64,000 bases of DNA from assembly GCA_016187335.1 (NCBI GenBank), contig JACPJW010000001.1, positions 671,159 to 735,158 of the forward strand. The letters run 5' to 3'. The notes under the pieces were generated by a model. It ran no database searches. It had not been told where the DNA came from and worked only from the letters and a program-made list of their open reading frames with translations. Made by a program: the position numbers and the translations under genes. Shown piece after piece: positions 1 to 64,000 of this stretch (positions are counted from its first letter, which is position 1; the number at the start of each line of letters is the position of its first letter). Source of the stretch: Candidatus Aenigmatarchaeota archaeon (GTDB lineage Archaea > Aenigmatarchaeota > Aenigmatarchaeia > GW2011-AR5).

Positions 1-1
1 A

Positions 2-340
2 TCATGGTGGATTGCGGTTTCCCCGGTGGTGCTGGTATTCCTCCTGACTGCGAACATGGTCCGAAGGCTCCCGATAGCAGTATCATTCTATGCGTTTCAT
101 GTCCTCCTGTCCGGCGCTTCAATCGCCGCGATGCTTGACTACACCGCGATATTCTTCGCGCTTGTCATGGCTGTGGAGCCTAAGACAACGCCGCTGTCGC
201 AGAAAGGCATGGTGGTATTCGGCGCGTGGATCGCCGTTCTTTCTGCTGTCGTCCACTACACAGGCTTGAGCATTGACCCGTTCATTATCGCGCTCCTTGT
301 CATGAACATTTTCAGGAGATACCTGAATACTATAAAGTAA
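2..340 (+). CDS. C-terminal part of a polytopic membrane protein (5' end runs off the window)
   Basis: Frame is open from base 2. Hydrophobic helices. The EPKTTPLSQKG motif weakly resembles the DPxTSP motif of RnfD/NqrB-type proteins. Confidence 0.35.
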   Translation, partial: SWWIAVSPVVLVFLLTANMVRRLPIAVSFYAFHVLLSGASIAAMLDYTAIFFALVMAVEPKTTPLSQKGMVVFGAWIAVLSAVVHYTGLSIDPFIIALLVMNIFRRYLNTIK

Positions 341-1060
341 TCAGAAAAGCTGGAAGCCTGCAATGGCCAGGACAGCAAGCAGAGACGGTATATGAATCAT
401 GTATATTGCCAGCGAGTTTCTTCCGAGGAAAGCAACAAAGGAAAGGAAGGGGTTTTTTGTCTCGCTTACCCTGAAATTCCTTTTCCCGTTTTTGTATAAT
501 GCCCCGCTGAAAGTTATGCCAATCAGAAAGAACCCGAACCACGGCAGCATCGGGAAATAATCAAGCGTTGCGAAGTTATGCGGCTGCAGCCCGAGCCACA
601 GCAGCCACGGGGAATCAAAGGAAAAGCTGCTTAGGTAAATGCCCGCAGCAATGAAGGCAAGACCCAAAAGGATGTTCCATTTTCCAAACCGAAGGAAGAA
701 GGGGGATATGACAACAGAAATTCCTATCAGATGCAGGATTCCGAACCAGACAGTCTGGCCCGGGACAAAAATCCATGTAACAAGGGTTATCGCCATTCCG
801 AGCAGGAAAATTTTCATGCCCCGCATCTCACCTCTATGATGAAAATTTTTCTTCTTTCTGCCATAGCTCACCGCCAGAGATATTCCAGCTATGGTTATGA
901 ACAATGTGCCGACGAAGCGCGGGAACCAGAACCAGAATATTTCTCCGGCAGAAAAATTATAAACGCCGAAATAGCGCAGCGCGAAGGCATAGTTGAATAT
1001 TATCATCAGGATTACGGCAAGGCCCCGAGCAAAATCAAGCTCCCGGAAGCGTTTTGGCAT
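341..1060 (-). CDS. DUF1624 / HGSNAT-like membrane acyltransferase family protein
   Basis: N-terminus MPKRFRELDFARGLAVILMIIFNY followed by multiple TM helices, typical of this family. Confidence 0.55.
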   Translation of the reverse strand: MPKRFRELDFARGLAVILMIIFNYAFALRYFGVYNFSAGEIFWFWFPRFVGTLFITIAGISLAVSYGRKKKNFHHRGEMRGMKIFLLGMAITLVTWIFVPGQTVWFGILHLIGISVVISPFFLRFGKWNILLGLAFIAAGIYLSSFSFDSPWLLWLGLQPHNFATLDYFPMLPWFGFFLIGITFSGALYKNGKRNFRVSETKNPFLSFVAFLGRNSLAIYMIHIPSLLAVLAIAGFQLF

Positions 1061-1093
1061 ATAATTAAATTTGCAAAGGAACGTTAAAAGCAG

Positions 1094-1852
1094 TTATTTC
1101 AGAGTGAATTTTATTCTTTCAAATTCGTCTATTTTTCTCTTTGCGGATTTTAGGTATCTGTATGTTTTCTGTATTCTGATGGCAACCTTGTCTGCATAGG
1201 CCTCTTCTTCATCTGAATCGTGGTGAAACCTTGCCAGCAGCGAAAGCGGCGAGAAAAATTTAAGCAGAGAAAAAGACAGTTTTAATACAGATGCCTTGCG
1301 TTTCAGATGCCCAAGTTCATGCAGTATTACAGCTTCTATCTCTTTTTTGTTAAGAAGGTCAATAAGCCCTGCAGAAAGGAATATCATTGATTTGAATGAT
1401 CTGAAAGAAAATGCGACGGGGTTCGCGTTGTCGATTACGTAAACCTTCGGCATTCTGATTTTCATCCTTGTAGAATGTTTCTCTACAAATCCGACTACGT
1501 GAAAATTCTCCACCTCGTATTTTCTGCTGAAGAACATGTAAAAGCCGGGTATAACTAAAAAACCTGCTACCGTGCTAATTAAAAGCGTTGTTGGAAGCGC
1601 CAGTGAAACTAAGTTCAAAAGGCTGTTTGTACATGCGCAAGTGAAACTGCACATAGTGGCATTTGTAGTCAAGACTACGAATGGGAAAAACAGGAAAATT
1701 AAATGGCCGTAAATAAGCCCGATTTTCGATTTTGTTGAAAGCTTGGATTTCTTCAGAACCAGCAGCGTAATTATGGCAAGCAAAAGGGAGCTTGCCATCA
1801 GCAGTAATTTGTCGGGGTCTATAGAAAACCCGGCATAGCACGCGTCCAACAT
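1094..1852 (-). CDS. BlaR1-like (M56/M48) membrane zinc metallopeptidase
   Basis: N-terminal TM helices, then a HELGH (HExxH) motif. Lies directly downstream of a BlaI-like repressor. Start placed at Met19 (1852), 1 nt after the upstream stop; the ORF track start is 1906. Confidence 0.6.
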   Translation of the reverse strand: MLDACYAGFSIDPDKLLLMASSLLLAIITLLVLKKSKLSTKSKIGLIYGHLIFLFFPFVVLTTNATMCSFTCACTNSLLNLVSLALPTTLLISTVAGFLVIPGFYMFFSRKYEVENFHVVGFVEKHSTRMKIRMPKVYVIDNANPVAFSFRSFKSMIFLSAGLIDLLNKKEIEAVILHELGHLKRKASVLKLSFSLLKFFSPLSLLARFHHDSDEEEAYADKVAIRIQKTYRYLKSAKRKIDEFERIKFTLK

Positions 1853-1853
1853 T

Positions 1854-2237
1854 CTACTTCCTCTTTGAAAACCTTTTATAAAAGTAATTGGCTGCGACAG
1901 TTCCAAAGTTGTTCATAAGCTTGTTTACAGTATGTTCAATAACTGACTCCTCGAATTCATGCTTTGTCTTTTTAGGATAATAAATATAATGTCCGCCACC
2001 ACGACCTTTCTCTATTGTTCTGGATACTATGCCTTTCTGGTGAAGCCTGTCAAGGGTTACCGCAACGCTTGTCAACGCAAAATTTCTGTTTCTTTTCAAT
2101 AGCCTGTGAAGTTCTGCGACACGGGCTTTGTCCATTTTCCACAGAAGGAGCAATATTTCTGTTTCCAGCGGGCTCAAAAGAGTTTTCACGCCCTTTCTGT
2201 CTAACCTTAATTTATTTACCTTCATCATAGAAACCAT
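1854..2237 (-). CDS. BlaI/MecI/CopY-family winged-helix transcriptional repressor
   Basis: LSPLETEILLLLW...ARVAELHRLL...TSVAVTLDRLHQKGIVSR is the penicillinase-repressor family signature. Paired with the BlaR1-like gene. Confidence 0.7.
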   Translation of the reverse strand: MVSMMKVNKLRLDRKGVKTLLSPLETEILLLLWKMDKARVAELHRLLKRNRNFALTSVAVTLDRLHQKGIVSRTIEKGRGGGHYIYYPKKTKHEFEESVIEHTVNKLMNNFGTVAANYFYKRFSKRK

Positions 2238-2399
2238 GTTTTTAATTTAATTTCAGGAACAGTATATTTTATGAATATGTATCCAGTTTCTTAAATACTT
2301 TACAAAATCTGTAAATCTTGCGAGAACCAAAAATATTTAAATAACCCCGAATAAGATATTTAAAGCTTTACATAACTTGTAAATGTATTCGGTGATTGC

Positions 2400-3773
2400 T
2401 TGAAGAAAAAACGCCCCAATACAAGCTATATGACTGACGAAGAAAAAGAAGCTTACGAGAAACTCCAAGAAAAGTTTGAGCTCGTGCCGAAGAAAGAGCA
2501 AAAGAAAAGAATTTCTAAAAAATCCACCCATGATTCTGAGAATGTTGTTTTGCATACAATAGGCATCGTAAAGCAGCCTCTTTACGCAAAAACTTTCGCC
2601 ACAAGCGCTATACTGTTTGGAATTCTGTACACATTTTTATACGGCCTATGGAGGATACCAGTTATAGATTTCGGATTTAACAGGTTCTCTGCTGTAGGGA
2701 TTTTAGATTATGCGTATCTGCTTATTATTACGGCCATCACGGGCTTGATGTTTGCTTTGTTCAAGTATGAAAGGGTTCAACACGTCAAATCAGGTTCCAA
2801 AGCTGGTTTGGGCGGCAGCGGATTGGCGGGTATTGTGTCGGCTATCTGCCCGGTCTGCCAAGGCATAACGATAACCGCATTGGGAGGAACAATAGCCACA
2901 TTGCCGCTTGCATTCCTTGTCCCTTACATAGGATTAATCCAACTTATGACAGTTTTGATTTTAGGTTTCGCGCTTTACCTAAAAGCTAACAGCGTATATA
3001 CGCAAACCTGCATAACGTGCAAAGTTAAGGTTGATAAAAAATTGCACACAGAAATTCCTTCTACGGGCACACCAAAAGCGAAAGAGCCCTTTTTGTACAG
3101 GAATAATATCGCTTTTGGCGCTTTGATTGTTTTGGTTTTGATGCTTGTTGCAAATAATTTTCTTATAACAACTGCTTACGCAAATGCCGGCGCATCTGCC
3201 GGCCTAAACGGCGACAGCGTATCTTTGAAAACGGGATTTGAATACGGCTCTAAAGTTACGCTAAAGCCAATGCCTTTGGCAACCGGCGAAAGCCCGCGAT
3301 TTCAGGGGTATAGAACAATAGTAAAGCCTTTGCCGACCATCAGCGAATTATCATTATCTCCGCCGACTGGTGACGTAGTTCAGGACCTTGTGAATAACGT
3401 TGTTCCAAGAGGGACACCATGGTACGGGCAAGAGGCGGGCGTAACATTTGACGACCCAATACAAGCGCAGCAGCTCTGGGCAAAAGGCAGGGCAATCCAG
3501 CTCGATGCTGCAGAGGAACAGCGATGGAGCAGGATAGTCAATTCATTCACATGCGACTACTGCTGTGGCTCTCCGCAGAATCCAACTATCATAACAAGGT
3601 GCGGTTGTGCGCACTCGGCAGCTGCGCAGGGCATGGCAAAATGGTTTGTAAAGAATTACGGAGACAAATACTCTGACGAAGAAATATACGGCGAAATGGC
3701 AAGATGGTATGCGTTGTGGTATCCCGGTCCTACAGTAAAGAGAATTGCAGAGGAGTTGCAGGCGGCAAATTAG
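2400..3773 (+). CDS. Polytopic membrane protein with an intramembrane CPVC motif and a C-terminal Cys-rich domain
   Basis: Lys/Glu-rich cytoplasmic N-terminus; TM helices containing SAICPVCQG; C-terminal FTCDYCCGSPQNPTIITRCGCAHS cluster. The start could instead be the ATG at 2430. Confidence 0.5.
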   Translation: MKKKRPNTSYMTDEEKEAYEKLQEKFELVPKKEQKKRISKKSTHDSENVVLHTIGIVKQPLYAKTFATSAILFGILYTFLYGLWRIPVIDFGFNRFSAVGILDYAYLLIITAITGLMFALFKYERVQHVKSGSKAGLGGSGLAGIVSAICPVCQGITITALGGTIATLPLAFLVPYIGLIQLMTVLILGFALYLKANSVYTQTCITCKVKVDKKLHTEIPSTGTPKAKEPFLYRNNIAFGALIVLVLMLVANNFLITTAYANAGASAGLNGDSVSLKTGFEYGSKVTLKPMPLATGESPRFQGYRTIVKPLPTISELSLSPPTGDVVQDLVNNVVPRGTPWYGQEAGVTFDDPIQAQQLWAKGRAIQLDAAEEQRWSRIVNSFTCDYCCGSPQNPTIITRCGCAHSAAAQGMAKWFVKNYGDKYSDEEIYGEMARWYALWYPGPTVKRIAEELQAAN

Positions 3774-3783
3774 GCATGATTTT

Positions 3784-4311
3784 ATGGCAAAAAGAAAGAA
3801 CAAAATCAGCGATAAAATGATTGGAATTATGATGGGTATAGCTTTCACGCTCAGCGCCATAGGGATAATCAATGCAGCATATGTTTTCTTTGCGCACAAA
3901 AATGAAGGAAATTCTATGATGGATTCAGGAGGTAGGATGCCTATGATGATGAGTTTCTCATATTCATCTCCTGATAATGCCGCCATACAAAGCCAGCAGC
4001 AAGAAGAACAAGAAGGCAAAAAGTTTTTGGATAACCTAAACAACAAAATAGTTGTCTGTCCACAACTCAAGAATGCAGATTTTGAGAAAATTGGTGAATA
4101 TTTTATGGGTCAATCCATTGGAGATACTTCGAGGCACATTGCCATGAATGAAATGATGAAATCAATGATGGGAGAACAGGGGGAAGAACAAATGCATATC
4201 GCAATGGGCAAGCGAATGAGTAATTGCGAACCTGACGCACCAATGCCTCAAAATATGATGGGCAGCGACATGATGTCTGGAAATATGATGCGCTCAATGA
4301 TGATGGGTTAA
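3784..4311 (+). CDS. Membrane-anchored Met/His-rich protein (Mets-motif-like, putative Cu(I) binding)
   Basis: Single TM helix (MIGIMMGIAFTLSAIGIINAAYVFF), then Met-rich segments (MMDSGGRMPMMMSF, MNEMMKSMMGEQGEEQMH, MPQNMMGSDMMSGNMMRSMMMG). Confidence 0.5.
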   Translation: MAKRKNKISDKMIGIMMGIAFTLSAIGIINAAYVFFAHKNEGNSMMDSGGRMPMMMSFSYSSPDNAAIQSQQQEEQEGKKFLDNLNNKIVVCPQLKNADFEKIGEYFMGQSIGDTSRHIAMNEMMKSMMGEQGEEQMHIAMGKRMSNCEPDAPMPQNMMGSDMMSGNMMRSMMMG

Positions 4312-4362
4312 TAGTGGTGATTCAATGGAAAATAAAAAGAAAAAGAAAGGAGGCTGTTGCTG

Positions 4363-4578
4363 ATGGAAAGAAAAGAGCTGCTGATGACGCTGATGATAGG
4401 CGTGCTTCTGCTCACGACAGCCATGCAGACAGTAGCTTTGGCAAGTTTGAGCAACGGACAGGTAGTGGTAAGAGGCAAAGCAGTTGCAAGCAGCCCGGCA
4501 CCAAGCTCAAGCGCGCCGTCGACAGGCGGTTCGGCATCTAGCTTAGCGAACTTGCCAAGCATGGTAGGCGGCTGCTAG
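4363..4578 (+). CDS. Small secreted peptide (71 aa) ending in GGC
   Basis: AAAGGAGG lies 9 nt upstream of the ATG at 4363. Signal-peptide-like LLMTLMIGVLLLTTAMQTVALA, Ser/Pro/Ala-rich body, C-terminus LPSMVGGC. Confidence 0.4.
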   Translation: MERKELLMTLMIGVLLLTTAMQTVALASLSNGQVVVRGKAVASSPAPSSSAPSTGGSASSLANLPSMVGGC

Positions 4579-4601
4579 CTGAAACGCATGGTTGATGACG
4601 A

Positions 4602-6005
4602 ATGGGCAACAAAACATTAGACATTATTTTATATATTTTTATAGCGTTAGCAGTTGTACTTTCTGTCGTAAATTTTTCGCTTATATCTGCCCGAAGCGAA
4701 AAAGTAAAGGAAGCTGTTCTGTTGGCTGAAAAAGAAAACAAGCCGGCTAAATTGGAATTGATAAAAATTATCTCTTCTTCTTGCCAGGATTGTTTCGATA
4801 TAAATCCTGTTATTGAAACCCTCAAGAAAGCGAACGTCAACGTCACTTCTGAAAAAACTATAGATTTTTCTTCGCAGGAAGCAAAGCAGCTTATAAGTCA
4901 GTACAACATAGAAAAGCTTCCTACTGTTGTAGTTCTGGGTGAAGTCAATAAATCTTCCGTAGTCAATTTATGGAACCAGAACTGGTACGTTGAAATGGCT
5001 GACGGCACGCAGGTTTTAGCTGTTTATTCTGCCGTGGCTCCACCTTATGTGGACGCAGCATCCGGTGATTTCAGGGGTCTTGTAGCCTTAACGCATATTT
5101 TAGACGAATCGTGTCCGGATTGCGCAGACCTTATGCAGGTAATAAGCTTCTTCAAGCAGCAGAATGTCAAGTTCTCAAGCGAGAAAACAATTGACTATAC
5201 TTCTCAAGAAGCCAAAGACCTAATAGCTAAGTTTGAGGTGCAGAAAGTTCCAGCTTTGATTATCTCTAAGGATATTCTAGATTACCCAGCTATATCTCAA
5301 GTATGGGATCAGCTAAATACCAGTGAGAAGCAAGGTTTCTATGCGCTGCACACAACCGTTCCGCCATATAGGGATTTGGCCACAAACAAAATTGAAGGGT
5401 TGGTAACTGTAATTTACCTTAATGACAGCACATGTGCAAGCTGCTACGATGTCCAGATTAACAGGCAGATTCTGGAAAGAAACTTTGGAGTGGTAATTGC
5501 AAACGAGACAACTGATGATATAAATTCTGAAAACGGCAGATCGTTAGTAAAGCAGTACAACATAACAAAGGTTCCTATAATGCTTGCTTCCCCTGATGCC
5601 AGCGTGTATGCAGCCTTTACTGAGATCTGGCAACAGGTTGGGAATGTCGCTAAAGACGGATGGTATGTAATGAGAAAGCCGGAAGTTTTGGGAACTTACA
5701 AGGATCTAGCCAAGGGAATTGTTGTGAATGAGGTAACTGTTTATGCAGGCGAATTTGAATTCCAGCCAAATGCTATCGAGGTCAAGAAAGGTGAAACTGT
5801 TCGGCTGACTTTCATAAACGCGGGGACAGTTGAGCATGACTTTGTTATAGACGAGCTAAATGTAAGAACAAAACGCTTGCAGCCGAGAACATTAGAGACT
5901 ATAGAATTTGTGGCGGACAAAAGCGGCGCGTTTTCATTCTACTGTTCCGTTGAAGGCCATAGGCAGCAGGGTATGGAAGGATCTATTACTATAAGCCAGG
6001 TGTGA
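4602..6005 (+). CDS. Membrane-anchored fusion of three thioredoxin-like CxxC modules and a C-terminal cupredoxin domain
   Basis: N-terminal TM helix. Three repeats each carry CxxC (CQDC, CPDC, CASC) and a downstream K(L/V)P cis-Pro motif. C-terminus VEHDF...FYCSVEGHRQQGMEGSITI gives the His, Cys-x4-His-x4-Met pattern of a type-1 copper site. Confidence 0.65.
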   Translation: MGNKTLDIILYIFIALAVVLSVVNFSLISARSEKVKEAVLLAEKENKPAKLELIKIISSSCQDCFDINPVIETLKKANVNVTSEKTIDFSSQEAKQLISQYNIEKLPTVVVLGEVNKSSVVNLWNQNWYVEMADGTQVLAVYSAVAPPYVDAASGDFRGLVALTHILDESCPDCADLMQVISFFKQQNVKFSSEKTIDYTSQEAKDLIAKFEVQKVPALIISKDILDYPAISQVWDQLNTSEKQGFYALHTTVPPYRDLATNKIEGLVTVIYLNDSTCASCYDVQINRQILERNFGVVIANETTDDINSENGRSLVKQYNITKVPIMLASPDASVYAAFTEIWQQVGNVAKDGWYVMRKPEVLGTYKDLAKGIVVNEVTVYAGEFEFQPNAIEVKKGETVRLTFINAGTVEHDFVIDELNVRTKRLQPRTLETIEFVADKSGAFSFYCSVEGHRQQGMEGSITISQV

Positions 6006-6009
6006 GCAA

Positions 6010-6492
6010 ATGGGGGTCGCAAAGCCAAAATCCAATGTAGTTCTAGGCGCAGTCGTAATAGCCGCTGTGTTTGTTGCAGGACTGATTTACGTTCAATTCA
6101 CAAAGCAGAATGAAGTAGCGGATAATTACCAAGTTGCACCACCCGAAGAAGTCGTTAGGCAATATTTTACGTCGTGGAACAATAGAGACTGGCCCAATAT
6201 GTACGCAACTTTGTCAGACGGATTCAAGAAAATTGATCCCAATGCTAAAGACTTAGCTGCATTCAGAAACTTTGCAAGCTCTCAAGGTATAGAAGGCGTT
6301 AACATAATAAGCATAAAAGAAGAGTCTAATGACGGAACTACAGCTAGCGTTGTATATTCTATTGAATTCACATTATCAAATGGAAGCAAGAGGCCGTTCA
6401 GCGATAGATTTACACTGAAATTCAGGCAAGGCGACATCATTCCCGGCTGGAAGCTTATTCACCCGTACGGCCCCAACATTGATACTTCGTAG
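6010..6492 (+). CDS. Membrane-anchored NTF2/SnoaL-like domain protein
   Basis: N-terminal TM helix; VVRQYFTSWNNRDWPNMYATLSDGF resembles the SnoaL/NTF2 fold signature. Confidence 0.4.
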   Translation: MGVAKPKSNVVLGAVVIAAVFVAGLIYVQFTKQNEVADNYQVAPPEEVVRQYFTSWNNRDWPNMYATLSDGFKKIDPNAKDLAAFRNFASSQGIEGVNIISIKEESNDGTTASVVYSIEFTLSNGSKRPFSDRFTLKFRQGDIIPGWKLIHPYGPNIDTS

Positions 6493-6574
6493 GCGATTGG
6501 ATGAAGAGCAAACTAGTAAAACATATCGGCATGATGACATCATTTTGTTGATAATTAACGCAAGAGGTAAAAAT

Positions 6575-7327
6575 ATGGACAATACAGAAAAATTTGCTTT
6601 TGGGTTTCTTGGAATAGCATCTATAATAGCGGTATTCGCAATGCTCTCTGCGTTTAATATCGTACAGCTCAATTCAAATCCAGCAACAGGAAATTCTGTC
6701 CAGAATTCAATGGGCCAGCGGTTAACAAGAATGAGCTTGTCGCCTTTCGATGTCCAGCTTGCGAAGCAGTTCATGGACAAGAACGGCGACGGCAAATGCG
6801 ATGTATGCGGCATGGATGTGCAGATATGCATAGACAGCGGGCAGATGCAGTGCAATATGGATTCCAAATCTACTATAGGTGTTCTAGGCTCGCAGCATAT
6901 TCATGCTGACTGGAAAATATATATAAACGGCAAAGAATTAGACGATAATTTTTTTGACTCTATAGCTATGAACATGTCAAATGAAAACAATGGCATATCG
7001 AGCAGTTTCATACATGTTGACAAAGGCGCGCCTTCACCGGAAAAAACAGGTAATGTATTGCATATGCATGCTACCGGAGTGCCATTATGGATATTCTTCA
7101 AAAGCGTGGGAATGGATTTCAATAAAGACTGCCTGTCGCTTTCAGATGGACAAAAATTCTGCAACGCTGGGGAAAATACTTTGAAATTCTATGTAAACGG
7201 AAAGCCTAACAGCGAATGGGAAAAATATGTTTTCAACGATCTGGACAAGATTCTGATTTCATATGGAGAAGAAACAGACCTGAGCCAGCAGCTGAATTCA
7301 ATAACGGATTTCGCAAAGAGTCATTGA
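6575..7327 (+). CDS. Membrane-anchored protein with a CxxCGM Cys cluster and a His-rich C-terminal domain (paralogue of 9454..10140)
   Basis: GAGGT lies 6 nt upstream of the ATG at 6575. TM helix; DKNGDGKCDVCGMDVQICIDSGQMQC; HIHADW...LHMHATG...KFYVNGK...NDLDKILISY aligns with the C-terminus of the 9454 gene product. Confidence 0.5.
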   Translation: MDNTEKFAFGFLGIASIIAVFAMLSAFNIVQLNSNPATGNSVQNSMGQRLTRMSLSPFDVQLAKQFMDKNGDGKCDVCGMDVQICIDSGQMQCNMDSKSTIGVLGSQHIHADWKIYINGKELDDNFFDSIAMNMSNENNGISSSFIHVDKGAPSPEKTGNVLHMHATGVPLWIFFKSVGMDFNKDCLSLSDGQKFCNAGENTLKFYVNGKPNSEWEKYVFNDLDKILISYGEETDLSQQLNSITDFAKSH

Positions 7328-7333
7328 TACTTT

Positions 7334-7792
7334 ATGAAAAGGAAAAATAGTAGCAAGGCGCATAAAGAAAAATTTCTCAGCATGTTTAGTGGGCTTTCAG
7401 GTAGCTTGAGCTTTCTGGGCGGATGGCAGGTTTGCCATAATTTATGCCTAGGTATTATAGCTCTGCTGTCAGTGGTGGGCATAGCAGTAGTTGGCATGCC
7501 GTTTTTGTTTTTAACGCAGTACGCTGTATATTTCTGGTCGCTAGCTGCATTGCTTCTTGTACCTACGCTTATATTGTACTGGAAAAACAGAAAATGCATC
7601 TCCGCGAATCTGATACTGTTTAACATAGGCATTGTAATCGCAAGCGTGCCTTTTGCGCAGCTGCAGGCTTATCAAGTAGCATTCTGGCTAGTTGGCGGCG
7701 TTTTAATTGCATCTTCTGTGTGGATGTTTGTAAAGCCGAAGTTTCAAAAGAACAATAAAAATTTAGCTTCTGGTGCTATTTCAGCGCCTTGA
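7334..7792 (+). CDS. Small integral membrane protein with a CxxxC motif
   Basis: About 4 TM helices; GGWQVCHNLCLG at the first helix; 6 nt downstream of the preceding gene. Confidence 0.4.
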   Translation: MKRKNSSKAHKEKFLSMFSGLSGSLSFLGGWQVCHNLCLGIIALLSVVGIAVVGMPFLFLTQYAVYFWSLAALLLVPTLILYWKNRKCISANLILFNIGIVIASVPFAQLQAYQVAFWLVGGVLIASSVWMFVKPKFQKNNKNLASGAISAP

Positions 7793-7910
7793 GCAGAAGT
7801 TTTCGCGCTTCTGGCGTCAATGACTTCCTGAGATTCTTCGTGCATATACAGACGCAGCAGTCGCATGCAGGACAGACACCGCCCGTGCAGCATGATTTTC
7901 TTCGTGTCAT
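7776..7910 (-). CDS. Unannotated 44-aa cysteine-rich peptide (8 Cys), metallothionein-like
   Basis: ATG at 7910 is preceded by AAAGGAGGT (GGAGG 8 nt upstream) and lies 27 nt downstream of the ccdA stop. Translation: MTRRKSCCTGGVCPACDCCVCICTKNLRKSLTPEARKLLLKALK. Below the 60-aa cutoff of the ORF track. Confidence 0.5.
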   Translation of the reverse strand: MTRRKSCCTGGVCPACDCCVCICTKNLRKSLTPEARKLLLKALK

Positions 7911-7937
7911 AGCATCAACCTCCTTTGAGCAAAAATA

Positions 7938-8780
7938 TTACGGGAAAAATAAGGCAACAAATTGCTTAGCGTAAAGCACTGTAATTATGATGAATAACCC
8001 AGCCAGCATGAGAACGATTGCGGATATTTTTAGTATCTTATGGCTCGACTCGCGCAGGAAATTTATCTTAGCGGTGCCGACAAGAAGAGAAACCGTCAGC
8101 ATCAAAATTCCCATTGTCAGCGAATAAATAACAAAAGCCAAAAGCGCAGCATTAAACCCGCTAGCCAACGCAAGGACAATCAATCCAGCAAGAATAGGGC
8201 CGGTGCAGCCTATATTTCCCAAGTTATAACCGAACCCGTAGAAGAAATAATTCTCTGAGCTCTTTTTTCCCGAAACAAATTTATGACTTATGCTTTTGAA
8301 CAGTTGCCCCTGTACTGAAATATGAAAGAATTGCAGTACGCCAAGGATGAACAAAATTCCGCCTACTATTGCCCTTATTGTCAGAGTAATACCCGAAAGC
8401 TGGCCGCTTTCTGCAACCGAAAAGGCAGACCCAATTCCCAGGCCAATGAAGGCAAGAATAACGCCCAGAATTATGTTGAATGAGACTAATCCTGCCGATG
8501 CCAAAACCCCGTTTCTAAAAATAGCACCCTTGTGTAAGTTCTTGCCCTTCCCGTATAGTGAGAGGTATGCTGGCAGCAAACCGAAAGAGCATGGGGAAAA
8601 GAATGTTGCCAGGCCTGCAAATACTGCAACAATCATCAGAGGCAGCACGCCCAAAGTAGCCATATTTTTTGCGAATTCAAGAAAGCCAAAATACCCTGCA
8701 ACCGTGATTGCTATCAATACTGCGAGGAATACTACATATAAGCCAGCTTGTCCCTTGGCATCTGAACCCATAAAAATCAC
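7938..8780 (-). CDS. ccdA: CcdA/DsbD-family transmembrane thiol-disulfide electron transporter
   Basis: FFSPCSFGLLPAYL and GNIGCTGPILAGL are the two conserved Cys-containing TM motifs of the DsbD_2/CcdA family. Confidence 0.75.
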   Translation of the reverse strand: MIFMGSDAKGQAGLYVVFLAVLIAITVAGYFGFLEFAKNMATLGVLPLMIVAVFAGLATFFSPCSFGLLPAYLSLYGKGKNLHKGAIFRNGVLASAGLVSFNIILGVILAFIGLGIGSAFSVAESGQLSGITLTIRAIVGGILFILGVLQFFHISVQGQLFKSISHKFVSGKKSSENYFFYGFGYNLGNIGCTGPILAGLIVLALASGFNAALLAFVIYSLTMGILMLTVSLLVGTAKINFLRESSHKILKISAIVLMLAGLFIIITVLYAKQFVALFFP

Positions 8781-8816
8781 GCTTTAATAGTTTCTTTTGT
8801 ATACTATTAGTGTTGT

Positions 8817-9209
8817 ATGAAATATAAGGCAGGCAGTTTCATGGCAGAAACCAGTTTACGCGCAGTAACTAATGGAAAAGAATGCAAAATGGTAGGCGGC
8901 GGCTATTGCCCAAAGCCCCTGGAAATCGCTGCTTCTTTCCTCAGTAGGAAGTGGACGCTAAGCATAATAGTAACGATAGGAAATTTCGGCTCGCTAAGGT
9001 TCAACGATTTGCTCAGGCGAATTGAAGGTATAACACAGAAAACATTGTCCGAAAGGCTGAAAGAGCTTGAGCGGCACAATATAATAATCCGTCGCGCTTT
9101 CAATGAAAAGCCTCCCCGTGTCGAATATTCGCTTACGCCAAACGGTCATAATGTTCGAAAAGCTGTTTTGCCGCTTCTGAAACTTGCTGAAAAAAAACAC
9201 TTTCATTAA
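8817..9209 (+). CDS. HxlR-family transcriptional regulator
   Basis: CP...LSRKWTLSIIVTIGNFGSLRFNDLLRRIEGITQKTLSERLKELERHNII...EYSLTPNG is the HxlR signature. Divergent from ccdA. Confidence 0.75.
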   Translation: MKYKAGSFMAETSLRAVTNGKECKMVGGGYCPKPLEIAASFLSRKWTLSIIVTIGNFGSLRFNDLLRRIEGITQKTLSERLKELERHNIIIRRAFNEKPPRVEYSLTPNGHNVRKAVLPLLKLAEKKHFH

Positions 9210-9453
9210 AAGAAACGCTTAAACATTACATATTTAAACATCCGATGCAATTTTATTCAATTCAAATTTTTGTAAAGGTTATGTGATAAAATGGCTGAAG
9301 ATTCAATAACCTTCAAGAAAAGCACGGTCCAGCTTATCGCTGTTCTCGTTGTCGGCTTGATTATAGGATAACCCAATACTGGGATGAGTCCGACATATGC
9401 GGCAACTGAGCTGTTTAAAAATTTTGGCATTAATCTAAGCAAAGAGACAAATT

Positions 9454-10140
9454 ATGGAAGAAAAAGAAGAAAAACACCAATGCAGTGAATGCGGAAAGGA
9501 GTTCAGCGCGGCGGAAGGTCTGGCGCAGCACATGCGCGACAAGCATTCGGCAATGACCAGCCATGAACTCAAGGAACAGCGCAAAAAAGAGAGGGAAGAT
9601 CAGCTGAAAAAAGAAAAGGATAAGTCGGAGCGCTCAAAGCTGACTAGAAAGATCCTGATTGTCGGCGGTGCTTTTCTTTTACTGTCAGGGCTGATTTACG
9701 CTTTTCTTGTCCTTAGCAAAGGCGGCGGCGAATCGCGCCTTGCCGACGAGGAATATATCCTGCGTACCAATCTGAGGACGCACAGCGGCGTAAGCATGCA
9801 CATACATCCCCATTTGATAATAATCGCAAACAACGAAAACGTGAATATACCGGCTGAGATAGGCATTGAAGGCGGCATAATGAGAGTTATACATACCCAT
9901 GACGCAACAGGAACAATTCATCTGGAATCGCCGGTTCCTAAGGACTTCACTTTAGGCCAATTCTTCTTCGTGTGGTCGCGAACCAGCGGCGAGCCGAAAG
10001 TATTCAATTCGTCTTGCATCCTCAGCTATTGCAATAACGGAACGAAGGCGGTGAAGATGTTCGTGAACGGCAAAGAAAGCGACGAATACGAGAATTACAT
10101 CATGCACGATCTGGACAGGATAGAGATAAGATACGAATAA
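9454..10140 (+). CDS. C2H2 zinc finger / TM helix / extracytoplasmic His-rich domain protein
   Basis: HQCSECGKEFSAAEGLAQHMRDKH fits C-x2-C-x12-H-x4-H. Lys/Glu-rich linker, TM helix (ILIVGGAFLLLSGLIYAFLVL), then HIHPHL...IHTHDATGTIH...MFVNGK...HDLDRIEIRY, paralogous to 6575..7327. Confidence 0.55.
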   Translation: MEEKEEKHQCSECGKEFSAAEGLAQHMRDKHSAMTSHELKEQRKKEREDQLKKEKDKSERSKLTRKILIVGGAFLLLSGLIYAFLVLSKGGGESRLADEEYILRTNLRTHSGVSMHIHPHLIIIANNENVNIPAEIGIEGGIMRVIHTHDATGTIHLESPVPKDFTLGQFFFVWSRTSGEPKVFNSSCILSYCNNGTKAVKMFVNGKESDEYENYIMHDLDRIEIRYE

Positions 10141-10178
10141 GCTTATAAATCTTAAAGCGATAAACAAAGTGATTTCAA

Positions 10179-10646
10179 ATGGGAGCAGACTTTGACAGAA
10201 TTGCTGTGCAACATCCTTGCCCAAGATGCAATAACGCGATGCCTGAGTATCAAACCGGTCAATTGGGCGGTAAGATGCGTGTATATAGACTGGGAGAAAG
10301 AATTTACGCTGTTAACCAATCAGATTTTCGCAGATTAGAAGATATACCTGATTTTGAATTTCATCTTTATGATGTATGTGGTTTATGTTTAATAACGATA
10401 GAAGGAGACGGTATTGTAAGAGGTAATAAATTATGGAGTATCATAGAGAAAGGATACAGGGATGAACGTGCATCGCCGATAATCGACTACGATCATCCTA
10501 TGGAAGTACCCGAACGTTACACAATAGAAACAGTTCTTATAGGAGAAAAACCGGCTAAAGTAAGAGTTCCCGTGGGTAAAAAAATTGTTTATCCACAGGA
10601 ACAGCCGTTTATTCCTAACGAAAGAGTTATCGCGACTCTTGAATGA
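10179..10646 (+). CDS. Hypothetical protein with CPRC...CGLC (possible zinc ribbon)
   Basis: ORF only; no family recognised. Confidence 0.3.
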   Translation: MGADFDRIAVQHPCPRCNNAMPEYQTGQLGGKMRVYRLGERIYAVNQSDFRRLEDIPDFEFHLYDVCGLCLITIEGDGIVRGNKLWSIIEKGYRDERASPIIDYDHPMEVPERYTIETVLIGEKPAKVRVPVGKKIVYPQEQPFIPNERVIATLE

Positions 10647-10670
10647 ACTTTTTCTTTACCCTTTTATACT

Positions 10671-11192
10671 TTGTTTTCCATTTTATTATCCATGCGTGGA
10701 TTGTATAAAGAGCAGCGCGTTGGCATTTTTGTCGATGTCCAGAACCTCTACTATTCTGCAAAGAACCTTTACCGTGCGAAGATAAACTATAACGGCATTT
10801 TGAAAGAAGCGATGAACGGCCGCACACTGATACGTGCGCTGGCTTACGTGATAAGGGCTGCCATTGAGGAGGAGAAAACCTTTTTCGATGCGCTGGAAAA
10901 GATAGGCTTTGAATTAAAGGCAAAGGATTTGCAGATATTCTACGGCGGAATGAAGAAAGGCGACTGGGACGTCGGCATAGCGATGGATGCCATAGAGCTT
11001 GCGCCAAAGCTTGACGTTATAGTCCTTGTTTCCGGCGACGGCGATTATTTGCCGCTTCTGGAGCACCTGAAGCGCTCGTCGGGCTGCAAGGTCGAGGTCA
11101 TGGCTTTCGGCCGCTCGGCAAGCAGCAAGCTCAAAGAGGCTGCAGACGAGTTCGTGGACCTGGACGCCGCGCCTGCGAAATATCTGAGATAG
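10671..11192 (+). CDS. NYN/LabA-like (DUF88) PIN-fold protein
   Basis: VGIFVDVQNLYYSAK...IVLVSGDGDYLPLLEHLK is typical of the LabA/NYN family. Confidence 0.65.
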   Translation: MFSILLSMRGLYKEQRVGIFVDVQNLYYSAKNLYRAKINYNGILKEAMNGRTLIRALAYVIRAAIEEEKTFFDALEKIGFELKAKDLQIFYGGMKKGDWDVGIAMDAIELAPKLDVIVLVSGDGDYLPLLEHLKRSSGCKVEVMAFGRSASSKLKEAADEFVDLDAAPAKYLR

Positions 11193-11349
11193 GAAAATCT
11201 AAAAGCAAGGGATTTTTCCTAGTTTGCATTAGATTAGTTTATGCGTTATAAAATATGCCTGAAGCAAAAAGGAAATTTCTGAAAACATTAAAAAAGCTTA
11301 AATTGCTTCTCTTCTTAATTAGAATTGCAAATTATTCTTTGGTGCAATT

Positions 11350-12363
11350 ATGCCAGAACACATTCACGCAGCCAGCAAAACAAAATGGGACGTTGTAATC
11401 ATCGGCGCAGGCTCTGCAGGTCTCACTGCAGCGGTTTATACCTGCAGGAAAAAGCTGTCCACGCTGATTTTAAGCGTTGACGTAGGCGGTCAGACAATCC
11501 TGACAAACCATATTGAGAATTATCCAGGCTTTTTCAAAGAGACACCCGGCTATCCGTCCGGGCCAAAACTTATGCAGATTTTTGAGGAGCAGGCAAAGCA
11601 TTTCGGCGCAGAGATAATAATGGGCAAGGTGACGAAGGTAGAGGTTGTGAATGAAAGCCCCACGCCGGAAAATCCTTACAAGTTTGTTCTGGAATTAAGC
11701 AACGGCGAGCGGTACGAAGCAAGGGTTGTTTTGCTGGCATACGGCAAGGTTCCCCGCGAGCTTGGCATCCCCGGCGAGAAAAAGTTCATAGGCCGCGGCG
11801 TCAGCACGTGCGCAACATGCGACGCTCCCTTATTTAGAAACAAAAACGTTGCTGTTATAGGCGGCGGCAACTCAGCTGTTGAGGCCGCTGAGCTTTTGAC
11901 AAAGTTCGCCAGCAAGGTTTACCTCGTCCATCGGAGGGACCAGTTCCGCGCTGACGAAATAACCATGGACAAGGTAAAGGCGTCGCCGAAAGTAGAACTT
12001 GTTTTAAACAGCATGCCTGCAGAAATCAAAGGCGACAAGTTTGTAAGCGGTCTGGTTGTCCAGAATGTCAATACTCAGGAAACAAGAGAACTTCCTGTTC
12101 ACGGTGTTTTCGTCGAGATCGGCTATATCGTGGTGACGGATTTTGTCAAAGATTATGTCGAGGTGAACAAGGCCAATGAAATTGTCGTTAATGAAAACTG
12201 CGAGACGAGGACGCCCGGTTTGTTCTCGGCAGGTGATTTAACAAACATACCGTTCAAGCAGACCATAACTTCCGCAGGCCAGGGCGCGATAGCCGGCTTG
12301 TCCGCCTACAACTACCTGATGCGCCTGCAGGGCAAGGCAGGCATTAAGGCTGATTGGGCTTGA
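11350..12363 (+). CDS. trxB: Thioredoxin-disulfide reductase
   Basis: FAD motif DVVIIGAGSAGLTAAVY, redox-active CATCDA, NAD(P)H motif VAVIGGGNSAVEEA-like. Confidence 0.85.
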   Translation: MPEHIHAASKTKWDVVIIGAGSAGLTAAVYTCRKKLSTLILSVDVGGQTILTNHIENYPGFFKETPGYPSGPKLMQIFEEQAKHFGAEIIMGKVTKVEVVNESPTPENPYKFVLELSNGERYEARVVLLAYGKVPRELGIPGEKKFIGRGVSTCATCDAPLFRNKNVAVIGGGNSAVEAAELLTKFASKVYLVHRRDQFRADEITMDKVKASPKVELVLNSMPAEIKGDKFVSGLVVQNVNTQETRELPVHGVFVEIGYIVVTDFVKDYVEVNKANEIVVNENCETRTPGLFSAGDLTNIPFKQTITSAGQGAIAGLSAYNYLMRLQGKAGIKADWA

Positions 12364-12390
12364 TTTAAAACTTGAAAACTATTTTTATCC

Positions 12391-12759
12391 ATGAAACTGG
12401 CACTGGAATTCCGTAAAAGAATTCCTTTTCTGAGGCTTATTCCAGATAAAGTATATTTTGACTTGAACTTTGACGAATTCTTTCTCCCGGATGATGAAAT
12501 CAATGAACTTCGGAAAAGCCTTGAATCAATGCTGAATCATTATGTCATGACTTACAAGACAAATGGATTTGACGATAAAATGCCCAAAGAAAAACACCTG
12601 TGCTTCAACCTGGAAATAGCAGAATTGAATGTCAGGCAGATGAAAATTTTAAGCGATTTTGAAAGTATTGCTAAAAGAAAAGGCGTCAGTTTTTGCGTCT
12701 ATCGAAAGCCGCTTAAACTGGTCCCACAAATTGACTTAAAAGCTTTCCCGCGTTATTAA
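12391..12759 (+). CDS. Hypothetical protein
   Basis: ORF only. Confidence 0.3.
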   Translation: MKLALEFRKRIPFLRLIPDKVYFDLNFDEFFLPDDEINELRKSLESMLNHYVMTYKTNGFDDKMPKEKHLCFNLEIAELNVRQMKILSDFESIAKRKGVSFCVYRKPLKLVPQIDLKAFPRY

Positions 12760-12788
12760 AGAAATATTATCAAAAGGATGGTGATATT

Positions 12789-13391
12789 ATGGCACATGTA
12801 TTGAAAGAACTTCCTTGGGACCCGAAGAAAGTCACGTGCGTTTCGCAGCAGGTCGTGCAGTGGCACCACGGCACGCATCACGCTGGTTACGTAAAAAAGC
12901 GCAATGAAATTGAGGAAAAGATAGATAAATTCGACAAAGCCGCTGCCAATGCAAATTATTCTGATTGGGGCGAGCTGAAGCGCAGAGAAACCTTTAACGC
13001 TTCCGGCATTATACTGCACGAGATATACTGGGAAAACATGGGCGGCGACGGCAAACACGACATGGACGCTGAAATTGTGAAGGCAATCATTCATTCTTTC
13101 GGTTCTTTCGAGAAGTGGAAAGAGGATTTCGTTGCCACGGCAAAAGCAAGCTTAGGCTGGGCAATATTGTGCTGGGACCCGTCTGACGGCAAGCTGCACA
13201 ACTTCCTGGTTGATTTCCACAACAACGGCGCTGTGTGGGGTTCCGTGCCGTTAATAGCCATAGACGTTTTTGAGCACGCATACTACCATGATTACGGGCC
13301 GGACAGGGCGAAATACATAGAAGCTTTCCTGAACAATCTGGACTGGGCAGCAATCAACGACAGGTTCAGGAAGAACGTGCCGAAACATTGA
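12789..13391 (+). CDS. sod: Fe/Mn superoxide dismutase
   Basis: HHGTHHAGYV and DVFEHAYYHDY metal-ligand motifs. Confidence 0.9.
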   Translation: MAHVLKELPWDPKKVTCVSQQVVQWHHGTHHAGYVKKRNEIEEKIDKFDKAAANANYSDWGELKRRETFNASGIILHEIYWENMGGDGKHDMDAEIVKAIIHSFGSFEKWKEDFVATAKASLGWAILCWDPSDGKLHNFLVDFHNNGAVWGSVPLIAIDVFEHAYYHDYGPDRAKYIEAFLNNLDWAAINDRFRKNVPKH

Positions 13392-13500
13392 AAAGAGAGG
13401 ACTGAATAATGAATTAAAGCGGAAAAGAAAAGGCGAATTTCATTTTTAAATCAACCTTTACGTTCTGCCTTAATAAAATTTATTTTTTGGTGGTCTTTTC

Positions 13501-13659
13501 ATGCCAACAAAAAAATCTTCAGCGAAGCAAAAATTATACAAATGTAAGCACTGCGGTTTTGGTTACAGAGAGAAAAAATGGCAGCGCGCCTGCGAAGCAT
13601 GGTGCTCGAAGCACAACAGCTGCAACATCATGATAACGAGGCACGTAGTGAAGAAGTGA
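13501..13659 (+). CDS. Small (52 aa) Cys/His-rich zinc-ribbon-like protein
   Basis: ATG is preceded by GGTGG 7 nt upstream. Translation: MPTKKSSAKQKLYKCKHCGFGYREKKWQRACEAWCSKHNSCNIMITRHVVKK. Below the ORF-track cutoff. Confidence 0.35.
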   Translation: MPTKKSSAKQKLYKCKHCGFGYREKKWQRACEAWCSKHNSCNIMITRHVVKK

Positions 13660-13661
13660 TT

Positions 13662-14090
13662 TCAGCCTTTCAGTATTCTGAGCACGCATATTCCCTGCGC
13701 CGTGCGGAAAAAAACCATTAGTTTGTGGTACTCCCCATCCTTGACATTCACATTCTCGGTTCTTTTTATGCTGGATTTCAGCGTATCAATTATCCTTTTT
13801 ATCCTCTCGGCATAAGGCTTTTCCTTGCGTTCGTAGTCGGAAGCGAATTTTCTTGCAAGCCTCAGGTTATACGCGCAATATTGCATTTTGCCGCTGCGGA
13901 AGTTTTCCGAAGCCCTTACAAGATATGTGTATATCCTGAGGTAAAAAATTATTTTCCTGTGCTCTTTTTGCTCAAAGCTTATGAAGTCTTCTAAATACAA
14001 CTCTATTTTTTTGAGATCCTGCAGTCGCAACAACCTGTCAAGCTTTATTTTTTCGAGTTCTTTTAGCCGGAAAAACTTTTCAACTTTCAT
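13662..14090 (-). CDS. Hypothetical protein
   Basis: ORF overlaps the upstream amidohydrolase stop by 4 nt, suggesting coupling. Confidence 0.3.
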   Translation of the reverse strand: MKVEKFFRLKELEKIKLDRLLRLQDLKKIELYLEDFISFEQKEHRKIIFYLRIYTYLVRASENFRSGKMQYCAYNLRLARKFASDYERKEKPYAERIKRIIDTLKSSIKRTENVNVKDGEYHKLMVFFRTAQGICVLRILKG

Positions 14091-14887
14091 TCAAACCACT
14101 TCTGCAGGTTTCCAGACAAAATATTTCCCAGATCGCGCATCGAAATGTTAAGGATACTTGCGACATGAATTATGGATTCCAGCGAATAGTCGCAGCTTAC
14201 ATAAGGAACGTCAGAACCATATACTATGCTTGTTTTGTCCGCTTTGTCTATGAGGTTGTAAAGGTCAAATACGCTTGTCGCCGACGTTTCGAAATAAACA
14301 TACCTTGATTTTGACATTTTTCTGATGACCCTGTCCATGTCGATAAAAGCTGAATGACCTAAAATAAGGCGGAGTCTCGGGAAATCTTTCACGACCATTT
14401 CCAGTTCGACCGATATTTCATTCAGCCCGTGACCTGTATGTATCAGCACTGGTAAGTCGTGCTTTTCTGCTTTGGCATATACTTTCATTGCTTCGTCGGA
14501 TGCAATGTCAAAATGCTGCGAGCGTGGATGCAGCTTTATGCCCATGAATCCCTGTGATGCACGCTTCTCAAACTCTTCTTTCCATTTTCTTTTTGGATTC
14601 AGGCGAAAGAATGGAATAAGCTTTCTCTTGTGGGATTTGTAAGCGTTGTATACAAAGTCGTTTGGCTTTGAAAAACTCTGGTCGTAGGGATCATTTAGTG
14701 GAAATATAACTGCCTTTTCTATTCTGCAGCTTTTGATATCCTTCATCAACTCATTTAATGAAAAAAGTGTTCCGTCCTTGTCTTTGCCTATGTGTGTATG
14801 AGCATCCCATACCTCGAACTGGTCGAAAACCCACTCTGCTACCTTGAAAGCTTTCTCGCCAACAAAGTATTTTGTCCATTTAGGCAT
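14087..14887 (-). CDS. Metal-dependent amidohydrolase (TIM-barrel, Amidohydro_2-like)
   Basis: WDAHTHIG near the N-terminus; later HTGH and GHS His motifs; GSDVPY near the C-terminus. Confidence 0.6.
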   Translation of the reverse strand: MPKWTKYFVGEKAFKVAEWVFDQFEVWDAHTHIGKDKDGTLFSLNELMKDIKSCRIEKAVIFPLNDPYDQSFSKPNDFVYNAYKSHKRKLIPFFRLNPKRKWKEEFEKRASQGFMGIKLHPRSQHFDIASDEAMKVYAKAEKHDLPVLIHTGHGLNEISVELEMVVKDFPRLRLILGHSAFIDMDRVIRKMSKSRYVYFETSATSVFDLYNLIDKADKTSIVYGSDVPYVSCDYSLESIIHVASILNISMRDLGNILSGNLQKWFE

Positions 14888-14936
14888 AATGACACAGAAA
14901 ACTATGAGATTTAAATCTTTTATACATTTTTATTCC

Positions 14937-15869
14937 ATGTTAAAGATAGGAATCGTTTTTGACAGGGTCAAATGGATTCAAAGACCTTTCGACAAGAGGT
15001 ACTCTTATTCTTACAGGATTCTGTCAAAGGTGGCAAGACAGCACGGCATTGAAGTCTATATAAGCGACCTGAAAAATTACAGGGCGAGAAAATTTGCAAA
15101 ATGCTGGTTTTGCGAAAAAAGTTGGAAAATACTCCGCAACAGGTATATTGACATGGTTTTTGACAAAATGAGCACTTCCGGCAGGAATGTCCTGAAAAGA
15201 ATGCGGGTGAGAATGATGAGGGAATTGCCTATTGTTAACCACCCCGAACTGAACGAAATTTCTGAGGACAAGTATCTTTCTTATACGATCTTCCGGGAAT
15301 ATTTCCCGAAAACATACCTTCTAAGCACAAGCGGCATAAGGAAGGCTCCGGCAGGACTTTATGTAATGAAACCTAGGCACGGCTCAAGAGGAGAATTTAT
15401 CAGAATAATGGAAAAGGAAAAGCTACAACCGAAGAAAGACTTTATTTTTCAGGAATTCATCGACACGTCAGGCGGCATTAAGGATGTCATAAACAAAGTT
15501 CACGACTTGAGGCTGGTCTCAATAAACGGAAAAATAATCAAGGCATACCTTAGAGTCCAAAAAAAAGGCATTATAAACAATATGGATACCGGAGAGTTTG
15601 AGATTCATATCGAAAAATCTAAAGTACCAGAAAGCGCAGTTAAAATATTCAGGATAGTTGACAGGAAACTTAGTAAGTACGATTTCAGGTTCTATACAAT
15701 AGATTTTTTGGTTGACAAAGATCAGAAACCTTGGATATGCGAGCTAAACACTCATCTGGGTCTGGGGATTGCAGGTAAAAAAACGAAAGAAATATATTTT
15801 AACATGTACAGAGAAATTCTGCTTGCTATGAAAAGGTATTATCTAAAACTCGGGTCCGGAAAAAACTAG
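14937..15869 (+). CDS. ATP-grasp ligase (YheC/YheD- or RimK-like), paralogue 1
   Basis: KPRHGSRGE..., FQEFIDTSGG...HDLRLVSINGKII, TIDFLVDKDQKPWICELN. Start moved to Met32 (14937) to match its paralogue. Confidence 0.6.
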   Translation: MLKIGIVFDRVKWIQRPFDKRYSYSYRILSKVARQHGIEVYISDLKNYRARKFAKCWFCEKSWKILRNRYIDMVFDKMSTSGRNVLKRMRVRMMRELPIVNHPELNEISEDKYLSYTIFREYFPKTYLLSTSGIRKAPAGLYVMKPRHGSRGEFIRIMEKEKLQPKKDFIFQEFIDTSGGIKDVINKVHDLRLVSINGKIIKAYLRVQKKGIINNMDTGEFEIHIEKSKVPESAVKIFRIVDRKLSKYDFRFYTIDFLVDKDQKPWICELNTHLGLGIAGKKTKEIYFNMYREILLAMKRYYLKLGSGKN

Positions 15870-15872
15870 ACT

Positions 15873-16805
15873 CTAGCCAATGCAGGATTTTACCGCCTTC
15901 ATGATGCACCTGCAGATTTTTTTATAGATTTTCTGTTGCCCGCCCACCTTTATTTTGTAATACAATCGAAATCCGGGATGCGAGTTGAGTTCGATTATCC
16001 AAGGCCTCTGTTTCTTGTCAATTAGAAAATCAATCGAATAAAGCCTAGGAACAAATTTATTGAATTTGCTGTCAACATAATTTGCTATTCTCATGACTTT
16101 TTTAGGGATTTTCCTTATTCTTACGAGTCTGCCGCCAAGCGAAATGTTGCTAATAAGACCCTTTCTAGGAACCCTGAGGTAAAAATCCAGAATTTTTCCG
16201 TTTAGAACCAGCAGCCTAAGGTCGTGAATTCCTTTGTACACGCCTTTTATTCCTGCGGATGTGTCTACAAATTCCTGCACTATATAGTCTTTCTTCAGTT
16301 TTCTTAGCCTGTACTTTTCCATTACCTTGACGCCCGCACCACCGGCACCGAATCTCGGCTTCACAACGGCAAGACGGTTTTTGATTTTTTTTAATCCTTT
16401 CAGGGAAATGGAAGTTTTCGGAACGTACCTTCTGAATAACTTGTGCGTGAGATATTTGTCGTTGCATAGATCCTCAATAAAAGGGTCGTTCATCATCAAT
16501 AACACTTTCTTAAATTTTTTTCTCAGGTTCCGCATGAAATCATGGTGCTTCCTGTTGAAGCTTAAAACCCTGTCAAAAACGAAATTGACAGGCACGCTTT
16601 TCTCTTTTCTTTTTTCAAGCAGGTTCCAGCACAGAAGAAATTTCCCTCTATTGTACCATTCTGGCTTCGCTACAACGACCTTTACACCAATTTTCTTTGC
16701 AACCTCAGAGAATTTCCTATAAGCTTTGAAGGTACTGCGATCATTGAAAGGCTTGTTCAGAAAAATGCCGTCAGTATCATTATACGTTATTCCCAGAGTT
16801 TTCAT
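15873..16805 (-). CDS. ATP-grasp ligase, paralogue 2
   Basis: KPRFGAGGAG..., VQEFVDTSAG...HDLRLLVLNGKIL, SIDFLIDKKQRPWIIELN. The ATG at 16805 lies 4 nt after the GCS2 stop. Confidence 0.6.
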   Translation of the reverse strand: MKTLGITYNDTDGIFLNKPFNDRSTFKAYRKFSEVAKKIGVKVVVAKPEWYNRGKFLLCWNLLEKRKEKSVPVNFVFDRVLSFNRKHHDFMRNLRKKFKKVLLMMNDPFIEDLCNDKYLTHKLFRRYVPKTSISLKGLKKIKNRLAVVKPRFGAGGAGVKVMEKYRLRKLKKDYIVQEFVDTSAGIKGVYKGIHDLRLLVLNGKILDFYLRVPRKGLISNISLGGRLVRIRKIPKKVMRIANYVDSKFNKFVPRLYSIDFLIDKKQRPWIIELNSHPGFRLYYKIKVGGQQKIYKKICRCIMKAVKSCIG

Positions 16806-16809
16806 GAAA

Positions 16810-18180
16810 TCACTCCGCAAGTCTTGATACAAGCTTTTTTGTATTCTCTATGTCCTTTTCAATGTTTCGCGATATTCTGAGCGCAATATCTGCTGCTGCT
16901 TTGTTTGGCAAAGATTCTTTATAACCTATTTTTCTTGCTTCAGAAATTATCTCATCCGACACGGTTTTTTTCTTCTGGACCATTTCTTTAAGCGGCTTAA
17001 GGAATTTTTTTCTGTCAGAAGGCAATATCTTGGAAGCCAGTTTCAGGAAGCGCGAACAGCAAAGCCTTAAATCAGGGCTTTCCATCCCGTAAAGCGCTGA
17101 ATCGCGCTGCAGCACGTTGTAAACGTAGCTGTAAGGCGGTATGAATATTCTGTCGCCTTCCATTTTGAACGGCTCGCGTATCGCAATGTCGCTGTCAACA
17201 ACATTCACATAATCTTCATGGATTGATTTCAAAATGAACTTCATTGTTACAGCCAGCGACGCCAGAACTTCAAACCTGTTCATGTCCATGCCGCGCATCT
17301 CAAAAGTGCCGTTAGGGTTTATCTTCACAGGCGACCAGTTAGTGTCAAGAACAGAACCGTAGAGGGCTAGTGTTTTGATGTTAATTCCCAGCTTCTTGAT
17401 AAGCAGCGACCATTCCCTGAATCTGTCATCTATCAAGTGCATTATGTCAAGAAGCGTGTGATGATAAGGCGGCAGCCCGCCGAAATCGTGGAAATCAGAG
17501 TACAAGCCGTCAACGCCAAAAATCCTGCTGCCTCTGTAAAACATCAGCCGCGAATCCTTGCCGTAAAGCCTTCCCTCATAATAAGGCGAAGACTGGGCGA
17601 ATGTCGTGAACACGGGATCCATCGCAACAAGCATGTTGTAGCTTCCGACCATTGTCTGGCTTATCCTGGATTTAATGAAAATTTTCAGATGCTTGCTGAT
17701 GTAATCAAACATGCCCCTCGGCAAGGTATAGTGGCAATGGAAGCCGATGCAACGGCCGGCAATCTTGAATCTTTCTTTTCCGAATATCTTCTCCTTTATT
17801 CCGTAGCCTCCTTTCTTTCTCATTGAAGGGCTGAATTTTCCCGGATATGTTCCGTAGAAGTAAGGCATGTAACCCATTTTTTCCATGGCGTCAAGAAGCT
17901 GCTGGGTTCTTTCAAGCATATCGTGCATTGTGCCAGTTATTGTCCGGGAAGGAAACGTATCGATTTCAATCATGTTATTGGCGCATTCTTTCTTCGCGTT
18001 GCCCGGAATTTTTTCTAGGATTTTGTCTGCAGAATGCGAAACATTGCCATCGCTGTCAATTATCATGAACTCTGCTTCAAGCCCTATCATATGATGTTTC
18101 AATGAGCGTTTCCGCATTCCCAAGATTTTTCTTAGGTCCTCGGCTATTTCTTCTGCTATGTTAGGATTTTTTTCTTTCAT
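16810..18180 (-). CDS. Glutamate-cysteine ligase family 2 (YbdK-like carboxylate-amine ligase)
   Basis: IGLEAEFMIID near the N-terminus and the overall size fit the GCS2 family. Confidence 0.6.
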   Translation of the reverse strand: MKEKNPNIAEEIAEDLRKILGMRKRSLKHHMIGLEAEFMIIDSDGNVSHSADKILEKIPGNAKKECANNMIEIDTFPSRTITGTMHDMLERTQQLLDAMEKMGYMPYFYGTYPGKFSPSMRKKGGYGIKEKIFGKERFKIAGRCIGFHCHYTLPRGMFDYISKHLKIFIKSRISQTMVGSYNMLVAMDPVFTTFAQSSPYYEGRLYGKDSRLMFYRGSRIFGVDGLYSDFHDFGGLPPYHHTLLDIMHLIDDRFREWSLLIKKLGINIKTLALYGSVLDTNWSPVKINPNGTFEMRGMDMNRFEVLASLAVTMKFILKSIHEDYVNVVDSDIAIREPFKMEGDRIFIPPYSYVYNVLQRDSALYGMESPDLRLCCSRFLKLASKILPSDRKKFLKPLKEMVQKKKTVSDEIISEARKIGYKESLPNKAAADIALRISRNIEKDIENTKKLVSRLAE

Positions 18181-18241
18181 TGATATTCCCGAATAGAATT
18201 AGATTTCATTTATTTTAAAGAGTTAAAAGAATAATTCAGCG

Positions 18242-19489
18242 TTAAGCAATCACGCCGTAGCCGATCAAATGCCATCTTCCGCCGACCTGGGCGGCTATGG
18301 CGACCTTGTCGCCTTTATCCGCGCACACGGGCAGTTTTAGTTTGAGCTGTACAGTTTTACCGCCTGCTGACGTGACTGCGCCCACGGTCTTCGCTATCGC
18401 AACTGTTATCAGCAGGGCATCGCCTGTCTTCGGCGGCGAAACCTTTTGCTGGCCTTCCACCCCGATGACGTAGCTGAAAAGTTCCACGTTCAGCTTTATT
18501 TCCTCGTGCACAGGCGGAAGTTTTTCGGGCAGGCCGATGATGTTTCCGACAATGCCGTCGCCCCTCGTTATCGCAGGATCCAGTTCTGTTTGAAGCGCTA
18601 CGAGGCCGCCGGGCTTCGCTTCCTGCAGCTGCTGGCCGGATTCCACAATCTCGGTTATCTTTGTCCTCATCGGAGTCCATTTTCCGCTCACCTGCACGCC
18701 GGGCCGGATCTCGATTTCCTGGTTCACGCGAAGCACACCTTCCGTAAGCGACCCGCCTGCGACGCCGCCTTCTAATTGCTCAATATCGGTTCCGGGCTTG
18801 TTCACATCAAAGCTGCGCGCGACGTAGAACCTGGGATCATCACCGAGATTTCTTTCCGGCGTGGGCATAAACTGCTCAATTGCGTCTATGAGCGCGTCTA
18901 TGTTTGCGTTGTTTATGGCGCTTACGGGAATCACGGGCGCGTTCTCGGCCACGGTGCCCTTGACGAATTTCTTTATTTCCTCATAGCTTTCGAGCGCCCG
19001 CTCCTCGCTGACAAGGTCAACCTTGTTCTGGACAATGATTATCTTTCTTATGCCCACAATGTCCAGGGCTTTCAGGTGCTCCGCTGTCTGCGGCTGCGGG
19101 CATTTTTCGTTGGCGGCTATTACAAGCAGCGCCCCGTCCATGAGCGCAGCGCCGCTCAGTACCGTTGCCATCAGTGTTTCGTGCCCCGGGGCATCGACAA
19201 AAGAAACAGCCCTTTTCGGCTCGGCGCTTTCAAAGCAGGAAGAGCATTTTGGAGCATTGCTGTACTTCATGCATTTATTGCAGTAATAGAAAACGGCGTC
19301 GGCGTAGCCCAGTCTTATAGTAATGCCGCGCTTGATTTCTTCGCTGTGGGTGTCGGTCCACTTTCCCGTTATCGCCTGGTTTAATGTGGTTTTTCCGTGG
19401 TCGACGTGGCCGACTATTCCTATGTTTACCTCGGGAATCAGGTCTTTCTTTTCTTTCATTTCAGTTTTTGTTTGTGCGAAATCAATCAC
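18242..19489 (-). CDS. eif2g: Translation initiation factor aIF2 gamma subunit
   Basis: GHVDHGKTTL G1 motif, Cys4 zinc knuckle (CNKCMKYSNAPKCSSC), DAPGHE, NKVD. Confidence 0.9.
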   Translation of the reverse strand: MIDFAQTKTEMKEKKDLIPEVNIGIVGHVDHGKTTLNQAITGKWTDTHSEEIKRGITIRLGYADAVFYYCNKCMKYSNAPKCSSCFESAEPKRAVSFVDAPGHETLMATVLSGAALMDGALLVIAANEKCPQPQTAEHLKALDIVGIRKIIIVQNKVDLVSEERALESYEEIKKFVKGTVAENAPVIPVSAINNANIDALIDAIEQFMPTPERNLGDDPRFYVARSFDVNKPGTDIEQLEGGVAGGSLTEGVLRVNQEIEIRPGVQVSGKWTPMRTKITEIVESGQQLQEAKPGGLVALQTELDPAITRGDGIVGNIIGLPEKLPPVHEEIKLNVELFSYVIGVEGQQKVSPPKTGDALLITVAIAKTVGAVTSAGGKTVQLKLKLPVCADKGDKVAIAAQVGGRWHLIGYGVIA

Positions 19490-19553
19490 CCTTTTTGATG
19501 CTCAGAAAGCAAAGCTTTCTGGCATTGCCAAAATCCTTTGGATTTTGCGCAAT

Positions 19554-19575
19554 GAAACTTTTTTGAAAGGTTTCC
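19554..19575. repeat. Member of the GAAACTTTT/AAAAGTTTC hairpin family
   Basis: GAAACTTTTTTGAAAGGTTTC lies between rps6e and eif2g. A second hairpin, CAGAAAGCAAGCTTTCTG-type, lies at 19503-19521. Confidence 0.5.
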
Positions 19576-19628
19576 AGGTCGGAAGCAATTGTTCGTCTTT
19601 GAATAGACGGATGAATTTTTCCATTTCC

Positions 19629-20042
19629 TTATTGCCCTGCAGGCGCTTCCGGTTTTTCTTCTTTCTTTTCTTTTGTTCCCAGAATTTCTCCCACAGGCTT
19701 GTCGCCGTGCTTGCTGACCTTGCAGTTTATCTGCGCGGTATCGGGGCTTATCGTGTTGCCGCGCAATAATTTCCTCTTGCGCACGCCTTCCTTTTCTGAA
19801 GCAAAAGCGAAGCCTTTCGTGATTATTATTTTCTTTCTTACGGCGCCTTCCACGTCTTTCTTCATCGGGAACCCCTCTTTGTCAGAGCCGCCTGTTATAT
19901 GCAGTTCGTAGCCCTGAAGGCCCAGGAATTCCGCGTCAAATGCGTCGCCTATTTTCTTCCCCATTACAGGGCAGTCCTTCTGGTCTTTCTCTACCTGCCA
20001 CGAGCGGTTTTTATCACTGACCACGAACTTGAAATTTGGCAT
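19629..20042 (-). CDS. rps6e: 30S ribosomal protein S6e
   Basis: FKFVVSD...GYELHITGGSDKEGFPM is the S6e signature. Confidence 0.85.
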   Translation of the reverse strand: MPNFKFVVSDKNRSWQVEKDQKDCPVMGKKIGDAFDAEFLGLQGYELHITGGSDKEGFPMKKDVEGAVRKKIIITKGFAFASEKEGVRKRKLLRGNTISPDTAQINCKVSKHGDKPVGEILGTKEKKEEKPEAPAGQ

Positions 20043-20227
20043 TTTAACACCTCAAAGTCGAACAGATTTTCAAAGCCGGAAAATCTGAAAGGGAAGAATT
20101 AAGACGGAGCAGAAAACTTCTAATTCCGGTTACTTTCCGCTTTAACTTATCCCAGTTTTTCCAGCCGGGTTTATCAACGAAAATAATTGATAGGAAAATT
20201 TAAAAAGACAAGTAATTGAATTGTTGT

Positions 20228-20893
20228 ATGAAAACCCCGGATTATGTCGGCAAAGACAGGGAAGAATTTTTGAAACGAATGCTTGGAACAGGGCCTTATT
20301 CAATAAATTTTTTAGTCTATGAGATAATTGTTCTCCCGCAGGTTTTTCTTCCAAGCACGCCTTCTGAATTGATGGCAAAATTTATACAAGTCAAGAAAGG
20401 AGACAGAATAATTGATGTAGGAACCGGTACAGGTATTTTAGCTTTGATTGCCGGGCTGCAAGGCGGAGCGGGTTATGCTACTGACATAAATCCCGATGCC
20501 GTAAAGAATGCCGGCATGAATCTGGATAAATACGGCATTTCTGGCATCCAGACCGCTGAAAGCGACTTGTTTTCAAATGTCCCAAAAGAAACGTTTGACT
20601 TGATAATTTTTAACAGACCGTTTTGGGACAGTTATGATGACAAAAGAATGCAGCATACAGTCGAATTGGGATTTTCAGATCCTACAGGAAAAGTGTTGCC
20701 TGAATTTTTGGACCAGTCAAAAGAACGCCTTAACACAAACGGGAAAATACTTGTCAGCGCAGCCGAGTGGGAAGATTTGCCGCAGGTAGAAAAAATGTTT
20801 CAAGAATTTGGTTATGCGTATACGATGCTTGGCAAGATGGCTAGTAAAAGAGACGAAAGAAGAGTTTACAGAGCTTATGAGTTGACTAGATAA
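20228..20893 (+). CDS. Class I SAM-dependent methyltransferase (HemK/Mtq2-like)
   Basis: Motif I DVGTGTGILAL; IIFNRPF sits in the position of the NPPY motif. Confidence 0.55.
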   Translation: MKTPDYVGKDREEFLKRMLGTGPYSINFLVYEIIVLPQVFLPSTPSELMAKFIQVKKGDRIIDVGTGTGILALIAGLQGGAGYATDINPDAVKNAGMNLDKYGISGIQTAESDLFSNVPKETFDLIIFNRPFWDSYDDKRMQHTVELGFSDPTGKVLPEFLDQSKERLNTNGKILVSAAEWEDLPQVEKMFQEFGYAYTMLGKMASKRDERRVYRAYELTR

Positions 20894-20904
20894 TTTGTTA
20901 TTTA

Positions 20905-20953
20905 ATATGTTCTTTTTCCGTAGACACTTTTTCTTGGAAGAAAAAGGGTCTAC
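20905..20953 (-). repeat. Intergenic copy of the tRNA-intron-like element
   Basis: Minus-strand TAGACCCTTTTTCTTCCAAGAAAAAGTGTCTACGGAAAAAGAACATAT aligns with intron segments at 46482-46532, 52198-52245 and 45635-45682. Confidence 0.6.
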
Positions 20954-21690
20954 ATTGACCCGCCTGAAACAACGAGCACCTGTCCCGTGACGTAGGAGTT
21001 GTCGTCTGAAGCAAAGAACAGGGCGGCCTTTGCGATGTCTTCTGGTTTTGCCAGTCTTTTGAGAGGAATATTTTCAGTGTATTTTTTTATGAGATCGGGC
21101 GATGCTGACCCCATCATGTCGGTGTCAACAGGTCCCGGAGCTATGGCGTTCACCGTGATGTTGTGCTCGGCAAGCTCGCGGCTCCAGATGCGCGTAAGCG
21201 CCGCTACGCCAGCCTTGCTGGCGGCGTATACGGCTGATGATGAACGGGTTGAGAAAGCCGCAACAGAGGAAATGTTTACAATCCTGCCGTATTTCCGCTT
21301 CATCATGTGGGGGACAACGGCCTTTGCGCAGTAAAAAACGCCCCTCAGATTTGTGTTTATCGTCTCGTCCCATGTTTTGTCGTCTGTGTTGAGCAAAGAG
21401 CCGCGCACAAGCACGCCGGCGTTGTTCACAAGAATGTCTATTCTTCCTAACTTTTCAATTACCGCAGCAATCGTCCTGCTTACTTCTTTCTTGCTTTTGA
21501 CGTCGCATTTTATTGCAATGCACTTCCTGCCCGACTTTTCTATTTCCCTTTTCACTTTTTCAGCAAGCTCTCTGTTCTTGTTGTAAGTTATCGCGACGTC
21601 AGAGCCTTCCTTCGCGAATTCCACGGCAATGGCTGCTCCGATGCCGCGGCTACCGCCTGTTACCAGCGCGACCCTGTTTTTCAGGCGCAT
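20950..21690 (-). CDS. Short-chain dehydrogenase/reductase (FabG-like)
   Basis: TGGSRGIG, NNAG, YAASKAG motifs. Start placed at Met31 (MRLKNRVALVTGG). Confidence 0.8.
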   Translation of the reverse strand: MRLKNRVALVTGGSRGIGAAIAVEFAKEGSDVAITYNKNRELAEKVKREIEKSGRKCIAIKCDVKSKKEVSRTIAAVIEKLGRIDILVNNAGVLVRGSLLNTDDKTWDETINTNLRGVFYCAKAVVPHMMKRKYGRIVNISSVAAFSTRSSSAVYAASKAGVAALTRIWSRELAEHNITVNAIAPGPVDTDMMGSASPDLIKKYTENIPLKRLAKPEDIAKAALFFASDDNSYVTGQVLVVSGGSM

Positions 21691-21730
21691 AGCTGTAACT
21701 TTGAAATAAAATTTATAAAAATGACTAGAA

Positions 21731-22279
21731 TCAGCGATATACCTCTTCAAGAAGGAAAACTTCAGGGCCCGGTATGACATCTTCGTGTGCTTTGAGCCAA
21801 ACTAACGGAAATCTTTCTCTTCCGGCATCCCGCTCCAAAAATTTTTCTTTCCATTCAGGGTTCAATGCAGTCTGGAGGCCAAGTCCCTGCCCCTGATAGC
21901 CGAAACGGGCAGCTTCCAGAGGATCGCCTTTAAGCGCATGAAGCAATTCGAGGAAATCAGGCTTTGGTATTTCTACCACGCGTCTGGAAGTTGGGTCATA
22001 TATTGAAACTATTCTAATTCCCGGATATGCCTCTAAACTTTTTCTGTCAGCAGCTAAAGCCATAGGGTCGATTCTTCTTAACTGCTCTAATGGCGTATTA
22101 GCCCCTTCTCCAAGGATTTCGCCACGTTCGTAAGCATCTCTTCTGGCGGCTGCAACAGCCTGTCTGAGACTTGCCTGAAAAATTTCGGGTTCTCTGGTTG
22201 GTTTCACTATACCCCTGTAGACATTTGAAGGCAGTCTTCCACGAAATTCATAAAGAGGTTGGCCAAACATAATATTCAC
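21731..22279 (-). CDS. Hypothetical protein
   Basis: ORF only. Confidence 0.3.
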   Translation of the reverse strand: MNIMFGQPLYEFRGRLPSNVYRGIVKPTREPEIFQASLRQAVAAARRDAYERGEILGEGANTPLEQLRRIDPMALAADRKSLEAYPGIRIVSIYDPTSRRVVEIPKPDFLELLHALKGDPLEAARFGYQGQGLGLQTALNPEWKEKFLERDAGRERFPLVWLKAHEDVIPGPEVFLLEEVYR

Positions 22280-22365
22280 TACTTATTAGTGATAATATAT
22301 TATTTAAGCTTTATGTTAGGAAAAAATATATTTTGCAGCATATAAATTAAACCTTTCAGCAGATT

Positions 22366-22812
22366 TCAGGCGAACCCCACGACAAACCCCATAAGCATAT
22401 AGGTCGTGACGAAATTGAGCGCAACGAACAGGATGTATCCCGGGCCGATGGAGCGGTAAGCCAGAAGAGCGATTGAAAAGGAAATGAGGTGGTAGAAAAT
22501 CATGGCAAAGACGGCCGCCGTAACGAGCGGAAGCCCGCTGAGCATTGCCGAAACAGCGCCCGCAGCGGCGTTCAGCGGCATGACGTAAGGCGCGTGCGCA
22601 GCCCACCTGATGTTTATCACGTAAAACGCCGCGGCGATCAAAGCGCCGTACAGCATTCCTGACTTCACGCCGTAGAAATATCCTGAAAGGACGGAGCAGA
22701 ACAGCAATGCATCAATGCCTGTGCGCAGCCGGCCGGCATACCTGAGGACAATCTTTGCCGCTATATTAAATGCAAGGGCGATAAGAAATATAATCAAGGC
22801 GGACGGCGGCAT
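22366..22812 (-). CDS. Small integral membrane protein
   Basis: About 5 hydrophobic helices. Start uncertain (the ORF track start at 22857 overlaps infB). Confidence 0.35.
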   Translation of the reverse strand: MPPSALIIFLIALAFNIAAKIVLRYAGRLRTGIDALLFCSVLSGYFYGVKSGMLYGALIAAAFYVINIRWAAHAPYVMPLNAAAGAVSAMLSGLPLVTAAVFAMIFYHLISFSIALLAYRSIGPGYILFVALNFVTTYMLMGFVVGFA

Positions 22813-22841
22813 TAAGAAGAATTGGGAAGAAAGGTTAAAAA

Positions 22842-24602
22842 CTAGAACAATCCCCACCGCGGGTCCTGCTTTTTCTTTATTCCCCCGATTTCTTCCAGGA
22901 CAGCCAGCTCGTTTTCAGGAAGCAGCTGCTCATGCTGTTTCAGCTTCTTGTATTCCTCGCTGCTGACTTCCGTGTACAAAACGTCGCTTTCATCTATGTG
23001 CCTGCCGACTGTCGGGCCGACAATGGAAACGGCAATCTTGTCGCTTATTTTTGCCTCTTCCACGTTCTGGCCCTGCGACTGTATCTGCTTGACCTCGCCG
23101 ACAACGCCGCGGCCTTCCTTGAACAGTTTGTAGCCCGGCTTCACAAGGCCTCCCAAGACCTCGCATCCCACTATGGCGGGGTTGCTCGCCCTGAATATAC
23201 AGCCCGGCAATATTTTTATTTTTCCCGCCCTTGTTATGCCCTCTATTTCTTTTTTCTTTATTTCCGCTTTCTCTTTCTCCACCCACGCTTCGTATTCTTC
23301 CTTGAGCCTGTATATGATGTCCGACTCTATGATTTTGATGCCCCTGTCCTTTGCGTAATTCCGCGCGTCGTCAGAAGTTGAAACGTTGAAGCCGACGACA
23401 ACCCTGTGAAAAATGTCTGCATTCGCTTCCGCGTCAATGATTTCGTATTTCGTTACCTGCCCGATCGTGGCTGAGCGTATCTGATAGCTGCTGAACAGGT
23501 TTATCAGCGCTTCCAGGCTGCCCACGGTGTCCGCCTTGAGAATCAGCCCGCCGTTTTCGCTCCTCAGCTCTATTTCCTCCTTTTCCTTTTCCATTTCATC
23601 CAGAAGCTTTTCCGCTTCCTCGAATGTTTTTGCCGTTTTTACCGGCGAGCCCGCTATCACCTTGTCAAGTCCCGGCGCGGATATGCGGACGCCCGCGGCA
23701 GCATTGACAGAATCGACATTGTGGAATTTTTTCTCCGTCCTTATGTCCCTGAGCGGATCGGGCAGCAGCAGGGAGCGTATCTTTGCGATCATCGGGAATT
23801 TCCCGCCGACAACAAGAAAATCGTTCCTGCTTGCGGAGCCGCTGTAGATTATCGCGTCAAGGACCGTCCCCAGGCCGACAACTTCCTTCACTTCTAGGAC
23901 CATCCCTTCGCTTTTGTCTTCAGCAGTTAATTGCTCCTTCAGGAACTGCTGTGAAAGCCCTATAAGCACAACCAAAAGCTCTGCGATGCCTTCGCCTGTC
24001 TTTGCGCTGAGCGGCACCGCTGCAACGGTGCTGCGAAAATCCGTCACGCGATCGAACCTGTCCGCGGAGAACCCGTGATTGGAAAGCTGCATTATGATTT
24101 TGTAAAAACTTTCTTCAAAGAGCTGTTTCACAAAGTCCGTCTGCTGCGGGTAGTTGTCAAGAAAGCATTGCTCATGCGCAGTCCATCCCTGAAGCCTGTC
24201 TATCTTGTTGACGGCGACGACAAAAGGCGTTTTTGTTTCCTTCAGGATGTCAATGCTTTCTTCCGTCTGGGGCATGATGCCCTCGACAATGTCTACGACA
24301 AGAACAGCTATGTCAGCTATCGTTCCGCCCCTTTTTCGCAATGTGGTGAAAGCCTCGTGGCCCGGCGTGTCAATGAACAGCAAGCCGGGAACGTTTACGT
24401 CGAAGCGGAACTTTTCAAGAAGCGAGCCGCATATGTTTTTTATGGAATCAGTAGGTATTTCCGTGGTGCCTATTGCCTGCGTTATGCCCCCGGCCTCCTT
24501 TGATGCTATCGCCGTCTGCCTTACTTTGTCTAACAAGCTTGTCTTTCCGTGGTCTACGTGACCCAGAACAGCAACGATGGGCTGGCGCAGCATGATTATC
24601 AA
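22842..24602 (-). CDS. infB: Translation initiation factor aIF5B (IF-2)
   Basis: GHVDHGKTSLLD, DTPGHEAF, NKID; about 590 aa, typical of aIF5B. Confidence 0.9.
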   Translation of the reverse strand: MIIMLRQPIVAVLGHVDHGKTSLLDKVRQTAIASKEAGGITQAIGTTEIPTDSIKNICGSLLEKFRFDVNVPGLLFIDTPGHEAFTTLRKRGGTIADIAVLVVDIVEGIMPQTEESIDILKETKTPFVVAVNKIDRLQGWTAHEQCFLDNYPQQTDFVKQLFEESFYKIIMQLSNHGFSADRFDRVTDFRSTVAAVPLSAKTGEGIAELLVVLIGLSQQFLKEQLTAEDKSEGMVLEVKEVVGLGTVLDAIIYSGSASRNDFLVVGGKFPMIAKIRSLLLPDPLRDIRTEKKFHNVDSVNAAAGVRISAPGLDKVIAGSPVKTAKTFEEAEKLLDEMEKEKEEIELRSENGGLILKADTVGSLEALINLFSSYQIRSATIGQVTKYEIIDAEANADIFHRVVVGFNVSTSDDARNYAKDRGIKIIESDIIYRLKEEYEAWVEKEKAEIKKKEIEGITRAGKIKILPGCIFRASNPAIVGCEVLGGLVKPGYKLFKEGRGVVGEVKQIQSQGQNVEEAKISDKIAVSIVGPTVGRHIDESDVLYTEVSSEEYKKLKQHEQLLPENELAVLEEIGGIKKKQDPRWGLF

Positions 24603-24659
24603 CCCTGAATCGGAAATGCAGTCCTTCCAATATGCAGGACGGACTTTTCCTTTCCATTT

Positions 24660-25451
24660 TTGTCAAATTCATATCCTGCTTTTTCATTAGCGTTCAAGCT
24701 TAAAAAAGATAAGAAAAGAATTTATTTCGTGGCAAGCGTTTACAGGGTAGAGGCAGAAATAGATAAAAATATCAAGACAAAGGAAGACATGATAAAATTT
24801 TTTAAGAAAATACTTCAATTAAAGGAATTTGTTGAAGAATCTAATTTTGAATGTTTCGAAGATGATGATACCATTTCTGTTGATGGTAGTATAGTATTAA
24901 GTAAGAACAAATTCGGCTCTCTATATAAATCGGCTTCTGAGATTAAATGGGGTCATAATGCTGAATTTTATCAAGATTCGGCAAAAAAATACAGAATGAA
25001 TTTTTCTGTAACTAAATGGAAAGAGTGGGGAGTAATCAGAATAGTTTTGGAGGATATATCGTCTGAATTTTATCACAAACACTCGTTCAGAACAGTATTC
25101 TTTGGGAAAATGATTATCGGATGGTACTCGAACAGAGAGAAAAGATTTTTATTTAAAATTCCATATTATTATTTAGTTCTTAATTTACCGCAGCCGAGTT
25201 TTTTGAAAAATACGAAAGAAATAAGATTGCCTTTCATATCGATAAATTTTGATATTTTTGACAGAATAAACAAATATGTAGAAGAAAATAATAGAGTATT
25301 CGTAGAGTTTATTAAAAAATTTGTAGAACTCTACAATGTGGATACATGTGTAGGAAAAGACTACAGCACCGTATCTATGGAGGGTGCTATAATTTTTGAT
25401 TACTCCAAAAAGAACGGGTTCGTAGTTCACGATCATACGCTACTATTTTAA
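24660..25451 (+). CDS. AT-rich orphan protein
   Basis: Long ORF in a markedly AT-rich segment; no family recognised. Confidence 0.35.
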   Translation: MSNSYPAFSLAFKLKKDKKRIYFVASVYRVEAEIDKNIKTKEDMIKFFKKILQLKEFVEESNFECFEDDDTISVDGSIVLSKNKFGSLYKSASEIKWGHNAEFYQDSAKKYRMNFSVTKWKEWGVIRIVLEDISSEFYHKHSFRTVFFGKMIIGWYSNREKRFLFKIPYYYLVLNLPQPSFLKNTKEIRLPFISINFDIFDRINKYVEENNRVFVEFIKKFVELYNVDTCVGKDYSTVSMEGAIIFDYSKKNGFVVHDHTLLF

Positions 25452-25501
25452 ATTAGAATTATACTTCATACATAAAAATGAACAGTAACGGATTCGATTC
25501 C

Positions 25502-26017
25502 TCAAACGGAAACTTCCCCGATTTCCCAGGGGAATACTATCCAGTCTTCAGCTTCTAACGCATAGTAGTCCGGAACGAATGCTGAATGCGGCTTCATCAG
25601 CAGTGACGCGGTTTTTATGCTCCATTCGCCGTGGCCGAGCAGGTCCGGCAGGGCTTTCAGCACTTCCCTGAACGTCGTTCCCGTGTCTGCGATGTCATCG
25701 ACAAGGAGAATGTTGAGGTCCGTGTGCCTCGGGACAAAGCCCGACAGCACCTTCTCCACGAGGCATTCCTTCCTTTTGTTGCCGTTTTTCTCGTAATAGT
25801 GTGCAGAAATAACGCCCATCACCTTCACGCCGAGCATTTCCTTAAGCAGCTTTCCCGGCACGAGCCCGCCGCTCGCTATGGAAATTACAACGTCGGGCCT
25901 GAAATCCTTCTTTATCGTTCTCGCCAGGTTCTCGGACATTTCGTGGACTTCATTCCATGAAACCATCCGCTCTCCAATCTTAGACGGCGCAACTGCCCTG
26001 AGGATTTCTTCATTCAT
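25502..26017 (-). CDS. Purine phosphoribosyltransferase (type I PRTase)
   Basis: PRPP-binding motif ILLVDDIADTGTT. Confidence 0.7.
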   Translation of the reverse strand: MNEEILRAVAPSKIGERMVSWNEVHEMSENLARTIKKDFRPDVVISIASGGLVPGKLLKEMLGVKVMGVISAHYYEKNGNKRKECLVEKVLSGFVPRHTDLNILLVDDIADTGTTFREVLKALPDLLGHGEWSIKTASLLMKPHSAFVPDYYALEAEDWIVFPWEIGEVSV

Positions 26018-26330
26018 TTTTCACACCAGATTCTTATGCAGGCAGCAGAAAGTTTGTAATACTTCTTCATATATGCTCCCTTCTTTAAATATCTTATCAT
26101 ACTTTTTCATACGAAAAATTTTCAAGTAACAATGGAAAGGTAGTTACACTAAAACCAAAAAACAGCGGCATACTTTACTTTCACCGAACTTTAATCTTTA
26201 ATAATTGTCTGTACTAATAATTCTTGAGTGAATATTATGAAAAAAGGCGGAAATAGAAAGATTCCCAGACCAAAGCCGTTTGGCGGCATGAATCCGACAG
26301 AATTCTTTAGGAAAATAAGGGATGAAAAGT

Positions 26331-27320
26331 CTAGGAAGCGAACGTGGTAAATGCTTCCTTGCTGTCTATTATTCTGGGCATCTTGAAATTATTCTCATGA
26401 TTAATATTTTCTAATATTTTTTTTGTTTCTGAATTATTCATAGTTCTTCTGTTATTAGTAACAATATAATCAAGCCGATTTACGACAGCAGCTGCAATTA
26501 TTTCGCAGTCTTCAATAGTGATTTTTATTTTTGCATTTATACATGCCTTGAAATAAGATTCTGCAAGAATTTTGACATTTTGATTTATCTCCAAGGCATT
26601 GTTTATGGCAGAATTGTAAAGCTTCAAAGTTTCCATCCTTGTAGGTTTGTGGGGGTTCTTTTCAAGCTCTTTCTTAATTGTACCAAATCCTAAAATTAAC
26701 AGACGCCCATCATTTTTTTCATTTATAAGTTTTGATACCAAATCCCCGACAGATTTGTCTTCTACCGCCCATCCATAAATATTAGTATCAAAAAGAATTT
26801 TTGTTGGTATAATTTCAGAAAACCACAGTTTTATTTCCGTTTCGGCTTCCTCTTTGTTGCCCGATGCGTGTATCAGATTGTACACAGGCCTTCTTTCCTT
26901 GTTCGCCTGCAGGATGTTGTCATTGCCTAAATCGCCGCGTATCGTGCCCTTTTCAGCTGCCGAAGGATCCGTGTAGCCCGTGATTTCCCTTGCCTTCTTT
27001 ATTGCGTTCTCGCCTTCCAGAATCATGGCAACAACGGGCCCTGAAGTCATGTATTTGCGCATGCCCGTTACGATAAACATGCCGTAGCCGTGGGGGTCCT
27101 TGCTTGCGAAAGGATCCCCGGCTTTCTTTCCTTTTTCAGCCAGCGAGAGCAGGTATTCTTCTTTTTCCGGGTAATGTTTTTTTATCAGCGATTCAGAAAC
27201 GCCCAGCATCTTCATTGCGGCAATGCGCAGCCCGCCTTTTTCATACCTGCTGATTATTTCGCCTATAAGATTCCTTTCAACGCCGTCCGGCTTTATCACG
27301 ATGAGGGTTTGCTCTTTCAT
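26331..27320 (-). CDS. ndk: Nucleoside diphosphate kinase fused to a C-terminal PIN domain
   Basis: N-terminal half has TLIVIKPDGV...NLIHASG (NDK). C-terminal half has ILFDTNIY...EDCEIIAAAVV...YIVTNN (PIN acidic residues). The C-terminal half is visibly more AT-rich. Confidence 0.7.
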   Translation of the reverse strand: MKEQTLIVIKPDGVERNLIGEIISRYEKGGLRIAAMKMLGVSESLIKKHYPEKEEYLLSLAEKGKKAGDPFASKDPHGYGMFIVTGMRKYMTSGPVVAMILEGENAIKKAREITGYTDPSAAEKGTIRGDLGNDNILQANKERRPVYNLIHASGNKEEAETEIKLWFSEIIPTKILFDTNIYGWAVEDKSVGDLVSKLINEKNDGRLLILGFGTIKKELEKNPHKPTRMETLKLYNSAINNALEINQNVKILAESYFKACINAKIKITIEDCEIIAAAVVNRLDYIVTNNRRTMNNSETKKILENINHENNFKMPRIIDSKEAFTTFAS

Positions 27321-27333
27321 GATTAAAAACTCC

Positions 27334-27723
27334 TTACCATTTTTCTGTTTTTAGTTCTTTAATTTTTGAAAAATGCTTTGTGTTTCTCGTCACAAGGCTG
27401 CAGCCGTTTGATATTGCTATGGATGCTATGAAAATATCCCTCAAATCAAGCTGGGTGCCTTTTTGGGAAAGTTCCTTATGGATGTCACTAGCCTTTTCGG
27501 ATGCTTTTTCATCAAACGGAAGCATTAACAATTTTGCCAGTATCTTTCTGGATTCTTCCAGATTCGCCTCTTTTTTTGATTTTTTTGCCCCGAAGAGTAT
27601 TTCATACGCATTAATCGAGGTTGTAAATGCCTTGCCTTCTTCATCAATTGATTTGGATTTTTCCAAGGCTTGTTCGTTCCCTCTTAAAATTGCCACGAGA
27701 AAATCAGAGTCAAGGCATTTCAT
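27334..27723 (-). CDS. vapC: PIN-domain toxin VapC
   Basis: CLDSDFLV...DIFIASIAISNGCSLVTRNTKHF. Overlaps the upstream antitoxin by 4 nt. Confidence 0.75.
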   Translation of the reverse strand: MKCLDSDFLVAILRGNEQALEKSKSIDEEGKAFTTSINAYEILFGAKKSKKEANLEESRKILAKLLMLPFDEKASEKASDIHKELSQKGTQLDLRDIFIASIAISNGCSLVTRNTKHFSKIKELKTEKW

Positions 27724-27941
27724 TTTTTACCAAACCCTTTCCATGCCCTTTTCAGTTCCTTGTCTATTTTTTTCCATTCGCTTTCAGTCATATCCCACTT
27801 GCCGAAAGAATCGGCTAACCTCCCCCTTCTGGCGGTAAGTTTCAGAATGGTCTTGCTGAAGCTCTCTCCCTTTCTCTTCTCCCTTGCCAAGGCCTCGTAA
27901 GCCTCGTCAAGAATTGTTATTGTCTTGGTCCCCATATCCAT
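27720..27941 (-). CDS. vapB: VapB-like antitoxin
   Basis: 73 aa; TKTITILDEAYEALAREKRKGESFSKTILKL. The 4-nt overlap with vapC is the typical type II TA arrangement. Confidence 0.6.
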   Translation of the reverse strand: MDMGTKTITILDEAYEALAREKRKGESFSKTILKLTARRGRLADSFGKWDMTESEWKKIDKELKRAWKGFGKK

Positions 27942-27982
27942 TTATGTGTATGTGTATGTTTAAATATTTATCTCAGAAATAA

Positions 27983-28327
27983 TCAGTCCGTCAGTTCAAT
28001 CTCAATGTTCACGTCGCGCGGTATCCTTATCCTCGTTATCTGCCGCAGCACGCGGTCGTTGGCGCCGACGTCGAGGACCCTTTTGTGGATTCGCATTTCC
28101 CATGTTTCCCAGTTGCCCCCGCCGCCTCCGCGGTGCATGCCGTCTCCGCACGGGGTGCGCATGACAGGCACGCGCAGCTTTTTGGTCGGCAGCGGTATCG
28201 GCCCGCTGACAGCAGTTCCCAGCTTCTCGGCTATGTCCTTGATTTCCTTGGACAAATCGTCAAGCTGCTTCGGGTCCTTCCCTGTCAGTTTTATCCGCGC
28301 CGTGTTCATAATAACCAAAACATACAT
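27983..28327 (-). CDS. rps10: 30S ribosomal protein S10
   Basis: ARIKLTG...LSKEIKDIAEKLG...GPIPLPTK...RIHKRVLD. Start may be the ATG at 28309. Confidence 0.9.
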   Translation of the reverse strand: MYVLVIMNTARIKLTGKDPKQLDDLSKEIKDIAEKLGTAVSGPIPLPTKKLRVPVMRTPCGDGMHRGGGGGNWETWEMRIHKRVLDVGANDRVLRQITRIRIPRDVNIEIELTD

Positions 28328-28360
28328 CAGAAGATAAATATTAAAGCATTTTCGGATTCG

Positions 28361-28762
28361 CTAGCCGAGGAACTCCGACGTCAGGATAAACAGAACAGAA
28401 GAATCATTGTACAGCATATATTTGTCCGCCGCTGCATCGCCGAATTTTTCATTAACGTAATAAAACCAGTAGTGCGTTGAGTTCTGCTCAAAGCCGTTGA
28501 TTGATGTTACAAGCTTCCCTAGACCGGCGAATTCTTTGTATTCGACGGCAAAGGAGCTGTTCAGCGCGTCAAACACCGTGGAGCCGTTGTTAATCGTTGC
28601 TATCCCTGTTGCGTTTGACGAGCCGGAATTCACCGTAAGATTTATTTTTATTCTTTCCGAACTTTCTTCTCTTGTAGAAGAAAGGAACGAACTTATCAGC
28701 AGGCTCGCTACCGCTACCAGCAGCAGGCCTGAGGCCAAGAATTTCTTTTTCAACCAAGACAC
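28361..28762 (-). CDS. Secreted DUF4430 (transcobalamin-like) domain protein
   Basis: Signal peptide KKKFLASGLLLVAVASLL; TVFDALNSSF...LVTSINGFEQNSTHYWFYYVN. GGAGG lies upstream of alternative GTG/TTG starts. Confidence 0.6.
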   Translation of the reverse strand: MSWLKKKFLASGLLLVAVASLLISSFLSSTREESSERIKINLTVNSGSSNATGIATINNGSTVFDALNSSFAVEYKEFAGLGKLVTSINGFEQNSTHYWFYYVNEKFGDAAADKYMLYNDSSVLFILTSEFLG

Positions 28763-29342
28763 CTCCTTTCGCTTTCTTTATCTGTTCGCCGAATTCGTAG
28801 AAAGCAATCACGAACCCGACGCTGCTTATAATGTGAACCAGCGAAAAAGGCAGGCTTGTCAGCATGTAAAGGGCTGTGAAAGCAATGCTGAAGGACATCA
28901 GAAATCCTAAGCTTGCTGTCACTATGATTTCATATGCAGCAATGCCGAGAAAAGTCGCGATAACAGCGCTGGTCCTTGATCTTGAAAAGAAGCCGAAAAT
29001 GCCGCCGACGAATCCTGCTGCGCCAGCGCCTGCTGCCTGGAACAAAGTCCACGGACCCTGCCCTCCCCATACCAGAAAATTTGACGCGTAAAAACCCGAA
29101 GCGCCTGAAACAGCTCCGGCAACAGGGCCGAAAAAGAATCCGACAAGGATTGCAAGCGGAGTAAGCGGCTCGACGCTGGGTATGAACTGGAACGCTGCGC
29201 GGCCGAGGACACCTATGCCTGTAAGTATTGTGATAAGAAGTGCTATCCTGATGGTCGAGTATTGAAATTTTTGGAGTGTTAAAAGAACTTGTATTTGTTT
29301 TGGCTTTTTAATCGTTTTATAAAGCTGCCTTGTTTTCGGCAT
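28590..29342 (-). CDS. Integral membrane protein, ECF-transporter S-component-like
   Basis: FQFIPSVEPLTPLAILVGFFFGP and Gly-rich TM helices. The ORF runs 170 nt into the DUF4430 gene in another frame. Confidence 0.4.
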   Translation of the reverse strand: MPKTRQLYKTIKKPKQIQVLLTLQKFQYSTIRIALLITILTGIGVLGRAAFQFIPSVEPLTPLAILVGFFFGPVAGAVSGASGFYASNFLVWGGQGPWTLFQAAGAGAAGFVGGIFGFFSRSRTSAVIATFLGIAAYEIIVTASLGFLMSFSIAFTALYMLTSLPFSLVHIISSVGFVIAFYEFGEQIKKAKGGVLVEKEILGLRPAAGSGSEPADKFVPFFYKRRKFGKNKNKSYGEFRLVKRNRDSND

Positions 29343-29425
29343 CTGGTTATCTAACTAAACCAAATTTTAAAGCTATTGCTAAGACCCGAAATATATTTTG
29401 ATAAAAGGAAAAGAAGAAAAGTCCA

Positions 29426-30691
29426 TTAATGCACAACGTCAATGCAAATTCCAGCTGCAACCGTCTGCCCCATGTCGCGGATTGCAAAGCGCGCCATCTG
29501 GGGAATGTCTGACTGTTTTTCAATGATCAGCGGCTTTGAAGGCTTTATCTTCACCACGGCCGCGTCGCCTGTTTTTATGTAGTCAGGGTTTTCCTGCGCT
29601 ACAGCGCCTGTTTTCGGGTCGAGCTTCTTTGTTATTTCCGTGATCGTGCACGCAACCTGCGCCGTGTGCACGTGGAACACCGGAGTATATCCTTTGCTGA
29701 TGACAGAAGGATGATTCAGAACGATTATCTGCGCCGTGAATTCCTTGACAGGCTTTGCTGCATTGTTCGGGTGGCACACAACGTCGCCCCTCTTGATGTC
29801 CGTTTTCGACGCGCCGCGTATGTTGAAGCCGATGTTGTCGCCCGGGAGGGCTTCCTGGACCTGCTCGTGGTGCATCTCTATTGATTTCACTTCCGCTGAT
29901 GTCCCGGAAGGAACGAAAACTATCTTGTCGTTTATCTTGATGACGCCTGTTTCAACCCTGCCGACAGGCACGGTTCCTACTCCTGTTATTGAATAAACGT
30001 CCTGCACAGGCAGCCTTAGCGGCTTGTCCGTTGGCTGTGCCGGCGGGCTGAATTTGTCCAAAGCTTCAATAAGTGTCGGCCCCTTGTACCACGCCGTCTT
30101 TTCGCTTTTCTTCGCAACATTGTCGCCTATATAGCCTGAAGTCGGCACGAAAACTATTTCATCCGTCTTGAATCCTATGCCCTTCAGCAGCTTGATGACG
30201 TTTTCCTTTGTTTCGCTGAATTTATTCTCTTCGTAATTCACGGCGTCCATCTTGTTTATGGCAACAACAACCTGGTTCACGCCCAGCACCTTCGCAAGAT
30301 AAGCGTGCTCCTTCGTCTGCTCCTGCACGCCCTCCTTCGCGGAGCATACTAATATAGCGCCGTCGGCCTGTGACGTGCCTGTAATCATGTTCTTTACAAA
30401 ATCGCGGTGCCCCGGAGCGTCTATGATTGTGAAGTAATATTTTGGCGTGTCAAATCTCTGGTGCATGATGTCTATGGTCACGCCTCGCTCCCTTTCTTCC
30501 TTCAGCCTGTCCATGATGAACGCGAACTCGAACGTTTCCTTTTTCAGCTCCTTGGCGAGGTCTTTCAGCTTGCGCAATGCATCGTCCCTGATTGCTCCTG
30601 TATCGTAAAGCAGTCTGCCTACTAGTGTTGACTTCCCGTGGTCTACGTGACCTATAGTTACCAGGTTTATGTGCGGTTTCTTTTCAGCCAT
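29426..30691 (-). CDS. tuf: Translation elongation factor aEF-1 alpha
   Basis: [27 protein letters not shown]. Confidence 0.95.
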
Positions 30692-30859
30692 TTCATGACC
30701 TCCGATTGAAACATTAACTGTGGTGAAATCTTTTTATTGCTTTTGTCACAGCCAAAGAATACTATTCCAAACGTTTTTAAAGCTTATATTTTTAATATTG
30801 ATTCAGAATACTAAAATTCAGAATTACGTGTCCGAAAGATTCGGCAAAGCGAGATAAAA

Positions 30860-33040
30860 TCAAAACCCCGGCATCTCCTTCGGCATGCCTTTTCTTTCCC
30901 TTATCTTTGTGATAACCTGCGTTTTCATCTCTTCCGGCAGTTTTTCAAAAGTTACGTCAATGAGCGAGTAAAAGCCCTTGCCGCCCGTCGCGCTTTTGAG
31001 CTGCGCCTCGAAGCCGAACATCTCGGCTACGGGCATTTTCGCTGTTACGACAGCAACGCCCTGCTCGATCTGCGTGTCCAGAATCTGCCCGCGGCGGTTC
31101 TGCACCTGGTTCATGGCATTTCCCATCAGCTCCTCGGGGACGTCTATGCGTATCGTCTGTATCGGCTCGAGCAGGGTGGGCTTCGCCTTGAATATCGCTT
31201 CCTTCAGCGCGTCGCTTATTGCCGGCAGCACCTGCGCGGGGCCGCGGTGTATGGCGTCCTCATGCAGCTTCGCGTCAACTATTTTTACTTTCAGTCCCGA
31301 GCAGGGCTCGCCCGCGAGGGGACCTGAATCCATGACGTTCTGGAAGCCTTCTATGACGAGTTCTATGGTCTCGTTCAGGTATTGGATGCCTTTTGTCGCG
31401 TCAATGAACAGGCATTTGTTGTGTATGTCGTAAATGCTCTTCGCCTCGTCCCTGCCCATGCCGGCGTCAACAAGCTGCTGCACGACCGTCTTGATATTCT
31501 TGCGGACGTTTTCTTCTATGACGTTGCCGGAAACAAGGGCATTATAAACTCCTTGCTCCATTGGTTCCACGGTCATGTAAAACCTGTTGTGCTTGTTCGA
31601 CGACTTGCCTTCCACCTCCGGCGAATACCCGCGCACGGTTTCGCGGTAAATGACTATCGGCGTCGACGTTTTCACTTCTATGCCCTTGTCTTTCAGCGGA
31701 CGCTCCACTTTCGCGTCAATATGAAGCTCGCCAAGGCCGGAAACCAGGTATTCTCCTGTTTCCTCGTTTATTTTGACAACCAGCGTAGGGTCTTCCCTGC
31801 TTATCTGCTTGAGGAACATTATCAGCTTCGGCAGGTCGGAAGGATCCGCCACGTCAATGCTTTTCGTGACAACTGGCTCAAAAATATGCTTTATCGCCTC
31901 AAACGGCTCTATTTCCCGTTCAGCGTCGCACACGGTTTCGCCGCTGAATGCATCGGTGAGCCCGACAACGCCCACGACGTTCCCCGCGCTGACTTCTTCC
32001 ATCTGCACGCGCTGCGGTCCCTTGTAAATGCTCACCTGCTGCACCCTGCGCGTCATGTGCTGCGCAACAAGGCGGACTTCCATGCCGCGCTTCAGCGTGC
32101 CCGAAAAAATCCTGCCTGCCGCGACAATGCCTGCGTGCGGGTCAGGGACGACTTTTGTGATTATCATCGCCAGCGGCCCGTTCGGATCCATGGCGAGCAT
32201 GCTTTTGCCTGCTTCGCTTTCCACGTCGCCGTGCCATATCTTAGGTATCCTGTATTTCTGCGCATCCTCGGGATTCGGCAGGTGCCTGGTGACCATGTTC
32301 AGCACGATGCGGTGAAGCGGCGCTTTTTCGGACAGTTCTTCATCCCTGCCCTGGGAAGACAGCTCGATTATGTCCTTGAACGTTATCTTGTGCTCCTTCA
32401 TGTACGGAACAGAAATAGCCCATTTCCTGTAAGCCGCGCCGAAAGCAACGCTGCCGTCGTCGACCTTGACAAGAAACTTTTCGGCATAAGCCTTCTCAGA
32501 ATATTTCTGTATGAGCCTGTTCACCTGCGCGATAATATTAAGAAATCTTTGCTGCATCTGTTCCGGCGACAGCTGCAGTTCCTTGATGAGCCTGTCCACC
32601 TTGTTTATGAAAAGAACCGGCTTCACCCTTTCGTGCAGCGCCTGCCTTACAACGGTCTCGGTCTGCGGCATCACTGCTTCCACGGCGTCCACGACGATAA
32701 TCGCGCCGTCTATGGCTCTCATCGCCCTTGTTACGTCGCCGCCGAAATCTACGTGGCCGGGAGTGTCTATAAGATTTATCAGATACTCGTTGCCCTCCAC
32801 CTCGTGGATCATGCTGACGTTTGCGGCAAAAATTGTTATGCCCCTTTCCTGCTCCTGCTTGTCGAAGTCAGTGAACAGCTGCTGCCCTGCCAGTTCCTCG
32901 GATATCATGCCAGCGCCCGCAACGAGGTTGTCCGTCAGCGTCGTTTTCCCGTGGTCAATGTGGGCTGCGATCGCTATGTTCCTGATCTGCTCGGGCTTGT
33001 GCATCAGTTCCTGCACGCGCTCATTCAGGTCTCGTGCCAT
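30860..33040 (-). CDS. fusA: Translation elongation factor aEF-2
   Basis: AHIDHGKTTL, DTPGHVDF, NKVDR. Start placed at MARDLNERV (33040), with GGAGG 8 nt upstream. Confidence 0.95.
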   Translation of the reverse strand: MARDLNERVQELMHKPEQIRNIAIAAHIDHGKTTLTDNLVAGAGMISEELAGQQLFTDFDKQEQERGITIFAANVSMIHEVEGNEYLINLIDTPGHVDFGGDVTRAMRAIDGAIIVVDAVEAVMPQTETVVRQALHERVKPVLFINKVDRLIKELQLSPEQMQQRFLNIIAQVNRLIQKYSEKAYAEKFLVKVDDGSVAFGAAYRKWAISVPYMKEHKITFKDIIELSSQGRDEELSEKAPLHRIVLNMVTRHLPNPEDAQKYRIPKIWHGDVESEAGKSMLAMDPNGPLAMIITKVVPDPHAGIVAAGRIFSGTLKRGMEVRLVAQHMTRRVQQVSIYKGPQRVQMEEVSAGNVVGVVGLTDAFSGETVCDAEREIEPFEAIKHIFEPVVTKSIDVADPSDLPKLIMFLKQISREDPTLVVKINEETGEYLVSGLGELHIDAKVERPLKDKGIEVKTSTPIVIYRETVRGYSPEVEGKSSNKHNRFYMTVEPMEQGVYNALVSGNVIEENVRKNIKTVVQQLVDAGMGRDEAKSIYDIHNKCLFIDATKGIQYLNETIELVIEGFQNVMDSGPLAGEPCSGLKVKIVDAKLHEDAIHRGPAQVLPAISDALKEAIFKAKPTLLEPIQTIRIDVPEELMGNAMNQVQNRRGQILDTQIEQGVAVVTAKMPVAEMFGFEAQLKSATGGKGFYSLIDVTFEKLPEEMKTQVITKIRERKGMPKEMPGF

Positions 33041-33151
33041 TTTTTGTCCTCCGTTTCTTTTTGTTTTATTGTTGTAACTGATTGTATTTAAAAAATTGAG
33101 AAGCATGCAGAATGCAGCTTCAGAAAAATGACAGGAGCATCGGTTTCCTCA

Positions 33152-33940
33152 TCATCTCGCCCCTGCGGCTTCCCTTTCTATTCTTTCCTTCTCGCGCAGC
33201 GCCGTTGAATCCTGCGAGCCGTGATACGCCGCAAGAATTTCTTCGGCCAACGCCTGCTCAATTCCGCGCTTGCTGTGGAAGGATTTCCTGTAGGTTCCCT
33301 GCGCGAAATACCGCAGCGTCTTGTCAACGCGCCTCTGCGGCGCCGTGATAACCGATTCCCTTGCCATTATGCTTCCCAGCTGGTAAGAAATTATTTCCTC
33401 GCGGACCGCCGCGTTTTCTATGGCGCGGACGAGAACTTCCACGGGATTCTTGTTTTCCTTTTTCTCGATGATTTCCAGGGCCTTTTCCACGGCTTTCAGG
33501 CAGTTCATGAGCCCGCCGGCCAGAGGGCCCGAAGTCAGGCGGTGCCTTTTTCCGGTGTGCCCCGGGACCATCATGTGCAGGGCAAGCCTTTCAGCAACGT
33601 GCATCTTTGATTTGTGGAATCTTCCGCGATGGATTCCGGCGCTTCTTGGAAGCAGTCTGGGCTCAAGGTTTATGTAAGGCCTCAGGCTCAGGTCATTTAC
33701 AATAACGTTGCTGTCCCATCTTCCGAAGAGCTTCAAGTCGAATTTTGTCTTTTCCCTTTTCTTTATCTCCACGCGCCTTGGTCTTCTGTCAAAACTTTTT
33801 CTGAATTCTCTGCGTTCGCCGAACTTGCGGCCTGACTGCCTTTCAACGGCCGCGCCTCTCTGGTCTTTTCCTCTCATTCCTTCATTTCTGCCGCGCATGT
33901 TTTCATTTCTCATGATATCACATTTTTTAAAAAACATCAA
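33152..33940 (-). CDS. rps7: 30S ribosomal protein S7 with an Arg/Gly/Lys-rich N-terminal extension
   Basis: The S7 core starts at LKLFGRWD. It is preceded by about 55-70 aa (MRGRNEGMRGKDQRG...RRPRRVEIKKREK). Several candidate Met starts. Confidence 0.85.
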   Translation of the reverse strand: MMFFKKCDIMRNENMRGRNEGMRGKDQRGAAVERQSGRKFGERREFRKSFDRRPRRVEIKKREKTKFDLKLFGRWDSNVIVNDLSLRPYINLEPRLLPRSAGIHRGRFHKSKMHVAERLALHMMVPGHTGKRHRLTSGPLAGGLMNCLKAVEKALEIIEKKENKNPVEVLVRAIENAAVREEIISYQLGSIMARESVITAPQRRVDKTLRYFAQGTYRKSFHSKRGIEQALAEEILAAYHGSQDSTALREKERIEREAAGAR

Positions 33941-34008
33941 AGCTGGGATGGAAAAGGCATATCGAAGTTGTGCCTTTCCTTTCCCTTTTATTTATCTTCA
34001 TCACACCT

Positions 34009-34434
34009 TTATCTCGTCGCCTTCTGCTTCTTGCCTGTCCTTATCTGCTCAAGGGAAATATCGTTGACTTTTATGACCCTGTACTTGATGCCTGATTGGG
34101 AACCTACAGCTCCGCCCTGCGAGCCGCCCATCCCCTCGATGACGACCTGGTCGTGCTCCGAGATGAAGTTTATCGCCCCTGTTCTCGGAACGAAGGCCGT
34201 GACCTGCTTGCCGTTTTTAATCAAGCGGACGCGGACGCACTTGATCAGGCCCGAGGACGGCTGCTTCTGCTCCACGACGCGCTTTTCCAAGACAATCCCT
34301 TTTGCCTGCGGCGCGCCCTCAAGAGGGTCAAACTTTTTCTTTATGTTCAGCATGCGCGTCCTGTATTTGATGTCGCGCCACCTGAACGCTTTCCTGTCCT
34401 TCGTCAGCTTCCTTGCACTGAATTCTCCGGGCAT
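34009..34434 (-). CDS. rps12: 30S ribosomal protein S12
   Basis: [15 protein letters not shown]...[20 protein letters not shown]. Confidence 0.95.
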
Positions 34435-34493
34435 GATAATCAGCTTAGATAATTATAACAAAGTATTAAATAGTTTGCTGGTTTTGGACTTCT

Positions 34494-35270
34494 ATGAAAT
34501 CACCAGAACCACAGGAAGTATCATTAAGGGAACAGTTAGGGAAAGTGGGACTCGATAGCGCGGCCAGAGACGGGGCGTTTCAACTAGTTAAAATATATGA
34601 ATCTTCTCCTCCTGTCCCTGTAATTTCAATTCAGACGACAAGGGTTTTTGGAGACATAGAGCCTTATACTTCTAGCTCTAGGCATTTAGTTTTTCCTTAT
34701 GGGAATGCTGTCCTAAAAAGCGAAGATGAAAATTGGAAATGCATAAGACAGCAAACTAAAACGCGACCCGAAACTTTAAACGAGTTTCACTTCGCTATTG
34801 GATATTCCAATAGGGGATTGCCTGTTGTCAGGCCAATATGCGTAATTCATGCTGTTGAAGAGGACGACTTTTTGCTTGTCGAACCGAAAGGATTTGATTT
34901 GAGGCTTGGGATGGAATATAATTTGTTGTCTAATTTGCCCGCGACCGAAGAAGAAGCCCGGGAAACACTAAGAGCCTTGGGCAGATTTTTTGTTGCCTTG
35001 AAACGGGCTGATAGAGCTTACCAGCCGAATGTTCTTTATTATGAACGATTCCCTTTCGAACATTTGATTCGTTTTGGTGAAAACGGAAGTTATCAGGTAC
35101 TTGTTACGGATAATCCTGCGTTTGTTCAGGAAGATATTGATGCGCCCGGAGGATATTTATCTGATGTTATAGCGCTATTTGAAGGGTACAAGAATAAAGA
35201 AGTATCGGAATTTGCTCTGCGGGCGCTAAGAGAGGGTCTTGAGCCGGAAATAATTATCACTTCACCCTGA
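34494..35270 (+). CDS. Orphan protein on the opposite strand between rps12 and nusA
   Basis: 258-aa ORF with lower GC than its neighbours; no family recognised. Confidence 0.4.
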   Translation: MKSPEPQEVSLREQLGKVGLDSAARDGAFQLVKIYESSPPVPVISIQTTRVFGDIEPYTSSSRHLVFPYGNAVLKSEDENWKCIRQQTKTRPETLNEFHFAIGYSNRGLPVVRPICVIHAVEEDDFLLVEPKGFDLRLGMEYNLLSNLPATEEEARETLRALGRFFVALKRADRAYQPNVLYYERFPFEHLIRFGENGSYQVLVTDNPAFVQEDIDAPGGYLSDVIALFEGYKNKEVSEFALRALREGLEPEIIITSP

Positions 35271-35661
35271 AGTGCTGGACCTCGAAAAACCTTTCCAGGA
35301 GCATTTTTATGATGCGGATGTTCTTGCCGCTCCTGCCGATGACGCGCGCGCGGTCCTGCGGCTTTATTTTCACGACGACTTCCTTGTCGTCTATATTCAC
35401 TTCCTGCGCCTCGGGAACAAGGTTGCGGATGAACCGCTCAAGGTCGTCGGAATATTCAAAGACCTTTATGTTTTTCTTGAAGACGCGCTCGGCATTGCGG
35501 ATGGTCGAGCCGCCCTTGCCCACTGCAAGCCCGTACTGCCCCTCGCCGACGACAAAATAAAGCTCGTCGTCTTCGTCGATGCAGTCAATGACGGAGCATC
35601 TAGTCAGGTTGTTGAAAAGGTTTATGCATTGTATCGTGTTCGTGTCAAGCGTCACTTTCAT
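35257..35661 (-). CDS. nusA: Archaeal NusA-like KH-domain transcription factor
   Basis: Two KH-like GxxG motifs (VGKGGSTI, IGRSGKNI); conserved position after rpl30e. Confidence 0.8.
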   Translation of the reverse strand: MKVTLDTNTIQCINLFNNLTRCSVIDCIDEDDELYFVVGEGQYGLAVGKGGSTIRNAERVFKKNIKVFEYSDDLERFIRNLVPEAQEVNIDDKEVVVKIKPQDRARVIGRSGKNIRIIKMLLERFFEVQHFRVK

Positions 35662-35756
35662 TTTAAAAAACCCCAGATTGATCGAAGCAAAGCAGAATTA
35701 ATCATTTTGTTTTCTTTATTCATCTTGCATCTCCGCTGAAACAAGTTTCTTCCCTC

Positions 35757-36014
35757 TTAGCTGAAAGCCGCGACGGAAACGGGAAACGGCTTCCCCAGTT
35801 TCGTGCCCAGGTCCTTGCTGTCGCCTTCAAAAATTTCAACAATAACCTTGCCCGAATCGTTCACCTTGTCAACAAGCGTTTTTGGGCAGTTTGAAGCGGC
35901 TATTACCTTTTTCGCCTTTCCCGCTTTTATACTTTTCACTACCTCGCGTATGCCTATGACGGCTTTGCCCGGAGGCAGCTTTGATGTTGTCGGAATATTT
36001 TGCATGGTCATCAT
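35757..36014 (-). CDS. rpl30e: 50S ribosomal protein L30e
   Basis: L7Ae/L30e-like KAVIGIREVVKSIKAGKAKKVIAASNCP; conserved position after rpoA2. Confidence 0.75.
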   Translation of the reverse strand: MMTMQNIPTTSKLPPGKAVIGIREVVKSIKAGKAKKVIAASNCPKTLVDKVNDSGKVIVEIFEGDSKDLGTKLGKPFPVSVAAFS

Positions 36015-36075
36015 CTTTATTGAATGCTTAATATTTTTCTTTCCGCAGGCGCTTTCTTTTCCAAAAAGAAAGGGC

Positions 36076-38553
36076 CTATTTTTTCTTCTTCATCTTTGAC
36101 AAATCCATCGTGAGCTCGACCATGCCCGTGCCGATGGGTGCCAGCTGCCCTACCAGCACGTTCTCGATTATCCCGTCCATGGTGTCCTTCTCGCCGTAGA
36201 ACGACGCGTTTATCAGGTGCCTTTTTGTTTCCTCAAAGTTCGCCCGCGCCAGGACGGACGCCTTTTTGCCGGATACGCCGTATCGCCCGATGTCCCTGAC
36301 CTCCCCGGTGAATGTCATGATGTCAGCAAGAAGCATCAGATGCCTTACATCAACCTCAAGGCCCTGCTCGTCTAAGGTTTCCTTGGCTTCCTGCAAAATA
36401 ACATTTCTCGTGGCTTCTATGCCGAGTATCTCGAAAATCTGGTGCACGTCGTTCGTCCTTGTCCTTTTTGCGTCAACTTCGTTTATCTGCAGGACCTTTT
36501 TCAGGTTAGTCCCTGCGGTCTGTATGACCCAGTCGTCGCCCTCGCGCACCACGACGACATTCTCTATCCCCTTGATGCCGTCAATGTGCATCTTCAGGAC
36601 CTTGTTTTTTATTTTTCTGAGGTTCTTGACGTCGCTTTCCTTCGGCTTTATGTAGACATTCCCGCCCCTGAAGGAAATGGCCGCCTCTTTGACGTATTTG
36701 GAGACCATTGATTTGAGCTGCTCTTTGTGCTTTTCGCCCTCAAGCTCCAGCTCAATCTGCATGTCAATAAGGTCTATGGAATCGGAAAGTATCACATCTT
36801 GCACTTTTACGGATTTCATCCTGTTCGCAATTTCCTTTGCCTTTTCCTTGCTGTTGTATTCTTCTTTCAGGTAAATGATCATGTTCTTCTCAAAAGTCTT
36901 GCGGGCGTCAAAAATCTCTATGAGCCTCGGCAGGCCCTGCGTGACCTTGCTCAGCCTGTCTGACTGCGAAGCCAGCGTATAGGAACGCATTGTGTTGTGT
37001 GTAATAATGCCTTCAAATGTCGTGAATGTTTCCGTGCCTTCAACCGTCAGATCGTAGACATATCCAGAAGAAGGCAAAACTTCTGTTATTTCAGTTATCT
37101 CATCCCAAACGACATCAGATGCATGCATCTTTCTGAGTATCGAAAGCTCTTCAGTCACATCAATGTGATTTTTCTTTGCAATCTCGTTGAATAATACAAT
37201 ATATCTAAGTAGGGCTTCTTTTCCAATTTTCTGCCTTTTTGTGAAGCTGTTTACATACCTGCTTGGATAACTCAGTTTCTTCGCAAGCTTTGGAAGCAGA
37301 TCGTCGAAGCCGCCTACAAGCTCGACAAAATCTTGCTTGATGGGTTTGCTAGCACACAGTACTCCAAGATTCTCGGCCTTTTTGGCGGAACTAAACCCGA
37401 TTTTTTGCCGGAATACAGATGCGTATTTTGCGGGTATTGTTAGTGTATATTGCTTGCCTCTTCCTTTGTAAGAGAATATGCCAAATCTCGCTAAGAGTAG
37501 TGAGATGCCGTCTATAAGCTCTTTTGAATTTGAAGAAGCCCTTATTACGCCTCTCTCGACAGATACATTCCCATCGCCGTCGAAATAAGCCTGCAAAAGC
37601 GCCGATACGAATTTCTCATCAGCACTGTACGCAAAATCAGGGACTCTCTTGTTCCTTGATCCACTACCGCATGTTTTTGCAAGTAGGGCGGAAAGAATAG
37701 CGGAATTTACATGAATATCATGGCCGTTTGCAAATCCTCTTGTGTTGTCATATTCATTATAGGTCAGGCCGAATGAAGAGGCAAATTGTCTTATTCTCCC
37801 GAGGAAAATTTCATTTGTGCTTGATATGCATACAAAATTCGGAGTGCAGTTTCCTTCGGAGAGATAAGCGCCGAAAATATATCCCGTAACCTCATTCAGC
37901 GGAAAGATTTCCGGCAAAGGCTTTTTGGCACGTGAAAAATGGGTTTCTGCAATCGATTTTAGGTTAATAGAATCTATGCAGTTTTCAGGAAGCAGCTTGA
38001 TTACCGGTATTCTCTCGCCTTTTCTCAGGTCTTTTCCGGAAACAGCAACTATCTTGTTATGCTTTCTTATAACAAATGAATGAGAATCTGTGGCTATTAT
38101 CTCGCGCCCTGACAGTGTTCTTATTCTCAGCAGCCTTTCCGGTGATTTGTGTCTGCTGCATGCAAGAACCTTTTTCCATTCGATTTTCTCCCCCTGATTT
38201 ATGCTGGGAACGTATATTTCCATGCCCGAAAGATCGCATATATCCCAGCCATTCTCGTTCATAGAACCCAGATTTTCTATTGATTCATCGGTAAAGCGGC
38301 TAATTTCAGAAATGGCAACCCGGTCTTTATGCTTGATAATTATTTTTTCCTTGGCGTCAATGCTCATCTGCGTCGCCGGTTCGCTGATTGATTGCGCTGC
38401 AACGACGCCTATTGCCTCGCCGGGTTCGTAAAGGTATTTCACGATAAGATGATTTAATTTTTCCAGCAGTTCTTCTTTTTTCTTCCCTTCAATCCCGTGC
38501 TTCCTGCAGTATTCCTCGAATTTCAGCAACACTTCCTTTGAAAGATAAGCCAT
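36076..38553 (-). CDS. rpoA2: DNA-directed RNA polymerase subunit A'' interrupted by an intein
   Basis: The exteins give AAQSISEPATQM | TMRSYTLAS... plus the conserved C-terminal A'' sequence. 825 aa compared with about 370-390 aa expected. Confidence 0.9.
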   Translation of the reverse strand: MAYLSKEVLLKFEEYCRKHGIEGKKKEELLEKLNHLIVKYLYEPGEAIGVVAAQSISEPATQMSIDAKEKIIIKHKDRVAISEISRFTDESIENLGSMNENGWDICDLSGMEIYVPSINQGEKIEWKKVLACSRHKSPERLLRIRTLSGREIIATDSHSFVIRKHNKIVAVSGKDLRKGERIPVIKLLPENCIDSINLKSIAETHFSRAKKPLPEIFPLNEVTGYIFGAYLSEGNCTPNFVCISSTNEIFLGRIRQFASSFGLTYNEYDNTRGFANGHDIHVNSAILSALLAKTCGSGSRNKRVPDFAYSADEKFVSALLQAYFDGDGNVSVERGVIRASSNSKELIDGISLLLARFGIFSYKGRGKQYTLTIPAKYASVFRQKIGFSSAKKAENLGVLCASKPIKQDFVELVGGFDDLLPKLAKKLSYPSRYVNSFTKRQKIGKEALLRYIVLFNEIAKKNHIDVTEELSILRKMHASDVVWDEITEITEVLPSSGYVYDLTVEGTETFTTFEGIITHNTMRSYTLASQSDRLSKVTQGLPRLIEIFDARKTFEKNMIIYLKEEYNSKEKAKEIANRMKSVKVQDVILSDSIDLIDMQIELELEGEKHKEQLKSMVSKYVKEAAISFRGGNVYIKPKESDVKNLRKIKNKVLKMHIDGIKGIENVVVVREGDDWVIQTAGTNLKKVLQINEVDAKRTRTNDVHQIFEILGIEATRNVILQEAKETLDEQGLEVDVRHLMLLADIMTFTGEVRDIGRYGVSGKKASVLARANFEETKRHLINASFYGEKDTMDGIIENVLVGQLAPIGTGMVELTMDLSKMKKKK
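36994..38364 (-). mobile_element. Intein (457 aa) with a LAGLIDADG homing-endonuclease domain inside RpoA''
   Basis: Ser1 (SIDAKEK), block B TDSH, LAGLIDADG motifs GYIFGAYLSEGN and LLQAYFDGDGNV, C-terminal VYDLTVE...GIITHN followed by Thr+1. Confidence 0.8.
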
Positions 38554-38598
38554 TTTTAATCACCATCATCAGGGCTGAACTTTATTTTTAACATTGTT

Positions 38599-41079
38599 TT
38601 ATTTCACGCCGTGGAAAAGCTTTTCAATGTCAACCTTGCCCGCGTCGCTTTTGGCGGGGTCAACCATGTCCTCGCCCGCGACAAACTGTATGATAAAGTT
38701 CTTGCTGTCGCGCACGGTGCCGTCGTATTCCACTCTCAGGTCCTGCAGCGCGTTGACCAGGCGGCGCTCCATGTACCCGGAGTGCCTTGTGTGCAGCGAC
38801 TTGTCCATCAGGTTCTCCCTGCTGTTCATGGCGTCAAAGAAAAACTCCACGGGGTCAAGACCTTTCTTATAGCCGCTCGAAACGAAGCCGTGGGATTTCG
38901 CGCCAAGGTCGCCTCTTTCAAACAGCGACAATGTCCTTCCCACGAAGCCCCTGTGTATCCTCTCGCCTTCCAGGGCCTCCTGCCCGACAAACGCGCACAT
39001 CTGCGTAAGGTTGACAAAGGAGCCTCTCGCGCCTGTTATAGCCATTATGACCGCTGTCGTCAGAGGCAGGTCTTTCTTGACGGTTTCTGACGCGCTGTTT
39101 GACGCGAGGCCGCCTAATTGCAGTATTTTGTTTTCCAGGGTCATCTCCGGCGTCAGTCCCCCTGTCTTTTCAAGGCGGCCTGCTTTGTAGTCCCTGACCA
39201 GCCTCGAAATGCTTTCGTTGTACTCATCAATTACTTTTTCAATATTGTTTTTCGCGCGCGTTGAAATGTCTATGTCGCCGACGGATATGCTGAATCCTTT
39301 CCTTGTGATGACTTCCAGGGCGAGCTTGGAAACCCTGTCGATGAATTCCCTCGCTGCGGAGTGGCCGTATATCCTTTCTATTATGTCGATGAGCTTTGCT
39401 TTTTTCTCTCCCAGCGCGTCGTCATCAATGACGCCCCTGAGAAGCCGCCCGTTCTTTATCACGACAGCTTCACCTGTGGACGACTTGAATTCAATGCTCA
39501 GGTCTTTCGGCAATAAGTAAGAAAAAATCTCCTTTCCCGTGTAGGTATCCTTGACCTCAGGGAGCTCCATCCCTATAGACATCAGCAGCTCCGCGGCTTC
39601 TTTTCGGCTGAGCTTTGTCTCGTCCCTTGTAAGCAGATAAGAGCCGGTTATGTGGTCGTGCTTGCACGCAACTATGGGCAGCCCGTATCGCGGCGAGCGG
39701 ATGTGGTTTTCCACGGCCATCAGCATCTCCGCTTCCGTCTGCGCTTCCTCTGTCTGCGGAACGTGCAGGTTCATTTCGTCGCCGTCAAAGTCCGCGTTGT
39801 ATGGTATCGTCACCGCGAGGTTCAGCCTGAAAGTCCTGTAAGGCATGATGCGCGCGCGGTGGCCCATCATGCTCATGCGATGCAGCGACGGCTGCCTGTT
39901 CATGACCGTTATGTCGTTGTCCTGCAGATGGCGCTCCACGACGTAGCCGGTATCAATCTCTTCCGCTACGTCTTTTTTGTTTTCCTCTGTTATTTTTTTT
40001 CTTATCCCGTCCGGCCTCACGACATAATTCGCGCCCGGATGCACGCCCGGCCCGTTAAGTATGTATTTCTTGACGGCATCAAGGCTGTTTTTCGTCACCT
40101 TCACGGGAACGGTAAGCTCTTTCGCGATTTCCATGGGTATTCCCACTTCGCTTATTGAAATATTGGGGTCCGGCGTGACAACGGTTCTCGCGGAAAAATT
40201 AACACGCTTTCCGGAAAGGTTTCCGCGGAACCTCCCCTCTTTTTTGCTCAGCCTCTGCATCAGCGTTTTCAGCGCCCTGCCTGACCTGTGGCGCGCCGGC
40301 GGCAGCGTTGAAATCTCGTTGCTCATGAACGTTGAGATGTGGTATTGCAGTAATTCCCAGATGTCGGCGATGATAAAATCAGGCGCGCCGATTTCCAGAT
40401 TTTTCTTCAGTCTTTCGTTTATCCTTACGACGTCAACCAGCTTGTGCGTCAAGTCATCTTCCGAGCGTTCGCCTGTTTCCAGGGTGATTGAAGGGCGCAC
40501 GGTCACGGGAGGCACGGGCAGTATGGTAAGGACAAACCATTCAGGCCTTCCGCCTTTCACCCTGAGCAGCTGTAAATCTTCATCAGTGATTTTTTCCAGC
40601 CGCTGCCTTATTTCCTCGGGATTCATCTCTGTGCTGCCTTCGTTGAATGTGGTCGGCTTCTGGAACGTCAGCTCCCTTTGCTTTTCGCCGCAGTGTATGC
40701 ACATCTTCGGCTTCTTCTTGTACAGTTCGTTGAGCGGGTTGCCCATCTTCTTCAGGTCTTCCAGCTTCGCCAGCGGACGCGAGCATTTCCTGCATATCGA
40801 GCGCAGCACCATAAAAATCTTTTTTCCGTACAGCGGGTGTATTGCCGGCTTCGTCAACTCAAGGTAGCCGAAATGCCCCAGGCATTGCCCTATGGAGCCG
40901 CCGCACGTCCTGCACCGCAGGCCGGGGTCGACAACGCCGAGGTGCAGGTCAGTCAGCCCGCCGTCTATCGGGTAGCCGTCAGGATCGTAAAGCTCCGCGT
41001 GCTCAATCTTCACCGCCGACATTTCCTTAATCATGCGCGGCGACAGGAATCCGAACTCGATTGCTTTTACTTTTGCCAT
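38599..41079 (-). CDS. rpoA1: DNA-directed RNA polymerase subunit A'
   Basis: Zinc motif CRTCGG...CLGHFG; catalytic YNADFDGDEMN. Confidence 0.95.
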   Translation of the reverse strand: MAKVKAIEFGFLSPRMIKEMSAVKIEHAELYDPDGYPIDGGLTDLHLGVVDPGLRCRTCGGSIGQCLGHFGYLELTKPAIHPLYGKKIFMVLRSICRKCSRPLAKLEDLKKMGNPLNELYKKKPKMCIHCGEKQRELTFQKPTTFNEGSTEMNPEEIRQRLEKITDEDLQLLRVKGGRPEWFVLTILPVPPVTVRPSITLETGERSEDDLTHKLVDVVRINERLKKNLEIGAPDFIIADIWELLQYHISTFMSNEISTLPPARHRSGRALKTLMQRLSKKEGRFRGNLSGKRVNFSARTVVTPDPNISISEVGIPMEIAKELTVPVKVTKNSLDAVKKYILNGPGVHPGANYVVRPDGIRKKITEENKKDVAEEIDTGYVVERHLQDNDITVMNRQPSLHRMSMMGHRARIMPYRTFRLNLAVTIPYNADFDGDEMNLHVPQTEEAQTEAEMLMAVENHIRSPRYGLPIVACKHDHITGSYLLTRDETKLSRKEAAELLMSIGMELPEVKDTYTGKEIFSYLLPKDLSIEFKSSTGEAVVIKNGRLLRGVIDDDALGEKKAKLIDIIERIYGHSAAREFIDRVSKLALEVITRKGFSISVGDIDISTRAKNNIEKVIDEYNESISRLVRDYKAGRLEKTGGLTPEMTLENKILQLGGLASNSASETVKKDLPLTTAVIMAITGARGSFVNLTQMCAFVGQEALEGERIHRGFVGRTLSLFERGDLGAKSHGFVSSGYKKGLDPVEFFFDAMNSRENLMDKSLHTRHSGYMERRLVNALQDLRVEYDGTVRDSKNFIIQFVAGEDMVDPAKSDAGKVDIEKLFHGVK

Positions 41080-41080
41080 G

Positions 41081-41404
41081 TCAATCCCTCATCTTAATGC
41101 CGGTTTCTTTTCCAAGAAATCTTCTCTCTTCTGCTGTCAGATCCATTCTTGTCATTCCTGTTCTTTCCACCAGTCTTTCTATTTCTGCTTCGGCGTATTC
41201 CAAAAGAGGCCCGGTAGCAATTACAGCAAGCTGTTCTTTGTCTCTTTGAATCAGGGACACGCTGTACCTTTCTGCAATCAGCTGCGCAAAATATCTTCCC
41301 GCGTCAGGGTGTTCCACCAGTCTGATACCTGCTATTCCCTGGGCAAATCTCCTGACTCCTTCCGGAATTTCTTCATTCCAATGATAAATGTCAGCATTGA
41401 ACAT
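41081..41404 (-). CDS. 107-aa orphan protein inserted between rpoB and rpoA1
   Basis: Its ATG lies 2 nt after the rpoB stop, with GGAGG inside the last rpoB codons. Its TGA lies 1 nt before the rpoA1 ATG, and its last codons (ATGAGGGAT) supply the rpoA1 SD. Confidence 0.55.
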   Translation of the reverse strand: MFNADIYHWNEEIPEGVRRFAQGIAGIRLVEHPDAGRYFAQLIAERYSVSLIQRDKEQLAVIATGPLLEYAEAEIERLVERTGMTRMDLTAEERRFLGKETGIKMRD

Positions 41405-41406
41405 GC

Positions 41407-44400
41407 TTATTCCTCCGCGATTATCTTCGGGTATATTCCCAGGGACTTCAGCTCGTCCAGCATCAGTTTGAACGCGTAGCTGATGTCAATGTCAATGATT
41501 TTTGATTTCTTGCATACGCCGCAGTATTTTTTGCCCTTGACGCGGTCTTCCACGGCGATCAGGCCGCAGCGCTCGCATACGGGCACGCTGTATTTGTCGC
41601 TGCTGAAGCGCTCTTTGAGCAGGAGGGCGCTGCCATGAGCGATTAAGCAGTCCTTTTCCATTTCCCCCAGGCGCAAGCCGCCCTGCTTCGCCCTTCCGGC
41701 AGTAGGCTGCTTGGTCAGCAGCGTTACAGGCCCGCGGGCTCTGGACTGTATCTTGTTCGCAACCATATGATGCAGCTTCTGGTAATAGCACGGCCCTACA
41801 AGTATGCGCGCCTCGAGCACGCGCCCTGTCACGCCGTCGTACATTATTTCCTTGCCGTCGTCGCGGAACCCGAGCTTTTCCAGTGTCTGTCTCAGGCTTT
41901 CTTCCGTGACGTCGTTGAAGGCGGAGCCGTCCACGGGCATGCCTGATAATGCCGAGACTTTCGAGGCGATGATTTCAAGCATCTGGCCTATTGTCATCCT
42001 GCTCGGTATCGCGTGCGGGTTGACTATTATGTCAGGCGTGATGCCGCCCGTTGTGAATGGCATGTTTTCTTCAGGCACGATCAGGGATATGACTCCTTTC
42101 TGGCCGTGGCGCGACGCGAACTTGTCGCCAAGTTCCGGCACCCTTTCGCTTCTGACGTTCACTTTCACTAGTTTGTTTCCTGCCGACGTTTCCGAGAGGA
42201 ATACGCCGTCAACAATGCCGTCCTCGCCGTGCCTTATCGTTTCCGATGTTTCCCTGCGGTTCTCTGTCTCGGCCATAAAGCTTTCCACGGGCCCGATGAA
42301 GCGGAGCGGCGACACCTTGCCGACAAGAACATCTCCGGAAATGACAGAAATTTCCCTGTTCACTATCCCGTCCTTGTCGAGGTTTGCGTAAGCTTCCTCG
42401 GTGCGGTAGCCGTTGACGGCCTTGTCCGGTATTTTTATCTCGTCCTTTTCAATGCCCCAGTATTTCTTTTCTTCCGTTGAGTACGCCCTGAAGAAGAACG
42501 AGCGGCCGAAGCCCCTGTCGAGCGAAGCCTTGTTGAATACCAGGCCGTCCTCCATGTTGTACCCCTTGTAGCTCATGATGGCAAGGACGATGTTCTGGCC
42601 CTGCGGGTGCTCTTCCAGTCCGATTTCTTTGCCGACGACCGTGTTCACCAAAGGCATCTGCGTGTAAACAAGGACGTCCGCCTTCGTTTCTGTTCTTATT
42701 GAAAAGTTTGTCGTGTAAATGCCCAGCGCCTGGCCGGACATCTTCGCGCCGAAGTTGACGCGGTCCCCCCTGTTCCTCGTAGGGAACGGGACAAGCGATG
42801 CCGACAAGCCTAAAATCACGCCCGGGTGCACTTCCAGGTGCGTGTGGTCTTTTGACAGGTTATCCGCAGTCAGCGCAACAAGCATGCTGTCTTCTTCCTG
42901 GGCGTCTAGATATTCCACGATGCCTTCCTTCAGCAGCTCGCCCCACGCCATCTCGCCATTTACCAGCTTTTCCAGGTGCTTTTCAGTCAGCCTTGCTTTC
43001 CCGTTTTCAACAATAATCATCGGCCTTTGCAGCCTTCCTGAATCCGTGTTCACGAAAACCTCCTGGAAATCCTCCTCAACGGCAACATTGATGTAGCGGC
43101 TTATCGCGCCGTTTCTTCTCTTCTGCTTTATTTTTTCTGCGAATTCCCTGGGCTTGTCCGTCGTGCCTATGATATTCCCGTTAAGGAAAATAGTGTACCC
43201 GCCGCTCTCCTTTGACGCCGTTTGCGCGATGAGCTCGTTGTCCTTTCGCGGCGCTGTATCGGAGATGACGGCAAAGGTGGCTAAATACTTGCGGAGGCCT
43301 ATGTTGACGCCTTCGGGAGTTTCCTCGGCGCACAGCCTTCCCCAGTGCGTTGCGTGCAATGCCCTCGCTTCAAAGTGCTCCTGTGAGGACGACAAAGGCG
43401 ATATGACGTTTCTCAGGTGGGCTATTGTTCTCACGTAATTTGTCCTTTCCAGCCGCTGGCAGACGCCCGTCCTGCCGCCGATCCACTGGCCCGTCGCCAT
43501 GTGCGAAATAATCCTTTTTGTCAGGTAATCCGACTCCACTATGGATTTTATTGAAGGCAGCTTTCCGCGCTTCACCAGTTTCTGGTAAGAATAAACTATC
43601 CTTGAAACCAGGCCGTACTTGCCGAGGAGGATTGAGCGGAAAAGTATTTCCATGAAATCCCCGACGAGGCGCAGGCGCTTGTTTGAATAATGGTCAATGT
43701 CCTGCTCCTTCGCTTTTTTCAGGCCCAGGCGCAAAAGCTTTCGGACAACCTTGCAGAGGTAAACTGCCTTTTCTTTTCTTGCCTTCTTGTCCTGGCCGAT
43801 GTGGGGAAGCAGGTATTTGTCCAGGATGTCGTTCACGCGCTTGTCGCGGTATTCCTGCTGAGGTATCTTCAGCTTCTTCCCTAAATGGTCCTTCGCTTCC
43901 TCGACGCTCTTGACGTCGTATTCATACAGGTTGAAGTAAATTTCCTGGACCTCGTCCTTTTCACCGGTTATGGCCTCGATTATCTCTTTGTCCGTCTCCA
44001 TTCCCAGAGCGCGAAGGAGCACTACTACAGGCAGTTTTTTCAGGTTGGCAAAGGAAATTGTTATGATGCCCCCTTTCCTTTCCAGGAGATGCCTCTGGAC
44101 GAAGCCGGACGACTCGCTGTTGATGCGGGCGGTTTCGTTCTCCCCCTTTGTCTCGATGACGGGCCTGTTCGACAGGACTTCTTCCACCATCACGATTACG
44201 CGCTCGGTTCCGTTGATAATGAAATAGCCGCCCGGGTCGTTAGGGTCTTCGCCCTCTTCAGCCAGCTGCTCTTCGGTGAGCCCTTCAAGCCAGCACAGCT
44301 TTGATTTCAGCATTATGGGCAGATCCCCGAGTTTTACTTCCTGCGGCTCCTGCTCAACGCCGTTTATTATAGGTATTATTTCAACATGTATCGGCGCGGA

Positions 44401-44676
44401 ATAAGTAAGGTCCCTGATGCGCGCCTCCAGCGGCGTTATCCTCCTTACGGCGCCGTCCGCTTCCTTCAGGACAGGCTTGGGTATTTTCACCTTCCCGAGC
44501 TTTATCTTGAATTCCGCAAGCTCCGGCGTTTCCAGCTCGATTTCCCCTATCTCGTCAATTATCTTCTGTATCCTGAAGTCGATGAACTCGTTGAAAGACT
44601 CGACCTGATGGTTGACAAAGCCCACTGATTTTTTGTAAGAAGAAAGCAGCGTTCCGTACGTTTTCATCTTGTCCAT
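41407..44676 (-). CDS. rpoB: DNA-directed RNA polymerase subunit B (unsplit)
   Basis: 1089 aa; GDKFASRHGQKG, C-terminal zinc ribbon CERCG...CGVC. Confidence 0.95.
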   Translation of the reverse strand: MDKMKTYGTLLSSYKKSVGFVNHQVESFNEFIDFRIQKIIDEIGEIELETPELAEFKIKLGKVKIPKPVLKEADGAVRRITPLEARIRDLTYSAPIHVEIIPIINGVEQEPQEVKLGDLPIMLKSKLCWLEGLTEEQLAEEGEDPNDPGGYFIINGTERVIVMVEEVLSNRPVIETKGENETARINSESSGFVQRHLLERKGGIITISFANLKKLPVVVLLRALGMETDKEIIEAITGEKDEVQEIYFNLYEYDVKSVEEAKDHLGKKLKIPQQEYRDKRVNDILDKYLLPHIGQDKKARKEKAVYLCKVVRKLLRLGLKKAKEQDIDHYSNKRLRLVGDFMEILFRSILLGKYGLVSRIVYSYQKLVKRGKLPSIKSIVESDYLTKRIISHMATGQWIGGRTGVCQRLERTNYVRTIAHLRNVISPLSSSQEHFEARALHATHWGRLCAEETPEGVNIGLRKYLATFAVISDTAPRKDNELIAQTASKESGGYTIFLNGNIIGTTDKPREFAEKIKQKRRNGAISRYINVAVEEDFQEVFVNTDSGRLQRPMIIVENGKARLTEKHLEKLVNGEMAWGELLKEGIVEYLDAQEEDSMLVALTADNLSKDHTHLEVHPGVILGLSASLVPFPTRNRGDRVNFGAKMSGQALGIYTTNFSIRTETKADVLVYTQMPLVNTVVGKEIGLEEHPQGQNIVLAIMSYKGYNMEDGLVFNKASLDRGFGRSFFFRAYSTEEKKYWGIEKDEIKIPDKAVNGYRTEEAYANLDKDGIVNREISVISGDVLVGKVSPLRFIGPVESFMAETENRRETSETIRHGEDGIVDGVFLSETSAGNKLVKVNVRSERVPELGDKFASRHGQKGVISLIVPEENMPFTTGGITPDIIVNPHAIPSRMTIGQMLEIIASKVSALSGMPVDGSAFNDVTEESLRQTLEKLGFRDDGKEIMYDGVTGRVLEARILVGPCYYQKLHHMVANKIQSRARGPVTLLTKQPTAGRAKQGGLRLGEMEKDCLIAHGSALLLKERFSSDKYSVPVCERCGLIAVEDRVKGKKYCGVCKKSKIIDIDISYAFKLMLDELKSLGIYPKIIAEE

Positions 44677-44718
44677 GGTTCACACCTTTTTCGTCAAAGC
44701 AGGAATGGAAATCCCGCT

Positions 44719-44979
44719 TCAAATGACAACCCTGTAGTAAAAATATTCTAATGCGACCGGGGATTTCCTGGTTATGCGCAGCACGTCGCCTTTTTTGGCG
44801 CCAAGCAGCTTCACTACCGGGTCTTCCTCGCGTATTTTCGGCAGCTGCCCCGAAGAAACATTCAGCCTTTCCAGCAGCTCCGCTTTCTCCTCGCCGCTCA
44901 TGATTTCGTGCTTAGGCACTAGGTCGCTCTGGAATATGTCTATCTTCTCTTCCTGCACTGCCTTTTCTTTTTCTGCCAC
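44719..44979 (-). CDS. rpoH: DNA-directed RNA polymerase subunit H
   Basis: LVPKHEIMSGEEKAELLERL...LPKI...DPV is the RpoH/Rpb5 C-terminal signature. GTG start with AGGTGA upstream. Confidence 0.85.
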   Translation of the reverse strand: MAEKEKAVQEEKIDIFQSDLVPKHEIMSGEEKAELLERLNVSSGQLPKIREEDPVVKLLGAKKGDVLRITRKSPVALEYFYYRVVI

Positions 44980-45158
44980 AAAATCACCTAAGAGGAGAAG
45001 AAACCTACGGTTTCCCTGCGGAGAACTTGAAAAGTTCTCCGAGGTCTCGAAAAGCTTTCGCTTTTCGCAGATCTCCCTCTACCCTCATTTCCCTTATTAT
45101 TTTTAAGACCTCTGAGAAGGTCTTCCGTTTTGGTGAAACTTTTCTGAAAAGTTTCTAG
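44980..45158 (-). promoter_or_regulatory. Structured hairpin-rich spacer between tRNA-Lys and rpoH (putative leader of the RNAP operon)
   Basis: Four perfect 7-9 bp hairpins at 45020-45040, 45048-45067, 45105-45124 and 45135-45155. Shares exact 10-12-mers (AGGAGAAGAAAC, CCTCATTTCC on the plus strand) with the tRNA-Lys anticodon-loop intron. Confidence 0.45.
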
Positions 45159-45500
45159 TGGGCCCGACGGGAAATTCGAAGCACGTTGCCACGACATGCT
45201 TATTCGAACCCGCGACAGGCGGCTATCTTTCAAGGAGAAGAAACGGAACAGCTTGAAGCACTTCGTGCTTCGGTTTCCTTCCTCTCCTTTGAACCTCATT
45301 TCCTCATATTACCGAACGAATTCGGCTTCGGATCTTTTATCTTTTTGATCAAACTTTTTTCCAAAAAGTTTGCATGATAAAAGGCCGCTACTCTACCAGG
45401 TTTCTCGCAACCCCAGTCTTCCTGTAATATCTTCGCATGTTCTTTGGGACATGCAAAGACCTTTCTTACAAGAAAGGGATTTGCACTGAGCTACAGGCCC
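45159..45500 (-). tRNA. tRNA-Lys(TTT) with three introns (342-nt gene)
   Basis: Exons 45500-45485, 45398-45378, 45224-45202 and 45171-45159 join to a 73-nt cloverleaf. Acceptor GGGCCTG/CGGGCCC, D stem GCTC/GAGT, anticodon stem GCGGC/GCCGC, loop CTTTTAA, T arm GCGGG-TTCGAAT-CCCGT, A73. Introns are about 86 nt (D loop), 153 nt (37/38) and 30 nt (T loop). Confidence 0.75.
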
Positions 45501-45501
45501 G

Positions 45502-45721
45502 CGCCTTGGCCGGGATATTCGGAACTTTCCCTTTTCCTCGAAGAACGTTAGTTCTTCGGGATCTTGGAGAACTTTCGTTCTCCACAGATGATTGAACTTT
45601 TTGGAAAAGTTCATTCGAACCCGGGTCGTAGCCGTTCTATGATTTTTCCGTTGACGCTTTTGCTCGCCAGCGGAAAAGGGTCATGACAGGGCTACATGCT
45701 AGACCGCTACACCACCAAGGC
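45502..45721 (-). tRNA. tRNA-Asp(GTC) with two introns
   Basis: Exons 45721-45684, 45634-45613 and 45514-45502 join to 73 nt. Acceptor GCCTTGG/CCAAGGC, TGGTGTAG D region, anticodon stem TAGCC/GGCTA, loop CTGTCAC, T arm CCGGG-TTCGAAT-CCCGG, G73. Introns are 49 nt (37/38) and 98 nt (T loop). Confidence 0.8.
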
Positions 45722-45722
45722 A

Positions 45723-45992
45723 TTATCTCCACATTAGGTAGCTTTTCATGTCATCCGTTGGTACAGTAACAACAAAATCACAAGGCTTGCCAGCTATTCG
45801 CATCACATCGCCCTGCGCATCATTAATCCTTCCCAGGGTTTTTTCGTCAAGCTCATCCACAATAGCGTATACAATCAAATGTCCGTCCGATTCCTGCACC
45901 GAAGCATGCATGACCGTGTAAACATCTTTTAAGGCATCCCTGAAGGTATCGAAAATCCTTTCTGTTGGAACGTCTTGGATATTCACAGGCAT
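45723..45992 (-). CDS. Hypothetical 89-aa protein
   Basis: AGGTGA lies 8 nt upstream of the ATG. The stop codon ends 1 nt before the tRNA-Asp 5' end. Confidence 0.4.
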   Translation of the reverse strand: MPVNIQDVPTERIFDTFRDALKDVYTVMHASVQESDGHLIVYAIVDELDEKTLGRINDAQGDVMRIAGKPCDFVVTVPTDDMKSYLMWR

Positions 45993-46328
45993 ATGAGTTC
46001 ACCTAAAGACTATCAGAAAGTCTCTCCTCTAAGTTTTGAAAACCGTTGTAGAGAAATAAGTCTTATAACCATTCAAACCCTGCCGCGCGCCATCAATGAC
46101 AAATATAAGGTCAGCAACGTCCTGGCGTTCACAGCTTTCGCCATTACTTGCCATATCGCTGGAGAGCTTAACTTCCAGGTTCGGAATGGATCTGGGTGTG
46201 CCCTCTCCGCCTTGGTCGCCAACCACATTACTATTCAAGGATAAAGGATTTAAAGACTTTAAAAACCGTCAGGACGAAACAGGATTTTTCTGGGTAAAAG
46301 CCGAAACCCGCCTTCCGTTTTTCTTCAA

Positions 46329-46338
46329 TTTTAAATAT
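46329..46338 (+). promoter_or_regulatory. TATA-box-like element upstream of tRNA-Tyr
   Basis: TTTTAAATAT lies 33-42 nt upstream of the mature 5' end, similar spacing to the element upstream of tRNA-Thr. Confidence 0.35.
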
Positions 46339-46370
46339 GTCCTTCGGCGTATTCTCTATTGCAATTTAAT

Positions 46371-46561
46371 CCCGCGATAGCTCAACGGTAGAGCGCCCGG
46401 CTGTAGCTTAGCACTGCAGAACAAAGCTGTGTTATGATTCAGCAGCCGCTCACTAGAAACCGGGAGGTTGCCGGTTCGAAAGACCCTTTTCTTTTGGAAA
46501 GAAAAGCGTCTACGGAAAAGAAAATATTAAGGAAAGGGGTCCGAAACTCCGGCTCGCGGGA
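46371..46561 (+). tRNA. tRNA-Tyr(GTA) with two introns
   Basis: Exons 46371-46406, 46459-46480 and 46548-46561. C1-G72 pair (archaeal Tyr identity), D stem GCTC/GAGC, anticodon stem CCCGG/CCGGG, loop CTGTAGA, T arm GCCGG-TTCGAAT-CCGGC, A73. Introns are 52 nt (37/38) and 67 nt (T loop). Followed by a T-run. Confidence 0.8.
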
Positions 46562-46564
46562 TTT

Positions 46565-47401
46565 TTAAATTTTTATGAGAAGTTTTTTTCTACTACCGAC
46601 TTCTACCCTTTCTCCGAACTTGTCCATGTTAGTTGCCAAAGTTATGCGCCTGTGCGGAAATGCGTGAGAAAAATAATCATATGCAGTTCTTATAGTTCTG
46701 CCCTCACAAACGTCCTCGTCAAAAATTAAGATTCTTCTTCCGTCCGTCTGTTCCTGCAAATAACCCAATTCATGCTTAAGAATCCGAGGTCGTCTATCCC
46801 GTAATTTATCCATAGATAGACGAACAACATAAAACGAACTGGCTGGAGCTCCAGCGTCACAGTAACGCAAAAATACATCCATTCCAGGAGCCGTGCCGCC
46901 GTGCGCCATTGTTATAAAAAGAACATCACGGTTCTTGAAATAATCCATCATTTTTTCTGCTGTCGCTCTGGATCTTTCAGGCTTCATAGCGCTCCAGGTA
47001 GTCGTATCTTCCTGCTGTTTAACTTTTCTTTCCAAAAGCTGCGGACATTGGGATTCAATTTTTGAGCGGAAATCGTGTAGATGTTGAACACTCTGGGAAT
47101 CTGATCCATAGACCGCCAATCCAAGATCGATTGCATTTCTAACGAGATCCACATTTCCTCTCAAAGGGTATGATATCTTGAAATCCAATACAGCTCTTAT
47201 AACCCTAGGGGCGTGAAGAGCAATTATAACCAGATCCTTGGTATCTGGACGACTGTAACTACAAAGAGCTTCGAGTTCGCCTAAGACTTCGCGCAAATTA
47301 CCGGAATACGATTGAAGATGTAGAAATTCTCTGAACGTTTGGGGCATTGTACCGGGCGGGCATTCGCCGGCAATTTTATCGAATAAGGAATGGTAGGGCA
47401 T
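46565..47401 (-). CDS. Hypothetical protein with a PRTase-like C-terminal half
   Basis: GRRILIFDEDVCEGRTI resembles the PRPP-binding loop of type I phosphoribosyltransferases. The N-terminal half is not recognised. Confidence 0.4.
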   Translation of the reverse strand: MPYHSLFDKIAGECPPGTMPQTFREFLHLQSYSGNLREVLGELEALCSYSRPDTKDLVIIALHAPRVIRAVLDFKISYPLRGNVDLVRNAIDLGLAVYGSDSQSVQHLHDFRSKIESQCPQLLERKVKQQEDTTTWSAMKPERSRATAEKMMDYFKNRDVLFITMAHGGTAPGMDVFLRYCDAGAPASSFYVVRLSMDKLRDRRPRILKHELGYLQEQTDGRRILIFDEDVCEGRTIRTAYDYFSHAFPHRRITLATNMDKFGERVEVGSRKKLLIKI

Positions 47402-47487
47402 TTAGTTTTAGAATATAATAAAAACTTTAAATTATTGTAATCTGCGAGGGATTTTAAGTACAATTTCTGACTGAAAATAAGAAATCG

Positions 47488-48933
47488 TTATGAACTATTC
47501 CCCTTTCCCATCAGCTTCTTGATATGCCCGTGAATCTTTTGGTGCAGCTGCTTTTCCTCGCCCTGCATTTCCAGCCCGACAGCCGGCGTGTTGGAAAAGT
47601 TCTCCGTTTCCTTGTTGTTGGCGGCAAATACAACGCTCGCCTGCGGCAGGTTTATTGTCCCGCTCAGCTCGACTACGGGGATTATCTTGTACGTCAGAAC
47701 CCTCTCCTCGTTCGGCCGCAAGTTGCTTACGGCCCATTTCAGCTCGATGCCCGATTCGCTTTTTTTGCGCAAAGGCTTCGGTCCTTCCGTGTCTTTCATC
47801 TGGAATATTGTGGGGACGAAATCGTAAACTTCGGCGCTGTCCACAGATTTTCCTGAATAATTCTTCACCTCAACGCCTACGGTGAATTCCTCGCCCTCGC
47901 GGATGTGCTTTTTCTGCAGTATGTACTTTGAAACGCGCAGCGTCCTGAACCTTGTCAGGTACAGCCATAATAGTCCGAAAATTACGATCAGCGTATAGAA
48001 GAGCGGACTGTAGTCAAGGGAGTACTTTATGCTTGCCAGCCCTCCCGGAGCCACCGGAGGCAGGGTCCATACGTAGGTGTCGCCTTCAGTCCTTTCTGGA
48101 GGATCGCCCTTGAAGAAGTTTGAATCGAACTTGGTTATCTTTTCCGTCAGCAGCAGCGGCTCTGAAACATCATTTCCAACGTTCTTGAAAAGGAACACCT
48201 TCTCTTTTTTCAGCAGGTTTATATTTGTCGTTGTCATGTCCTTGAGCACAGCTTTCCTTGCGACGACGAATTTTTCCGTCGTGTCGCTCAAAACCGCTTC
48301 AAGCTGCGTTACCTTTATGCTGATGCTGTAGTCGCCCGGCGGCGCGTTTTCCTTCAGCTGGAATGATTTTTCCAGCGTCTTCACGTCCTCGGGCTCAAGA
48401 TTAAGCACGTCAGAGCTTTCGTATATCTTCCCTTCCGGCGAATATGCTGATGTTTTCACGTTGATGTTCTGGACCTTCACGTCGCCGATGTTCCGGAGCG
48501 AGAACCTGACGCTGACAGTCCCGGAAGGGATCAGGTCTCCTGTCAGAAAAACGCCTTCTGTCTCGATGCCTTCGCTTTTGTACACAAAGGCGTACAAATC
48601 CGCCCTTTTCCTTTCCTTCGTGCCCCGCGATTCAACGTCGAACGATATTTTGTGCAGCCCCTGGGGCACAGAAGATGACGGGGAAAAGAATACCGTGAAA
48701 TTCTCGCTGCCGCCTCTGCCTACGGAAACGATGGTCTTGTCCGTGGTGACCCACGTCTTCGCGTCAGCGGGGCTTACCAGGAAGGAATCGTCGGAATCGC
48801 TGCTTATCTTCACATGCGTCTGCCTCATGCCGCTTACAGGGACCCTTATGGTGTCCTGCGTGTACTCAAGGGTGTATGCAAAAGCGGCGCCGGCAAAAAG
48901 GAGCATGACGAATAATGCAAGAAGCCTTTTCAT
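47488..48933 (-). CDS. Cell-surface protein with Ig-like (CARDB/DUF11-like) repeats and an internal TM helix
   Basis: Signal peptide MKRLLALFVMLLFAGAAFA (start moved to 48933); beta-rich repeats; TM helix LFYTLIVIFGLLWLYL. Confidence 0.4.
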   Translation of the reverse strand: MKRLLALFVMLLFAGAAFAYTLEYTQDTIRVPVSGMRQTHVKISSDSDDSFLVSPADAKTWVTTDKTIVSVGRGGSENFTVFFSPSSSVPQGLHKISFDVESRGTKERKRADLYAFVYKSEGIETEGVFLTGDLIPSGTVSVRFSLRNIGDVKVQNINVKTSAYSPEGKIYESSDVLNLEPEDVKTLEKSFQLKENAPPGDYSISIKVTQLEAVLSDTTEKFVVARKAVLKDMTTTNINLLKKEKVFLFKNVGNDVSEPLLLTEKITKFDSNFFKGDPPERTEGDTYVWTLPPVAPGGLASIKYSLDYSPLFYTLIVIFGLLWLYLTRFRTLRVSKYILQKKHIREGEEFTVGVEVKNYSGKSVDSAEVYDFVPTIFQMKDTEGPKPLRKKSESGIELKWAVSNLRPNEERVLTYKIIPVVELSGTINLPQASVVFAANNKETENFSNTPAVGLEMQGEEKQLHQKIHGHIKKLMGKGNSS

Positions 48934-49056
48934 GAATAACATATTCCAGAAGCCCGTATATAAATGTTGCAACAGCGTGATTCAGGCGTAATTTTACGAA
49001 TGAAAAATTATTCCGCGGTCCGGTACTTATAAAGTTTTGAATTATTTCTCCTGATA

Positions 49057-49536
49057 ATGAGACGCGTAATTTCAGTTGCTTTGATTGCAGGAGCTTCCAT
49101 GGCCCTCACATTTACCTCTTTGGCTGCTTCACAACTGTCTTATCGGTCAAAAACCTTCGCCGCGGCAGCGCACGACGGTGCAAAAGATGCAAAGACTTAC
49201 ATTGAAGTCGGTCTTGATGAGCTGATAAGAAACCTGGGAAAATATCGCGACCAGCGTGTTTCAACGGTAGGATATGTCGGTAGTTTCGGAAAAGGAGTGA
49301 CTGGCCGATACTACCATATGTATCCGCGTGAGGTCGGAGAATTTTATTTTGGTACTGATGGTCTGGTCATTCTGGAAGACCCAGCGACCTCGAATATAGG
49401 AGAACTTATTAAAAAATCCGGCGGCTCAAGAAAATTCAAAGTCAAAGGCGTAGTCAAGGCTGATGAAGACGGCGGGGTAAGCTATTTTCTGAACCTGCAT
49501 AAGGCCGAGGTTATCCGGAAAAAGCGCCGACCTTAG
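49057..49536 (+). CDS. Hypothetical secreted protein
   Basis: Signal-like N-terminus; no family recognised. Confidence 0.3.
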   Translation: MRRVISVALIAGASMALTFTSLAASQLSYRSKTFAAAAHDGAKDAKTYIEVGLDELIRNLGKYRDQRVSTVGYVGSFGKGVTGRYYHMYPREVGEFYFGTDGLVILEDPATSNIGELIKKSGGSRKFKVKGVVKADEDGGVSYFLNLHKAEVIRKKRRP

Positions 49537-50198
49537 AACAAAAACCTCACCATCGCCGCGAAGATGAGCATGCTGCCTAGGTCGGCGACAGCAGTTGTCA
49601 GGGGTATCAGGAAGTTGTTCGGGTCTTCTTTCTTCCTGTAGATGTAGAATCCCGCTGTAACCGAAATGACAAATATAACCGTCACGAGAATTAGGGTGCA
49701 TATCAGCGAAACAAAAAGTATCTTTACCAGAAGCGCATAGCTCACGGCAAATCCCTTCAAATAAGATACTGCCGACGACATGGCAGATATGTAAACAGCC
49801 GAGAGCGTACCTATCTTCAGGACGTCGCTGAAAAGGTCGCGCATGTTGTCGGATTTCCACCATTTATTTGTTATCTGGCCCAGGTAAAGCGCAGTGGTGA
49901 AGCGCGACGATATTATTGCGCCGTAGTTGCCTATCATGCCGTTCATTGCCGGGAGCATTATCAGCAGCGGCATTAATGTAACAAGGCTGGATTGAATTGA
50001 TTCCAGATGTATGCCGCCTATTGTGCTTATGATGGCCGTTAAAAGTATTATTTTCAGGCTCTCCTTTACAATAACGACATGCACGTCCTTCCCCGGGCCG
50101 TATTCCTTCATGTAGAACATCGTGCGGTGATGCAGCCCGTGCTTCCTGTGCAGCCTCTTTATGTGACTCGTTACGGGCTTTGATTTGCGGAATTTCAT
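49533..50198 (-). CDS. MgtE/SLC41-like divalent cation transporter TM-domain protein
   Basis: PLTTAVADLGSM motif; overlaps the upstream paralogue by 4 nt. Confidence 0.55.
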   Translation of the reverse strand: MKFRKSKPVTSHIKRLHRKHGLHHRTMFYMKEYGPGKDVHVVIVKESLKIILLTAIISTIGGIHLESIQSSLVTLMPLLIMLPAMNGMIGNYGAIISSRFTTALYLGQITNKWWKSDNMRDLFSDVLKIGTLSAVYISAMSSAVSYLKGFAVSYALLVKILFVSLICTLILVTVIFVISVTAGFYIYRKKEDPNNFLIPLTTAVADLGSMLIFAAMVRFLF

Positions 50199-50755
50199 AA
50201 GATCACTATTGCAATCAGAATGCTGGCAACGCTCGCGATGTCTCCTATGGTTGTTATGTAAGGCCCCATTATGTTGTTCGGGTCATGCCCGTGCCTGAAA
50301 AGCCAGAAATTAGCCATGATGGTAAGCGGGATTTCAATAATGTTCGAAAGCAGGCCAGCGACAATGGCTACATAGATTATCTTTGCGTTGGTGATTCCAA
50401 AGAAATAATAGGAGAAAGCGAAAGAAACCAGCCCAAGCACGAGGCTGACAACAAAGGCAAGGATGACAGCGGCAATAACGTTCTCGCGCAGAAATCGGTT
50501 GTTTCTTGCCTGCGGTTTTGTAATCTTCAGGAACAATCCCGAGCTGAGCCGCGCGGACATGCTTCCAGAAATGGAGCCGCGCATCTCAAGAAATCCAGGA
50601 AGCAGTATGAAAAGGCCGGGAACGAGCATTATCTGGTTTGTAGCGGAAGCAAGCATGGTTCCGGCAACGATGCCGCCTGTCAGCGAGACAAGTTCTCCGT
50701 AGAAAATCTCGCGGAAGTCCTTGTGCATGAGCGGCCTGCCCGCACTTTTTTGCAT
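50195..50755 (-). CDS. MgtE/SLC41-like divalent cation transporter TM-domain protein
   Basis: GPYITTIGDIASV motif; 5 TM helices. Confidence 0.55.
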   Translation of the reverse strand: MQKSAGRPLMHKDFREIFYGELVSLTGGIVAGTMLASATNQIMLVPGLFILLPGFLEMRGSISGSMSARLSSGLFLKITKPQARNNRFLRENVIAAVILAFVVSLVLGLVSFAFSYYFFGITNAKIIYVAIVAGLLSNIIEIPLTIMANFWLFRHGHDPNNIMGPYITTIGDIASVASILIAIVIL

Positions 50756-50799
50756 AAAATATTATTGGTAAAAAGCGGGATATAAAGAAATTTAATCCT

Positions 50800-51276
50800 T
50801 TGTACTTTACTATATGCATGACTCAAAGTTTTACGGAATTAGAAAACACAATGGCAGTATCGGAAATACTTCAAAACCAGCCTATAGATTTTCTCGAACA
50901 GTTCGGAGAAGAACTGAGAAAAAACGGCGAATATTCAATAGTTGGATTAGGGTTGCCTTATGCGTCAAGATTGATAGATGGTTCTATCGAATACCTATGC
51001 CCAGTAGTTACTAAAGGAAAAACTCTTGGTGAATATTCAATAAAGCCTTCAGACCCATCTGACCCTTTGTCAGAATTGCTCGGGAAAAGAGAGGGCATTT
51101 ATTATATTGGCAAACATCCTATCGCCGCTCGGAACGACGTTGAAGAGGTATTTTTATCGTATCATAGAGACTTAGACGATTCATCTAATTCCAGACGCGG
51201 AGACAAATGGCACGAAATAATTTTCCCGAATATTATTGATGACAAGGCTCATGTGCAGACAAAGACTACTTCTTGA
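50800..51276 (+). CDS. Hypothetical protein
   Basis: ORF only. Confidence 0.3.
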   Translation: MYFTICMTQSFTELENTMAVSEILQNQPIDFLEQFGEELRKNGEYSIVGLGLPYASRLIDGSIEYLCPVVTKGKTLGEYSIKPSDPSDPLSELLGKREGIYYIGKHPIAARNDVEEVFLSYHRDLDDSSNSRRGDKWHEIIFPNIIDDKAHVQTKTTS

Positions 51277-51724
51277 TATCCGCAATAGTGGCATTCACCG
51301 CTTTCCTTATTGCGTGCGGCGATATTTTTATCAGATGCTGCTCGGAGCCGCCGCCGGCATAGCATAAGTCCATTTTCATGACGTCGCTGTCTATTATCGT
51401 TTTCAGCCCGGTGCCCACAGGCGGCACGGCACCGGCTTTGTAGCCTGTCAGCTTCAAAACTTCCTCGGGCGACGCAGTGTTTATTGTTTCGCCGGTGATT
51501 TTTTCTATTTTCTCGTGGGAAACCTTGCTGCCGCCCTTTACGATGCCTATCACGCCGGAACCGCTCCTGGAAATGAAAACAACGCTCTTGACAATGCGGT
51601 CTATGTCGATGCCCATCACGCCGGCAGCCATGCGCGCGGTTTTCGTTTCGCCGGGCATCTCCATGATTTCAGCGGGAATCTTGTTTTTTGCCAGAAAATC
51701 CTGCAGGTCAAGGTGGTCTTTCAT
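51266..51724 (-). CDS. YbaK/EbsC-type aminoacyl-tRNA deacylase
   Basis: KSVVFISRSG...TGYKAGAVPPVG is typical of the YbaK/ProX editing domain. Confidence 0.7.
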   Translation of the reverse strand: MKDHLDLQDFLAKNKIPAEIMEMPGETKTARMAAGVMGIDIDRIVKSVVFISRSGSGVIGIVKGGSKVSHEKIEKITGETINTASPEEVLKLTGYKAGAVPPVGTGLKTIIDSDVMKMDLCYAGGGSEQHLIKISPHAIRKAVNATIADIKK

Positions 51725-51801
51725 ATATAATAAGTAAACCCAGCATATGTTTTAATCCTTGGAGAACGCAGTCAAAAATTAAATTAAAAAATAAAAAATC
51801 T

Positions 51802-52023
51802 TCATCTTTTTCTTCGTCTTTTTGCTCCGCCAGCCGCTTTCTTAGGCTTCATCATCCATCCTAGCCATGCTCCTGCAACCAGCAGCACAACGCCCAGAAC
51901 CTGGTGAACAGAATGCTCAAGTCCCAGACCGAGGCCGTAAGACACGTGCATTGCGTGCGGAGCCAGCGCGTAGAACAGCCCTAAAAGTACCAGTACAACC
52001 CCGATAACTTTTTGTCCTTCCAC
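51802..52023 (-). CDS. Small two-TM membrane protein with a basic tail
   Basis: GTG start with GGAGGTG upstream; two hydrophobic helices; KKAAGGAKRRRKR tail. Confidence 0.35.
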   Translation of the reverse strand: MEGQKVIGVVLVLLGLFYALAPHAMHVSYGLGLGLEHSVHQVLGVVLLVAGAWLGWMMKPKKAAGGAKRRRKR

Positions 52024-52039
52024 TTATGGCACCTCCATT

Positions 52040-52062
52040 GCAACTTTTTAGAAAAAAGTTGC
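52040..52062. repeat. Member of the hairpin family
   Basis: GCAACTTTTTAGAAAAAAGTTGC, with a degenerate copy ATCAGACTTTTCAGAAAA at 52070-52088. Confidence 0.5.
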
Positions 52063-52135
52063 ATCAAAAAATCAGACTTTTCAGAAAACAGCTTCCTGTT
52101 GCTGAAAAGTTCCTGAATTTATTTGTTTTTGGGGG

Positions 52136-52143
52136 TTTATAAA
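52136..52143 (+). promoter_or_regulatory. TATA-box-like element upstream of tRNA-Thr
   Basis: TTTATAAA lies 37-44 nt upstream of the mature 5' end. Confidence 0.3.
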
Positions 52144-52179
52144 GAAAAATAAGAATCTTTCTCAAGATTATTACCTTAC

Positions 52180-52382
52180 GCCACGCTAGCTCAGTAAGCC
52201 CTTTTCTTGGAAAGAAAAGCGCTTGCGGAAAAAGAACATATTAGGAAAAGGGCTGGAGAATGGTAGAGCGTTAGTGAAATGACACCGCTAAACCTTGGTA
52301 AGGAACTTTTCAAAAAAGTTCCATCAAAACGGAAAAACCAACAAAGAGGTAAAGGCCCCGAGTTCGATCCTCGGGCGTGGCT
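52180..52382 (+). tRNA. tRNA-Thr(GGT) with three introns
   Basis: Exons 52180-52195, 52261-52273, 52293-52300 and 52347-52382 join to 73 nt. Acceptor GCCACGC/GCGTGGC, D stem GCTC/GAGC, anticodon stem TTACC/GGTAA (forms only after removing a 19-nt insert), loop TTGGTAA, T arm CCGAG-TTCGATC-CTCGG, U73. Introns are 65 nt (D loop), 19 nt (about 29/30) and 46 nt (37/38). Confidence 0.7.
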
Positions 52383-52387
52383 TTTTA

Positions 52388-52512
52388 TACAAGGAGAATA
52401 CCACTGTTTTCAAACAGTGGTATTATAATGGTATTCTCCTGTATAACATAATCCACAAATAACATATGTGGTATTTCTCCGAAATACCACCGACTTTAGT
52501 CGGTGGATTATG
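52388..52512. repeat. Cluster of nested, partly mutually exclusive perfect inverted repeats sharing a GGTAT/ATACC core
   Basis: Pairs: 52392-52403/52429-52440 (12 bp), 52398-52409/52412-52423 (12 bp), 52447-52456/52503-52512 (10 bp), 52468-52477/52481-52490 (10 bp), 52487-52495/52498-52506 (9 bp). Confidence 0.6.
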
Positions 52513-52540
52513 TTTATAAAACCCGACCGAATCATTAATT

Positions 52541-53062
52541 ATGAGAGTCAGTCTGTACATGGCAATGTCGGCCAATGGGATTATTGCAAGAGAAAACTAC
52601 GACGAGGATTTTCTTTCTCACAGGAACTGGGAAGTCTTTTGCAAACTTGCTGAAAACATAGGATGCTTCATAATTGGCAGGAAAACCTACGAAGTCGTAA
52701 AGAAATGGAAGGACTACAATTTTGACAGCGTAAAAGCGAAGAAGATTGTGGTTTCGAAAAATATGAATTTTGAATTAGACAGCGGCTATACCCCTGCAAA
52801 ATCACCGAAGGATGCAATCAGCAAGGCTTCTGCAATGGGCTTCAAAAAAGTTCTTCTTACGGGAGGAAGCGGAATTAACAGTGCTTTCATGAAAGACGGT
52901 TTGGTTGATGAGATTTTACTGAACATAGAGCCGGTAGTTTTAGGCAAAGGCATAAGGCTTTTTGCAGAAGATAATTTTGATTCTAGACTGAAATTAATTA
53001 ACACGAGAAAATTGCCAAAAGATATAATCCAGCTTCATTACAAGGTAAAAAAATCTAAGTGA
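52541..53062 (+). CDS. Dihydrofolate reductase-like protein (RibD C-terminal domain family)
   Basis: MRVSLYMAMSANGIIA...FIIGRKTYE...LLTGGSGINSAF...L.IEPVVLGKG. Confidence 0.7.
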   Translation: MRVSLYMAMSANGIIARENYDEDFLSHRNWEVFCKLAENIGCFIIGRKTYEVVKKWKDYNFDSVKAKKIVVSKNMNFELDSGYTPAKSPKDAISKASAMGFKKVLLTGGSGINSAFMKDGLVDEILLNIEPVVLGKGIRLFAEDNFDSRLKLINTRKLPKDIIQLHYKVKKSK

Positions 53063-53085
53063 AACAAAAAATAAAAACAAAAAAC

Positions 53086-53367
53086 TTATCTCATCTCTGA
53101 AATTCCTTCATAAATCAGGAACACGACTGCCAGCAAAGCTGAAACTGCCCCGAGCATCTCCAGCAGGTTCTTCAGGCCGTTGTAGACCCCGGAAAATTCC
53201 CCGAAAGGCGGTGTGAGGGCGAACACAGCTGATGCTGCCAGCAAAACTCCGGCACCCGCCAGGAACTTGAAGGCGCGCTCGCGCTTCTGCTTGTACTTGG
53301 CCCATTCTGCAAGGCCTGTTATGAGAAGCAGTGCGACTCCGAGTCCGACGGTTCCTTCAAAAACCAT
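53086..53367 (-). CDS. Small membrane protein
   Basis: Three hydrophobic helices. Confidence 0.3.
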   Translation of the reverse strand: MVFEGTVGLGVALLLITGLAEWAKYKQKRERAFKFLAGAGVLLAASAVFALTPPFGEFSGVYNGLKNLLEMLGAVSALLAVVFLIYEGISEMR

Positions 53368-53481
53368 CTTCTCACCTTATGATATTTCCTTTTTCCTGAC
53401 TAAAAAGCTTCCTTGCATTGCAGAAGCATTACAAAAGAATTACGGCTGCAGCAAGAAGCCAGACTTGCATTCATGTCTTGA

Positions 53482-53844
53482 TTATTTTTTCAGTTTCCTG
53501 TACATTTCTTCCACGTTCCTGCGGCAAACATAGTCATGGTGGCGGAATCCGCCGCCCATTGATTTCGGTATGTGCATCAGTTCGTGTATTATGGTTTTTG
53601 CCTTCTCTTCTTCACTGAGCCTGTCAAATTTTTCTGAGATAACCTCGATGACATAATGCGCTTTCACGCCCAGTGCTTTTTGCAGCACGCGCGACAGGGC
53701 GTGGCAGCGCGCCAGCGTATGCCTGCTTTTGGAGCCTGTGCTGCGCATGAAGACAACGCGTGAGAAGTCATGCCTGAAGCTGAGCGCTGCTGATATTTCC
53801 TTTGCTTTTCTCTCCAGCTCGGGGTCGGGAAAATATTTTATCAT
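53482..53844 (-). CDS. Putative zinc metallopeptidase (SprT/DUF45-like, HExxH)
   Basis: IIHELMHIPKSMGGGFRHHD. Start moved to the ATG at 53844, because the upstream 60 nt of the tracked ORF consist of the hairpin repeat. Confidence 0.5.
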   Translation of the reverse strand: MIKYFPDPELERKAKEISAALSFRHDFSRVVFMRSTGSKSRHTLARCHALSRVLQKALGVKAHYVIEVISEKFDRLSEEEKAKTIIHELMHIPKSMGGGFRHHDYVCRRNVEEMYRKLKK

Positions 53845-53880
53845 GGCACCACTTTCTATCAACACTAGCCTCTTTTGTTT

Positions 53881-53923
53881 TTGATCAAACTTTCTTTTGA
53901 TCAAACTTTTCAGAAAAGTTTGA
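53881..53923. repeat. Tandem TTGATCAAACTTT units ending in a perfect hairpin of the family
   Basis: TTGATCAAACTTTCTTTTGATCAAACTTTTCAGAAAAGTTTGA. Confidence 0.55.
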
Positions 53924-53947
53924 AAGTTTCTTGGAGCAGCAAAGTTT

Positions 53948-54631
53948 CTATCTTATCCTCGTCCCTGCAAAATCCTTCCCTTCAAGGCAGTTTTCCAGGT
54001 TCTTCATCTTCTTTCCGTTAATAATGACCACTTCCATCCCGAGCTTTTCCGCTTTTCTTGCCGCGTTAGGGTCCAGGGGCGCGTTCATGCCGGGTTCCCA
54101 CCATTTTGGCAGCAGATTCCTGAATTCATTCCATGTCAGATTCTTCATCGGCTTTGCGCCCCTGAATTTTCTCGGGTCTTTGTCGTAAACGTAATCCACG
54201 TCTGTCATGTTGACGAGTTTCTTTATGCCAAGATTTTCAGCAAGCAGCACGGCATCGGAATCCGTGCTGAAGCCCGGCTTCCATCCCGCGGCTATAAGGA
54301 TTTTCTCTTTGAAAATTATCTTTTCCTTGGGGTTCTTCACTATCTTGGGATGCGCATGGCCGCGGAATACTGTCCTGAGAAGATGTGCGTTCAGCCTCGT
54401 GCTGTGGATGCCGAGCCAGTCCAGGTCTTCTTTTGCCGTGTCAACGGCTGATTTTGATGCTTCCTGGTATTTCCTCGCGGTTCTTCCGCCGCCGCACATG
54501 ATGGCAAACCGCCTGCCTTTCCTTGTCTGCTTCAGAATCAGGCTCCTGAAATTTTTCAAAAAGCCGGTGTCAATTTCATCCGGTACGATTAATGAGCCGC
54601 CGACGGAAACAATTATAAGGTTATTATCCAT
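53948..54631 (-). CDS. pyrH: UMP kinase (archaeal type)
   Basis: Amino-acid-kinase fold motifs IIVSVGGSLI, MCGGGRTAR; about 225 aa. Confidence 0.8.
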   Translation of the reverse strand: MDNNLIIVSVGGSLIVPDEIDTGFLKNFRSLILKQTRKGRRFAIMCGGGRTARKYQEASKSAVDTAKEDLDWLGIHSTRLNAHLLRTVFRGHAHPKIVKNPKEKIIFKEKILIAAGWKPGFSTDSDAVLLAENLGIKKLVNMTDVDYVYDKDPRKFRGAKPMKNLTWNEFRNLLPKWWEPGMNAPLDPNAARKAEKLGMEVVIINGKKMKNLENCLEGKDFAGTRIR

Positions 54632-54670
54632 GTGAATCTGATGCCTGCGATGTTTAATAAAATTATCTGA

Positions 54671-54982
54671 TTAATCAGGCTTCCCGGCCTTTGATTCTTT
54701 CTTAGCTTCTGCGCGCAGCTTCGGAACGCTGATCTTAAAAGAACATTTTTCGCACTTCACAAAGAAAGGGCGCTTCCATTCCGTTTCTGAATAGCCATAG
54801 AAGCCGCATTCCGGGCATACGTATTCTGCTCTTGCTTTGCCGTCGCTCTTTGGCACCAGCACCCTTATCTTGCCTGTCGGCTCTTTCCTGCTGTTTTTTG
54901 CCGTCCTGTTCGTATGATACAGGCAGTCCTTGGGCAGGATATTGTTCTTTGCGATGTATTCCTCTATTTTCTTGAGTTCCAT
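54671..54982 (-). CDS. Zinc-ribbon protein
   Basis: CPECG...CEKCS four-Cys ribbon; family not recognised. Confidence 0.35.
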   Translation of the reverse strand: MELKKIEEYIAKNNILPKDCLYHTNRTAKNSRKEPTGKIRVLVPKSDGKARAEYVCPECGFYGYSETEWKRPFFVKCEKCSFKISVPKLRAEAKKESKAGKPD

Positions 54983-55070
54983 TAAGAATCACCCCAAAGC
55001 GGGAAAAGCCAGATTGATTTATCTTGAACTTATGTTATATTTATACATTTTGCAAAACGGAATTTTTTTT

Positions 55071-55892
55071 CTACAGCTTCACCGATGCCGCGAAGAAAGC
55101 CAGAAGCGCTATGTTCATTGCAACCTTGCATATCTTCGCGCTGTACCTTGCGGGAGCCACGGTAGCAGCGATAAAGGCGATGTCGGCAATTACAACGAAG
55201 AACAGGTAGACTTGGTTGAACAGCCCGAGCAGATAAGGAACGAAGCTGAACAGCACCGCGAGAACGATAAAAGCGCTTGCTATCATTTTTGCCTTCAGAA
55301 CGCCGTACTTGATGGGCAATGTATTTGCGCCGTACTTGTGGTCGCCCAGGACGTCCTCAATGCTCTTGTAGATTTCCCTGCCCATGTTCGCGAGGAACGC
55401 CAGGAAAGCAAGGAGCAACGGGATGAAATAGCTGCCTACGGCAAGCCCGCCGTAGACAAAGCTCAGGCCCACGAGCGCGCTGACCGCTATGTTTCCGGCA
55501 AGAACCATTTTCTTCAGCTTCATTGCGTATGCAAAAAGCATGGCGGAGACGAAAACAGCCGTGGCAAAAGCGTAAAGATTAATGAAATACGACATTGAGA
55601 TGCCGAGCAGGAAAAGAACGATGGAATATGTCTTTGCCGTTTTTGGTGCTATTTTCCCGGAAGGCAGGGGCCTCTCCGGCTTGTTTATCTTGTCAATCTC
55701 AATATCATAATAATCATTGATAACCATGCCCGCACCCGATATCAGGAAAGCGGAAATCATAGCAAGGATTACAGCATTGCCGGGCACAAGCGCGGCTCCC
55801 GCGACTATGGAGCCTATCCACACGGCCACCGAGGTCATAAGGCCGTTGAGCGGCCGGAGAATCTGCATGTAAGGAAGCATTATTAACTTCAC
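55071..55892 (-). CDS. UbiA-family prenyltransferase, probable digeranylgeranylglyceryl phosphate synthase
   Basis: NDYYDIEIDKINKPERPLPSG Asp-rich motif; about 9 TM helices. Confidence 0.8.
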   Translation of the reverse strand: MKLIMLPYMQILRPLNGLMTSVAVWIGSIVAGAALVPGNAVILAMISAFLISGAGMVINDYYDIEIDKINKPERPLPSGKIAPKTAKTYSIVLFLLGISMSYFINLYAFATAVFVSAMLFAYAMKLKKMVLAGNIAVSALVGLSFVYGGLAVGSYFIPLLLAFLAFLANMGREIYKSIEDVLGDHKYGANTLPIKYGVLKAKMIASAFIVLAVLFSFVPYLLGLFNQVYLFFVVIADIAFIAATVAPARYSAKICKVAMNIALLAFFAASVKL

Positions 55893-55931
55893 GCAGCGGA
55901 TTTTTTAAAGGTTGTATGTTTATCCATACTG

Positions 55932-56387
55932 ATGAAAAAAACCGTTGTCGTATGCTCAGGCAATATGAACAGGAGCCCGGCAGTGGAAGCTTACGTGAAA
56001 CATTTCGCACGGGAGAAAGGAATAAATATAGAAATACGGTCAGCAGGAATAGAAGACCCGAATGACGGGCTTGCTTTTTATGGAATGCCTTCTACGAGGA
56101 GTCGCGCAGGGAAATATCTTCTGGAAAGAGGAATATCAGAAATAGAAGAGCACGTGTCGAGGTTTCTTACGCCTGAAATGGTTGAATGGGCGGACATTTT
56201 GCTTGCAGTTGATAGAAATACAGAAGCGAGAATTTTGTCAGTTTATCCACAAGCAAGGCCAAAAGTTACGAGAATAAGCCAGTGTTTGAAAGGAAAATAT
56301 CCGGATATGGGTGAAAGGTTGGAATATTGGAAAGAACATATAGAACCCATGTCAAGAGAGTTGTTTGAACTGTTAGCCGGTAATTGA
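55932..56387 (+). CDS. Low-molecular-weight protein-tyrosine phosphatase / ArsC-like
   Basis: P-loop VVCSGNMNRSP (C-x5-R-S). Confidence 0.75.
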   Translation: MKKTVVVCSGNMNRSPAVEAYVKHFAREKGINIEIRSAGIEDPNDGLAFYGMPSTRSRAGKYLLERGISEIEEHVSRFLTPEMVEWADILLAVDRNTEARILSVYPQARPKVTRISQCLKGKYPDMGERLEYWKEHIEPMSRELFELLAGN

Positions 56388-56388
56388 A

Positions 56389-56574
56389 TCACGCCTTCGC
56401 TCCTCTTCTTTCCTTCGCCTTCAGCCGCAGGTTCTTGGAGCCGCATTTCCGGCATTTGGCTTTCTTCCTCTTGACCTTGTCCAGTGTCGTGCGCAGCTTC
56501 GCGTTGCAGCGCATGCACACGTAAACGTTCTCGTAAAGCCTTTTTGCCACGATTTCTGGTAACTTTTTTGCCAT
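56389..56574 (-). CDS. rpl40e: 50S ribosomal protein L40e
   Basis: VCMRCNAK...KCRKCGSKNLRLKK zinc ribbon; 61 aa, basic. Confidence 0.85.
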   Translation of the reverse strand: MAKKLPEIVAKRLYENVYVCMRCNAKLRTTLDKVKRKKAKCRKCGSKNLRLKAKERRGAKA

Positions 56575-56583
56575 GATGAAGAC

Positions 56584-56772
56584 CTAATTTTCAGAATATA
56601 CTGAGCGTTGAACATAATACAACCCAGAAGAATGTTGGTCGCTGATAATAAGTTCCCCCATCATTCTGAGTTTGTATCTGCCTACAATAAAAGGTTCTTC
56701 TACTTTAACGGGAATTTGGAAGGGCTTTTTAGAGGGTTTGGAATTCAGTATTGCAGTTTCAAAAACGTTCAT
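56584..56772 (-). CDS. Hypothetical 62-aa protein
   Basis: ORF only, packed between htpX and rpl40e. Confidence 0.3.
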   Translation of the reverse strand: MNVFETAILNSKPSKKPFQIPVKVEEPFIVGRYKLRMMGELIISDQHSSGLYYVQRSVYSEN

Positions 56773-56774
56773 CC

Positions 56775-57599
56775 TTAAGCCATTTCCTTCAGTCTTTTTA
56801 TCCTTAATTCAACGGGCGGGTGCGTGCTGAACAGCGAAGCGACGCCGCCTGCTGAGAACGGGTTTATTATGAACATGTGCGCTGTCGCCTCGTTCCCGCC
56901 GCGCATCGGCTTCTCTTCCGCGGCTTTCGATATCTTGCCCAGGGCGGCTGCCAGTGATAATGGGTTTGATATCGCTCCTCCGGTTCTGTCCGCGGCGTAT
57001 TCCCTGCTGCGCGAAATTGCCATCTGTATGAGCATCGCTGCAAGCGGCGCAACGATGAAAAGGAGCAGGTAGCTGAAAATATTCCTGTTTTCCCTGTCGC
57101 CGAAAAAGAACAAATGCCCTATCCACGTGATTGCGCCCGCCATTGTAGCCGCCATGGCCTGCGTGAGCGTGTCCCTGTTTTTGATGTGGGCTATTTCGTG
57201 CGCAATCACTCCTTCTATCTCGTCGTCGTCCAGTTTCTCAACGAGCCCTTTGGTCACGGCAACGACGCCCTTGCTTGGCGAGCGTCCTGTTGCAAAGGCA
57301 TTAGGCGTTTCCGTATCAAGGTAGTAAAGGCGCGGCTTCGGTACGCCTGCTTTTTCGGCAAGCCGCTCCGTCATCCTCTCTATGTTCCTGTGTTTTTTCG
57401 TGTCCAGCGGCTTTGCCTTGTATATCCACAGCACAAAGCGGTCGGAATACCAGTAAGCGAGGAAATTCATGATTCCTGCGAAAGCCAGGCCAAAAAGCAT
57501 CCCGCCCGTCCCGCCGAAATAGTAGCCTATAGCCAGGAATAGAGCGGTCAGGAAAGCCATCAGCGTGAATGTTTTAAGCCATGACATAAAAATCATCAA
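56775..57599 (-). CDS. htpX: HtpX-family M48 membrane zinc protease
   Basis: HEIAHIKNRD and a downstream EYAAD Glu ligand; TM topology fits HtpX. Confidence 0.85.
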   Translation of the reverse strand: MMIFMSWLKTFTLMAFLTALFLAIGYYFGGTGGMLFGLAFAGIMNFLAYWYSDRFVLWIYKAKPLDTKKHRNIERMTERLAEKAGVPKPRLYYLDTETPNAFATGRSPSKGVVAVTKGLVEKLDDDEIEGVIAHEIAHIKNRDTLTQAMAATMAGAITWIGHLFFFGDRENRNIFSYLLLFIVAPLAAMLIQMAISRSREYAADRTGGAISNPLSLAAALGKISKAAEEKPMRGGNEATAHMFIINPFSAGGVASLFSTHPPVELRIKRLKEMA

Positions 57600-57604
57600 C
57601 GATC

Positions 57605-57633
57605 CTTTTGATCAGACTTTTGGGAAAGGTTTG
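57605..57633. repeat. Degenerate member of the hairpin family
   Basis: CTTTTGATCAGACTTTTGGGAAAGGTTTG shares the TTTTGATCA(A/G)ACTTTT flank with copies at 45343-45371 and 53896-53923. Confidence 0.45.
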
Positions 57634-57664
57634 TCACCGAGGCAAAAACGGAACGAAATGTTCA

Positions 57665-58255
57665 TTATCTTTTGGGTTTAGCCAGTCTGTTCCGCCTTGA
57701 TAAATTTCTTGTCAAAATCTTGCCGTACTTTTCCGTCCATGATATTTTTCCGGCACGATACTTCTTACCATAATGATTATTTAAGATTTTTAAAATGACG
57801 CCGGCTGTTTTTTCCGCACCTGCTGAAGACGTGTCTATTTCGTAGACGTTTTCGTTTTTCTGCAGGGCTTCTATTGTTGTTCCGTCAAGCATCTCCGCCT
57901 CAATGTTTTCCCTTATTTTGGCAGCAGGCCACCCCCTTTTTTTCAGCCTTTTCTCAAGGGCGTCGGGGTTTGCGCGCAGGACAAAAACGGAACCGGACTT
58001 TATCAGGTGAGCAAGGTGGCTTTCAACGATGTTTATCTTGTCCCCGCTGATGTTTTTCTTCACGGCCTTCTCAAGGTCCTTTTCGTCTATCACCTTCGTT
58101 CTTCTTTTTTTGTCGTAGCCGTAGCCGAGCTGTTTTTTCCTCAGAAGCAGCGGGACAGTTATCAGGTTCGCATCAAGCCTTTTTGCCAGTATTTTCGCTA
58201 CTTCGGTCTTGCCCGTTCCCGGCGTTCCTGATATCGCTATGATTGCTGGTTTCAT
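57665..58255 (-). CDS. Putative adenylate kinase (AK6/Fap7-like P-loop NTPase)
   Basis: IIAISGTPGTGKTEVAK Walker A; about 190 aa. Confidence 0.65.
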   Translation of the reverse strand: MKPAIIAISGTPGTGKTEVAKILAKRLDANLITVPLLLRKKQLGYGYDKKRRTKVIDEKDLEKAVKKNISGDKINIVESHLAHLIKSGSVFVLRANPDALEKRLKKRGWPAAKIRENIEAEMLDGTTIEALQKNENVYEIDTSSAGAEKTAGVILKILNNHYGKKYRAGKISWTEKYGKILTRNLSRRNRLAKPKR

Positions 58256-58334
58256 GGATTAGATTCTGTACCAAGGCTTTAAACAAGCAGAAAAGAAATC
58301 CAACCGCTTTAAAAAATTAACCGGGATAGTTTGT

Positions 58335-59297
58335 TTGGTTGTCATGCTCGAGGAAATATGGACGGAAAAATACAGGCCCAGGCTGCTGAAAGACGTTGTG
58401 GGGCAGGAAGAAATAACCAAAAGGCTTGAGTCTTTCGTAAAAAACCGCACGCTGCCGCACTGCCTTTTCGCGGGCCCTGCCGGCGTGGGAAAAACAACGT
58501 GCGCCCTGGCGATAGCCCATGAATTATTCGGCCAGAACTGGAGAAGCAATTTCCTTGAGCTCAACGCGTCGGATGAAAGGGGCATAGACACCGTGCGCGT
58601 GAAGATAAAGGACTTCGCGCGGACAATGCCTCTGGCCGGAATGTTCAAGATAGTGTATCTGGACGAGGCAGACTCGCTGACAAAGGACGCGCAGCATGCC
58701 CTGCGCAGGACCATGGAGAACTATTCAGCGGCATGCAGGTTCATCCTGGCTTGCAACTATTCCTCGCGAATCATACTGCCGATACAGTCCCGCACTGCTG
58801 TGTTCCGGTTCTCGCCACTGAGGCAGGAGGATATCGCCGGCTTTCTAAAAGGAATCGCCTCAGCCGAAGGCCTTGCCGTAGACGAAGCGGCTTACCGTTC
58901 CATGGTTTATTTATCGGAAGGCGATATGCGCCGCGCCGTGAACATCCTGCAGACAGCTGCGACAATGGACGGCAGCATCACCGAAGAAGTTGTCTATGCC
59001 GTGACGAACAGGGCGGACCCGAAGGAAGTTCTGACGATGCTTGAAAAATCCCTGGCCGGGGATTTCAAGGCCTCAAGAAACCAGCTGCTGAAACTGCTTT
59101 ATGAAAGGGGGCTTGCAGGCGAGGACATTATAAAAGAGATATACTCGCAGACGTTCTCGCTGAACATTGAGGATGAAAAGAAGCTGGCAATCATAGAAAA
59201 GATAGGCGAATATGAGTTCCGCCTGACGGAAGGCAGCAACCCGCAAATCCAGCTGGAAGCCCTGCTTGCGCAGATAACGCTCGTGGGGAAGAAATAA
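58335..59297 (+). CDS. rfcS: Replication factor C small subunit
   Basis: WTEKYRPRLLKDVVGQEE, GPAGVGKTT, DEADSLT, SRC-box-like ILACN...IQSR. Confidence 0.9.
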   Translation: MVVMLEEIWTEKYRPRLLKDVVGQEEITKRLESFVKNRTLPHCLFAGPAGVGKTTCALAIAHELFGQNWRSNFLELNASDERGIDTVRVKIKDFARTMPLAGMFKIVYLDEADSLTKDAQHALRRTMENYSAACRFILACNYSSRIILPIQSRTAVFRFSPLRQEDIAGFLKGIASAEGLAVDEAAYRSMVYLSEGDMRRAVNILQTAATMDGSITEEVVYAVTNRADPKEVLTMLEKSLAGDFKASRNQLLKLLYERGLAGEDIIKEIYSQTFSLNIEDEKKLAIIEKIGEYEFRLTEGSNPQIQLEALLAQITLVGKK

Positions 59298-59495
59298 CTA
59301 ATGCGTGTATATTCCTGTCGGATAAACTCTGGATGCCCAATAGGAAAGATATTCCTTGTCTTTTTCGGAAAATGTAAAAGTTTTGAATAGTCTCTCTAGT
59401 TCTTTGCGGACTTCTTGACGCGTTCCCGAAAGGTATGTCTCAAAAGGCCTTTTTTGCCGGCGATTGAAAAGCTGCATGAAGTTTGTCATTCTCAT
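59298..59495 (-). CDS. Hypothetical 65-aa protein
   Basis: Start overlaps the stop of the upstream repeat protein by 4 nt. Confidence 0.3.
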   Translation of the reverse strand: MRMTNFMQLFNRRQKRPFETYLSGTRQEVRKELERLFKTFTFSEKDKEYLSYWASRVYPTGIYTH

Positions 59496-60946
59496 CCCGT
59501 CGGCATCTCCTCTTCATGTGACCGCTCCTGAACCACAGTCACAGGCTGCTTTCTTCGTATTTCGTTGAGCGCGGCTTTTATCGTTTCCAGGTGCTCCCTG
59601 ATGTCGTCAAGCCTTTTCACGCTGCTTTCCATCAGGGACATGTTCTCCTCAACAGACTGGAGCATGCTGCCGTGCCTGTCCAGTATGTCGTCGTAGCTTT
59701 TCACGTGGTTCTCGAAGACAAGCATGTTCTGCTCCATCACCTTCAGGATATTGTACAATTTCTCCAGCGATTCGTCAACGCCTCTGGCGCGGTTTTCAAG
59801 CGCAAGGACGGTTTTTTCCGCGGATTTCATGCCGGCCTTCATTGAAGGCAGTTCGCCGGATATTTCATTGAGCTTTCTGGAAAGCTTCTGCTGCTCCTCG
59901 GCTATTCTTGGATAGCTTGCTTCAATAGTCTCAATATTTCCCACTGATGACGATAATTGGCTCAAAGAAGATTTCATTTCTTCAATGTCATTCTGCATCC
60001 TTGCAGTGATGTTGTCGTTCGCCTTTGCGTAGTCCTCAAGAAGCGCTGCATTCCGCTCAGCGGCTTTTAATGAAGCTTCCAGCGACCTTGCGGATTCTGA
60101 GAATTCCGAGACTTCTCTGGACACCTTGTCAAGCCTTTCCTCGCTTATCCTGGCGTAATTGTTCAGCAGCGTTATGTTCTGCTCCGCTGCTTTTATGGCA
60201 GCCTCGCTTGATCTTGCCATTGATTCCACGTCGCTGATCCTGCCGCTGATTTTCGTCATCTTTTCGTCGTTTGCCTTGACAAAGTTTTCCGCAATAATCA
60301 TGCCCTGCTCCGCGCCTTTCAGGGACGCTTTAAGGGACTGCAAAGACTCGGACAGGTCATCAGCGCTTTTTTCCAGGAACGTTATTTTCTGGTCGCTGTT
60401 TTTTATGAAGTTCTCCGCAAGAATGAAGCTCTGCTCAAAGGACTTCTGGCGGGCTTCAAATGACTTCAGTTCGTTTTCCAGGTTGTCTGTTTTTTCCAGG
60501 GTCTTGGACATCTTCTCGTCGTTTGATCTCACAAAATTTTCAGTTAAGATGATGCCCTGCTCCGCTGCTCTTTGCGACGCGGTCAGCGACTTGAGGGAAG
60601 AATCTATGCTGCTCACGTGATTTGTCAGGCTGTCCAGCTTCTTGTCATGCTCCTTCGCAAAATTGTCCAGAAGCAGCAGGTTCTGCTCCGCCGCCTTTAT
60701 TTTCTGGAACACATACCTTATATCCAGGGTGCCTCTGCTCATTATCCGCTGCTCTATCTGGTGAGGAAGCAATTCTCCCTCCAGCCTTGCGTACAGCCCG
60801 GTCCTCATGGCTTCGGCGGCAGTCCTGTTCACAGTGGTCTGGCTGACGCGGTTCGCTTCCGCTATGAGCTTCACCGGCTCGCCGCGGACGTGAGCCCTTA
60901 CAATGGCTTCCTTCTGTATTTCAGTAAGAGCGCGACCTTTTGCCAT
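59492..60946 (-). CDS. HTH-domain protein with about 8 tandem 42-aa coiled-coil repeats
   Basis: N-terminal LIAEANRVSQTTVNRTAAEAM (HTH-like), then repeats of the form AAEQ-hhhh-ENF-x-K-x-NDEK...L-x-A-x-LK. Confidence 0.5.
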   Translation of the reverse strand: MAKGRALTEIQKEAIVRAHVRGEPVKLIAEANRVSQTTVNRTAAEAMRTGLYARLEGELLPHQIEQRIMSRGTLDIRYVFQKIKAAEQNLLLLDNFAKEHDKKLDSLTNHVSSIDSSLKSLTASQRAAEQGIILTENFVRSNDEKMSKTLEKTDNLENELKSFEARQKSFEQSFILAENFIKNSDQKITFLEKSADDLSESLQSLKASLKGAEQGMIIAENFVKANDEKMTKISGRISDVESMARSSEAAIKAAEQNITLLNNYARISEERLDKVSREVSEFSESARSLEASLKAAERNAALLEDYAKANDNITARMQNDIEEMKSSLSQLSSSVGNIETIEASYPRIAEEQQKLSRKLNEISGELPSMKAGMKSAEKTVLALENRARGVDESLEKLYNILKVMEQNMLVFENHVKSYDDILDRHGSMLQSVEENMSLMESSVKRLDDIREHLETIKAALNEIRRKQPVTVVQERSHEEEMPTG

Positions 60947-61080
60947 GTTTATCTAATTTTCATTAAGCCAGAAATAATTTATAGCCAGTCAGCCCGGGCA
61001 TCGCAGAACGGAACAATCACAGGGGAATTACAGCAATCAAGCATCATAGGGATTTAAGGATTAACATTATTTCTTTAGTT

Positions 61081-61449
61081 ATGGCGCAAGCGCAACCTGC
61101 ACCAGAGTATGATTGGGAATACTGGGAAAAAATAGGGATTGGTACTTATCAACAGCTAAAAGATCATAATGTAGCCGTAGGTTTCAGACCGAAAAAAATA
61201 GAACAGAAAGAAAGATCGTTAGGCAGTGATATCTTGCAGCACTATCCTAAAGATGGACAGGCAAGATTTTATGCACAATACAGATTCTTAGTGGGGGTTG
61301 AGAAAGCTGTTGATCCGGAGGATTCTAGAACTCTAGAATATGTTGCCTGGAGGTTTGGAGAACTAGTGCCTAATATACCGCAAACACAATTTCCTCTAGT
61401 TGAACCTCATCATCACAAATTTACCCGATCTCCACAACCTTCTCCCTAG
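61081..61449 (+). CDS. Hypothetical protein
   Basis: ORF only. Confidence 0.3.
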   Translation: MAQAQPAPEYDWEYWEKIGIGTYQQLKDHNVAVGFRPKKIEQKERSLGSDILQHYPKDGQARFYAQYRFLVGVEKAVDPEDSRTLEYVAWRFGELVPNIPQTQFPLVEPHHHKFTRSPQPSP

Positions 61450-61639
61450 ACTTGTGGCCGCTTAAAATGCTCACGGAACTTTTCTTCACGCCGAAATGCT
61501 CTGCTATCGCTTCTACTAGCGCTTTGTTTGCCCTGCCTTCCGTTGCCGGAGCCTTGACGTAAACCCTGTATATTCCTGCTTCTTCCAGAACAGCGTTTTT
61601 CTTTGCGTTGGGAATTACCTTTACGTTTATGGTTTTCAT
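61421..61639 (-). CDS. DUF167 (YggU-like) protein
   Basis: INVKVIPNAKKN...VYVKAPATEGRANKALVEAIAEHFGVKKSSVSILSGHKSREK is the DUF167 signature. Confidence 0.65.
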   Translation of the reverse strand: MKTINVKVIPNAKKNAVLEEAGIYRVYVKAPATEGRANKALVEAIAEHFGVKKSSVSILSGHKSREKVVEIG

Positions 61640-61650
61640 GAAATAACCTT

Positions 61651-62092
61651 AAGATGCCGAAGGCGGGAATAAGTAATCTGTTCAATGCCGGAATTGAGCC
61701 TCGGATGACCGGCAGAGATGCTCAAGCCACCGGAGGGTTCCGGAAATTTTCTTACATGTGGTGGCCGAGCAGTTACCTGCGAGTGGTTAAGACCTTCGAG
61801 TGCCTGGAACTAGCCCAGCGATTCGGAGCGTTCCGGAAATTTCCCTCGATGTCAAGGAGAGCTTCTCACCGAACAGGTACTCTTCGTCCCCTGACGAGCC
61901 AGTGTGCGCGGTGCAGGCCTGATGCTCGGGGTTTTGAGAGAACTGTCTGACCACAAGCGGTCTGCCAGGGCTGGAAAGAACCGCTTACCATTCGAGATAA
62001 CTTGTTATCAAGCGCTGTGCGGCGTCCTGCGACCCCAGCGCGCGCCATGCCCGAACTCGGAGCGTTTGTTCGTTTTATACTAGTGGCATCTT
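61651..62092 (+). ncRNA. Large structured RNA, possibly RNase P RNA (strand and identity tentative)
   Basis: About 440 nt, GC-rich, no credible ORF. Terminal 8-bp helix AAGATGCC/GGCATCTT, many internal WC helices, and G-U pairs only when read on the plus strand. GGGAAUAAGU (61665-61674) resembles CR-I and AAAGAACCGCUUAC (61975-61988) resembles CR-V; UAAGU/GCUUA could form P4. Confidence 0.4.
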
Positions 62093-62671
62093 GCAATGTG
62101 TTTTCTCTGTTTCCAGGATTAAATGCATAACAGCCTCTTTTTGTTGGGCTGCGTCCACTACTATGGGGAGAATGCAAAGGGACTCGAAGACCCGAGTTAG
62201 CTGAGCGCGCACTTGCGCGTAAAACGCAATGGCGGCTTTCCAATCGGATGGTTTGCTGAAAATGGATGTTCTTCTAAGCGCGATATCAGGTACAATCTCC
62301 AGGAGGTACACAAGCGGCGCAAATTCAAGAACGTGGTCATAGATCTGTTTTTGATACTTGGCGGCTACCTCGATGTTGCGCACTCCGGCGTAGGCGAGAT
62401 TTCCGACGTGCCACGTTTCCACGAAGAATGGGCGTTGCTGCATGCGAAGCAGTATTTTGTCCCGTGCTAGCTCTCTCGACAAGACGACCTCGTCGAAGTG
62501 CGGGCCAAATGCCCAAGGCGGCTCGCACACACCAGAGCTGCGCTCGACATCCCCAGCGACTTCGGGGAAGAAAGCAAACCCCTTCCGTTCGAGGCAAAGG
62601 CCGGCAGTGGTCTTGCCGGAACCGTGGATGCCGACAAGCACGTGTGCCTTACTCGCCGCGACCACATGCAT
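62075..62671 (-). CDS. P-loop NTPase / nucleoside(-tide) kinase-like protein
   Basis: Walker A VGIHGSGKTT; about 198 aa. Confidence 0.5.
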   Translation of the reverse strand: MHVVAASKAHVLVGIHGSGKTTAGLCLERKGFAFFPEVAGDVERSSGVCEPPWAFGPHFDEVVLSRELARDKILLRMQQRPFFVETWHVGNLAYAGVRNIEVAAKYQKQIYDHVLEFAPLVYLLEIVPDIALRRTSIFSKPSDWKAAIAFYAQVRAQLTRVFESLCILPIVVDAAQQKEAVMHLILETEKTHCKMPLV

Positions 62672-62761
62672 TCCTGCTCGTTACGGGTTCACTTCTTCGC
62701 TTTGATGCCTGGTTCATGTGGCACGTCGCGGATTCATCAGTGAGCCCCCAGAGCCCATAGA

Positions 62762-63361
62762 TCATTTCGCGTGGTGCGCTGTTGACATGTCGCCGACGGC
62801 AGAGTAGACTCGGCCGGCCTTCACCAGATCTCGGTACGGAATGTTGATCTGAGGGCACTCGTGGATTCCCAGGAGGTGTGCGATTTCGTCATTCTTGCGC
62901 GTGCCATCAGTCGGTGAATACGCGAAGGTTTCTATCTCCACGAACCAACCCAGAGGCTCGACCATATCGAGAGCTACGATGCTGTCTAGGTCAGCCCTGA
63001 AAACCAAACGATGCTTCTTGACCGCAACGTATTCGACGAAGTCTAACTGCCTGAGCATCAGGCGGATCTTATCGCTCTGACCGGTTATGTCCACGTTAAT
63101 TTCCTGTTTCCAATACTGGCCACGCTCGCGCATTGCTCTTGAGGTGGGGGGCTTCCACGTGACTTGCTCAAACGTAGGCGTAATGCGAACCCTGAGACAT
63201 TCCTCCGTCTTGATGAAGTCGTTGTGCTTTGATGTATAGTATATGTCTTCCTGGTCCTCCCGCTCAGTTTGTTTCCATCCCAATTCAGCGAGTTTTGCCA
63301 TTAACGAACTGGCATCTGCTCCAACGTACAACTTCATCTCAATTTCTTTTCTGTTTGCCAT
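62762..63361 (-). CDS. CYTH-domain protein (triphosphate tunnel metalloenzyme / class IV adenylyl cyclase-like)
   Basis: N-terminal EIEMK (ExExK) motif and alternating beta-strand charged residues. Confidence 0.65.
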   Translation of the reverse strand: MANRKEIEMKLYVGADASSLMAKLAELGWKQTEREDQEDIYYTSKHNDFIKTEECLRVRITPTFEQVTWKPPTSRAMRERGQYWKQEINVDITGQSDKIRLMLRQLDFVEYVAVKKHRLVFRADLDSIVALDMVEPLGWFVEIETFAYSPTDGTRKNDEIAHLLGIHECPQINIPYRDLVKAGRVYSAVGDMSTAHHAK

Positions 63362-63374
63362 TGATTACCATCTC

Positions 63375-64000
63375 CTAAGACTGTGGTTGGTTGGGATTCG
63401 GGGGCTCTTGATAGGCTGCGTTGCGGAATACCGCAAACTGGTATATCCCGCGGATTGTGTTCATTTCAAACAGGTTCGCTTTCTCCGTGGTGCCAGTTAG
63501 TGCAGCGAACTCATTCCGGCTTAGGAAGTGCCGACCGGCGTCGCGTAGGAACTTCAGGTAGTAGCGGTGCCGCACTCTCCCCCACGTGCTTTCGAACTGT
63601 GGGTCCATAATTTCGATAATGCACGATATCTTGCCGACTCGGATCACTTCATTAATCAGGGTCTTGACGGCGCGCACGTTCTCCATGTGATGTAGTACAT
63701 TCTTGCAGAGCACAAAGTCGAAGTGGTTGTCACCAAATGGGAGGCGTCGCGCGTCATGATTAGTAAACAGGATGAATGAGCTGATATTGCGGAACGTAGG
63801 GCTACTAAATCGTTCGCTCATGAGCTTGATCTGGCTCCACGACACATCGTTTCCGACCACTAGCCGCACACCGGGTAGCTGTGTAAACCTGAGAACGGCG
63901 GTATTCTCGCCGCACGCTACGTCAAGTATCGTGTCATGCTTGCACGCCTGCGTGATTTCGAGGATCTTGGCTTCTAGATCCTGGATCGAGTGCTGGAAGT
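63375..64000 (-). CDS. Class I SAM-dependent methyltransferase (5' end beyond the window)
   Basis: The frame stays open to base 64000. Motif I ILDVACGEN; VLCKNVLHHMEN. Confidence 0.65.
   Translation of the reverse strand, partial: FQHSIQDLEAKILEITQACKHDTILDVACGENTAVLRFTQLPGVRLVVGNDVSWSQIKLMSERFSSPTFRNISSFILFTNHDARRLPFGDNHFDFVLCKNVLHHMENVRAVKTLINEVIRVGKISCIIEIMDPQFESTWGRVRHRYYLKFLRDAGRHFLSRNEFAALTGTTEKANLFEMNTIRGIYQFAVFRNAAYQEPPNPNQPQS

Follow-up and report, generated by a model that had tools for sequence, protein, structure and literature searches.

A conserved structured module in tRNA introns and intergenic spacers of archaea

It is still an open question how introns at odd positions of archaeal tRNA genes are gained. 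In the 64-kb window analysed here (the whole stretch of DNA under study, from a Candidatus Aenigmatarchaeota archaeon), a strongly conserved and structured module of about 45–60 nt is found in introns at three different positions of tRNA genes, and also at the stop codon of a short-chain dehydrogenase/reductase (SDR) gene. The module may help to explain how such introns spread. Intron transposition was earlier inferred only from similarity within one order. A 2014 review (PMC4090602) reads the transposed intron clusters that Fujishima et al. (2010) described in tRNA genes of Thermoproteales as intron gain by transposition, calls the mechanism unknown, and takes the BHB requirement as what defines the permissible sites.

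Module copies in the window

The preliminary description reported one consensus at four sites: the T-loop intron of tRNA-Tyr, the D-loop intron of tRNA-Thr, the 37/38 intron of tRNA-Asp, and a site at 20905–20953 by the SDR stop codon. All four are present on the strands and at the positions given for them. Within the window, these four sites are the only matches to the pattern CCCTTTTN{6,20}AAAAGYGYNNRCGGAAAA, which did not match once in 100 dinucleotide-preserving shuffles, and the covariance model R1 scores them at 47.9–54.2 bits (E 3e-12 to 4e-14). The count of four was one short. The covariance-model scan that had been proposed detected a fifth copy after the TAG stop codon of rpoA2, so that three copies reside in tRNA introns and two are free-standing (Table 1).

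Table 1. Location of the module copies, their host tRNA genes and adjacent protein genes in the window
Feature	Position (strand)	Remarks
Module copy 1, free-standing	20903-20951 (-)	between convergent SDR and methyltransferase genes; 47.9 bits, E 2.8e-12 (model R1)
SDR gene	20950-21690 (-)	short-chain dehydrogenase/reductase, 246-aa gene call; adh_short E 3e-66
Methyltransferase gene (MTS domain)	20216-20893 (+)	convergent to SDR gene
Module copy 2, free-standing	about 36027-36077 (-)	27.5 bits, E 3.1e-6 (covariance model; span 36035-36078)
rpoA2 (RNA polymerase subunit A''), with intein	36076-38553 (-)	TAG stop overlaps module copy 2
rpl30e	35757-36014 (-)	downstream neighbour of module copy 2
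tRNA-Asp(GUC) gene	45502-45721 (-)	two introns: module-bearing 37/38; T-loop intron of ~100 nt
tRNA-Asp 37/38 intron	45635-45683 (-)	module from first intron nucleotide (UGA-CCC...); 51.0 bits
tRNA-Tyr(GUA) gene	46371-46561 (+)	two introns: 37/38 (46407-46458) and 59/60; partial Rfam tRNA match
tRNA-Tyr T-loop (59/60) intron	46481-46547 (+)	module 46481-46530; 54.2 bits
tRNA-Thr(GGU) gene	52180-52382 (+)	three introns: 16/17; 29/30 (52274-52292); 37/38 or 38/39 (52302-52347)
tRNA-Thr D-loop (16/17) intron	52196-52260 (+)	module 52196-52243; 52.1 bits

On the raw window, ARAGORN gave no correct tRNA, returning either nothing or a false tRNA-Pro at the tRNA-Thr gene. The tRNAs were therefore parsed by hand and checked after splicing. 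Clean cloverleaves were then called by ARAGORN for Tyr(GUA), Thr(GGU) and Asp(GUC), which bears out the isotypes and the intron positions that had been assigned. Exons that rebuild a cloverleaf surround the three tRNA copies and neither 20903–20951 nor 36027–36077. The tRNA-Asp copy had been called more diverged, but only its apical hairpin, of the CCGC type, differs; its core is identical.

The intron ends were read by hand. In tRNA-Tyr, the 3' end of the 59/60 intron (GGAAAGGGGUC-CGAA-AC) completes a canonical hBHBh' motif, with UUCG/CGAA as its central helix, AA|A and AC|U as its bulges, and GACCCUUUUC/GGAAAGGGGUC as its inner helix. The final 10 nt of the tRNA-Asp intron (..AUCAUAGAA) pair with the anticodon loop to form a BHB with CUGU/AUAG and bulges CA|U and AA|C. 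The D-loop junction of tRNA-Thr forms a relaxed BHB motif only; in this 16/17 intron, GGAAAAGGGCU (52244–52254) is able to pair with N2N1-CCCUUUUCU. Judged from these pairings and the cloverleaves, the module-bearing tRNA segments are BHB introns, which would be cleaved by the splicing endonuclease and ligated by RtcB. Where boundaries are resolved, the module starts 0–1 nt from the 5' splice site.

Copy 1 nearly fills the 56-nt spacer between its two convergent genes. It consists of N3N2N1 = AGA (20951–20949), CCC, a U5-CUU/AAG-A5 hairpin, GUG, UCU, A, CGG and an A5-GAAC tail, with AUAUUA next. The TAG stop codon of the SDR gene (20952–20950) overlaps N3N2, the first two nucleotides of the module, and the methyltransferase stop codon lies 9 nt past the extended 3' end (20903). 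The minimum free energy of the hairpin is −11.1 kcal/mol (z −3.3; ViennaRNA, secondary structure only). An mRNA intron that would remove the SDR stop codon was ruled out, as the convergent gene leaves just this spacer and a second exon would not fit.

Copy 2, AGG-CCC-UUUC...GAAA-GCG-CCU-G-CGG-AAAG-AAAA-AUAUUAAG, is in operon-sense orientation between the rpoA2 stop (TAG 36078–36076) and the rpl30e start. Its U-strand, A-strand and tail are altered in concert (UUUC/GAAA/AAAG). Four of the five window copies carry a genome-specific variant that includes the 3' extension GAA(A/C)AUAUUA(A)G. The basal triplets differ among sibling copies (AGA/UCU, AAG/CUU, UGA/UCA and AGG/CCU).

Module anatomy and predicted fold

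The module has the layout 5'-N3N2N1-CCC-UUUU-[variable hairpin]-AAAA-GCG-N1'N2'N3'-R-CGG-AAAA. The preliminary consensus overlooked a basal covarying helix, a C.C mismatch and a mirror-repeat tail. Its unit boundary is also displaced: the module starts 3 nt upstream of CCC, and these three nucleotides are base-paired.

Folding of the copies for a shared structure, as had been suggested, gave one long hairpin for the sense strand. Its tip varies freely, a U4-6:A4-6 helix lies beneath the tip, and CCC faces GCG with a C.C mismatch that is invariant. The three nucleotides before CCC pair with N' in a basal 3-bp helix, paired in 99.1% of cells and using all four Watson-Crick pair types. The N3:N3' pair, for instance, is CG in 36 copies, AU in 33, GC in 29 and UA in 20, and is unpaired in 1 of 122. 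The observed level of basal pairing was reached in none of 500 shuffles, slid controls gave 39–60%, and the helix was replicated in independent data (105 of 107 copies). A closing helix CCCUUUU/AAAAGGG was not retained as part of the module because it is present in just ~14–20% of copies.

The purine tail is the mirror image of the A-strand in 106 of 107 copies and a direct repeat in none of the 107. Past the fixed part, the mirror extends with 48–51% of positions matching, versus 27–30% in shuffles. The three strands vary together, as UUUC/GAAA/AAAG, UUC/GAA/AAG or U5-U6/A5-A6/A5-A6, and CC/CG/CG may replace CCC/GCG/CGG. A pyrimidine tract, its complementary purine tract and a mirror purine tract thus follow each other on one strand (Y-R-R), with 5–6 layers in the core, 7–17 in a CUUU-type subfamily, and a second loop (CG-YNNR-CG) of 8 nt. 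This layout is that of an intrastrand triplex, and the module may on this basis adopt a triple-helix fold.

In a comparison by eye, the consensus did not fit a K-turn, H/ACA, a hammerhead-type or other small-ribozyme core, a riboswitch, a CRISPR repeat or an attC site.

Distribution and genomic setting

Genome loci that carry the module number at least 118. Of these, 115 are from archaea, with hosts that include DPANN, Altiarchaeota, ANME-1, Methanocellales and Thermoplasmata (at least 10 named archaeal lineages). A narrower variant is present in at least 120 metagenome contigs. Altogether, the matching independent loci exceed 230, and almost all of them are archaeal. Viral contigs gave only 2 matches, and the 3 bacterial matches all are without the basal helix. 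No Rfam 15 family lies on the module: the gathering-threshold scan of the window returned 5S rRNA only, and a permissive scan of 44900–46650, which contains two modules, gave no family on either. No description of the module was found in the full-text literature searched.

The preliminary description had to be weighed against chance similarity of A/T/G-rich low-complexity sequence. The composition is simple, with runs of U and A, but the empty shuffles, the wide distribution and covariation of the basal helix at unconstrained positions refute this explanation, the probability of which is practically nil. Because ~25 core nucleotides are kept across archaeal phyla, the core is, as judged from sequence conservation, under selection.

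Sibling copies with the same apical hairpin occur at different tRNA positions (L001, L063/L071, L108/L110), and non-orthologous tRNAs of a single genome have near-identical introns that differ in position. Tandem arrays are present in L004, L010 and L095. With a crude heuristic, no T-arm motif of a tRNA was seen close to about half of the 121 genome copies, which upholds the suggestion that the module also exists as a free-standing element; about 40–46% are near or inside tRNA genes. One family is common to introns at three tRNA positions and to non-tRNA sites, as had been proposed. Relative to nearby T-arm motifs, identified by the crude heuristic, the module is sense in 79 cases versus antisense in 6. 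Brute-force intron deletion followed by ARAGORN (82,165 variants) resolved 38 of 134 copies with noisy boundaries, a lower bound only.

Intergenic copies were oriented relative to gene ends with a count anchored on stop codons. This count replaced a greedy ORF caller, which was dropped because it was unreliable and made spurious 'inside ORF' and 'divergent 50-nt spacer' calls. With this still crude ORF heuristic, 21 copies are sense and 18 antisense, that is, without orientation bias. In 14 of the 21 sense copies, the stop codon is −3 to +5 nt from N3.

Many copies lie directly past stop codons or between convergent genes. Such sites would suit a bidirectional transcription terminator or attenuator, with CCCUUUU(U) after the stop codon in the sense orientation and two U-tracts (UUUUCCG...CGCUUUU) in antisense, and archaeal termination uses U-tracts. 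Nevertheless, a terminator is highly improbable. Many copies are near or inside tRNA genes, of which the hand-resolved ones are introns, and in a tRNA intron a terminator would do harm. One window copy is inside the rpo operon. Runs of at least five U are found in 23% of non-tRNA versus 12% of tRNA-linked copies (p = 0.16), and the covarying basal helix, the C.C mismatch and the mirror tail are left unexplained. In an intrinsic terminator, a stable hairpin is followed by a U-run; here, the U-run itself makes up the hairpin's 5' arm.

The absence of orientation bias among intergenic copies, together with a mirror repeat that is exact over 5 to 17 nt and follows every U-strand variant, may point instead to a structure at the DNA level, namely an intrastrand triplex or hairpin of single-stranded DNA like the E. 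coli BoxC/PIT motifs. The sense strand would form a class II purine-motif (Y-R-R) and its complement a pyrimidine-motif (Y-Y-R; T.A-T and C+.G-C triples). The structure would act on replication, recombination or transcription, or be merely a generated and tolerated repeat. In the consulted passages of Holder et al. (2015, PMC4666352), DNA can adopt purine-motif triplexes whereas RNA reportedly does not, and BoxC/TM repeats are likewise intergenic, multi-copy and strand-unbiased, with no known function. A DNA-level explanation is nonetheless improbable. Near tRNA genes, the module is strictly sense and splicing demands an RNA function. At just 5–6 nt in most copies, the core mirror arms are short if a DNA triplex is to be stable. 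The basal 3-bp helix also clashes sterically with the mirror-register hairpin turn, so that the two are mutually exclusive in one static triplex.

Within the same passages (PMC4666352), the BoxC/PIT/TM(ECO) repeats of Enterobacteria resemble the module in their class II Y-R-R order on one strand and in being multi-copy, intergenic, strand-unbiased and highly conserved; no linked transposase is given for BoxC. BoxC is G/C-rich (CCCTCNCCC...GGGNGAGGG...GGGNGAGGG) and bacterial, whereas the module is A/U-rich and archaeal, and adds the basal helix, the fixed C.C mismatch and the CG-YNNR-CG linker. These passages connect BoxC neither with introns nor with tRNA genes, while the module is in both. 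The ITxF search criteria quoted there are stems of 6–15 nt and loops of 1–6 nt.

Mobile element or host signal

The preferred reading, held tentatively and at somewhat less than even probability, is that the module is a multi-copy, probably mobile structured element. Spacers would tolerate it, and so would tRNA genes, from whose transcripts it is removed as a BHB intron. Such an element would multiply inside genomes and turn over between lineages. It would persist where harmless, in short intergenic spacers in either orientation and often against a stop codon, and also in tRNA genes, in the sense orientation only. There, the module hairpin would begin at the 5' splice site and supply the BHB inner helix, and removal of the module as an intron would fall to the tRNA splicing endonuclease and the ligase RtcB. 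The three-strand core would be selected, presumably as a feature recognised in processing or propagation.

Turnover is suggested by the rpoA2 copy. The rpoA2-rpl30e spacers of relatives, in which L30e is 66–81% identical, are unrelated and the module is missing. The rpoA2 end of L250 (...GAAGAAGAAAAAATAGG) is identical up to the start of the CCC core of the window module. Genome-specific variants and the missing copy in the orthologous spacer fit spread within genomes and gain or loss over time. No 'empty site' was found in the window's own population (Logan assemblies of SRR121134xx runs), where the SDR copy is present in 5 assemblies and the rpoA2 copy in 4. Among the loci compared at the protein level, the best matches to the window are DPANN contigs, at no more than 50–75% identity. 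Since basal pairs differ between siblings, simple copy-and-paste would be insufficient without later compensation.

No consistent target-site duplication or other insertion signature was found at module copies. L070 and L080 are the only loci where the module lies between direct repeats, of 25–27 nt. The N4 flank is A in 54%, T in 19%, G in 17% and C in 10% of cases, and a consistent flanking motif is absent. In a 5-mer test, complementarity that would complete a BHB was not enriched around non-tRNA copies; the test lacks power, because the tRNA copies themselves show little.

The mobility proposed in the preliminary description after the Thermoproteales precedent stands in part. Genome-specific siblings and the absence of a copy in relatives agree with it, and mobility is presumed here from these features, but the module is not lineage-restricted. 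As presented in PMC4090602, the Thermoproteales clusters are within one order, whereas the module extends over DPANN, Altiarchaeota and several euryarchaeal classes; its similarity is not confined to close relatives. Unlike those clusters, it has a defined covarying structure and about half of its copies outside tRNA genes.

REP/BIME and MITE-like repeats have many copies of short imperfect hairpins in spacers, sometimes in tandem and variable between strains. Like the module, REP/BIME are often right past stop codons or between convergent genes. Unlike for REPs, no RAYT-type transposase, conserved flanking tetranucleotide or target duplication came up in the present analysis of the module. 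We know of no REPs inside tRNA genes as spliceable introns.

Against the mobile-element reading, the cross-phylum core could equally mean a host function. A module useful to the host as punctuation for RNA processing or stability is possible, if rather unlikely. The 3' end structure or protein-binding site that the preliminary description named as another function may likewise apply. Its sense-strand hairpin and tail would define or protect RNA ends, through an endonuclease cut at the 5' edge or an exonuclease block, and thereby separate or stabilise units of compact polycistronic transcripts; in introns, the autonomously folding body would keep multi-intron pre-tRNAs foldable. Several registers agree with this. 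In introns, the first paired nucleotide falls on the 5' splice site; other copies start at or within a few nucleotides of tRNA 3' ends (L054, with N3N2N1 = CCA; L060, L072, L093), at ends that resemble those of C/D-box sRNAs (L006/L112, L025), and by stop codons. Some operon-internal sense copies, including window copy 2, fill the whole spacer. The fixed register with 5' splice sites, tRNA 3' ends and stop codons is a hint that the module has a role in processing and is not neutral, and the core kept across phyla and the sense orientation near tRNAs agree with it. In contrast, intergenic antisense copies are nearly as common as sense ones, the rpoA2-rpl30e copy is missing in relatives, tandem arrays and genome-specific siblings resemble proliferation, and the (weak) complementarity test was negative around non-tRNA copies. 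Should the module prove to be a signal for RNA processing by the host, the transcriptomes of DPANN and ANME-1 would contain a widespread feature that is not annotated.

A bolder alternative, which we regard as doubtful, is that the module is the core of a previously undescribed cross-phylum archaeal structured RNA. This portable 'BHB-intron core' with a triplex-type three-strand architecture would be mobilised via the tRNA-splicing endonuclease and RtcB, or act in trans after excision, e.g. in the form of a stable RNA, linear or circular. Among mobile families of protein-spliced introns, it would then be the first to be defined by sequence, with a status like that of group I/II cores, and might be the first natural long purine-motif RNA triple helix. 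We know of no natural all-RNA purine-motif helix of this length.

The complement of the module has the order U-tract, U-tract, A-tract, as in the MALAT1/PAN ENE elements, and U.A-U and C+.G-C triples are possible. Unlike in those elements, the U-U-A strand is antisense in the tRNA genes and the rpo operon, and the transcribed strand is the purine-motif one. U.A-U triple-helix elements of the MALAT1/PAN ENE type are reviewed in PMC7583470.

Whichever reading holds, a sequence- and structure-defined element, searchable with a covariance model, is now described in many phyla, both in and outside tRNA genes, with at least one presence/absence difference at an orthologous site. Intron gain becomes testable, with the basal helix, the C.C mismatch and the mirror tail as targets for experiments, and a candidate natural triplex-type fold is offered. 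The module is also a new target for tRNA gene finders, which miss such genes.

A box C/D sRNA housed in the archaeal tRNA-Trp intron is an example of a functional RNA in a tRNA intron. The two are alike as conserved structured units, in tRNA introns and other sites, that are co-transcribed with host genes. The tRNA-Trp-intron sRNA has C/D boxes, whereas C box (RUGAUGA), D box (CUGA) and any recognisable guide are absent from the module consensus. C/D-type boxes adjoin some module copies only (L006/L112).

Module copies and their tRNA hosts in the window

The four sites at which the preliminary description had recognised a shared module, three in tRNA introns and one between genes, are all present, and about 50 nt can be aligned among them. 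The pattern CCCTTTTN{6,20}AAAAGYGYNNRCGGAAAA derived from these sites matched exactly the same four in the 64-kb window, and gave no match in 100 dinucleotide-preserving shuffles of it. Chance similarity is excluded. A fifth copy was retrieved with R1, a covariance model of the module. The hand-spliced sequences gave clean cloverleaves in ARAGORN, which confirms the tRNA identities originally assigned and places the module in three tRNA introns.

Copies of the module in the window (for tRNA genes, positions of the intron that holds it), with the basis or context of each
Feature	Position	Strand	Basis or context
Module in T-loop intron 59/60 of tRNA-Tyr(GUA)	46481-46547		Hand splicing and ARAGORN
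Module in D-loop intron 16/17 of tRNA-Thr(GGU)	52196-52260		Hand splicing and ARAGORN
Module in 37/38 intron of tRNA-Asp(GUC)	45635-45683	-	Hand splicing and ARAGORN
Free-standing module copy	20903-20951	-	3' of short-chain dehydrogenase gene
Fifth module copy	36035-36078	-	Model R1, 27.5 bits, E 3e-6

The gene upstream of the free-standing copy (SDR; Pfam adh_short, E 3e-66) ends in a TAG codon overlapping nucleotides 1 and 2 of the module, which nearly fills the 56-nt spacer between SDR and a convergent methyltransferase gene. The fifth copy, oriented as the operon is, starts within the TAG stop of rpoA2, and its 3' end lies about 13 nt upstream of rpl30e (about 20 nt if the AUAUUAAG extension is excluded). 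The intein of rpoA2 (36076-38553, minus strand) contains a LAGLIDADG homing-endonuclease domain (Pfam); among relatives, L250 and L253 likewise possess an intein and L251 lacks one (L-numbers designate other fetched loci). Of the fetched loci, DPANN contigs gave the nearest matches of the window proteins, with 50-75% identity.

The tRNA genes of this genome escape the standard finders. ARAGORN, given the raw window, either returned no tRNA gene or miscalled a tRNA-Pro with an 'intron' of 131 nt, and the Rfam tRNA match was only partial and below threshold. At least four multi-intron tRNAs lie inside 8 kb of the window. The neighbouring tRNA-Lys(UUU) gene (about 350 nt, ~45158-45506, minus strand), also a clean cloverleaf in ARAGORN after hand splicing, carries three long insertions with approximate boundaries (D-loop, ~84 nt; 37/38, ~170 nt; T-loop, ~30 nt), none of which contains the module. 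A 5S rRNA gene (46109-46223, minus strand, 62.5 bits) is located between the tRNA-Asp and tRNA-Tyr genes.

Basal helix and mirrored tail

The alignment of 122 distinct copies yielded the consensus unit 5'-N3N2N1-CCC-UUUU-[variable hairpin]-AAAA-GCG-N1'N2'N3'-R-CGG-AAAA. The trinucleotide ahead of CCC base-pairs with the first three positions of the YNNR segment, a relation that had been overlooked. With a search pattern that left N3, N2 and their partners unconstrained and restricted the N1 partner to Y only, 99.1% of the basal-helix cells show pairing; at the outermost position CG stands in 36 copies, AU in 33, GC in 29 and UA in 20, with one unpaired case. This pairing was reached in none of 500 shuffles and falls to 39-60% when the partner is shifted by 1-3 columns. 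All three basal pairs are formed in 105 of the 107 copies of an independent metagenome set. The module is thus a long hairpin, in which N3N2N1:N' is followed by a C-G pair, an invariant C.C mismatch, a C-G pair and four to six U-A pairs, up to a variable tip that ranges in size from 6 to over 60 nt. For four of the five window copies, folding by minimum free energy yields this hairpin. A purine occupies N1 in 119 of the 122 copies, and the R following N3' is able to pair with N1' in 121.

Rather than a spacer, the 3' tail (R-CGG-AAAA...) is a mirror of the A-strand (3' arm of the hairpin) about a CG-YNNR-CG centre. At the next four tail positions past the part fixed by the pattern, the mirrored A-strand is matched in 48-51% of copies, and in 27-30% when tails are shuffled between copies. 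A metagenome query leaving two informative tail positions free retrieved 107 distinct copies, of which 106 have the mirror form AAAAGAA; the direct repeat AAGAAAA is not among them. In copies found with the covariance model, where the tail is not constrained in this way, the three strands vary together as UUUC/GAAA/AAAG (window copy at 36035, L072, L152, L219) or UUC/GAA/AAG (L200), and U5 or U6 is matched twice by A5 or A6 (L010, L030, L073, L203, L182). A subfamily has CC/CG/CG in place of CCC/GCG/CGG (L030, L060, L136, L147, L168, L171, L201). Mirror runs reach 11-17 nt, as in UUUUCUUUCUU / AAGAAAGAAAA / AAAAGAAAGAA.

A single strand that bears a pyrimidine tract, the complement of that tract and a mirror purine tract has the class II 'intrastrand triplex' design presented in PMC4666352 for the E. 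coli BoxC/PIT repeats. The sense strand of the module shows this layout, and the module is of like build to these repeats, yet A/U-rich, archaeal and intron-associated. The complementary strand has the order U/U/A and would give U.A-U and C+.G-C triples. The mirror register requires CG-YNNR-CG as a turn, which sterically conflicts with the basal N:N' helix, and purine-motif triplexes, according to PMC4666352, were reported not to form in RNA. Alternative conformers, or a third-strand contact of a different kind, would therefore be expected. In the CCG-type subfamily, thermodynamic folding favours UUUUCCG:CGGAAAA pairing instead.

Distribution and placement

At least 118 stretches match the four-site pattern in one-genome-per-species contigs, at least 115 of them archaeal as classified from record titles, and at least 120 metagenome contigs match a much narrower, one-subfamily pattern; these counts are lower bounds, the make-up of which may reflect scan order. 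Among the matches listed are Aenigmatarchaeota, Micrarchaeota, Woesearchaeota/Nanoarchaeota, Iainarchaeota, Parvarchaeota, Nanohaloarchaea, Altiarchaeota, ANME-1/Methanophagales, Syntrophoarchaeum, Methanocellales, Methanosarcinales, Thermoplasmata and Hadesarchaea. The three bacterial matches among those listed (L081, L098, L106) are all without basal helix, and their number is about that estimated to arise by chance with a pattern of ~39 bits. Just two viral contigs match. The module fits no Rfam family definition, either at gathering thresholds over the whole window or on permissive scanning of a two-copy stretch, and its description is absent from the full-text literature searched, one limited collection. 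There is a real, though lesser, probability that it represents a new class of structured RNA.

Placement was analyzed for 211 distinct copies, with contexts classed by simple sequence heuristics: a T-arm motif lies within ~200 nt on the sense strand in 87 and on the antisense strand in 14, the exclusive cases numbering 79 and 6. The T-loop position, directly 3' of TTCRA, is occupied by 23 copies; others come after anticodon loops, D-loops or positions in the variable arm. N3 is intron nucleotide 1 or 2 in resolvable cases, and short canonical introns consist of the module and 10-14 nt complementary to the anticodon loop. Bulge-helix-bulge (BHB) geometry was assessed by hand. The tRNA-Tyr junction is a textbook hBHBh', with a central helix UUCG/CGAA and bulges AA|A and AC|U. 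In its inner helix, N2N1-CCCUUUUC pairs with the 3' end of the intron, so that the U-strand (5' arm) has alternative partners. A closing helix of this type is found in only 14-20% of copies.

Other copies lie immediately after tRNA 3' ends (L054, with CCA as N3N2N1, L060, L072, L093). Tandem arrays are found in an Altarchaeum contig (L004 4889-5071; three units, period 71), within the 37/38 intron of tRNA-Ser(GGA) (L095 7646-7842; four units, period 50) and at L010 2-115 (two units, period 66). A D-box-like CUGA directly precedes the module at L006 ~6095-6190, L112 and L025 ~1690, and a C-box-like UGAUGA lies ~20 nt 3' of it at L006 and L112; from these motifs, the module may be situated between or inside C/D sRNA genes at the three loci.

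Near the ends of long ORFs, 21 copies are sense and 18 antisense to the gene, and the stop codon lies -3 to +5 nt from N3 in 14 of the 21 sense copies. A terminator role is weakly supported, as U-runs of at least five occur in 23% of non-tRNA copies versus 12% of tRNA-linked ones (p = 0.16); the module lacks the defining features of intrinsic terminators, and also those of C/D sRNAs.

Proposed turnover and neighbouring repeats

After the tail, a genome-specific 3' extension, GAA(A/C)AUAUUA(A)G, is common to four of the five window copies, two intronic and two intergenic (20903-20912, 36027-36036, 46521-46530, 52234-52243). The metagenome copy L135 bears the same extension. Upstream of rpl30e, its sequence could act as a TATA-like box too. 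Other genomes possess their own apical-hairpin variants, repeated in several copies at differing tRNA positions. The SDR and rpoA2 copies are present in every fetched assembly of the window's population. In relatives with 66-81% L30e identity, the rpoA2-rpl30e spacer (64-112 nt) is unrelated and lacks the module, and in L250, the closest relative, the rpoA2 end ...GAAGAAGAAAAAATAGG matches the window exactly up to the start of the CCC core. At this orthologous site the module is present in the window and absent from the relatives, through either gain or loss.

Best in line with the data is a multi-copy element undergoing proliferation and turnover. Intergenic spacers would keep copies whichever way round, and tRNA genes would keep them solely in the orientation that lets the 5' splice site take its inner helix from the hairpin, allowing excision as a BHB intron. 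The proposal of a mobile intron module able to exist by itself is thereby supported in part. This view leaves unexplained the selection that holds ~25 nt and the three-strand relation constant across phyla, the compensated differences in the three basal pairs among sibling copies, and the exact register with stop codons and tRNA ends, features that keep two other explanations alive. A host role in RNA processing or stability is possible but unlikely; a DNA-level role as triplex or hairpin is improbable.

The module behaves like the intron clusters of Thermoproteales covered in PMC4090602, from which it differs in being cross-phylum, structured and half extragenic. Its distribution is like that of REP elements, but a mobilising enzyme is not known for it, and no link with a transposase, a target duplication or a reverse transcriptase came to light incidentally. 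At L070 ~30-135 and L080 ~2285-2385, direct repeats of 25-27 nt lie on either side of the module, and at L058 ~7505-7600 the tRNA 5' end is copied over 12 nt (GGGGTCATAGTC) upstream of it, with the full tRNA start downstream; such arrangements may have been left by duplication or insertion.

A second hairpin family, GGAACUUUUC(N)AAAAAGUUCC, occurs in the 37/38 intron of tRNA-Thr (52303-52321, plus strand) and the T-loop intron of tRNA-Asp (45594-45612, minus strand), with further window sites at 45136-45154, ~45345-45368, ~52040-52062 and 53903-53921. Related RAACUUUU...AAAAGUUY palindromes match nine times in intergenic DNA versus 0.14 expected, which together with the intron copies indicates another small repeat common to introns and spacers here. 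The motif TTTGATCAAAC lies beside hairpin repeats in the window (~45338-45348 and 53884-53905) and in module-carrying ANME-1 (Methanophagales) loci (L040 ~1350, L064), perhaps as a sign of the window's affinity or of a common regulatory site. The rpl30e-nusA spacer, 95 nt in the window versus ~400 nt in relatives (L251/L252 944-1341; L253 956-1372), may in the latter contain another inserted element or an RNA gene; there it opens with a CUUUUCCAAAAAGUUCGAUCAAAAG-type hairpin.

Follow-up and report, generated by a model that had tools for sequence, protein, structure and literature searches.

The locus and its genes

Within the window, by which we mean the whole 64,000-nt stretch of archaeal DNA that was analysed, a single gene on the minus strand (26331..27320) encodes a protein of 329 amino acids plus stop in which a nucleoside diphosphate kinase (Ndk) continues in frame into a PIN-like domain, as seen in the ORF list, the sequence, full-length homologues and independent contigs. 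The Ndk domain spans residues 1–167 (26820..27320, minus strand) according to Pfam PF00334 and a residue check. It is followed by the linker SEIIP, residues 168–172 (26805..26819, minus strand), which was delimited by protein alignment and by DNA alignment against the locus of the closest unfused relatives (L004), and which stands where the ancestral ndk had its final ~7 codons and stop codon. The remainder, residues 173–329 (26334..26804, minus strand), is the VapC-like PIN domain, defined by an AF2 model, Foldseek, column counts and a profile search; a search of the 64,000-nt window for further copies of this domain found none. On the plus strand, a small partner gene of 37 aa from its ATG (26237..26350) converges on the fused gene, and by the ORF coordinates the two genes overlap in antisense over 20 nt at the 3′ ends of their coding regions (26331..26350). 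A search of Rfam over 25900–27500 found no known RNA, and a search for RNA sequencing runs containing the region returned none.

The surroundings hold other insertions. A canonical vapBC pair (27334..27941, minus strand), separate from the fused module, lies directly upstream of ndk and comprises vapC (27334–27723, minus strand; PIN, 4.6e-19) and vapB (27720–27941, minus strand; VAPB_antitox, 1.9e-14). Such a pair had been noticed immediately upstream in a sequence-only reading of this DNA, and its Pfam and NCBIfam matches establish it as real. The pair is placed between rps10 and ndk, with only 13 nt separating it from the ndk start, a spacing that makes co-transcription probable; its vapC and the fused module thus present two PIN nucleases in tandem. 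The locus of the unfused relatives lacks vapBC, with no gene between a DUF4430-like gene and ndk. In the window, a PRTase gene adjoins the fused gene, and between the PRTase and aIF5B genes lies an AT-rich orphan ORF of 263 aa (24660–25451, plus strand; GC 0.30, GC3 0.30) with no match in Pfam or PADLOC. At that spot the unfused relatives have only a 62-aa minus-strand ORF, and the absence of the 263-aa ORF there makes it a third insertion within this 4-kb run of housekeeping genes.

Because two genes can be fused spuriously by a chimeric contig, a missed stop or a frameshift, the reality of the fusion deserves attention, all the more as the GC step within the gene is sharp and falls exactly at the domain boundary, which could in itself suggest an artefact. 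That explanation is effectively refuted. The 329-codon ORF contains no internal stops, and Logan contigs from four groundwater-metagenome runs belonging to two studies cover positions 26100–27500 with 0 differences; single contigs span this whole interval in two of the runs (X2, X3), and a 282-nt contig of the second study crosses the Ndk/PIN junction. The flanks of the window are syntenic with a relative on both sides, and seven other independently assembled kinase fusions have linkers of similar length. The in-frame fusion proposed in the sequence-only reading is therefore genuine: one ORF, contigs identical across the junction in runs of both studies, and the same fusion in other archaea. 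At the junction, an internal ATG, GTG or TTG start was looked for and none was found.

An intact housekeeping kinase

By synteny, the fused gene is the housekeeping ndk of this archaeon. Its N-terminal half matches the Pfam NDK family PF00334 with E 4.3e-40 (137.2 bits against a cut-off of 27) and retains every catalytic residue, including the catalytic histidine H151 within NLIHASG; the nucleotide-binding set K10, Y50, R111, T117, R128, N148, S153 and E162 is complete. The earlier description of this half as a normal Ndk is borne out accordingly. The equivalog model NF001908 of NCBIfam scores 140.7 bits, under its curated cut-off of 155, with the match split in two; the low score and the likewise split Pfam match are due to an insertion of ~30 aa at about residues 52–85 (window about 27066–27167), which follows the HY motif and reads EKEEYLLSLAEKGKKAGDPFASKDPHGYG. 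The NLIHASG active-site motif is also unusual. Both the insertion and the motif are common to the closest unfused relatives, and Patescibacteria/CPR are the source of many other matches that have such an Ndk. These closest relatives, P0007 and P0008, are unfused proteins of 191 aa that are 80–82% identical to the Ndk of the window, P0007 being the closest at 82%.

A VapC-like PIN domain outside the curated families

The C-terminal half had been assigned to the PIN domains from short motifs, and all those quoted (ILFDTNIY, IEDCEIIAAAVV and YIVTNN) are indeed present in it. The HMM search that had been proposed as a check gave no comparable assurance, as no curated PIN model reaches its threshold: the only Pfam match is PIN_3, below threshold at E 0.055 and 14.7 bits against a cut-off of 27, and neither this half nor its family matches any model in NCBIfam or PADLOC. 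A phmmer search of the PDB with the C half returned nothing significant, and a profile built from 116 family sequences found nothing significant among PDB sequences either, VapC11 appearing only at E 0.92. Homology to PIN domains thus rests on fold and motifs. Comparison of folds was the one approach that identified the domain. An AF2 model computed from the 116-sequence alignment, which supersedes an earlier one from seven sequences (pLDDT 78.5), reaches a pLDDT of 96.8 and a pTM of 0.90 and displays the Rossmann-like α/β/α sandwich with parallel strands that characterizes PIN proteins. When the model was compared with the PDB by Foldseek, the top 40 matches were all VapC or other PIN-domain proteins, with a probability of 1.00, the best being VapC11 (6a7v_G; E 9e-6, target-normalised TM 0.72, rmsd 3.2 Å). 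Judged by this model, the C half folds like VapC and other PIN domains, as the motifs had suggested; it additionally carries a C-terminal α-β-α extension of ~35 aa.

Column counts over the alignment locate the putative catalytic residues at D178 (26787–26789), E218 (26667–26669) and D271 (26508–26510) and the fourth-site residue at N290 (26451–26453), all on the minus strand. Of the 116 aligned family members, all have D178 and E218 and 115 have D271. The expectation of four PIN acidic residues therefore holds for three of them and fails at the last: in the T-x-D motif that supplies the fourth carboxylate, here T288-N289-N290, Asn occupies the acidic position in all eight kinase-fused proteins, as compared with Asp in 90 of 108 free-standing relatives. 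This uniform Asn may mean that the fused proteins have lost some or all of their activity. The eight fused proteins also share two invariant, clade-specific glutamates, E270 and E273, that flank D271. The VapC encoded directly upstream in the window likewise has N at its fourth acidic position.

The family to which the domain belongs is large. A word-indexed search for free-standing homologues recovered one fragment only. Searching exhaustively with a profile of the seven fused C domains yielded 272 representative clusters (defined at 50% identity) at E ≤ 1e-3, nearly all of them free-standing proteins of 160–175 aa. PIN proteins across the family are only ~25% identical, the fused C domains being 43–60% identical. 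Matches of family members to the curated libraries are weak and scattered among PIN models, and only the distant P0260 reaches PF01850 (8.8e-8). Free-standing copies adjoin genes for ParE and HicA toxins, RadC, an nSTAND/SLFN-type helicase and a PD-(D/E)XK protein, neighbors that fit a toxin–antitoxin (TA) or defence role. A scan of viral contigs found no copy of the module. At one free-standing locus (L022, 464–1222) the PIN-like ORF extends ~85 codons beyond the usual end, with the micro-ORF at its normal position (914–1027, minus strand); probably the assembly has shifted the frame or lost the stop codon here.

A convergent micro-protein gene at the 3′ end

The sequence-only reading credited the PIN half with no cognate antitoxin gene of its own. 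This proved wrong, for a small ORF on the opposite strand, convergent with the PIN gene and overlapping its 3′ end, is conserved and co-inherited at 19 of 19 distinct loci (8/8 fused and 11/11 free-standing loci examined). It is kept at every one of them in spite of the low identity of the PIN proteins (~25% across the family), and it is absent beside the unfused ndk of the closest relative. In the window, its product is MKKGGNRKIPRPKPFGGMNPTEFFRKIRDEKSRKRTW, with a pI of 11.7, and an alternative GTG start at 26228 would lengthen it to 40 aa. The ORF overlaps the PIN 3′ end at 18 of the 19 loci, the exception being L015 with a 4-nt gap. The overlap measures 20–23 nt in the seven fused loci measured (all but L019) and 14–44 nt at free-standing loci where measured, and the partner gene has 36–49 codons at the fused loci.

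The partner products are strongly basic (pI 10–11.7) and share the motif [DN]P-T-x-[FY]-F-R-x-[ILM]-R, which is looser in a distant clade. Among the free-standing loci, the motif occurs at seven (L006-8, L009, L021, L022, L023, L024 and L026); L025 has a similar one with R at the [ILM] position, and the three loci of the distant clade have [DN]PxF[IV]R (L012-14, L016) or DKEFIR (L015). Over the 17 non-overlapping core codons of the eight fused loci, differences by codon position number 54:33:247, with 210 synonymous and 72 non-synonymous changes, and this third-position bias identifies the partner as a protein-coding gene under purifying selection. No match to it was found in Pfam, NCBIfam or PADLOC, and no DNA-binding domain is recognisable in it by Pfam or NCBIfam. 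The partner is a candidate neutralising or regulatory gene with a presumptive antitoxin role; being convergent and basic, unlike classical VapB, it could instead act as a nucleic-acid-binding cofactor. The micro-protein gene is uncalled in L016, L019, L024 and L025, where only our own ORF scans found it, and the stored gene calls of L006 and L007 likewise lack it. Annotation pipelines may thus miss the partner.

Relatives and origin of the fusion

A search for the same fusion in relatives, another check that had been proposed, found the C-terminal domain on a nucleotide kinase in seven other protein clusters, six of them on Ndk and one on Adk. The six Ndk-fused homologues (P0002-P0006 and P0009; 303–338 aa) align over their full length with the protein of the window, and each has a linker of 5–6 residues after the C-terminal LWF motif of Ndk. 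The Adk-PIN fusion (P0031, locus L010) has 380 aa. Among the fused relatives, L011 comes from a Candidatus Aenigmatarchaeota MAG. In the contig of another, P0003 (L001), the module is followed by two tandem genes of the Pup-ligase family (PF03136; 7112–9765, minus strand, and 9869–12921, plus strand), and the aIF5B gene of that contig contains an intein with a LAGLIDADG endonuclease. Fusions of Adk with Ndk, proteins of 392–412 aa, are common among the relatives (P0020, P0026, P0027, P0034, P0035, P0039 and P0040), and at one locus (L027, 5001–6185) such a gene lies amid genes for MazG, an HD/YfbR-like nucleotidase and dNK/thymidylate kinase. A positional origin of the Adk-PIN fusion, which would presume that Adk-Ndk normally lies beside S10, is not supported; the sole Adk-Ndk locus fetched lies elsewhere.

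Composition, synteny and phylogeny speak to how the fusion arose. As the sequence-only reading had remarked, the PIN half is visibly more AT-rich than the ndk half (GC 0.319 vs 0.486; GC3 0.30 vs 0.57), and each of the eight fusions shows a drop in GC3 from the kinase half to the PIN half, the paired values for the first and the PIN half being 0.57/0.30, 0.31/0.245, 0.50/0.36, 0.70/0.51, 0.40/0.27, 0.72/0.41, 0.57/0.24 and 0.62/0.18. The locus of the unfused P0007 and P0008 (L004) has the same EF1a-S10-ndk-PRTase-aIF5B backbone without the cassette, and its DNA similarity to the window stops right after the LWF codons. In the tree of Ndk domains, the window groups with P0007 and P0008 (SH-aLRT 99) within a clade of unfused Ndks, the other six fused Ndks fall elsewhere, and a single clade of fused Ndk halves is rejected (AU test, p = 9.5e-5). 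In the tree of PIN domains, the eight fused domains form one clade (SH-aLRT 96), the Adk fusion included.

Taken as sequence comparisons, these two trees show that kinases acquired the PIN domain independently. One PIN clade, split Ndk halves and the GC3 step point to repeated lateral transfer or recombination of a cassette made of PIN domain and micro-ORF. Inheritance of one ancient fusion by vertical descent does not fit the incongruent trees and the composition pattern. The suggestion of recent capture thus gains from composition, from synteny with an unfused relative and from the incongruence of the domain trees, which together fit a recent gain of the fusion in the window lineage with the domain laterally acquired. 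The flanks of the cassette were searched for target-site duplications, inverted repeats and insertion scars, and none were found.

A probable regulated nuclease on a kinase

We consider it probable, if only by a little, that the fused gene represents a TA-like, regulated RNase module that was recently joined to a housekeeping ndk and that moves between kinase genes. The last few codons of ndk would have been replaced recently by a laterally acquired cassette comprising a VapC-like PIN domain, set in frame with Ndk, and the convergent 37-codon gene with its 20-nt 3′ overlap. As a two-gene module, this cassette is free-standing in many uncultured genomes, with one subclade attached to Ndk (in two unrelated clades) and to Adk. 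The PIN domain would be an Mg2+/Mn2+-dependent endoribonuclease using D178, E218 and D271, in which the clade-specific E270 and E273 may partly offset the missing fourth carboxylate. The small basic protein would bind the PIN domain and neutralise or gate the nuclease in the manner of an antitoxin, and the 3′ antisense overlap may contribute cross-regulation at the RNA level. Through fusion, the housekeeping ndk promoter would come to drive the nuclease, which would be tethered to an oligomeric, NTP-binding enzyme. We infer the nuclease activity, the binding of the small protein and any link to nucleotide status, and the coupling of NTP status to RNA cleavage raised in the sequence-only reading is speculative.

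The uniform loss of the fourth aspartate in the fused proteins raises the question of whether the domain cuts RNA at all. It may instead be a domesticated or attenuated PIN that serves RNA or nucleotide binding, localisation or oligomerisation, with the small protein as a structural or RNA-binding cofactor. The retention of the fusion across diverged lineages and the very basic character of the partner, which resembles a nucleic-acid binder, would suit such a role. The three remaining catalytic carboxylates are nevertheless present in all eight fused proteins, together with the two added invariant glutamates, a pattern unexpected for a dead site. Natural active VapCs that lack Asp at the fourth position are known, and the VapC of the window itself has N there. 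We therefore regard domestication as unlikely. A further reading takes the PIN-like gene and the micro-protein gene as an unrecognised TA or defence module, widespread in ultra-small archaea and probably in bacteria too, of which one lineage specifically parasitises nucleotide kinases or was co-opted by them, hops between ndk and adk and has its RNA cleavage gated by the kinase; such gating would operate via the NTP/NDP state, the oligomeric state or phospho-histidine. As a whole, this reading strikes us as decidedly unlikely.

The kinases themselves invite a metabolic alternative in which the PIN domain breaks RNA down and the Adk or Ndk joined to it phosphorylates the products again, an economy that would suit small-genome DPANN archaea dependent on salvage. 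That one PIN subclade sits on two structurally unrelated but sequential kinases, that Adk-Ndk fusions occur in related organisms, with the L027 example amid nucleotide-metabolism genes, and that a PRTase gene lies beside the fused gene would all agree with it. VapC-like PINs, however, cut site-specifically as endonucleases and release no mononucleotides; the free-standing relatives lie amid TA and defence genes, not metabolic ones; and the obligatory partner gene and the persistently foreign composition favour a selfish or defence module. Salvage coupling is accordingly very unlikely in our judgement. Should the nuclease of the TA-like module be active, an essential enzyme in a genome of ~0.9 Mb would bear an RNase that is potentially toxic and is restrained by a micro-protein, and the system would offer a tractable model of the way selfish modules are integrated into core metabolism. 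If RNA cleavage were in addition gated by the kinase, nucleotide pools would be coupled to RNA turnover directly, through an enzyme.

Comparison with known systems

The family is VapC-like, lies outside the curated libraries searched and is recurrently fused to kinases; no description of its convergent micro-protein partner was found. It is large (~270 clusters at 50% identity) and yet has no Pfam, NCBIfam or PADLOC model, and standard TA finders, which seek upstream co-directional antitoxins, would miss a convergent, 3′-overlapping partner. Literature searches for Ndk-PIN, Adk-PIN or kinase-PIN fusions returned nothing relevant, and the PIN-superfamily classification (PMC5499597) never mentions a kinase; the occurrence of one subclade on both Ndk and Adk in DPANN archaea is absent from that classification and from the literature searched.

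The closest likeness in fold is to VapC of the type II VapBC systems (PF01850), such as M. tuberculosis VapC11 (6a7v) and Shigella VapC (5ecw), with TM up to 0.72 and an rmsd of 3.2 Å. The D/E/D catalytic positions are equal and the fourth Asp is present in the wider family, which resembles VapC as well in the shortness of its proteins, in the close linkage of a small partner gene and in neighborhoods rich in TA and defence genes. The tight linkage and co-inheritance of a small partner expected of VapBC are seen at 19/19 distinct loci. The PIN-like domain differs from VapC in having no above-threshold sequence model and in its ~35-aa C-terminal extension, and the domain of the window differs further in its covalent fusion to Ndk and in the Asn at the fourth acidic site. 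The gene arrangement departs from VapBC as well: VapB is encoded upstream, is co-directional, usually overlaps the toxin gene and has an N-terminal DNA-binding domain, whereas the partner here is convergent, overlaps at the 3′ end, has ~37 aa and is basic, and the upstream position is taken by ndk.

In layout, the module recalls the type I TA systems txpA/ratA and bsrG/SR4 of Bacillus subtilis, whose genes are convergent and overlap at their 3′ ends. The short antisense 3′ overlap could permit RNA–RNA regulation in either case, but those systems pair a hydrophobic toxin peptide with a non-coding RNA, whereas here there are two conserved proteins, the larger of them a predicted nuclease. The Adk-Ndk fusions (P0020, P0026, P0027 and others) involve the same type of Ndk and illustrate how readily kinases fuse in frame in these organisms, but both of their halves are metabolic enzymes and they have neither a nuclease nor a small partner gene.

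Among known fusions of a PIN nuclease with an NTP-binding enzyme, PhoH2 comes nearest; in it, a PIN domain is joined to the PhoH RNA helicase/ATPase (PMC5499597, citing Andrews & Arcus 2015). No PhoH match was found by Pfam in the fused protein of the window, and the PIN-like domain has no sequence relationship to PhoH2 beyond the PIN superfamily. The PIN domain is N-terminal in PhoH2 and C-terminal here, and its partner there is a P-loop helicase rather than a nucleotide kinase (Ndk or Adk). PhoH2 is known from bacteria and phages, with its small gene upstream and co-directional, whereas the present fusions are archaeal and their partner gene is convergent. What the two have in common is the architecture, namely a VapC-type PIN domain carried by an NTP-binding enzyme and accompanied by a small adjacent gene, proposed in each case as an antitoxin.

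Follow-up and report, generated by a model that had tools for sequence, protein, structure and literature searches.

Few gene arrays in Archaea are as conserved as the rpoH-rpoB-rpoA1-rpoA2 cluster. The products of its two middle genes, RpoB with its C-terminus and RpoA' with its N-terminus, meet in the clamp of the RNA polymerase (RNAP). Small subunits of restricted distribution, such as Rpo13 and Rpo8, have their genes elsewhere than between rpoB and rpoA1; they are conserved across an order or a phylum, and it was co-purification and structures that defined them. Among genes that lodge between the conserved genes of others, phage morons bring their own promoter and terminator, and homing-endonuclease genes carry GIY-YIG, HNH or LAGLIDADG motifs. 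Translational coupling by termination and reinitiation, finally, is a general mechanism in polycistronic operons. The order rpoH-B-A1-A2 is given as canonical in a study of Methanococcus, which also finds that a surplus of one subunit disturbs RNAP assembly, so that the balance between the subunits matters (PMC10450193). A literature search that covered part of the journals returned no account of DPANN archaea that have a gene between rpoB and rpoA1 or a fusion of RpoB with RpoA'.

We analysed a stretch of 64,000 nt of archaeal DNA (hereafter the window, meaning this whole stretch) in which the operon contains an additional, orphan gene of 107 codons between rpoB and rpoA1, here called ORF107 (Table 1). 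By its RpoA1 and RpoB the window belongs to Candidatus Aenigmatarchaeota (DPANN), with the best genome matches about 80% identical, and its nearest relative is a metagenome contig (L062) that is 88.7% identical over the RpoB C-terminus and the RpoA1 N-terminus. The first gene of the operon, rpoH, is identified by its position, which is unchanged in all Logan contigs, and by its matches in relatives; rpoA2 is followed by the gene for L30e and then by that of a NusA-type KH protein. The rpoB gene ends in ...GCG GAG GAA TAA, after which come the dinucleotide GC and the ATG of ORF107 (41404-41402), and ORF107 ends in ...ATG AGG GAT TGA (stop at 41083-41081), after which come a single C and the ATG of rpoA1 (41079-41077). 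This confirms the arrangement described in the initial annotation, i.e., that ORF107 starts 2 nt past the rpoB stop with a GGAGG in the final rpoB codons, and that it ends 1 nt short of the rpoA1 ATG, its own final codons providing the Shine-Dalgarno (SD) motif of rpoA1; the strand, on which that annotation was silent, is the minus strand. It had also been claimed that ORF107 is not a fragment of RpoB or RpoA', and this holds as well: the C-terminus of RpoB (GIYPKIIAEE*) and the N-terminus of RpoA1 (MAKVKAIEFG) both match those of relatives, and with both termini normal ORF107 can be a fragment of neither. Inside the rpoH-rpoB-rpoA1-rpoA2 transcription unit there is no room for a promoter of its own. 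Two other arrangements were considered and rejected: ORF107 is not an intein, for it has its own ATG and TGA and a frame different from those of rpoB and rpoA1, nor is it the middle part of an RpoB-X-RpoA1 read-through polyprotein, for although rpoB and rpoA1 share a frame across a distance of 330 nt, many stops close that frame within the insert. The intein that does reside in this operon, in rpoA2 (GC 0.416 vs 0.49), is a second lineage-specific insertion within it.

Table 1. Features of the RNA polymerase operon around ORF107 (window coordinates).
Feature	Coordinates	Strand	Basis
rpoH (Rpo5), operon's first gene, 86 aa	44719..44979	minus	ORF list, translation
rpoB (Rpo2), unsplit, 1089 aa; stop TAA 41409-41407	41407..44676	minus	Pfam RNA_pol_Rpb2_1 to _7 (identical product)
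GGAGGA Shine-Dalgarno-like motif within the final rpoB codons, 6 nt before the ATG of ORF107	41411..41416	minus	sequence
ORF107, orphan, 107 aa / 107 codons	41081..41404	minus	ORF list, coding statistics
GAGGGAT Shine-Dalgarno-like motif within the final ORF107 codons, 4 nt before the ATG of rpoA1	41084..41090	minus	sequence
rpoA1 (Rpo1N / A'), 826 aa	38599..41079	minus	Pfam RNA_pol_Rpb1_1 to _5
rpoA2 (Rpo1C / A''), 825 aa including intein	36076..38553	minus	Pfam
LAGLIDADG intein in rpoA2, 457 aa (aa 64-520)	36994-38364	minus	Intein_splicing and LAGLIDADG_3 between two Rpb1_5 parts

We take ORF107 for a genuine and correctly assembled gene, which is probably translated, judging from its coding statistics and from the assemblies that contain it. 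Its frame of 107 codons stays open in 12 of 20000 shuffles (0.06%), and under a codon model trained on the genes of the window it scores 0.37 bits per codon in frame, against 0.34 +/- 0.16 for real genes of the window and about -0.5 for the off-frames of ORF107. Codon statistics, openness of the frame beyond chance and an SD motif with an ATG all mark it as protein-coding, and the alternative of a riboswitch or other structured RNA was rejected (structure z = -0.67, no Rfam match). Misassembly of the junction, a worry raised in the initial annotation, is ruled out by nine single-run Logan assemblies from separate sequencing runs (SRR12113385 to SRR12113431), which agree exactly over its 331 nt. 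An allele without the ORF was sought among the contigs encoding an identical RpoA1, and every one of them carries ORF107; all nine copies are identical. The predicted product, of 12.4 kDa and pI 5.3, has no cysteine, two histidines and no predicted membrane segment; it is probably a real protein of 12 kDa, soluble and acidic, of the alpha/beta type. Its AF2 single-sequence model has a pLDDT of 52, and Foldseek returns KH domains as the top matches of this low-confidence model, at E of at least 0.06 and TM of about 0.35, which is uninformative.

In composition, ORF107 stands apart from the genes that flank it. Codon counts agree with what the initial annotation had noticed, a lower GC (0.448 against 0.53 in the neighbours) and an arginine usage rich in AGA and AGG (AGA 9, AGG 3 and CGN 0, against about 40% CGN in the neighbours), and its GC3 is 0.39 against 0.69 in rpoB and rpoA1. 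The GC3 of the genes of the window is bimodal, however, and ORF107 resembles the large low-GC3, AGA-using class, in which five of the six genes tested are without any Pfam domain. The composition of ORF107 is thus unlike that of its neighbours and yet not foreign to the genome; it is like that of the genome's accessory genes.

No homologue of ORF107 was found among about 15 billion proteins, which agrees with the earlier statement that its product matches nothing recognizable. A word-indexed search of 5.8 billion clusters returned ORF107 itself and nothing else, and an exhaustive phmmer search of 1.84 billion representatives returned ORF107 itself and one artefact (P0002; E = 2.9e-9, 10 stretches). 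The latter is a eukaryote-type protein with 10-11 CCDC53/WASH repeats (Pfam PF10152), each of which matches the short motif L.EHP...YF..L at 20-25 bits, so that the E-value is inflated because the motif is repeated about ten times; the PF10152 profile does not match ORF107, and P0002 was rejected as a relative. Pfam, NCBIfam, PHROGs, PADLOC and the sequences of the PDB gave nothing significant, and Pfam, NCBIfam and the PDB linked it to none of the known RNAP subunits or factors. Neither IMG/VR nor PHROGs contains a relative, and a viral origin was rejected on these grounds. Neither the window nor 100 related loci contain a second copy, at the level of DNA or of protein, and all 92 related loci, the nearest (88.7% identity) among them, lack the gene. 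Derivation by duplication or frame shift from elsewhere in the window was also rejected, as tblastx gave nothing below E = 0.04 (tblastn gave a match at 63804-63899 with E = 0.1-0.2). The 175-nt non-coding spacer that separates rpoB from rpoA1 in the nearest relative (GC 0.27, with a strong hairpin) holds no trace of ORF107, and neither this spacer nor the junction of any other relative is a decayed ORF107, as there is no similarity in DNA or in six frames.

The one likeness worth recording, suggestive at most, lies in ORF107 residues 43-68, which recall the wing of LysR-type winged-helix domains; it is weak and not significant. Residues 5-89 can be aligned over the full 90-residue domain of one such protein (7trv_A in the PDB; E = 0.56, not significant), the only one matched among the many LysR regulators in the PDB, and IAERYSVSLIQRDKEQLAVIATG of ORF107 resembles the LysR stretch LEerLGvrLldRstRrvalTeaG. 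The helix at 35-47, the hairpin at 50-64 and the helix at 65-82 of the AF2 model come in the same order as the recognition helix, wing and linker helix of LysR. A home-made profile of the LysR HTH, built from 10 sequences of plasmid-borne regulators, scores 6.0 bits on residues 43-68, a score that 7 of 2000 shuffles reach and that belongs to a hypothesis chosen post hoc. Against this, Pfam HTH_1 is not reported on ORF107 even at E <= 10, and Foldseek with the ORF107 model returns no winged-helix protein at useful scores. That ORF107 is a small DNA-binding protein is, in our estimate, unlikely.

If ORF107 itself is without relatives, the place where it lies is not without parallels. The distance between the rpoB stop and the rpoA1 start was measured in all the loci, and the removal of duplicates left 73 non-redundant ones. 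It is at most 20 nt in 29 of them, typically from -2 to +6 nt with the SD in the final rpoB codons, 21-119 nt in 10, 120-249 nt in 9 and at least 250 nt in 18, whilst in the remaining 7 the two genes read through into each other; six of these were inspected and are clean in-frame rpoB-rpoA1 fusions, e.g., ...GIYTKINIEGENTTKIKSIDFGF.... Comparison of the junctions of 40 loci shows that in relatives without an insert the same GGAGGA motif in the final rpoB codons serves rpoA1. In a neighbour-joining ordering by RpoB and RpoA1, junctions with inserts fall among tight ones and the outgroups have tight junctions, which is why we interpret tight coupling as ancestral and the inserts as many independent events. 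Some relatives tolerate non-coding spacers of 150-300 nt at this junction, AT-rich and with GC of 0.27-0.40.

The rpoB/rpoA1 junction is an insertion hot spot in Aenigmatarchaeota, and rpoA1/rpoA2 is similar. Distances of at least 250 nt occur at the latter in 12 of 65 loci, many of them with coupled ORFs of 55-130 aa, against 2 of 55 at rpoH/rpoB, 3 of 45 at rpoA2/L30e and 1 of 43 at L30e/nusA (together 6 of 143); Fisher's test against these three junctions gives p = 1.5e-5 for rpoB/rpoA1 and p = 0.002 for rpoA1/rpoA2, values that ignore shared ancestry. The large inserts at rpoB/rpoA1 have a GC below that of their flanks, 16 of the 18 contain an ORF on the same strand that covers at least half of the gap, and in 10 of the 18 this ORF bridges the junction from stop to start as ORF107 does, i.e., it begins at most 10 nt from the rpoB stop, and no more than 25 nt separate its end from the rpoA1 start. 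The 3' ends of inserted ORFs in other genomes have comparable arrangements of SD and stop. Bridging ORFs can be as short as 42-48 aa (L071, L073), and one insert (L034) is a nitroreductase (PF00881, 1.6e-23) in the same coupled position as ORF107. The inserted ORFs are mostly unrelated to each other, the exceptions being L049 with L078, L013b with L024, and L044 with L081, and a database search with the L049/L078 pair returned those two proteins and no others.

A further group of junction proteins, family A, is more widespread. It consists of six junction ORFs of about 100 aa with the core YAq.h.lPQEpDGSF...iEf.G, five of them at rpoA1/rpoA2 (including a tandem pair in L044) and one at rpoB/rpoA1. 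A search of the 5.8-billion set with the profile of the family returned the known members and a new one (P0009), which again sits between rpoA1 and an intein-bearing rpoA2, so that all seven members, one of them found blind, are confined to junctions of the RNAP operon. An alignment-based AlphaFold model of the family reaches a pLDDT of 88 and predicts a ferredoxin-like beta-alpha-beta-beta-beta-alpha-beta sandwich, which has no informative neighbour in the PDB, and the pair P0005/P0009 gives a dN/dS of 0.26. Because of this confident model and this dN/dS, we conclude that junction ORFs can be real, selected proteins; both belong to family A, and ORF107 can be credited with nothing comparable. 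ORF107 was rejected as a member of family A (hmmsearch score -0.9, hhalign probability 0.3%), and it is unrelated to the other junction families as well (hhalign probability 0.3-0.4%). A likeness noted by eye between its RRFAQGIAGIRLVEHPDAGRYF, the family A core YAQKHGLPQERDGSF and TTRRFIGIASVEPG of L049 was likewise dropped, the profile tests being negative.

Taken together, these observations lead us to favour, with moderate confidence, the interpretation of ORF107 as a young accessory protein gene of one species-level population that inserted at the rpoB/rpoA1 hot spot. DNA carrying an ORF, or turning into one, would have entered the boundary between the two genes. The ATG of ORF107 occupies the place that the ATG of rpoA1 has in insert-free relatives, behind an SD that was ancestrally that of rpoA1, and its 3' end supplies a replacement SD-like motif and a stop beside the rpoA1 ATG. 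Ribosomes ending rpoB would reinitiate on ORF107, and those ending ORF107 would reinitiate on rpoA1; this way, ORF107 would be made at a rate tied to that of RpoB while relaying translation to rpoA1. An essential operon would keep only those insertions that preserve the relay, or that bring a spacer with initiation signals of its own, and such a survival filter would by itself account for the neat coupling, with no functional link to the polymerase needed. On this account an insertion must be coupled in order to survive at this junction, and its coupling does not mark it as a partner of the polymerase. Nor does it support the stoichiometric partnership considered in the initial annotation, since coupling is ancestral at this junction and unrelated ORFs, a nitroreductase included, are coupled likewise. 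Two observations run against this interpretation. Spacers without an ORF are tolerated in some relatives, so that a relay ORF is not strictly required; and family A occurs nowhere but in the RNAP operon and is under purifying selection, so that a tie to the polymerase is possible for the class.

Several other interpretations deserve weighing. ORF107 might be translated into a product without function, its role being that of a relay that carries ribosomes to rpoA1, and the expansion of a spacer may have given rise to it de novo. Such an origin would agree with the stop-to-start geometry shared by unrelated ORFs in over half of the large inserts (10 of 18), with the very short bridging ORFs of two loci, with the AT-rich non-coding spacers as possible raw material, and with the want of homologues and the poor pLDDT of ORF107 itself. 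The codon and amino-acid signal of ORF107, however, is as strong as that of established genes, which is unexpected for a newly opened random frame, and its GC of 0.45 is well over that of the spacers. Moreover, the tolerance of ORF-free spacers means that selection for a relay is not compulsory, and the members of family A are junction ORFs that are well folded and selected. We therefore regard a functionless relay as unlikely.

A second alternative is that ORF107 encodes a species-specific RNAP-associated factor or extra subunit, delivered in step with the large subunits and binding at or near the clamp. Its place inside the core operon with coupling on both sides speaks for this, and so do the rpoB-rpoA1 fusions of relatives, which imply that the products of this junction emerge side by side, the existence in family A of a small protein limited to RNAP-operon junctions with a low dN/dS, and the clustering of inserts on both sides of rpoA1 and not at the other junctions. 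On the other hand, ORF107 has no homologue anywhere, is missing in the nearest relative and is unrelated to family A or the other junction families, the site itself is ancestrally coupled and accepts a nitroreductase in the same position, and known RNAP subunits and factors show no similarity to it in Pfam, NCBIfam or the PDB. The effect of subunit excess in Methanococcus suggests that the content of this operon is tightly controlled (PMC10450193), which is no argument for ORF107 itself. A factor peculiar to this species is in our view distinctly unlikely, and a conserved subunit is not supported by the sequence comparisons: conservation is the main test of that reading, and with no homologues found and the closest relative also lacking the gene it fails; the want of homologues is also the outcome that the initial annotation itself had named as refuting its subunit or factor. 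It is tempting to generalize all the same, and to picture the junctions flanking rpoA1 as hosts of small proteins that turn over fast, keep step with RpoB and RpoA' through translational coupling and act on or with RNAP, either as clamp-proximal modulators or as DNA-binding partners, with ORF107 as a private instance and family A as a wider one. We hold this broader idea to be improbable too; if it were true, small DNA-binding junction proteins could serve the dealings of a symbiont with its hosts or viruses.

The initial annotation had also offered a selfish insertion adapted to the operon. An adapted insertion fits the data, and of selfishness there is no sign; we consider it very improbable that ORF107 is the cargo or remnant of a mobile element homing to the rpoB/rpoA1 boundary, in the manner of free-standing homing-endonuclease genes among conserved phage genes or of the intein in rpoA2. 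A LAGLIDADG intein in the same operon, the repeated and independent strikes on this site in the phylum and a GC under that of the flanks could all be brought forward in its favour, as could the resemblance between the 14 nt that precede the two ATGs (GAGGAATAAGCATG and GAGGGATTGACATG), a possible target duplication. That resemblance is explained, however, by the constraints of SD, stop and start at both junctions, and a search of Pfam, NCBIfam, PHROGs and PADLOC revealed no signature of a nuclease, integrase, transposase, toxin-antitoxin or defence system. ORF107 has two histidines and no cysteine, there is no second copy in the window or the 100 related loci and no viral relative, no inverted repeats caught the eye at its flanks, and one would expect a mobile element to turn up in other genomes too. 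A toxin-antitoxin or defence gene was rejected separately, as PADLOC has no match and ORF107 stands as a lone gene between rpoB and rpoA1. Lastly, a chance open frame in a non-coding spacer, with which the want of homologues would agree, is hardly credible for a frame that shuffling so seldom leaves open, that scores like a gene where its off-frames score like non-coding DNA, that fits exactly from stop to start with SD motifs, and that gives no signal of RNA structure and no Rfam match.

ORF107 is first of all a lesson in caution, since a place in an operon and translational coupling do not make a subunit. ORF107 is an ordinary orphan in an unusual place, and the novel part is the plasticity of the rpoA1 boundaries throughout the phylum. 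Within this one DPANN phylum, these boundaries were repeatedly invaded by unrelated small genes, turned into structured spacers or lost by fusion, and it would appear that an essential operon can act as a platform for the landing and expression of new genes, provided the translational relay is kept. Candidates for lineage-specific polymerase partners in uncultured organisms also emerge, with family A the first of them and ORF107 among the orphans, and the natural RpoB-RpoA' and RpoA'-RpoA'' fusions should help in thinking about how RNAP assembles and how split and fused subunits evolved.

The systems closest to ORF107 each share some of its features. The other junction ORFs of Aenigmatarchaeota (family A P0005-P0010, L049/L078, L013b/L024, L044/L081) have, like it, 65-185 aa, the same strand as the operon, often a stop-to-start fit, a GC below that of the flanks and almost no public homologues, and they have no sequence relationship to it. 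Rpo13 of the Sulfolobales and Rpo8/RpoG of the Crenarchaeota resemble it in having about 100 aa, restricted taxa and no bacterial counterpart; unlike them, ORF107 is limited to one population and has no detectable relatives. Phage morons and free-standing homing-endonuclease genes are, as ORF107 is, distinct in composition, wedged between conserved essential genes at a site that is hit repeatedly, and present in one genome whilst absent from close relatives; unlike them, ORF107 has neither its own promoter and terminator nor a nuclease motif, and relies on the transcription of the host operon and on coupling. With termination-reinitiation coupling, finally, it shares stops and starts 1-2 nt apart and an SD in the upstream coding sequence at both of its junctions, and it differs from the usual case in being a newcomer to the operon, and not a conserved member of it, that appears to take over the ancestral initiation site of rpoA1.

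The two junctions flanking rpoA1, which are insertion hot spots in Aenigmatarchaeota, hold more than one kind of sequence in the related archaea compared here (loci numbered L). At L034 the rpoB/rpoA1 junction is filled by a nitroreductase-family gene coupled on both sides, which shows that ordinary metabolic genes are able to land at this site. Family A, as defined in this work, consists of proteins of about 100 aa whose known locations are RNAP-operon junctions only: six members, one tandem pair among them, lie at rpoA1/rpoA2 and one at rpoB/rpoA1. No known relatives of the family were found; its AF2 model confidently predicts a ferredoxin-like fold (pLDDT 88), and one pair of members gives a dN/dS of 0.26.

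Features of the window and of the compared loci
Feature	Location	Strand	Remark
Nitroreductase-family gene	L034:1361-1897		PF00881, E = 1.6e-23
AT-rich non-coding spacer, rpoB/rpoA1	L012:5846-6000		
AT-rich non-coding spacer, rpoB/rpoA1	L062:3826-4000		
Family A member	L066:3573-3887		
Family A member	L029:2522-2866		
Family A member	L081:6587-6892		
Family A member	L044:8498-8821		
Family A member	L044:8849-9169		
Family A member	L102:3679-3984		
Family A member	L104:769-1068		
Intein, LAGLIDADG homing-endonuclease domain	window 36994-38364	-	457 aa; inside rpoA2 (36076-38553)
258-aa ORF	window 34494-35270	+	GC3 0.34
NusA-type KH gene	window 35257-35661	-	
rps12	window 34009-34434	-	
ORF containing ribosomal protein S7	window 33152-33940	-	
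Lone 5S rRNA gene	window 46109-46223	-	
Small low-GC3, AGA-rich ORF	window 10179-10646	+	
Small low-GC3, AGA-rich ORF	window 12391-12759	+	
Small low-GC3, AGA-rich ORF	window 21731-22279	-	

Elsewhere the rpoB/rpoA1 junction is occupied by AT-rich non-coding spacers, as in L012 and L062, with similar ones in L011, L063-L066, L068, L080 and L081. These open with a hairpin of CCTTTCTTT/AAGAAAGG motifs, in some cases 19 bp long and followed by U4, and the L012 spacer folds better than 200 of 200 shuffles (z = -3.3). A possible role of such hairpin spacers is that of internal terminator, attenuator or processing site.

Within the window, the intein splits RpoA'' between ...SEPATQM and TMRSY..., and its GC is 0.416 versus 0.49 for the rpoA2 exteins; the related contig L104 also carries an rpoA2 intein, and L066, a close relative of L104, has none. 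The 258-aa ORF, flanked by the NusA-type KH gene and rps12 on the opposite strand and with no match in either Pfam or PADLOC, adds one more lineage-specific insertion to the conserved RNAP / nusA / rps12-rps7-EF cluster. Genes of the window are bimodal in GC3 (~0.3-0.46 and ~0.57-0.75), and the three small ORFs (0.28-0.39) are tightly wedged among same-strand, high-GC3 genes; neither of the two searched in Pfam gave a match. If the first, candidate start codon is taken, the S7 ORF encodes 262 aa, with a putative Arg/Gly/Glu-rich N-terminal extension of ~70 aa (MRNENMRGRNEGMRGKDQRG...). The lone 5S rRNA gene has rpoH ~1.1 kb downstream, and ARAGORN found no tRNA gene across the whole 64 kb.

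Subunit genes are also found joined. L054 (a Nanohaloarchaeota MAG) and L098/L099 appear to have an unsplit A subunit, from an apparent in-frame rpoA1-rpoA2 fusion in which ~30 additional residues join both parts. In L021, L023, L026, L028, L058 and L077, which comprise several MAGs and contigs from different source studies, the rpoB reading frame continues straight into rpoA1, with neither stop nor start codon between them and linkers reading ...KINIEGENTTKIKSIDFGF...; these in-frame fusions are an archaeal equivalent of the beta-beta' fusions of bacteria.
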